Shown: piece by piece, positions 1-64,000 of the stretch | Layout: each line of letters starts with the position of its first letter | How positions within the stretch are numbered: position 1 is the first letter of the stretch | Assembly (NCBI GenBank): GCA_002269645.1 | Contig: NIVC01003699.1 | Coordinates: 1 to 64,000, forward strand | DNA from: Macrostomum lignano | Lineage: Eukaryota | DNA: 64,000 nt | Direction of reading: 5' to 3' | The notes under the pieces: generated by a model | Told to the model about the DNA's origin: nothing | Databases searched by the model: none | The model's input: only the letters and a program-made list of their open reading frames with translations | Program-made: the position numbers and the translations under genes

Positions 1-50
1 GGCTACGACTCGACAGGCTGGGTGGATGAAAAGACTTAAGAAAGGTTTAG
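1..50 (+). CDS. 3' end of probable retroviral-type integrase (chromodomain tail)
   Basis: Reads GYDSTGWVDEK, then DLRKV* if one A is added to the A4 run. Resembles the Maverick integrase chromodomain end (KW.GY....SW+...DL) and lies just upstream of the penton gene. Confidence 0.5.
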
Positions 51-87
51 CTTTTGCGCATCTCTTCTCATGAGGTTTAACATTATA

Positions 88-893
88 ATGCGAACTATTT
101 TGATTAACAGTGAGCATGCTGAAGGTACTCCTAGTGACTTTAATTTTTACTGCCTTCACCTATTTACTTGGATCGAAATGTGGACTATGAGGCAGGTCTG
201 GCTGAAATCCATCTGCCTGCTGCATGTTCAATGTTGACGAGCCTTACTGCTTCACTGTCTCAGATGGAAGAGAGCATGAGGCCCTGGTTCTTCAACCCGG
301 ACGCTTTGCTAGAGTGGAGGAGCTGGTGGAGCGTTTGAATCAGCTGCTGGCCAACTCTGATTCGCTATTCTTTGATGCAATGAGTGACAGGGAGTCTGAG
401 ATGGAGGCTGATGAGTCCGGCCTGATGGGCGTAGTGGCAACAGGGAATTCGGTATGAAGTTCGAAATCCGCAACTCACGAACTGTGGTGCACAACAACAC
501 TGCGAGAGCAGAGATGTTTCTCCCATCCAGCAAAATTCTGCATTGGCTGGGATTTGGAAACCAGGCTGTGAAAATCCAGCCAGGGAGCCGCGTGTCCGAG
601 CACTGCATTGGCTGCCGCGCACCAGCTTAATCAATGTGCACTGCAGTATCGTTGAGTCAACTAATTGCAACTTGGGCTCCCTGTTGAGAACAGTTGGAAT
701 GAAAGCCGGCATTGAATGGGGCAACTATCAAACAAAAATATTTAAGAAAACAATATTCTTCCCGATTCAACGAATCAGTCTTCTTCACAGCATTCGAGTT
801 CAGCTGCGTGACATCTATGGTTGCCCACTGATTGCCCAGACACTCAGCCCTGTTCTGCTCACAGTTCAGATTCGGGAGAAACGCATTCAATGA
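88..893 (+). CDS. Minor capsid protein (penton), split by four -1 frameshifts
   Basis: ATG at 88. Segments MRTILINSE..PSDFNF / LPSPIYLD..YEAGLAEIHLP / FNVDEPY.. / ..INVHCSIVE..LLRTV..SIRVQLRDIYG.P....VLLTVQIR match the Polinton penton pattern. Shifts near 149, 222, 445 and ~590. Confidence 0.8.
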
Positions 894-1279
894 ACTACCA
901 GCAGCTGATCCAGCAATATTCGGGGGTGAGGACAGGACACGAAAAGCCTGCACTCTATGGCTGTGGGAGCTTTCCGGGGATCATGACATACCAGCCTCCG
1001 CCAGCGGCTACATCATCATTCTCAACGCATAGCAATGTCAGGCGCAAAAGAAATACTGAAGCAAGTCCGAAACGATTGAAGAAGAAGAAGTACACCCGAA
1101 AGGCAACTGGTAGAGATCGCACCAATAAGAGGTGCAATGAAAGAAATCCGAGCAAGGCTAGTAGGAAAAAGCTTAAGAATAGGAAGACGAAAGCAAAGAA
1201 GAATGCAGCAGGCGGAGGAAAGCGAAAGCGAAAAGTCAGCAAGAAAACTGTGAAACGCGTGCTCGACTCTCTGTCATAG
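890..1279 (+). CDS. Small Lys/Arg-rich putative core (DNA-condensing) protein
   Basis: ATG overlaps the penton stop (ATGA); 129 aa with a very basic C-terminal half; LYGCG fits the adenain site (M/L/I)xGx-G; sits between penton and major capsid. Confidence 0.7.
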   Translation: MNYQQLIQQYSGVRTGHEKPALYGCGSFPGIMTYQPPPAATSSFSTHSNVRRKRNTEASPKRLKKKKYTRKATGRDRTNKRCNERNPSKASRKKLKNRKTKAKKNAAGGGKRKRKVSKKTVKRVLDSLS

Positions 1280-1281
1280 AC

Positions 1282-2565
1282 ATGGCTTACGGATTCAATC
1301 CCAGACTTGATTTATTTAAGACGCCTGTTCTACAAACCTGCATTGAAAAAGCTACTTATGTTGATATTCACCCAGTAAATTCCATTACTGCAAACTCCCC
1401 CATTGAATTTGACTGCCACCAATCTGCCGATGAATACACTGATTTGCTTAATTCTTTTCTTTATATTCGCTGCCGCCTTGTGAGACTGGATGGGGGTTTG
1501 CTGAGGGAGGATGTTCGAGATGGAGATGGCATCATCACCGAGCGCAGAGACAGTGACGTGCACCCAGAAAACTTTGTTTTGTCTACAGCCTTCTCAGATG
1601 TAATTGTGAGCATTAACCAGCGAGTGGTATCTGGTGGAGACCAGCTCTATCCCTACCATGCGTACTTCAAAGCACTAATGAGCTCATCTGATGCCCAGCA
1701 ACTAAAACTTTACCCTGCTGGCTTCCTGGAGCCGAACTCGGCAGCTGAAAAGCACACGGAGAGCCACAGGGAATCCCGATGGATGGAGTATGCGGGACCG
1801 CTCTTCAGCGATGTTTTCCAATGCCCAGTGTTTCTGCTAAACAATCTGCACTTGCACATCAAACTGGTGCCCAGCGATGGGGCCTTTGCCATCAGAAGCC
1901 CGAATGCAAACAACGCGGCATACCGCATGGAAATCTCTCACTGCATTTTGCATCTTCGCCGAGTCAAAGTGGTGCCCCACATCAGCCTGGCCCACGAGCA
2001 GGGGTTGACAAACCAAAATGCACTGTATCCCATCGAGCGAACTGAAATGCAGAACTTCATCCTACCCCAGGGCATTCAATCTAAAAACATTGAAGGATTC
2101 ACTCATGGAAAATTGCCGAAGTTCATCATGCTGGCCTTCGTGAGCCACCGTGCATTCAACGGTCATCATCACGCGAGCCCGTTCCAGTTCCAGAGCTTCA
2201 ACCTTAGCCAGTTGGCTCTAAAGAAAGGTGGGGAAACCGTGTGCCACGGTGCCTTCACACCTGAAAACAATTCCTTTGTAAGAGAATACTTACACTACCT
2301 GAAAAGCTGTCAATCTGCAAGCCACACGAACTCGGTTCCGTGGATCCCTTACCAGCTCTTCTCCAACAACAGCACGGTGTTTGCATTCGATCTCACACCA
2401 GAGGGAGCGGCTCTGTGGTACGGACAGAAGGAGGGCAACCTGCGGTTGGAGATTCGCTTCCGACAGGCTCTGGACGAAACGGTGTCCCTGATCGCTCTGT
2501 GCCTGTATGACTCGCTGATTGAGGTCACCAAGCACCGGGAGCTTTTGCTGGACTATTCCTCTTAA
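1282..2565 (+). CDS. Major capsid protein (double jelly-roll, Polinton PY)
   Basis: 427 aa uninterrupted. N-terminal LDLFKTPVLQTCIE..YVDIHPV.SI...SPIEF....DEYTDL, internal GKLPKFIMLAFV..AFNG....PF.FQSFNL and C-terminal FAFDLTP..GNLRLEIRF..L match the Maverick capsid pattern. Confidence 0.93.
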   Translation: MAYGFNPRLDLFKTPVLQTCIEKATYVDIHPVNSITANSPIEFDCHQSADEYTDLLNSFLYIRCRLVRLDGGLLREDVRDGDGIITERRDSDVHPENFVLSTAFSDVIVSINQRVVSGGDQLYPYHAYFKALMSSSDAQQLKLYPAGFLEPNSAAEKHTESHRESRWMEYAGPLFSDVFQCPVFLLNNLHLHIKLVPSDGAFAIRSPNANNAAYRMEISHCILHLRRVKVVPHISLAHEQGLTNQNALYPIERTEMQNFILPQGIQSKNIEGFTHGKLPKFIMLAFVSHRAFNGHHHASPFQFQSFNLSQLALKKGGETVCHGAFTPENNSFVREYLHYLKSCQSASHTNSVPWIPYQLFSNNSTVFAFDLTPEGAALWYGQKEGNLRLEIRFRQALDETVSLIALCLYDSLIEVTKHRELLLDYSS

Positions 2566-2570
2566 CTGGC

Positions 2571-3080
2571 ATGGAAGCAATTCAACTACTCCATCTCGCC
2601 AGAAAATTTTTGTCTTGCCGAAAATTCTTCATCATTACTTTACATTCACGCTATAAAAATGTATTGTCTTTGAGTCTAAAAAGAAAATATCGATCAATTC
2701 CCTTTGAAAACAAGTTTGTGTTTATCCTACTACAGCACAATGGCTCATTTGGTCATTGGGTGGTGTGCTATGCTGGGCAAGGAAATTGCATTGAGCTGTT
2801 CAACTCCCTCGGCTGGGAACCTGAAATTTTATCTGTGGTTTATAATTTGTTTCGAGAGATTAAAACAACTGGCTTTTATCTCCGAAGCAATATAAACAGA
2901 TTTCAATGTGCTAACTCTAATAAATGCGGAGTGTTTTGCATCTATTTTGCTTATCAAAAGTTGCTGATCAATCGGTCATTTGAGGGTATTTTAAAGAGTT
3001 TGCACTCTAATGAAAAAAATCATTTGAATGATAGAATCTTACAGAGGTTTGAAGCCAACTTAAGAAAAAGATGTCCGTGA
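2571..3080 (+). CDS. Adenain/Ulp1-like cysteine protease (capsid maturation)
   Basis: GHWV (His), ELFNSLG (usually YFDSxG), FQ....NKCGVFCIYF (oxyanion Gln and catalytic Cys). Confidence 0.88.
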   Translation: MEAIQLLHLARKFLSCRKFFIITLHSRYKNVLSLSLKRKYRSIPFENKFVFILLQHNGSFGHWVVCYAGQGNCIELFNSLGWEPEILSVVYNLFREIKTTGFYLRSNINRFQCANSNKCGVFCIYFAYQKLLINRSFEGILKSLHSNEKNHLNDRILQRFEANLRKRCP

Positions 3081-3109
3081 TTTTCTAGAACTATATTTAT
3101 GCATTAGAC

Positions 3110-3756
3110 ATGGGAGAAAAGCGAGTTTGCTACGATATCCGCCTCAGGCAGGGAAGCTGCATGATTGTCTGCGGGCCCACCAATGCAGGAAAAACAACCT
3201 TTGTCAAACACCTGATCCAGTACAGAGACGTCATGTTTGATGTGAAGCCTGGCAGAGTTCTGTGGTACTATGGGATCTCACAGGCAGGCCATGCAGAACT
3301 GAGCAGCCTAGGTGTGCAGCTGCGCCAGGGATTCCCCACCAACATCGAGGCAGCACTTAGGCCCAATGACCTGGTTGTTTTCGATGACTTAATAGAGGAA
3401 ACTTCAAATTCTGCTTCAATGCGAAATTTTTTCACAGGAATCGCACATCACTTGCCGTGCTTTTTGGTGATGCTGACTCAGAATATATTTTTCAAGGGAA
3501 AAGAGTCGCGAACAATGAGCTTGAATGTAATGTACTTAGCTATCTTGAAAAACCCCGAGACCAGCTGCAGATTGCAGCACTGGGCAGGCAGTGCTTTACA
3601 GAGAAGCCCGGCTTTCTGCTGTCAGTGTTCAAGCACGTGACCGCGCAGAACAGGGGAGCCTACCTGTTCCTAGACTTTCACCCATCAACTCCCGATGAGC
3701 TGCGAGTGCGGGCCAGAATTTTGCCCAACCAGCGACCCCATCTTGTATTTGCTTAA
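3110..3756 (+). CDS. A32/FtsK-like packaging ATPase, one -1 frameshift near 3555
   Basis: Walker A GPTNAGKT, Walker B VVFDD, LTQNIF, R.MSLN..Y..ILKNP, then RDQLQI..LGRQ..YLFLDF...TPDELRVR in the shifted frame. Confidence 0.92.
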
Positions 3757-3798
3757 GAAAGTGAAGCTTGTTTTTTATCGGCTATTGTTTTCATCGCT

Positions 3799-4722
3799 AT
3801 GGAAGTGCTTGATTCACATGCAAGTCTTTTTGCGGTTCTTGCGTCACCTAAATATACCGTGCGCTTCAAGCAGCTGTTGATAAAAAATTGTCCAAAAGAA
3901 GTGCGTTATTTTCTTGTTGAGGCCTGTCATAATCTCTTACAAAACAATTTATCGTTTTCGATCGATGAAAAAGCTGTTCTTGCAAAGTCAAAAGAGATAA
4001 TTCGAAAAATTACTCAGCAGAGAAGAAAGATAGACTTGTTAAAGGCTGGCTTCATCAAAATACTCCCGATTCTGCTTAAGCTGGTAAGAAAAAGAAGCAA
4101 AATGAACAAATTTTCAGAAATGGTTCTGATTTCTAAAGCAGAGTATGAGATGTTAGTGCAGAATTTGAAGCCAAATGAGACTAGCACTGACGCTGACTTG
4201 AAGCAGGCTCAGAAGAAATGCGATGATATCTTGTATGCCGAGGATTATCCAGAAGATGTGAAAACCGCCATGTATCAAAGTGCAATGCAAAGTTTGCTGG
4301 CCAAGCGCAAGCACGCTGGAAAAGAAGGATCACGAAATACTGAAGCCAAGTTGATGAAAATAGAGACACCCCAGATGAACACCTGGGAAGAGAAGATCAG
4401 CAAGTCGGTGCCACAGAAATTCAAAACCAGGGCTCGCAGTCTATGGACGATCCTGTCCACCAATCCAGAGCTGATTGGAGTTTGTGAAAACGGAGAGGTG
4501 GAAATCGCAGGCACGTCAATCCCTTCCTCAAACATACTGGACTTGATTCAGCACGCAGTGAGGGATTCGTCATGTGAGCGTGAACCAGTTGGGTGGAACG
4601 AGTTCATCGATTTGCTGCAGCAGAAAAAGCTTAATGTTCCGCTTTCGCTATTGGTAAATCAGTTAAGAAGAAAATGGCAACCAGCAGAGGGGGTGAACTG
4701 GAGAAAGAACAGGAGAGTCTAG
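3799..4722 (+). CDS. Conserved Maverick protein(s); appears to be two usually separate small genes in one ORF
   Basis: N-half ..EACHNLLQNNL....K..L.K.K..IR...KAGFIKILP; internal Met at 4102; C-half GEVEIAG..IPSSNILDLI....PVGWNEF..LL...NVP resembles a recurrent Polinton ORF. Confidence 0.7.
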   Translation: MEVLDSHASLFAVLASPKYTVRFKQLLIKNCPKEVRYFLVEACHNLLQNNLSFSIDEKAVLAKSKEIIRKITQQRRKIDLLKAGFIKILPILLKLVRKRSKMNKFSEMVLISKAEYEMLVQNLKPNETSTDADLKQAQKKCDDILYAEDYPEDVKTAMYQSAMQSLLAKRKHAGKEGSRNTEAKLMKIETPQMNTWEEKISKSVPQKFKTRARSLWTILSTNPELIGVCENGEVEIAGTSIPSSNILDLIQHAVRDSSCEREPVGWNEFIDLLQQKKLNVPLSLLVNQLRRKWQPAEGVNWRKNRRV

Positions 4723-4773
4723 TCAAGGGGTACGGGAGCAACACAGCCTGGCTGAAACTGCCTGGCAGAAAAG

Positions 4774-4781
4774 TATATAAG
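4774..4781 (+). promoter_or_regulatory. TATA box upstream of the DnaQ-like/TBP unit
   Basis: TATATAAG, 41 nt before ATG 4822, in the short gap after ORF 3799-4722. Confidence 0.55.
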
Positions 4782-4821
4782 AAGGTGGACTGACTCCGAA
4801 ATTTCGAGGGAAAGCTGCATC

Positions 4822-5672
4822 ATGAACTACATTGACTTCCAAGGATTCCCGTGCAACAGCACAAGCAAAAATTTGTTGTGAAGGAGTTGGCAGTTGTTCA
4901 AGTCAGAGCGGGAAGCTACCGAATTGCTCACCATGTGTACGCACCTCCGTATCCATGGGAGAGAGTCTCACCTGACATGCGAGTTTGCTACAGACAGCTA
5001 TCAAAGAGTCTGCACCAGTTTAAGTGGAATGATGGAACCCGTCCGTACATGGAACTGGCGGAAGACATTCTGAGGATTGCCAGTGGTCCGATCTGGACAA
5101 ATGGGGAAAGGAAGTCTATTTTCCTGACTGAGCTGCTTGGTAGACAGGTTTATAACCTAGAAGATTTGGGAGCACCCTCGACTGAAGATTCAGATACTGG
5201 CTGTGCAGTGAGAAATTCGTTGCTGCACTACAGTTGGCTTAAGCCAAAGTTCTGCATCAACTTAAGAAGCGAGCAGTGTCCGTGGCACACGAGCAGTAAA
5301 GTTGGCAGAAGCAGATTTGGTGAAGAAGTTGACGATCGAAATGAGCCCACCAGCTACAGCCCTAAGAGTGAGCAATCTGGTTGGCGGAGTAGATCTGAGG
5401 CTGGATGGTGGCAGGGGCGCTCAGCTACCTCTACGGGAACTGGCTCTCAGCATGGCTCATGTGATCTACCGGCCCGTCTGGCCCCGGGTGCTCATCAAGC
5501 GGATGCGAAGTCCCAGAGTGACTCTGCTACTCTACCCTACTGGGCAACTGAGCATCTGCGGTGCCAAGACCCACGCAGACGCCAAAAGGGCTGCCCGTCG
5601 CTTCGTGGCTATGCTGCATCGGAGAGTGCCAGCTCAACTGCTGCCTCCTCAAGCCATTTGTGTTCGGATTAA
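4822..5672 (+). CDS. DnaQ/DEDD-fold-like Polinton accessory protein; -1 frameshift at ~4850; true 3' end probably ~5320-5340
   Basis: MNYIDFQGF / ..FVVKELAV..H.Y.PPYPW...H.FKWNDG..PY...G..K..FL......NLEDLG.P..CPWH pattern. The last ~110 codons are low-complexity and overlap the TBP gene in another frame. Confidence 0.65.
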
Positions 5673-5931
5673 AACTATTACTGCTCATGGTAAATTTAAC
5701 TTCTGCAATGCTTTGTCCCTCACAAATCTTGCTGCCTCTGGCATACTGTCTTACGCTGAGTATGAGCCCGAGTCGTTCTCTGCTCTAATTTATACATTAC
5801 GTTATTGTAAATGCTTGTTATTTCATACTGGTTCTTTTGTTCTTAGTGGAGCAAAATCTATGAGCATGTTGCGCTTCGACCTTTCTACGTTACATAGTTT
5901 AATCAGCCAGTTTATCACCTATCAAAAATAA
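5341..5931 (+). CDS. TBP: Divergent intronless TATA-binding-protein homolog (196 aa core)
   Basis: Two TBP repeats: VSNLVGGVDL..LRELAL..YRP..KRMRSPRVTLLLYPTGQLSICGAKT..AARRF and YEPESFSALIY..LLFHTGSFVLSGAKS, versus canonical QNIV.TVNL..IRIREP.TTALIFSSGKMVCTGAKS..AARKY / YEPELFPGLIY..LLIFVSGKVVLTGAK. AATAAA overlaps the stop. ORF is open from TTG 5302; first ATG is 5341. Confidence 0.9.
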   Translation: MSPPATALRVSNLVGGVDLRLDGGRGAQLPLRELALSMAHVIYRPVWPRVLIKRMRSPRVTLLLYPTGQLSICGAKTHADAKRAARRFVAMLHRRVPAQLLPPQAICVRIKTITAHGKFNFCNALSLTNLAASGILSYAEYEPESFSALIYTLRYCKCLLFHTGSFVLSGAKSMSMLRFDLSTLHSLISQFITYQK

Positions 5932-6659
5932 ACAAAAAGTGTGTTCCGTTTGTTCTTGAATGTTTGCGTAAATTCATTACGGAAAACCGCATCTTTAAAT
6001 TATTTATTTTTATTTTAAAAAATAAGTTTTAACTAAAAAATTAAAGGTGAAATGAGCATAGAATAATTGAAAACTGGGAGCTAAAACGCGTAATCAGATC
6101 TCTCCCTCACAAAAACAGAAAAAGGGCATAGAACCCATTCCAAAAAGGTTCTGCCAAAAGCGAAATTGCTTAGATTGATACACGTGAATGAAGAAATTAA
6201 TTAATCAAACTCGACTGACACTCATACATGTAACTGGACCGCAAAATTACAGATAGAGGCAAGAAATTTCAACAAAAGCAATGCAAAGAAATGTTTTAGC
6301 ATCATGTTAAAAAATTAATAAATGAACATAAAACTCAGCAATAAAAATTTCAATACATTAAATTTACTGACTTTGCAATTTAATATTACGAGTAGAAATC
6401 GTGCAGTTACAAGGTACTGAAATAAAATTACTAATAAATTAATAGCTAGCATTAAGACTTCAGACAAAAAGTTCAAAAAGACACTAAAATTACGGTGAAA
6501 CAGGGGAGGCAAATTGCTGCAACTTCTTCTATCTGAGATAGCAAAATTGAGACAGCATATAATTTAAACGGATAAAGGCGAGTATATGTTTGAAGAAACC
6601 AAAGACTAAATATTCAGAATAAAATGTGTAGAGGCCGTGTGATAAAAAGTTATACTCAG

Positions 6660-9600
6660 TCACTTATTAAATTCGTAGTCTTCTTCCCGTCGCCGCTTTC
6701 GGGAGGCTGTAGCATTCACGTGCTGTTGCAGCTGCGACGACTCCGGATGAAGAAGTTGAAAATGGCCAAACGGGAGACTGTAGTTCGGTGCAAGCCAAGC
6801 GCGCTTGTCCTCCCAAATGCTTAAGGCACACTTTCGCTGCTGCAGCGTGAATAGCCTGTGTTGGATGCTAGCGATCCTGTGGATGATGACGGACATGCTA
6901 CTCAGATCATTGAAGACTCTCAAGTAATCACTATGCGCAATCTCCTTCTTGACAACACATCCTTGAATGCCTTTGGCTTTTTTCTTTTCAGCAGTTGCAG
7001 TGCTAGCGAGAAAGGAATACAGCTTTGGTCTCAAAAGCAACCATTCGAGATAGCGAGCTCCAGCTCCTTCGTCCTTGATGCAACCGAGGCGAGCTTTCAA
7101 TTCATTTGAGAACAGCGGGTGCTCAGGTGAATAGTTGGAAGTGTCAAGGAGTTTCTTTGCTTTTAGCAGTGGAAGAACTTCCGACTGCACATCCATATTC
7201 TGAATGCAAAGAAAGAGCGAGTCGGTGTCTCCACCACAGAGCCGAACACGGGCACCCTCTTGCTCAAGCCAAGGCTTCAATTTGTCGTAGAATAACTCGT
7301 ACATGATTAGCTTCGAATAGTCAAGAACACACTGGCCAATAAAAATCGGACGATCAAGCTTGACCTTAGTCTTCTGGAATTCAATTATGCTCAGTGAGTC
7401 GGTAATTATGATAAAGTTCTTAATGGATGGTTTTGAAGCCAGCACCTTTGCTTTTGCAGTGTTGGTGCAAATCCGAATGTCACGTCGCTTACGCACGTTT
7501 TCCATTGTTTTTCCGAAGAGCGCATTGTTTTTTAGTTTGTAGTAGTCTTTCTCGAAGCTGTTTGTCGCAGCAGCTCTTTTCACGCTGTTCATGTTAACAT
7601 AGTCAGCAAATATCGGCTCCTGTTTGTACTCAATCATTCGATTAATTCGTTTGATTTTCATTCCATGGCTCAAGTAGAATGCCAAGATAGCCGAATGAAG
7701 CACATAACTCTGCTTGTCATGGCAGGTGAGCAGAAGTTTTTCTGCCGAACGATAGGCTGCTTTGTCTCCAGTAATCTGCCTCCAAAGCTGTTGCATGTAG
7801 GCAGGAAATTCTTTGAATTTTGGTGCTTCTTTTTCTGGTGCAAAAGGCAAATCTTCAGTGGTGGAATGTATCTCTGCTGGATATAGAAGATCGACATCGA
7901 GCAGATAAGCAATTGGATCTGAGATTTTGAGCCCTCGGATACGATCCTCGGTCCACAGCTGTAGCTCATCTTCGGAAAGCCAGCGAAATCCATTTGCAGG
8001 TAAGTTCATGGTAAGAGCTTGACCGTAAAGGTTGTTAGCATCTACTGCTAGAAGCTCGGTAGGAACAGCTTGATCAGCGCCCTCGTCGTGACAGTCATCA
8101 TCATCATCATCATTGTCATTGCAGATAGTCTGATTGTCAGCTGCTTCCAAATTTTTTCTAATATCTGGAGAGTTGGCTGACACTCTGTGTATGTTCACAA
8201 ATGACATGCCACCGCGAATACCGCGCTCGAATGTTGCATACATTTGCGAATCCGTAATCAGCTCGATTCTGGATTTGAGAGACTTCAGTGCTGAAGCAAA
8301 AGATAATCCCGGGGTTGAAACGAAATGCACCGGATCAAGGCCATCATCACGAAGGCTGAGCTTGCGAAAATTTTCAAAGACATCGGCGAGCTGCCGAATG
8401 TCAAGCTCAAGGTAGCATAGCATGTACTCTTTCAGCGTTTTAACTTGGAATTCATGCCATGCTTTCTGTGCATGCCTGTAATCCTCATCACTGCAGTGGC
8501 TTTTAGTCAGAACGTTGTAGAATTGTTCTTTACTTGGCAGCTCGGTATCCTCAAGGACATTTGAATTAGTTAAGTAGTCGTACGGAAAAGTGCATTTTCT
8601 GAATAAAACTTCTGGAGACAACAGTGGAAACTTACTTTTTAGCAGGCTAGTGATGGTGCACTCTTCTTCTGGCAGGTTCTTGATCAGCTGAGCCAAGCTG
8701 GCGTTGAGAAATTGGTTAGAATCAATGAATTGAATGGTAAAGAACAATGGCTTAGTCTTTCCTCCCCTCTCGTACTCATCGATTTTGAAGTCAACTTTCA
8801 TTGAAACAAACTGCTCAGGATTCTGTGGAATAACCGAAATCCTCCATCCATCCATGAGATCCAAAGCCGTTGACATAATGAGATGAAGGTCATAGCCTTT
8901 TAGATTGTGGAAAACCACAGGAAGAAAGCGCCTTTTTAGACGAGCCTGCATGTTGCACTGAGCACAGGCTGCACCTCGGAATTCGCCACTGAGGTGATCA
9001 TGATCCCAGTGCTTTCCGCTTTCACTATCAAAGCCGCTTCCGCAGTAGTGACACGATATAGCGTCGCGGAAGCGTTGCTTTGCAGCCTCCGTTCTAATAG
9101 CCGTCTGATGACTGAACTCCGTGTTCCAGCCATAAACCTCTCGAGCTAGCTGTTCAAGGGACTGCAAGAAGTCAGAAACACACTTTTTCGGATTTTCACT
9201 CACAAATATGTTAACATCATTGTCGACTCCTATAGGTGATAACCCTGTGAGGCCTGCTCGGTGCACCACCAAGTAACCAGCAGCAACGGCAACATGCTCT
9301 GTCAGCTTTACAGTGCTCGAACCAGCTTCAGTCTGCTGCCCTGTGTGAGGTGCATTCAATGCCTCGAAGTCGGCGTACACAATGAATGGTGGGCTGATTG
9401 TCTTTTCCCACGCCGTAAACCGAAGTACATTGTGATCTTCATCCGGAAGTTCTTCCTGAACAAAAATCCCACCAGGCTCACAGATATCTTCACAGTGCTC
9501 ATCGAACGCCTTGCTAGTGTGAAATGACAGCAGACATCGCTCACACCACTTTCGCTGGTACAGGTGGGCTTTACTGTTCAGCAATCTGTTGATGTTCGAG

Positions 9601-10493
9601 ACAGCACACCAATGACCACCAGCTGAGTTCTCGTTCGTGGATGGTGGAAGAAACATCAGCAGGACAACTGTTCGTCCTCTCATGGTAGCTGCGCTTGGCT
9701 GTCGGAGGACTTCAGCAGCTTCATTCTCCCAGGTGAAAACAGTGAAGCAAAGGGTTGGATTTAATTCCTCGACAGCAGACAGATCGTACAAATTGATCGG
9801 CAGACTCAGTCCCGTAATGTTAATCTCATCTAGCCATTCGGTGTACGAGGATTCTCGTTGAGCTGACTTCTTAATACGGCAGTGATCTTTGTGAAGAAAG
9901 GCAAGGCACGCGTAAACAAAGCAATTTTCACCGCTGCTAGGAGGAGAAATGACGGCCTTCTTTTGAAAAAGCGCAGTCGGCAAACTAAACCCAGCCGCAT
10001 GCCCCGAATAGTAGGGAGTTCGAACAGCGAGGGCAGAGCAAAGGTCGAAGAAATTTATTTTGTCAATGGCCCATCCACTGCCATTAGCGTTGTACACGTC
10101 TACTCTCTGCTCTAACTCTGCAAATTGCTGCCTCCACCAGTCATCAAATTCCTGCACATCAACCAGCATACAAAGATTTGTACTCATCCATTTGTTTTCA
10201 ACATTGACTGCTTCTGCTGCCTGCACCCGAATCATGCGCACGTTTAGCTTAATTTGTGCTCTTAGCGAACAGTTGTCAAAGGAGTCAAGACGAACTTCGA
10301 GATACTGCAGAACCGCATGTTTGACCAGGTCTAGAAACTCGAATGGATCAATGTCAGCTGTTGGGGCGAAGCGATGAATCTGCAGTACATCATCGTGGGC
10401 ACTGTTCACCAAGGAGATAACACATGAAGACCCTAAAAATAAAATCGAGAGATAAGATAGTGAAAATCGAGAAACATAAACTGAGAGTCTCAT
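6660..10493 (-). CDS. polB: Protein-primed family B DNA polymerase with OTU-like, C2H2 and endonuclease VII-like domains
   Basis: 1277 aa uninterrupted. GSGW; OTU-like NCFVYACL..GHW; CERC..H; ExoI YADFE; CHYC..DHDH.SGEFRGAACAQCN; ExoII FHNLKGYD; IDS..FL; motif A DANNLYG; motif B KLKNNALFGKT; motif C GGDTDS; KAKG. Confidence 0.97.
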   Translation of the reverse strand: MRLSVYVSRFSLSYLSILFLGSSCVISLVNSAHDDVLQIHRFAPTADIDPFEFLDLVKHAVLQYLEVRLDSFDNCSLRAQIKLNVRMIRVQAAEAVNVENKWMSTNLCMLVDVQEFDDWWRQQFAELEQRVDVYNANGSGWAIDKINFFDLCSALAVRTPYYSGHAAGFSLPTALFQKKAVISPPSSGENCFVYACLAFLHKDHCRIKKSAQRESSYTEWLDEINITGLSLPINLYDLSAVEELNPTLCFTVFTWENEAAEVLRQPSAATMRGRTVVLLMFLPPSTNENSAGGHWCAVSNINRLLNSKAHLYQRKWCERCLLSFHTSKAFDEHCEDICEPGGIFVQEELPDEDHNVLRFTAWEKTISPPFIVYADFEALNAPHTGQQTEAGSSTVKLTEHVAVAAGYLVVHRAGLTGLSPIGVDNDVNIFVSENPKKCVSDFLQSLEQLAREVYGWNTEFSHQTAIRTEAAKQRFRDAISCHYCGSGFDSESGKHWDHDHLSGEFRGAACAQCNMQARLKRRFLPVVFHNLKGYDLHLIMSTALDLMDGWRISVIPQNPEQFVSMKVDFKIDEYERGGKTKPLFFTIQFIDSNQFLNASLAQLIKNLPEEECTITSLLKSKFPLLSPEVLFRKCTFPYDYLTNSNVLEDTELPSKEQFYNVLTKSHCSDEDYRHAQKAWHEFQVKTLKEYMLCYLELDIRQLADVFENFRKLSLRDDGLDPVHFVSTPGLSFASALKSLKSRIELITDSQMYATFERGIRGGMSFVNIHRVSANSPDIRKNLEAADNQTICNDNDDDDDDCHDEGADQAVPTELLAVDANNLYGQALTMNLPANGFRWLSEDELQLWTEDRIRGLKISDPIAYLLDVDLLYPAEIHSTTEDLPFAPEKEAPKFKEFPAYMQQLWRQITGDKAAYRSAEKLLLTCHDKQSYVLHSAILAFYLSHGMKIKRINRMIEYKQEPIFADYVNMNSVKRAAATNSFEKDYYKLKNNALFGKTMENVRKRRDIRICTNTAKAKVLASKPSIKNFIIITDSLSIIEFQKTKVKLDRPIFIGQCVLDYSKLIMYELFYDKLKPWLEQEGARVRLCGGDTDSLFLCIQNMDVQSEVLPLLKAKKLLDTSNYSPEHPLFSNELKARLGCIKDEGAGARYLEWLLLRPKLYSFLASTATAEKKKAKGIQGCVVKKEIAHSDYLRVFNDLSSMSVIIHRIASIQHRLFTLQQRKCALSIWEDKRAWLAPNYSLPFGHFQLLHPESSQLQQHVNATASRKRRREEDYEFNK

Positions 10494-10589
10494 GATTGCT
10501 TATAAATCCAGCTCAATTAGCTATTCATAATAATCGATGTCTGTATTCAGAATCGAGGAGGGTGTTTTTGGATGTATACAATCGATATA

Positions 10590-10800
10590 GGTGTGCAGAG
10601 GTGTGCGAAGTCGAGGTGGGGTGTCCAGAGTCGAGGTGTGGTGTCCAGAGTCGAGGTGGGGTGTCCGGAGTCGAAGAAGGGATGTGCAGAGTCGAGGAGG
10701 GGGTGTGCGGAGTCGAGGAGGGGGTGTGCGGAGTCGAGGAGGGGGTGTGAAGAGTCGAGGAGGGGGTGTGCAGAGTCGAGGACGGGGATGTGCAGAGTCA
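10590..10800. repeat. ~21-bp G-rich minisatellite upstream of pPolB
   Basis: About 10 copies of AGAGTCGAGG(AG)GGGGTGTGC variants. Confidence 0.85.
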
Positions 10801-11778
10801 GGGTTGGTGTACGGACTCGGGGTGGGCGGGTGTTATTACGCATTAATTAAAACTGAATTAGTTACACATTTCGAGTTGAAGGTTTAAAATTTTTCCACTT
10901 CAAATATTGGTAAGAAAATAATTGATTTTTTACATTAACAGAGTGGCAAAACTCACCTGCTCCTTCACCTGCTCTTCGCCTAGAACATGTTGTAGGATCC
11001 TGCATGTTGCGACTGCCGGCTGCCAGGCAATGCTGATGCAGATTTGTCTGCTTCCAGCTTCGAATTGATCAATTTTAAGGCCAATGGCAATGCTTAGCTT
11101 AAAAAGGAATAATTAAGAAAAATGCAAAGTAGAGATCGAATCTAGTTAAGATGCTCTTATTCTATTCGCGATATTGAGACTTAGCAACGAGCACCAAGCT
11201 ATAGAAAAGCAGCCCGCGGATAGTAAAAACCTCAAAATCAAAACTAATAGTCGAGTAATGCGAATAGGTTGCCATGATGCGATAGCTTTTAGCATCAAAT
11301 CCACCGATACGAGTTGATTTGCTATTTTACTGTCTAGTTTGCGTTTTTTTCTAAAAATAATTCAATGTTTATTATGAGAAAAAAACAATGCAAAAACAAC
11401 GTGTATTTGGTATAAACGGCTTTGTAGCAAGAAAATAATTTAGAAGAAGAAACTTTTATTTAGCATTAAATTACAAACTTTCTGCATAGAAAGCAGTATA
11501 ATTCATTATAAGCTACCATGTACATTCTTGCTCTCCTAATAACTAAATATTGGTATCAAAGAGCCTCCAGCTTGATAAACTGCTTAGCCCAGCCCAACGA
11601 GATAAATCACAGGTAACATGCACTGAAAAGATTAATTTAATTTAAGCAGTTTTTAACTTCTTTTAGAGCTCCTCCCCTTATCAAAAGTCCACTCATTTTT
11701 GTAGAACTTTTTTTGCGTGCTAAAAATTCGTTTCCCTTGCCAACAAAATACTCCAGGCTAAAGCAAATTAAGAGTTAC

Positions 11779-12750
11779 TCAAGCGAATACGGATCCCCCT
11801 CCAAAGTCAATTGAGTACTCGCCCACAACGCTACTCGGTAGGACGAATTGAAGGCAAACTGACGGTGCAGCCATCGGTTCAGCGGCTTGGACTCCTGCTG
11901 ATTGTTGAACCACCGGTGGGGTAGCATGAGGTTCGACTCCTGCTGATTGTGGAAACTCTGGTACCACCGGTGGGGTAGCATGAGGTTCGAAATCTCGTAG
12001 GAGATCAGACAGGCTGGCATCCGCCATCATTCCAGCCATATTTTTTCCAGCGACTGGAACAGCCCTGTGCGGTGGCTGCTGCTCGACCGTGGCTTTTTCG
12101 TTCGTCTCCTCCGGCTCCAACTCGTGCTCCTCAAAGAAAGCCGTGTCCAATTCTGGCGGAGCAACAAAATCAGCGGCAGCAGCATCATCGTCATGGCGAT
12201 TTACCGGTGTCTGAAGACTGAGAGCACCAGCCGCTGGAACGTCAACGCTGGCAGCTTGATGGTCGATGCCAGCAGGTCCAGGAGCAGCAGCTGGATGGTC
12301 GACGCTGGCAGGTCCAGGAAGGCTGGCAACATCAGCTGGATGCTGATCTGCAGCAGCAAGTGCAACGGAAATCAAATCAAAAGTACATGTAGTTGAAATT
12401 ATTGCAGATTGATTTCGCACACCTTGAATCGTCTGGCTCAGGGTGCTGACCGGGGCTCGATGACGCTCGATCATGTTGAGTTGCTCCTGGCGGTGGGCGG
12501 CCTCCAGTACAGTAAAGCGGGCTCGTTCGATGCTATCAGGCGAGCTCCAATTAATGATGGTGTGATTTTTATGGGCCCGAACTTGGCGGCGCACATTGAA
12601 CAGCTCAGTTGTCTGGCACTCGTGGCAAAGCAACCAGCGACTTATAATGCAGCTGTCTTTTTTGTTATGGAGCTTTAACCCACCGAGCTCACATGAATTG
12701 CAGCTGATGCACACCTCGTGCACGTAGGATGGACACCGAGATTTATTCAT
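11779..12750 (-). CDS. Accessory protein: N-terminal Cys/His Zn-binding (B-box-like) region plus Ala/Pro/acidic low-complexity tail
   Basis: 323 aa ORF; C....H..C..C..C...LLCHEC...HKNH; acidic FFEEHELEPEE; LSDLL; internal duplication EPHATPPVV; TATATAAG on the minus strand at 12826-12833. Confidence 0.7.
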   Translation of the reverse strand: MNKSRCPSYVHEVCISCNSCELGGLKLHNKKDSCIISRWLLCHECQTTELFNVRRQVRAHKNHTIINWSSPDSIERARFTVLEAAHRQEQLNMIERHRAPVSTLSQTIQGVRNQSAIISTTCTFDLISVALAAADQHPADVASLPGPASVDHPAAAPGPAGIDHQAASVDVPAAGALSLQTPVNRHDDDAAAADFVAPPELDTAFFEEHELEPEETNEKATVEQQPPHRAVPVAGKNMAGMMADASLSDLLRDFEPHATPPVVPEFPQSAGVEPHATPPVVQQSAGVQAAEPMAAPSVCLQFVLPSSVVGEYSIDFGGGSVFA

Positions 12751-12825
12751 TATTTAAAAATCTATGAGAAATTTAGTTTAAAATAAAATTTAAATTTAAA
12801 CTTCTCATATGCACATATTTAGCCT

Positions 12826-12833
12826 CTTATATA
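12826..12833 (-). promoter_or_regulatory. TATA box for ORF 11779-12750
   Basis: CTTATATA on + (TATATAAG on -), 76 nt upstream of ATG 12750. Confidence 0.5.
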
Positions 12834-14009
12834 CCCACTTCAACCAAATCTGTGTTAATAAAAACATAGCCGCTATGTTTTCAGCTTTGCTATGTTTACA
12901 GTCAGCCACCCAATGTCCAATGATTTCATCAGCGCATCCAGGTATTGAGCCCTTGTTAAATTCCCGCACGCCCCGCTAAATTCTTTTGAATACGCCGCCA
13001 ACTTTACCCCACCCAGTCGAGGGTGGCAATAAAACTACTGATAACTGAGCACTCTCTCCTTTCAGCAACAAAGCCGCCGCCGCCGCCAGCTCCCAGACAG
13101 CGGGAGAGAGAGAGGCTTGGCTACCACTATTTTTGTTTACAGAAGTTTGTTATTACCGATAAAATTATATAATAAAGTATTAGTATAATACTGAATACAA
13201 TAAAATACCGCTGATATTTGCCAATCGTTCAACACAATTTCTAGAGATTCCCCTAGCTCGCCTCTGTGCATACTTGCGGATTCCCCCATGAGGTGCCTAT
13301 GTACTCTCATTAGGAGTCTACGGAATTCCCATGGCTTTGCCTGCGGCAGAGTTGAGCTATGCAAACACATAGGCGCCCTTCTGATCCGGGCCCACGGAAT
13401 TTCCGTGGCTTTCCCTGCGGCAGAGTTGTGTTATCCTCTACTACTCACAGTGAATTCCACGCAATGGAGACTTTCTGCGTATATTTAGCCTTCATATATA
13501 TATATTGTAAAATGACAAATACTTTATTAACTGGTAGTGATTACATATGCCGACAAAATAGTTAATATTCGTTGTAAAGTCTTATCATCATCTATTAGTG
13601 CCAGCATTGAGTGCGGCTCAAGATATTTAATAGATTGGAAAATTTTATATGCAAGTCTCTATTATAATTATAAATGAAGTGCGCGCGTATTGCTACTGAT
13701 AGTCTGTGGTCAGTAGCGAGATGAAGATGCGCGAATACTGACGAAATTGTTTTTTTCTTAACAAATTCCATCAGTCGGTGGCAAATATTCCATTAAATTT
13801 ATTCTCCCCAGATTGCTCAGCAGCTCGTGAATTTGACTGACAACCTCAGTCCGCATATAGCTAGCTAATTGGCCTTTCGAAAGCCAGGCGAATTGTATAA
13901 AAATGAACCTGTCACTTCCAAATTAACTCGATACTACGAGCCGTAGAATAGATTCTAATTTCTGCATCAGTTGCGTTTTTCTTGCAAGTTAAAACATTTT
14001 AGCACCCCG

Positions 14010-14545
14010 TCTAGTCACTCTAGAACAAAAATTAACGTTTGTAGTCACTATGGAACTAAAAGTAATCTTTCTATAGTCACTCTAAGAACTATTATTAAAC
14101 TTTCTGTTTGTTAGGGTTGTAGCCTAGTGGTTAGAGCGTCGGACTCACAACTTGAAGGTCGGGGGTTCGATTCCCGATCCCACTGGAACAATTTGTCTCC
14201 TTGAGCAAGACACTTAAACTCTGCATTGCTTCAGCTCACCCAGCTGTAAAATGGGTGCCAGCATTAGCTGGGGTAATTGAGGGTGTGCGTGGCGACCCCC
14301 CAGTCCTTGGACTGAACAGCCGTACGCAGCCTTCAGATGCGCCGAGCAATGGCTGCGGCTGAGCTGTGGGTTGCACATCTGGCCTAATTGGGGTGGGTGT
14401 AATCAATTATTATTATTATTATTAGTCACTTTAGAACTACAATTAACGCTTCTAGTCCCTCTGAAACTATAATTAACATTTCTAGTCACTCTGGAATTAT
14501 TGTCACGTCTTCTAGTCACCCTGGAACCGCAATTAACCTTTCTAC
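14010..14545. repeat. Degenerate ~32-bp minisatellite interrupted by a SINE
   Basis: TCTAGTCACTCT(A/G)GAAC..AATTAAC units on both sides of the SINE. Confidence 0.6.
14114..14423 (+). mobile_element. tRNA-derived CORE-SINE
   Basis: A box TAGCCTAGTGG; B box GGTTCGATTCC; central CCTTGAGCAAGACACTTAAACTCTG..CTGTAAAATGGG resembling the MIR CORE domain; (ATT)n tail. Confidence 0.85.
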
Positions 14546-15748
14546 TCAATCAATCTAAACACCCCGAAATTATCACCCCATTCTACTCAATTTAGAACTG
14601 CAAGCGCCTTCTCTACATATAGCAACTTGTAATCTATTCGATATAAGATGTCCTGACAGGATCCTACATCGTCTCACCGACTAAGCTTAGGCTACTACGA
14701 ATGTACAAATTCGTTGGCATTCAGGAAACGCAGGAAAAAGAAAATTATAAGCGAGATGAAAAGAAAGGAGGGGTTCAGGAAACGACCCGCAGGTTCCGAC
14801 TTACTAAGGCAAACTGAGTGACATGTAGGCAGCCCAGCCTACATGTCCGGTACAATTTCACTGCGATAACAAAGCGGGGTCCCGCCCGCATTTCCGGACC
14901 TCAGGAACTCCTGCATCGATGCTTCTACAAGCGTACAGGTGCCCGGCAGTTTTTTGCCACAGGAAATTGTCGTTCGGAGTCATTAAGAATTTGCTAGGGA
15001 GACTAGACATACTAGAACCATACTAAGGTCAATATAGTGTGAGCAATGGTAGATTGTATAGTATGTTGCGGAGTTAAATAATAGCCAAAGCACTGGCTAT
15101 GATTCAACAATGCAACATTCATGTGCTATACAAGCGCATTGTATACCATTTTTACCCAGCACCCGGTCATTTTAACGCACTTTTAAATTTGATTTGATTG
15201 GACGAGAGATGGGGTGGGTGAACTTGGGCAGAGAGTATGATGTACATTGATTACAGTTAGGAGTGTCGAGGACCAGTTGAATTGACAATCAGCTAAGATA
15301 ATGGGCGAGTCTATAACTCAGTCATAAATTTTTAATTAGTCGAATAAAAGCATAGCAGTGTGCCTGCTCTTATCAATTGGAAAAATCTGCCGCTGGAGTC
15401 GCTGAATGGTGTAATTTTTGACTTGTCATTGTGTCTGGGTAAAAGTTTTTTACAATGCTGCAGTATTCAACTCATAGCATTGCATTACCAGTTAGTACTG
15501 TTCACTTTAGCTATAAATAGATTACAAAAAGTCTGGGTGAAGCTTTGAGTCCGGTTACATACTGTAATATTGCGGTACTATAGCTGAGCGATAAGAAAAC
15601 TATGGCGTTTTCATAATTATAAAACAAAATAAGAATGAAATAAGATTATATGAAAGTGCTTTCCGAAATTGGAATTCAATTAATTATTGGAAATCCAGCA
15701 GGTTTCTGCGCAAACTGGATCGGTCGTCTCCCATGCCGTTGGCCGTTA

Positions 15749-62864
<47,116 letters not shown>

Positions 62865-63299
62865 CTGGAAATGTGTTTTGCGTCAGGTGGGTCAGGTGAA
62901 CAAACAGCGATTACGGGGATCGCAGCAGCCGCCGCCTCAACTTATTCAATAATGAAATTCGCATCGCGTTCCGGGATGCGCTCGATTTGTACGAATAGCC
63001 GAGGTCCATACCTCCATTTGGGAGGGGCAGCTCCGTTTCCCCTATATCTGTCTGTCTCTGGGCAGGCAGCTTGGACCTCCCGGCCGTCTCCAATTCCCCT
63101 CTGCCCTCCCCAAGGAGACCTGGAGCTGCGATCTGGAGTGCTAGATTTCACGACACTAGATAGGCGACTGCAAGCATCCACTTTCATAGCGCCTGAACTT
63201 CACCACTGTTGGGCAGCGTTATATGAAAATCTTAATTTCCACTAACAACCAAAGCATTGGCGTTAAAATGAAAGAAACGTCTAGGCCGATGTGAAGTTA

Positions 63300-63420
63300 A
63301 AGTCTTATATAGTTTAGGCCATGTGATGTTTCTTGTGAAGTTTCGGTCTTGTGACGTTTACATGTAGGTCTTGTGAAGTTTAGTTCTTGTGAAGTTTAGG
63401 TCTTGTGACGTTTAGGCGTT
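63300..63420. repeat. Degenerate ~17-bp repeat
   Basis: TGTGAAGTTTAGGTCT units. Confidence 0.65.
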
Positions 63421-64000
63421 ATGAAATTGGATGCTTAAATATTTTAGGAGACTTGACATTTAAGTATTGTAAAAATCGCCCCTAATAGTTCCAAGTTCAA
63501 AACAAAAAAATTATTATTTGATTTCCCAGGATGCTAAGATTTCTAAGAGAAGAGAGGAGAGGCGGAAGAGGAGATGAGAGTAGAGAAGAGAGACGAGAGA
63601 AGGCATTTTACTGCAGTGTCTTGGAAAGTGGCGGGTTAGAAACAGAGTTGGCACTCCAGATTCTGGCAGTAGTTCTCCTTGGCCCCGCGCACACCGGCGG
63701 CGGCCCATCAGCAAGGAGCCAAAAAAGCCTCCCTAACCCCGACAGGTATCGCCCCCCCAACCCCAGCAGCGCGAAAAGAACAGCAACAGCAAACTATGAA
63801 AGAGAGAGAAACTTAGCAACTAGAAGAAGATCTAGAAGACAACCGGTGGGCACAAAAACAATTTTTTGCAGGCTAAATTGGCCAATGGGGAGAATTAAAG
63901 GAAAAGGAAAATTGCAGTCAACAGAAGCAGATGAGTTATGCATAAGACAGACAGCCTTATACGGATCAAGGATACATTCTTCGTGTAATTAGACAGAGCT

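Follow-up and report, generated by a model that had tools for sequence, protein, structure and literature searches.

Architecture of the Polinton

The window, the whole 64,000-nt stretch of Macrostomum lignano DNA analysed here, opens within a Polinton of about 16 kb that is truncated by the start of its contig (C3699); the left terminal inverted repeat (TIR) and the integrase, which lie outside the window, were observed in other copies. Combining the window with the ends of those copies, the gene order is TIR, PC4-like, integrase, penton-like, core-like, MCP-like, protease, ATPase, a conserved slot termed PW, DEDD-like and TATA-binding protein (TBP), and beyond TBP, on the opposite strand, a protein-primed family B DNA polymerase (pPolB) and an Oncoid-type ORF precede the right TIR.

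The forward strand of the window carries a penton/minor-capsid-like gene (70–893), here broken over three frames at about 150–615, a Lys/Arg-rich core-like ORF (890–1279), an intact MCP-like ORF of 427 amino acids (1282–2565), an adenain-like cysteine protease (2571–3080), an A32/FtsK-type packaging ATPase (3110–3756) that is split across two frames near 3550–3640, the PW-slot ORF (3799–4722), a single frame here and two frames in most other copies, a DEDD/Maelstrom-like ORF (4822–5672) with a broken 5′ end, and the TBP ORF (5341–5931). The reverse strand encodes an intact polymerase of 1277 amino acids (10493–6660) and an Oncoid-like protein of 323 amino acids (11779–12750) with LxCxE at residues 40–44, three CxxC motifs and an acidic tail. 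This copy retains open frames for TBP, the MCP-like protein, protease and polymerase, and has disrupted penton-like, ATPase and DEDD-like genes. The right TIR (13291–13445) is about 155 nt long and ends ACTACT; element termini are AGTAGT...ACTACT, with a TIR of the same length in all three same-subfamily copies having both ends. Copy C1297 has an exact 6-bp target duplication, and C211 has one that is exact past four extra bases; C1113 matches at 5/6 positions and C759 has none.

The polymerase ORF matches phrog_1907 DNA polymerase (E 7e-10), shows polymerase motifs, is of the protein-primed type by sequence and contains an endonuclease VII domain (PF02945, above cut-off). The integrase in C1297 scores above the cut-off for rve (PF00665, 47.6 bits) and also has a chromodomain. 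Protease (Peptidase_C5, E 0.003) and ATPase (Pox_A32, E 0.06, weak) fall below their cut-offs and sit in the expected slots, and the Oncoid-like ORF has a 30%-identical relative in the C759 subfamily. A PC4-like coactivator domain, another component of the basal Pol II apparatus besides TBP, is encoded both by the window's family (family 1) and by a second family described below (L031 7738–8478, L045 7961–8722, L053 564–998; PF02229 above cut-off in family 1). We presume the penton-like, core-like, MCP-like, PW and DEDD labels from position and pattern, protein libraries having given no confirmation: no library match was obtained for the penton-like gene or for the MCP-like ORF (labelled by size and slot), searches of those libraries for double and single jelly-roll capsid proteins gave no match, and a single-sequence model of the MCP-like ORF was unusable (pLDDT 30). 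The ESM Atlas placed the DEDD-like ORF in a Maelstrom-type cluster at 0.88, a lead only as to its identity, and returned nothing usable for the 323-aa ORF.

TIRs, a 6-bp target duplication, an rve integrase with chromodomain and pPolB are shared with Polintons/adintoviruses, and the probable adenain-like protease, the probable packaging ATPase and an Oncoid-type ORF upstream of PolB are likewise common to adintoviruses (PMC8502044). The polymerase ORF begins (10420–10500, reverse strand) with codons resembling a pyrimidine tract with an AG acceptor, such that the true 5′ end may be spliced on from an exon further upstream. Short tandem repeats of about 16–21 nt at 10600–10790, which separate the polymerase start from the Oncoid-type gene, are a possible enhancer or origin. 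The host flank contains minisatellites at 28150–33500, 37470–38700 and 56480–59100, with units of 8/12, 31, 20 and 28 nt.

An intact TBP core encoded by the element

The TBP ORF is intronless and intact, encoding 196 amino acids that comprise both TBP repeats with no N-terminal extension. It is convergent with the polymerase ORF, and its stop is overlapped by an AATAAA (5927–5932, forward strand), the other sense AATAAA of the cassette being at 2919. The PF00352 profile aligns to the ORF over two segments (E 4.8e-26; 90.8 bits, cut-off 22.9), confirming membership of the TBP family, and a sequence search of the PDB returned 35 TBP sequences at E <= 5e-12. An AlphaFold2 model built from an alignment of the element TBP with 85 other TBPs (pLDDT 94.3, pTM 0.85) has the strand and helix order of TBP and superposes on solved TBPs in Foldseek with TM 0.75–0.82, consistent with the saddle fold. 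An initial sequence-only reading of this DNA had proposed such a two-repeat, intronless ORF with a polyadenylation-type hexamer at its stop and a convergent polymerase, and each of these elements is borne out.

With yeast residue numbering anchored on the PDB TBP alignment, the window protein retains F190, F207, N69 and the E186-P187-E188 stirrup, as well as both GAK motifs, and replaces F99 with P48 (W47 standing at R98), F116 with Y65 and N159 with T112. The canonical set of four intercalating phenylalanines and two central asparagines is therefore incomplete (F99P, F116Y, N159T). The host TRF2-like protein lacks F99, F116 and F190; the element TBP keeps F190 and so does not have the TRF2 residue pattern, YEPELHP included. 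These residues agree with what the same reading had described, namely an intact C-terminal Phe pair and YEPE stirrup, W/P and Y at the N-terminal pair, Thr for the second Asn, and GAK motifs rather than a TRF2-type pattern. Its description of a shortened N-terminal stirrup does not hold, as Y43–I52 aligns with yeast Y94–I103 with no gap.

A fixed slot under purifying selection

A search of the 764-Mb genome assembly (150 of 227 candidates scored) gave at least 151 matches to the element TBP. Among the best 30 of these loci, the window included, all 30 have a DEDD-like ORF upstream and 28 have pPolB downstream. At least 80 of 98 MCP loci (102 matches minus 4 fragments) have a TBP match 2–12 kb downstream, and 4 of the other 18 lack the contig room for one; the TBP list used in this comparison comprised 133 of the 150 listed, with split fragments and two family-2 rows left out, and at least 99 of the 133 are near full length (>=170 codons). 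Across nine subfamily representatives selected from 24 distinct ORFs, dN/dS ranges from 0.13 to 0.44 in all 36 pairs, indicating purifying selection in family 1; by half, the values are 0.05–0.45 for codons 1–110 and 0.00–0.32 for codons 111–185 (26 computable pairs). The gene thus recurs inside the element elsewhere in the genome, between fixed neighbours, and is a real, selected and fixed element gene.

The second Polinton family, represented by C738, is distant from the first (integrase 55% identical, MCP 41%, ATPase 41%, protease 28%, DEDD 32%, TBP 35%) and has the identical PW-DEDD-TBP order, with PC4 instead of pPolB as the convergent neighbour. This family has 39 matches. In three pairs with few changes, family-2 dN/dS is 0.76–1.22, values that by themselves lend no support to selection and that probably reflect decay after insertion.

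The closest named protein relatives are all Macrostomum lignano entries. Outside the host genome, viral_contigs yielded no relative with gene context for the TBP of either family or for MCP or integrase, nor did a metagenome_contigs search with the family alignment, and 11 IMG/VR loci with TBPs had zero matches to 12 other element proteins. Relatives P0002–P0004, P0006, P0044 and P0155 are on contigs of <=3 kb, and L087 is an uninformative 1.5-kb fragment with a decayed TBP-like stretch. At L014 (C3017) and in protein P0009, a frame shift fuses the DEDD-like domain with most of TBP. In the database gene models P0007 and P0008, which are probably annotation artefacts, the N-terminal half of the TBP is spliced into host genes.

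Old capture and mosaic history

In a 28-row tree (LG+G4, prone to long-branch attraction), the seven element TBP rows form a single clade (support 100/99), and 15 element rows group with 98* support in a 63-row quick tree. An approximately unbiased (AU) test rejects a clade of element and host TBP (p 0.016); a clade of element and host TRF2-like protein has p 0.16 and is unrejected, although the free tree does not group the two. P0011 and P0029, short TBPs with no N-terminal extension, group with the element clade at 99/96, a placement that we do not trust; they are possibly TBPs of other mobile elements, and possibly an instance of long-branch attraction.

The host genome has its own TBP and TRF2-like genes, three loci each and separate from the element. 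A neutral passenger, either a host retrogene or a misassembly, is an explanation that an intronless ORF might invite, the host TBP core being intronless as well. We regard it as extremely improbable: the element TBP is only about 28% identical to host TBP, the AU test rejects their joint clade, and both a retrogene and a misassembly are contradicted by the slot fixed in two families with constant neighbours, by purifying selection and by the number of near-full-length matches given above. The proposal that the element captured a TBP accordingly stands as an old event and is not supported as a recent acquisition from host TBP, and the capture predates the split of families 1 and 2.

Since then the gene has acquired a mosaic structure. 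In four subfamilies with near-identical cassettes, TBP dS is 0.06–0.11 across the N-terminal half and exceeds 1 across the C-terminal half, identity within the gene drops near 5660–5700 from about 98% to about 55%, and the polymerases of the same copies are 52–58% identical to that of the window. The mid-gene drop and the divergent polymerases therefore place the crossover point of module exchange within the TBP gene. The polymerase module carries the C-terminal repeat along with it, such that several distinct C-terminal halves are found on near-identical N-terminal halves, every one of them retaining YEPE, F190, K203 and F207.

In both families the tail of the DEDD-like ORF overlaps the N-terminal TBP repeat by about 330 nt in another frame. 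Its stop lies at +320 to +332 of TBP in 19/19 family-1 ORFs checked, at +386 in the family-2 reference and elsewhere in three family-2 variants. The recombination crossover sits at the end of this overlap.

An altered DNA-binding face

All 15 element TBPs compared retain N69, V71, T112, L114, E186-P187-E188, F190 and F207, and with them the two-repeat saddle, EPE stirrup and GAK motifs that characterize cellular TBP/TRF2 (PF00352). They differ from cellular TBP in replacing F99, F116, V122, T124, Q158, N159, V161, P191 and V203 and in having no N-terminal extension: F116Y, V122S/T, T124C, Q158K, N159T, V161T/S, V203K and the loss of P191 and F99 are common to 15/15. Two such signatures are absent from 133/133 other TBP representatives. 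Despite 35% overall identity, the window and family-2 proteins are identical at 12 central saddle positions (69, 71, 112, 114, 116, 120, 122, 124, 158, 159, 161 and 203), and helix H2 varies; this combination argues for selection on the altered DNA face. The changed face suggests that the element TBP may have an altered DNA specificity, as the sequence-only reading had proposed: the changed residues themselves are seen in every element copy, and the shift in specificity is what we infer from them.

In studies of cellular TBP, recognition of the 5′ half of the box falls to the C-terminal repeat, with Pro191 as a constraint on the 5′ end; I194, V203 and L205 face TATA position 2, and cavities in the wild-type protein admit G at positions 3 and 6 (PMC1636458). 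The stirrup is the site of TFIIB contacts (PMC10005294).

That reading had also offered a decoy as an alternative to redirection of Pol II. Here TBP would titrate TFIIB, TAF1, Mot1 or NC2, or occupy host TATA boxes, in a form of host shut-off that does not direct element transcription. The EPE stirrup present in 15/15 would suit such a role, and the loss of F99, R196 and K211 may weaken DNA binding; a decoy would, however, leave unexplained the conserved box described below, and the conservation of the derived DNA face across both families, with H2 free to vary, lowers its likelihood. We consider it decidedly unlikely.

A candidate promoter box

A variant box, NNTAAGAA, lies 33–147 nt ahead of seven cassette genes, all on the forward strand. 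As CTTAAGAA it precedes the penton-like gene (35–42, in the final integrase codons), the MCP-like ORF (1172–1179, within the core-like ORF), the ATPase (3059–3066), the PW-slot ORF (3752–3759, containing the ATPase stop in both families) and TBP (5261–5268, within the DEDD-like ORF); as TTTAAGAA it precedes the basic core-like ORF (741–748). Ahead of the DEDD-like ORF is a dual box, TATATAAGAA (4774–4783), with a canonical and a variant register, of which the C106 subfamily has the variant only. In two subfamilies the integrase is also preceded by CTTAAGAA, 232 and 44 nt upstream. The protease gene had no variant box in any copy examined.

The core hexamer TAAGAA ranks first of 2787 hexamers in positions 1–5931 for concentration 12–160 nt before nine starts: all nine sense copies fall inside that interval, with one antisense copy (p 8e-7, about 0.002 corrected), the interval having been set after the motif was seen and intervals of 100–300 nt giving p <= 3e-4. 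When the encoded proteins and element codon usage are taken into account, 0.94 copies would be expected in the final 160 nt of upstream genes, where six are found (P 4e-4), whereas outside gene tails there are 4 against 3.5. A subfamily at 64–76% local identity retains 7/9 boxes, being those nearest the penton-like, core-like, MCP-like, ATPase, PW, DEDD-like and TBP genes (the TBP box taken from a sister copy), and another retains 6/8 boxes examined. The TAAGAA copies at 4085 and 4664 are lost in both of these subfamilies and were set aside as unconserved.

Family 2, which as a relative of family 1 is a partly independent test of the box, has 5/6 sense TAAGAA copies within 12–160 nt of a start and none antisense (p 0.002); taken by itself, this family ranks the hexamer third of 2952. 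Distances are similar between families 2 and 1 for the core (138 versus 147 nt) and MCP (105 versus 108 nt) genes; the sixth copy, 10 nt from the penton ATG, is too close for a TATA box. The family-2 ATPase has TAAGAG, and its TBP and second PW ORF have canonical TATAAAA(G/A). Before TBP, the canonical TATAAAAG of family 2 occupies the same DEDD-like codons as CTTAAGAA in family 1, and this homology fixes the register: positions 1–2 are free (seen as CT, TT, CC, TA, CA and AT), T3-A4-A5 are kept and position 6 is G. Among nine aligned family-2 boxes, with two canonical ones set aside, three begin with TATAAGAA, which host TBP might read. Across 23 aligned boxes we found no initiator-like consensus downstream.

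The terminal PC4-like and Oncoid-like genes have canonical TATATAA(A/G). The TATATAAG boxes to which the sequence-only reading had pointed as the target do exist, at 4774 (forward strand) before the DEDD-like ORF and at 12826–12833 (reverse strand) before the Oncoid-like ORF; they are canonical, precede terminal and DEDD-like genes and are unlikely to be what the element TBP reads. On these sequence grounds, its likely target is instead the variant NNTAAGAA box before virion and packaging genes, which is statistically supported and conserved and which we regard as a candidate binding site.

Another factor could read the box, leaving the element TBP some other job: host TBP or TRF2, or, with TAAG as a baculovirus-type initiator, the RNA polymerase of a helper virus. 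Virophages likewise use the late motif of their helper, TAAG occurs within every variant box, and initiation at TAAG, where baculovirus polymerase starts at the second base (PMC8789824), suits the family-2 box 10 nt from its ATG. The bare TAAG is, however, unenriched (16 seen versus 14.6 expected; 14 versus 17.8 in family 2) and occurs 25 times antisense in family 1, against the enrichment of TAAGAA (9 versus 1.7; 6 versus 1.2 in family 2), and a canonical TATA stands at the homologous pre-TBP site in family 2. As for a host reader, the cavities of wild-type TBP can admit G6, and G6 therefore needs no new TBP, but CT, TT or CC at positions 1–2 are poor for the wild-type protein (PMC1636458). 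Altogether we judge a different reader of the box unlikely.

The box might also act in RNA, as a weak poly(A) signal or in trans-splicing between tandem genes, with TBP as a non-specific booster of element transcription. The position of four boxes, which coincide with or are close to the upstream gene's end, would fit, as would the status of AAGAAA as a weak poly(A) variant and the occurrence of trans-splicing in this host group. Against this, three conserved boxes are each embedded in an ORF, at 105, about 150 and about 410 nt from the respective stops, so that cleavage there would cut the ORF, and the cassette ends in a canonical AATAAA. An RNA-level role is, in our assessment, very unlikely.

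A proposed late-gene switch

We favour, as a reading that is somewhat better than even, a switch in which the element TBP, its specificity shifted, drives the late genes through the variant box. In this model, the terminal PC4-like and Oncoid-like genes would first be transcribed by host TBP and Pol II from TATATAA boxes. The element TBP would then be expressed from an internal promoter within the DEDD-like ORF, by way of TATAAAAG in family 2 and of CTTAAGAA in family 1, the latter creating positive feedback. The protein would bind NNTAAGAA with F190 and F207 kinking the 5′ end, and its EPE stirrup would recruit host TFIIB and Pol II to the penton-like, core-like, MCP-like, ATPase, PW, DEDD-like and integrase genes. 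The loss of P191 together with V203K would relax TATA positions 1–2; the G at position 6, to which we take V122 to be assigned, may be fitted by the central and N-terminal changes (N159T, V161T/S, V122S/T, T124C, F116Y and the loss of F99). The variable spacing between box and ATG noted above (33–147 nt) counts against such a switch.

A broader version, which we hold more tentatively and at somewhat less than an even chance, is that animal Polintons run a self-contained early-to-late cascade. Host TBP, acting at canonical TATA, would switch on an E1A-like Oncoid together with a PC4-like coactivator, an orthogonal element TBP would read NNTAAGAA before every virion gene, and crossover within the TBP gene would shuffle the half responsible for recognizing the box at its 5′ end.

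Relation to known systems

A TBP label already appears in a figure legend (Fig. 5, MELD-virus map) of Starrett et al. 2021 (PMC8502044; preprint 10.1101/697771), and the novelty of a Polinton TBP is accordingly lower than the sequence-only reading had assumed. In the accessible portion of that paper TBP is a legend label only, with no promoter motif, selection or mechanism attached; its main text there has no occurrence of 'promoter' and no Macrostomum, and one supplementary file searched gave no match. The accessible parts of PMC11662393 and PMC12220804 held nothing relevant to a Polinton TBP mechanism or promoter. In a literature search with most subscription journals outside its scope, we found no description of a function for a Polinton TBP, of a Polinton late-promoter box or of Macrostomum Polintons.

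Nucleocytoviricota with TBP homologues carry their own RNA polymerase, unlike this Polinton, which encodes none. The homologues of Heterosigma akashiwo virus and Mimiviridae (BFVD) share the TBP fold at <=22% identity, and the structural scores of the element TBP are weaker to viral TBP-like proteins than to cellular TBPs.

A functional parallel may be the herpesvirus vTBP system, in which a viral TBP fold with a changed DNA face acts with host Pol II on a variant TATA before late genes, as with KSHV ORF24 on TATTWAA late promoters (PMC12529657). ORF24, a large multidomain mimic, makes direct contact with Pol II through its N-terminal domain and works in a six-protein complex (PMC12529657), whereas the Polinton TBP is a bare 196-aa core, recognizable in sequence and with the TFIIB stirrup kept; it is an analogue of ORF24/BcRF1/UL87 rather than a member of that group.

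Implications

How endogenous Polintons time their capsid genes would have a concrete, testable answer in a TBP that is under selection and whose matching box precedes the virion genes. Such a pairing bears on whether endogenous Polintons still go through a regulated viral cycle, and speaks for a nuclear programme that is autonomous and needs no helper virus. If the switch holds, the herpesvirus strategy would have a second, independent example, carried out by a minimal protein that seemingly keeps the normal TFIIB route. The switch would also provide a natural altered-specificity TBP, and with it a model for the rewiring of TBP specificity, in which residue changes could be mapped base by base on the box, in a host that is a laboratory flatworm lineage carrying many young copies.
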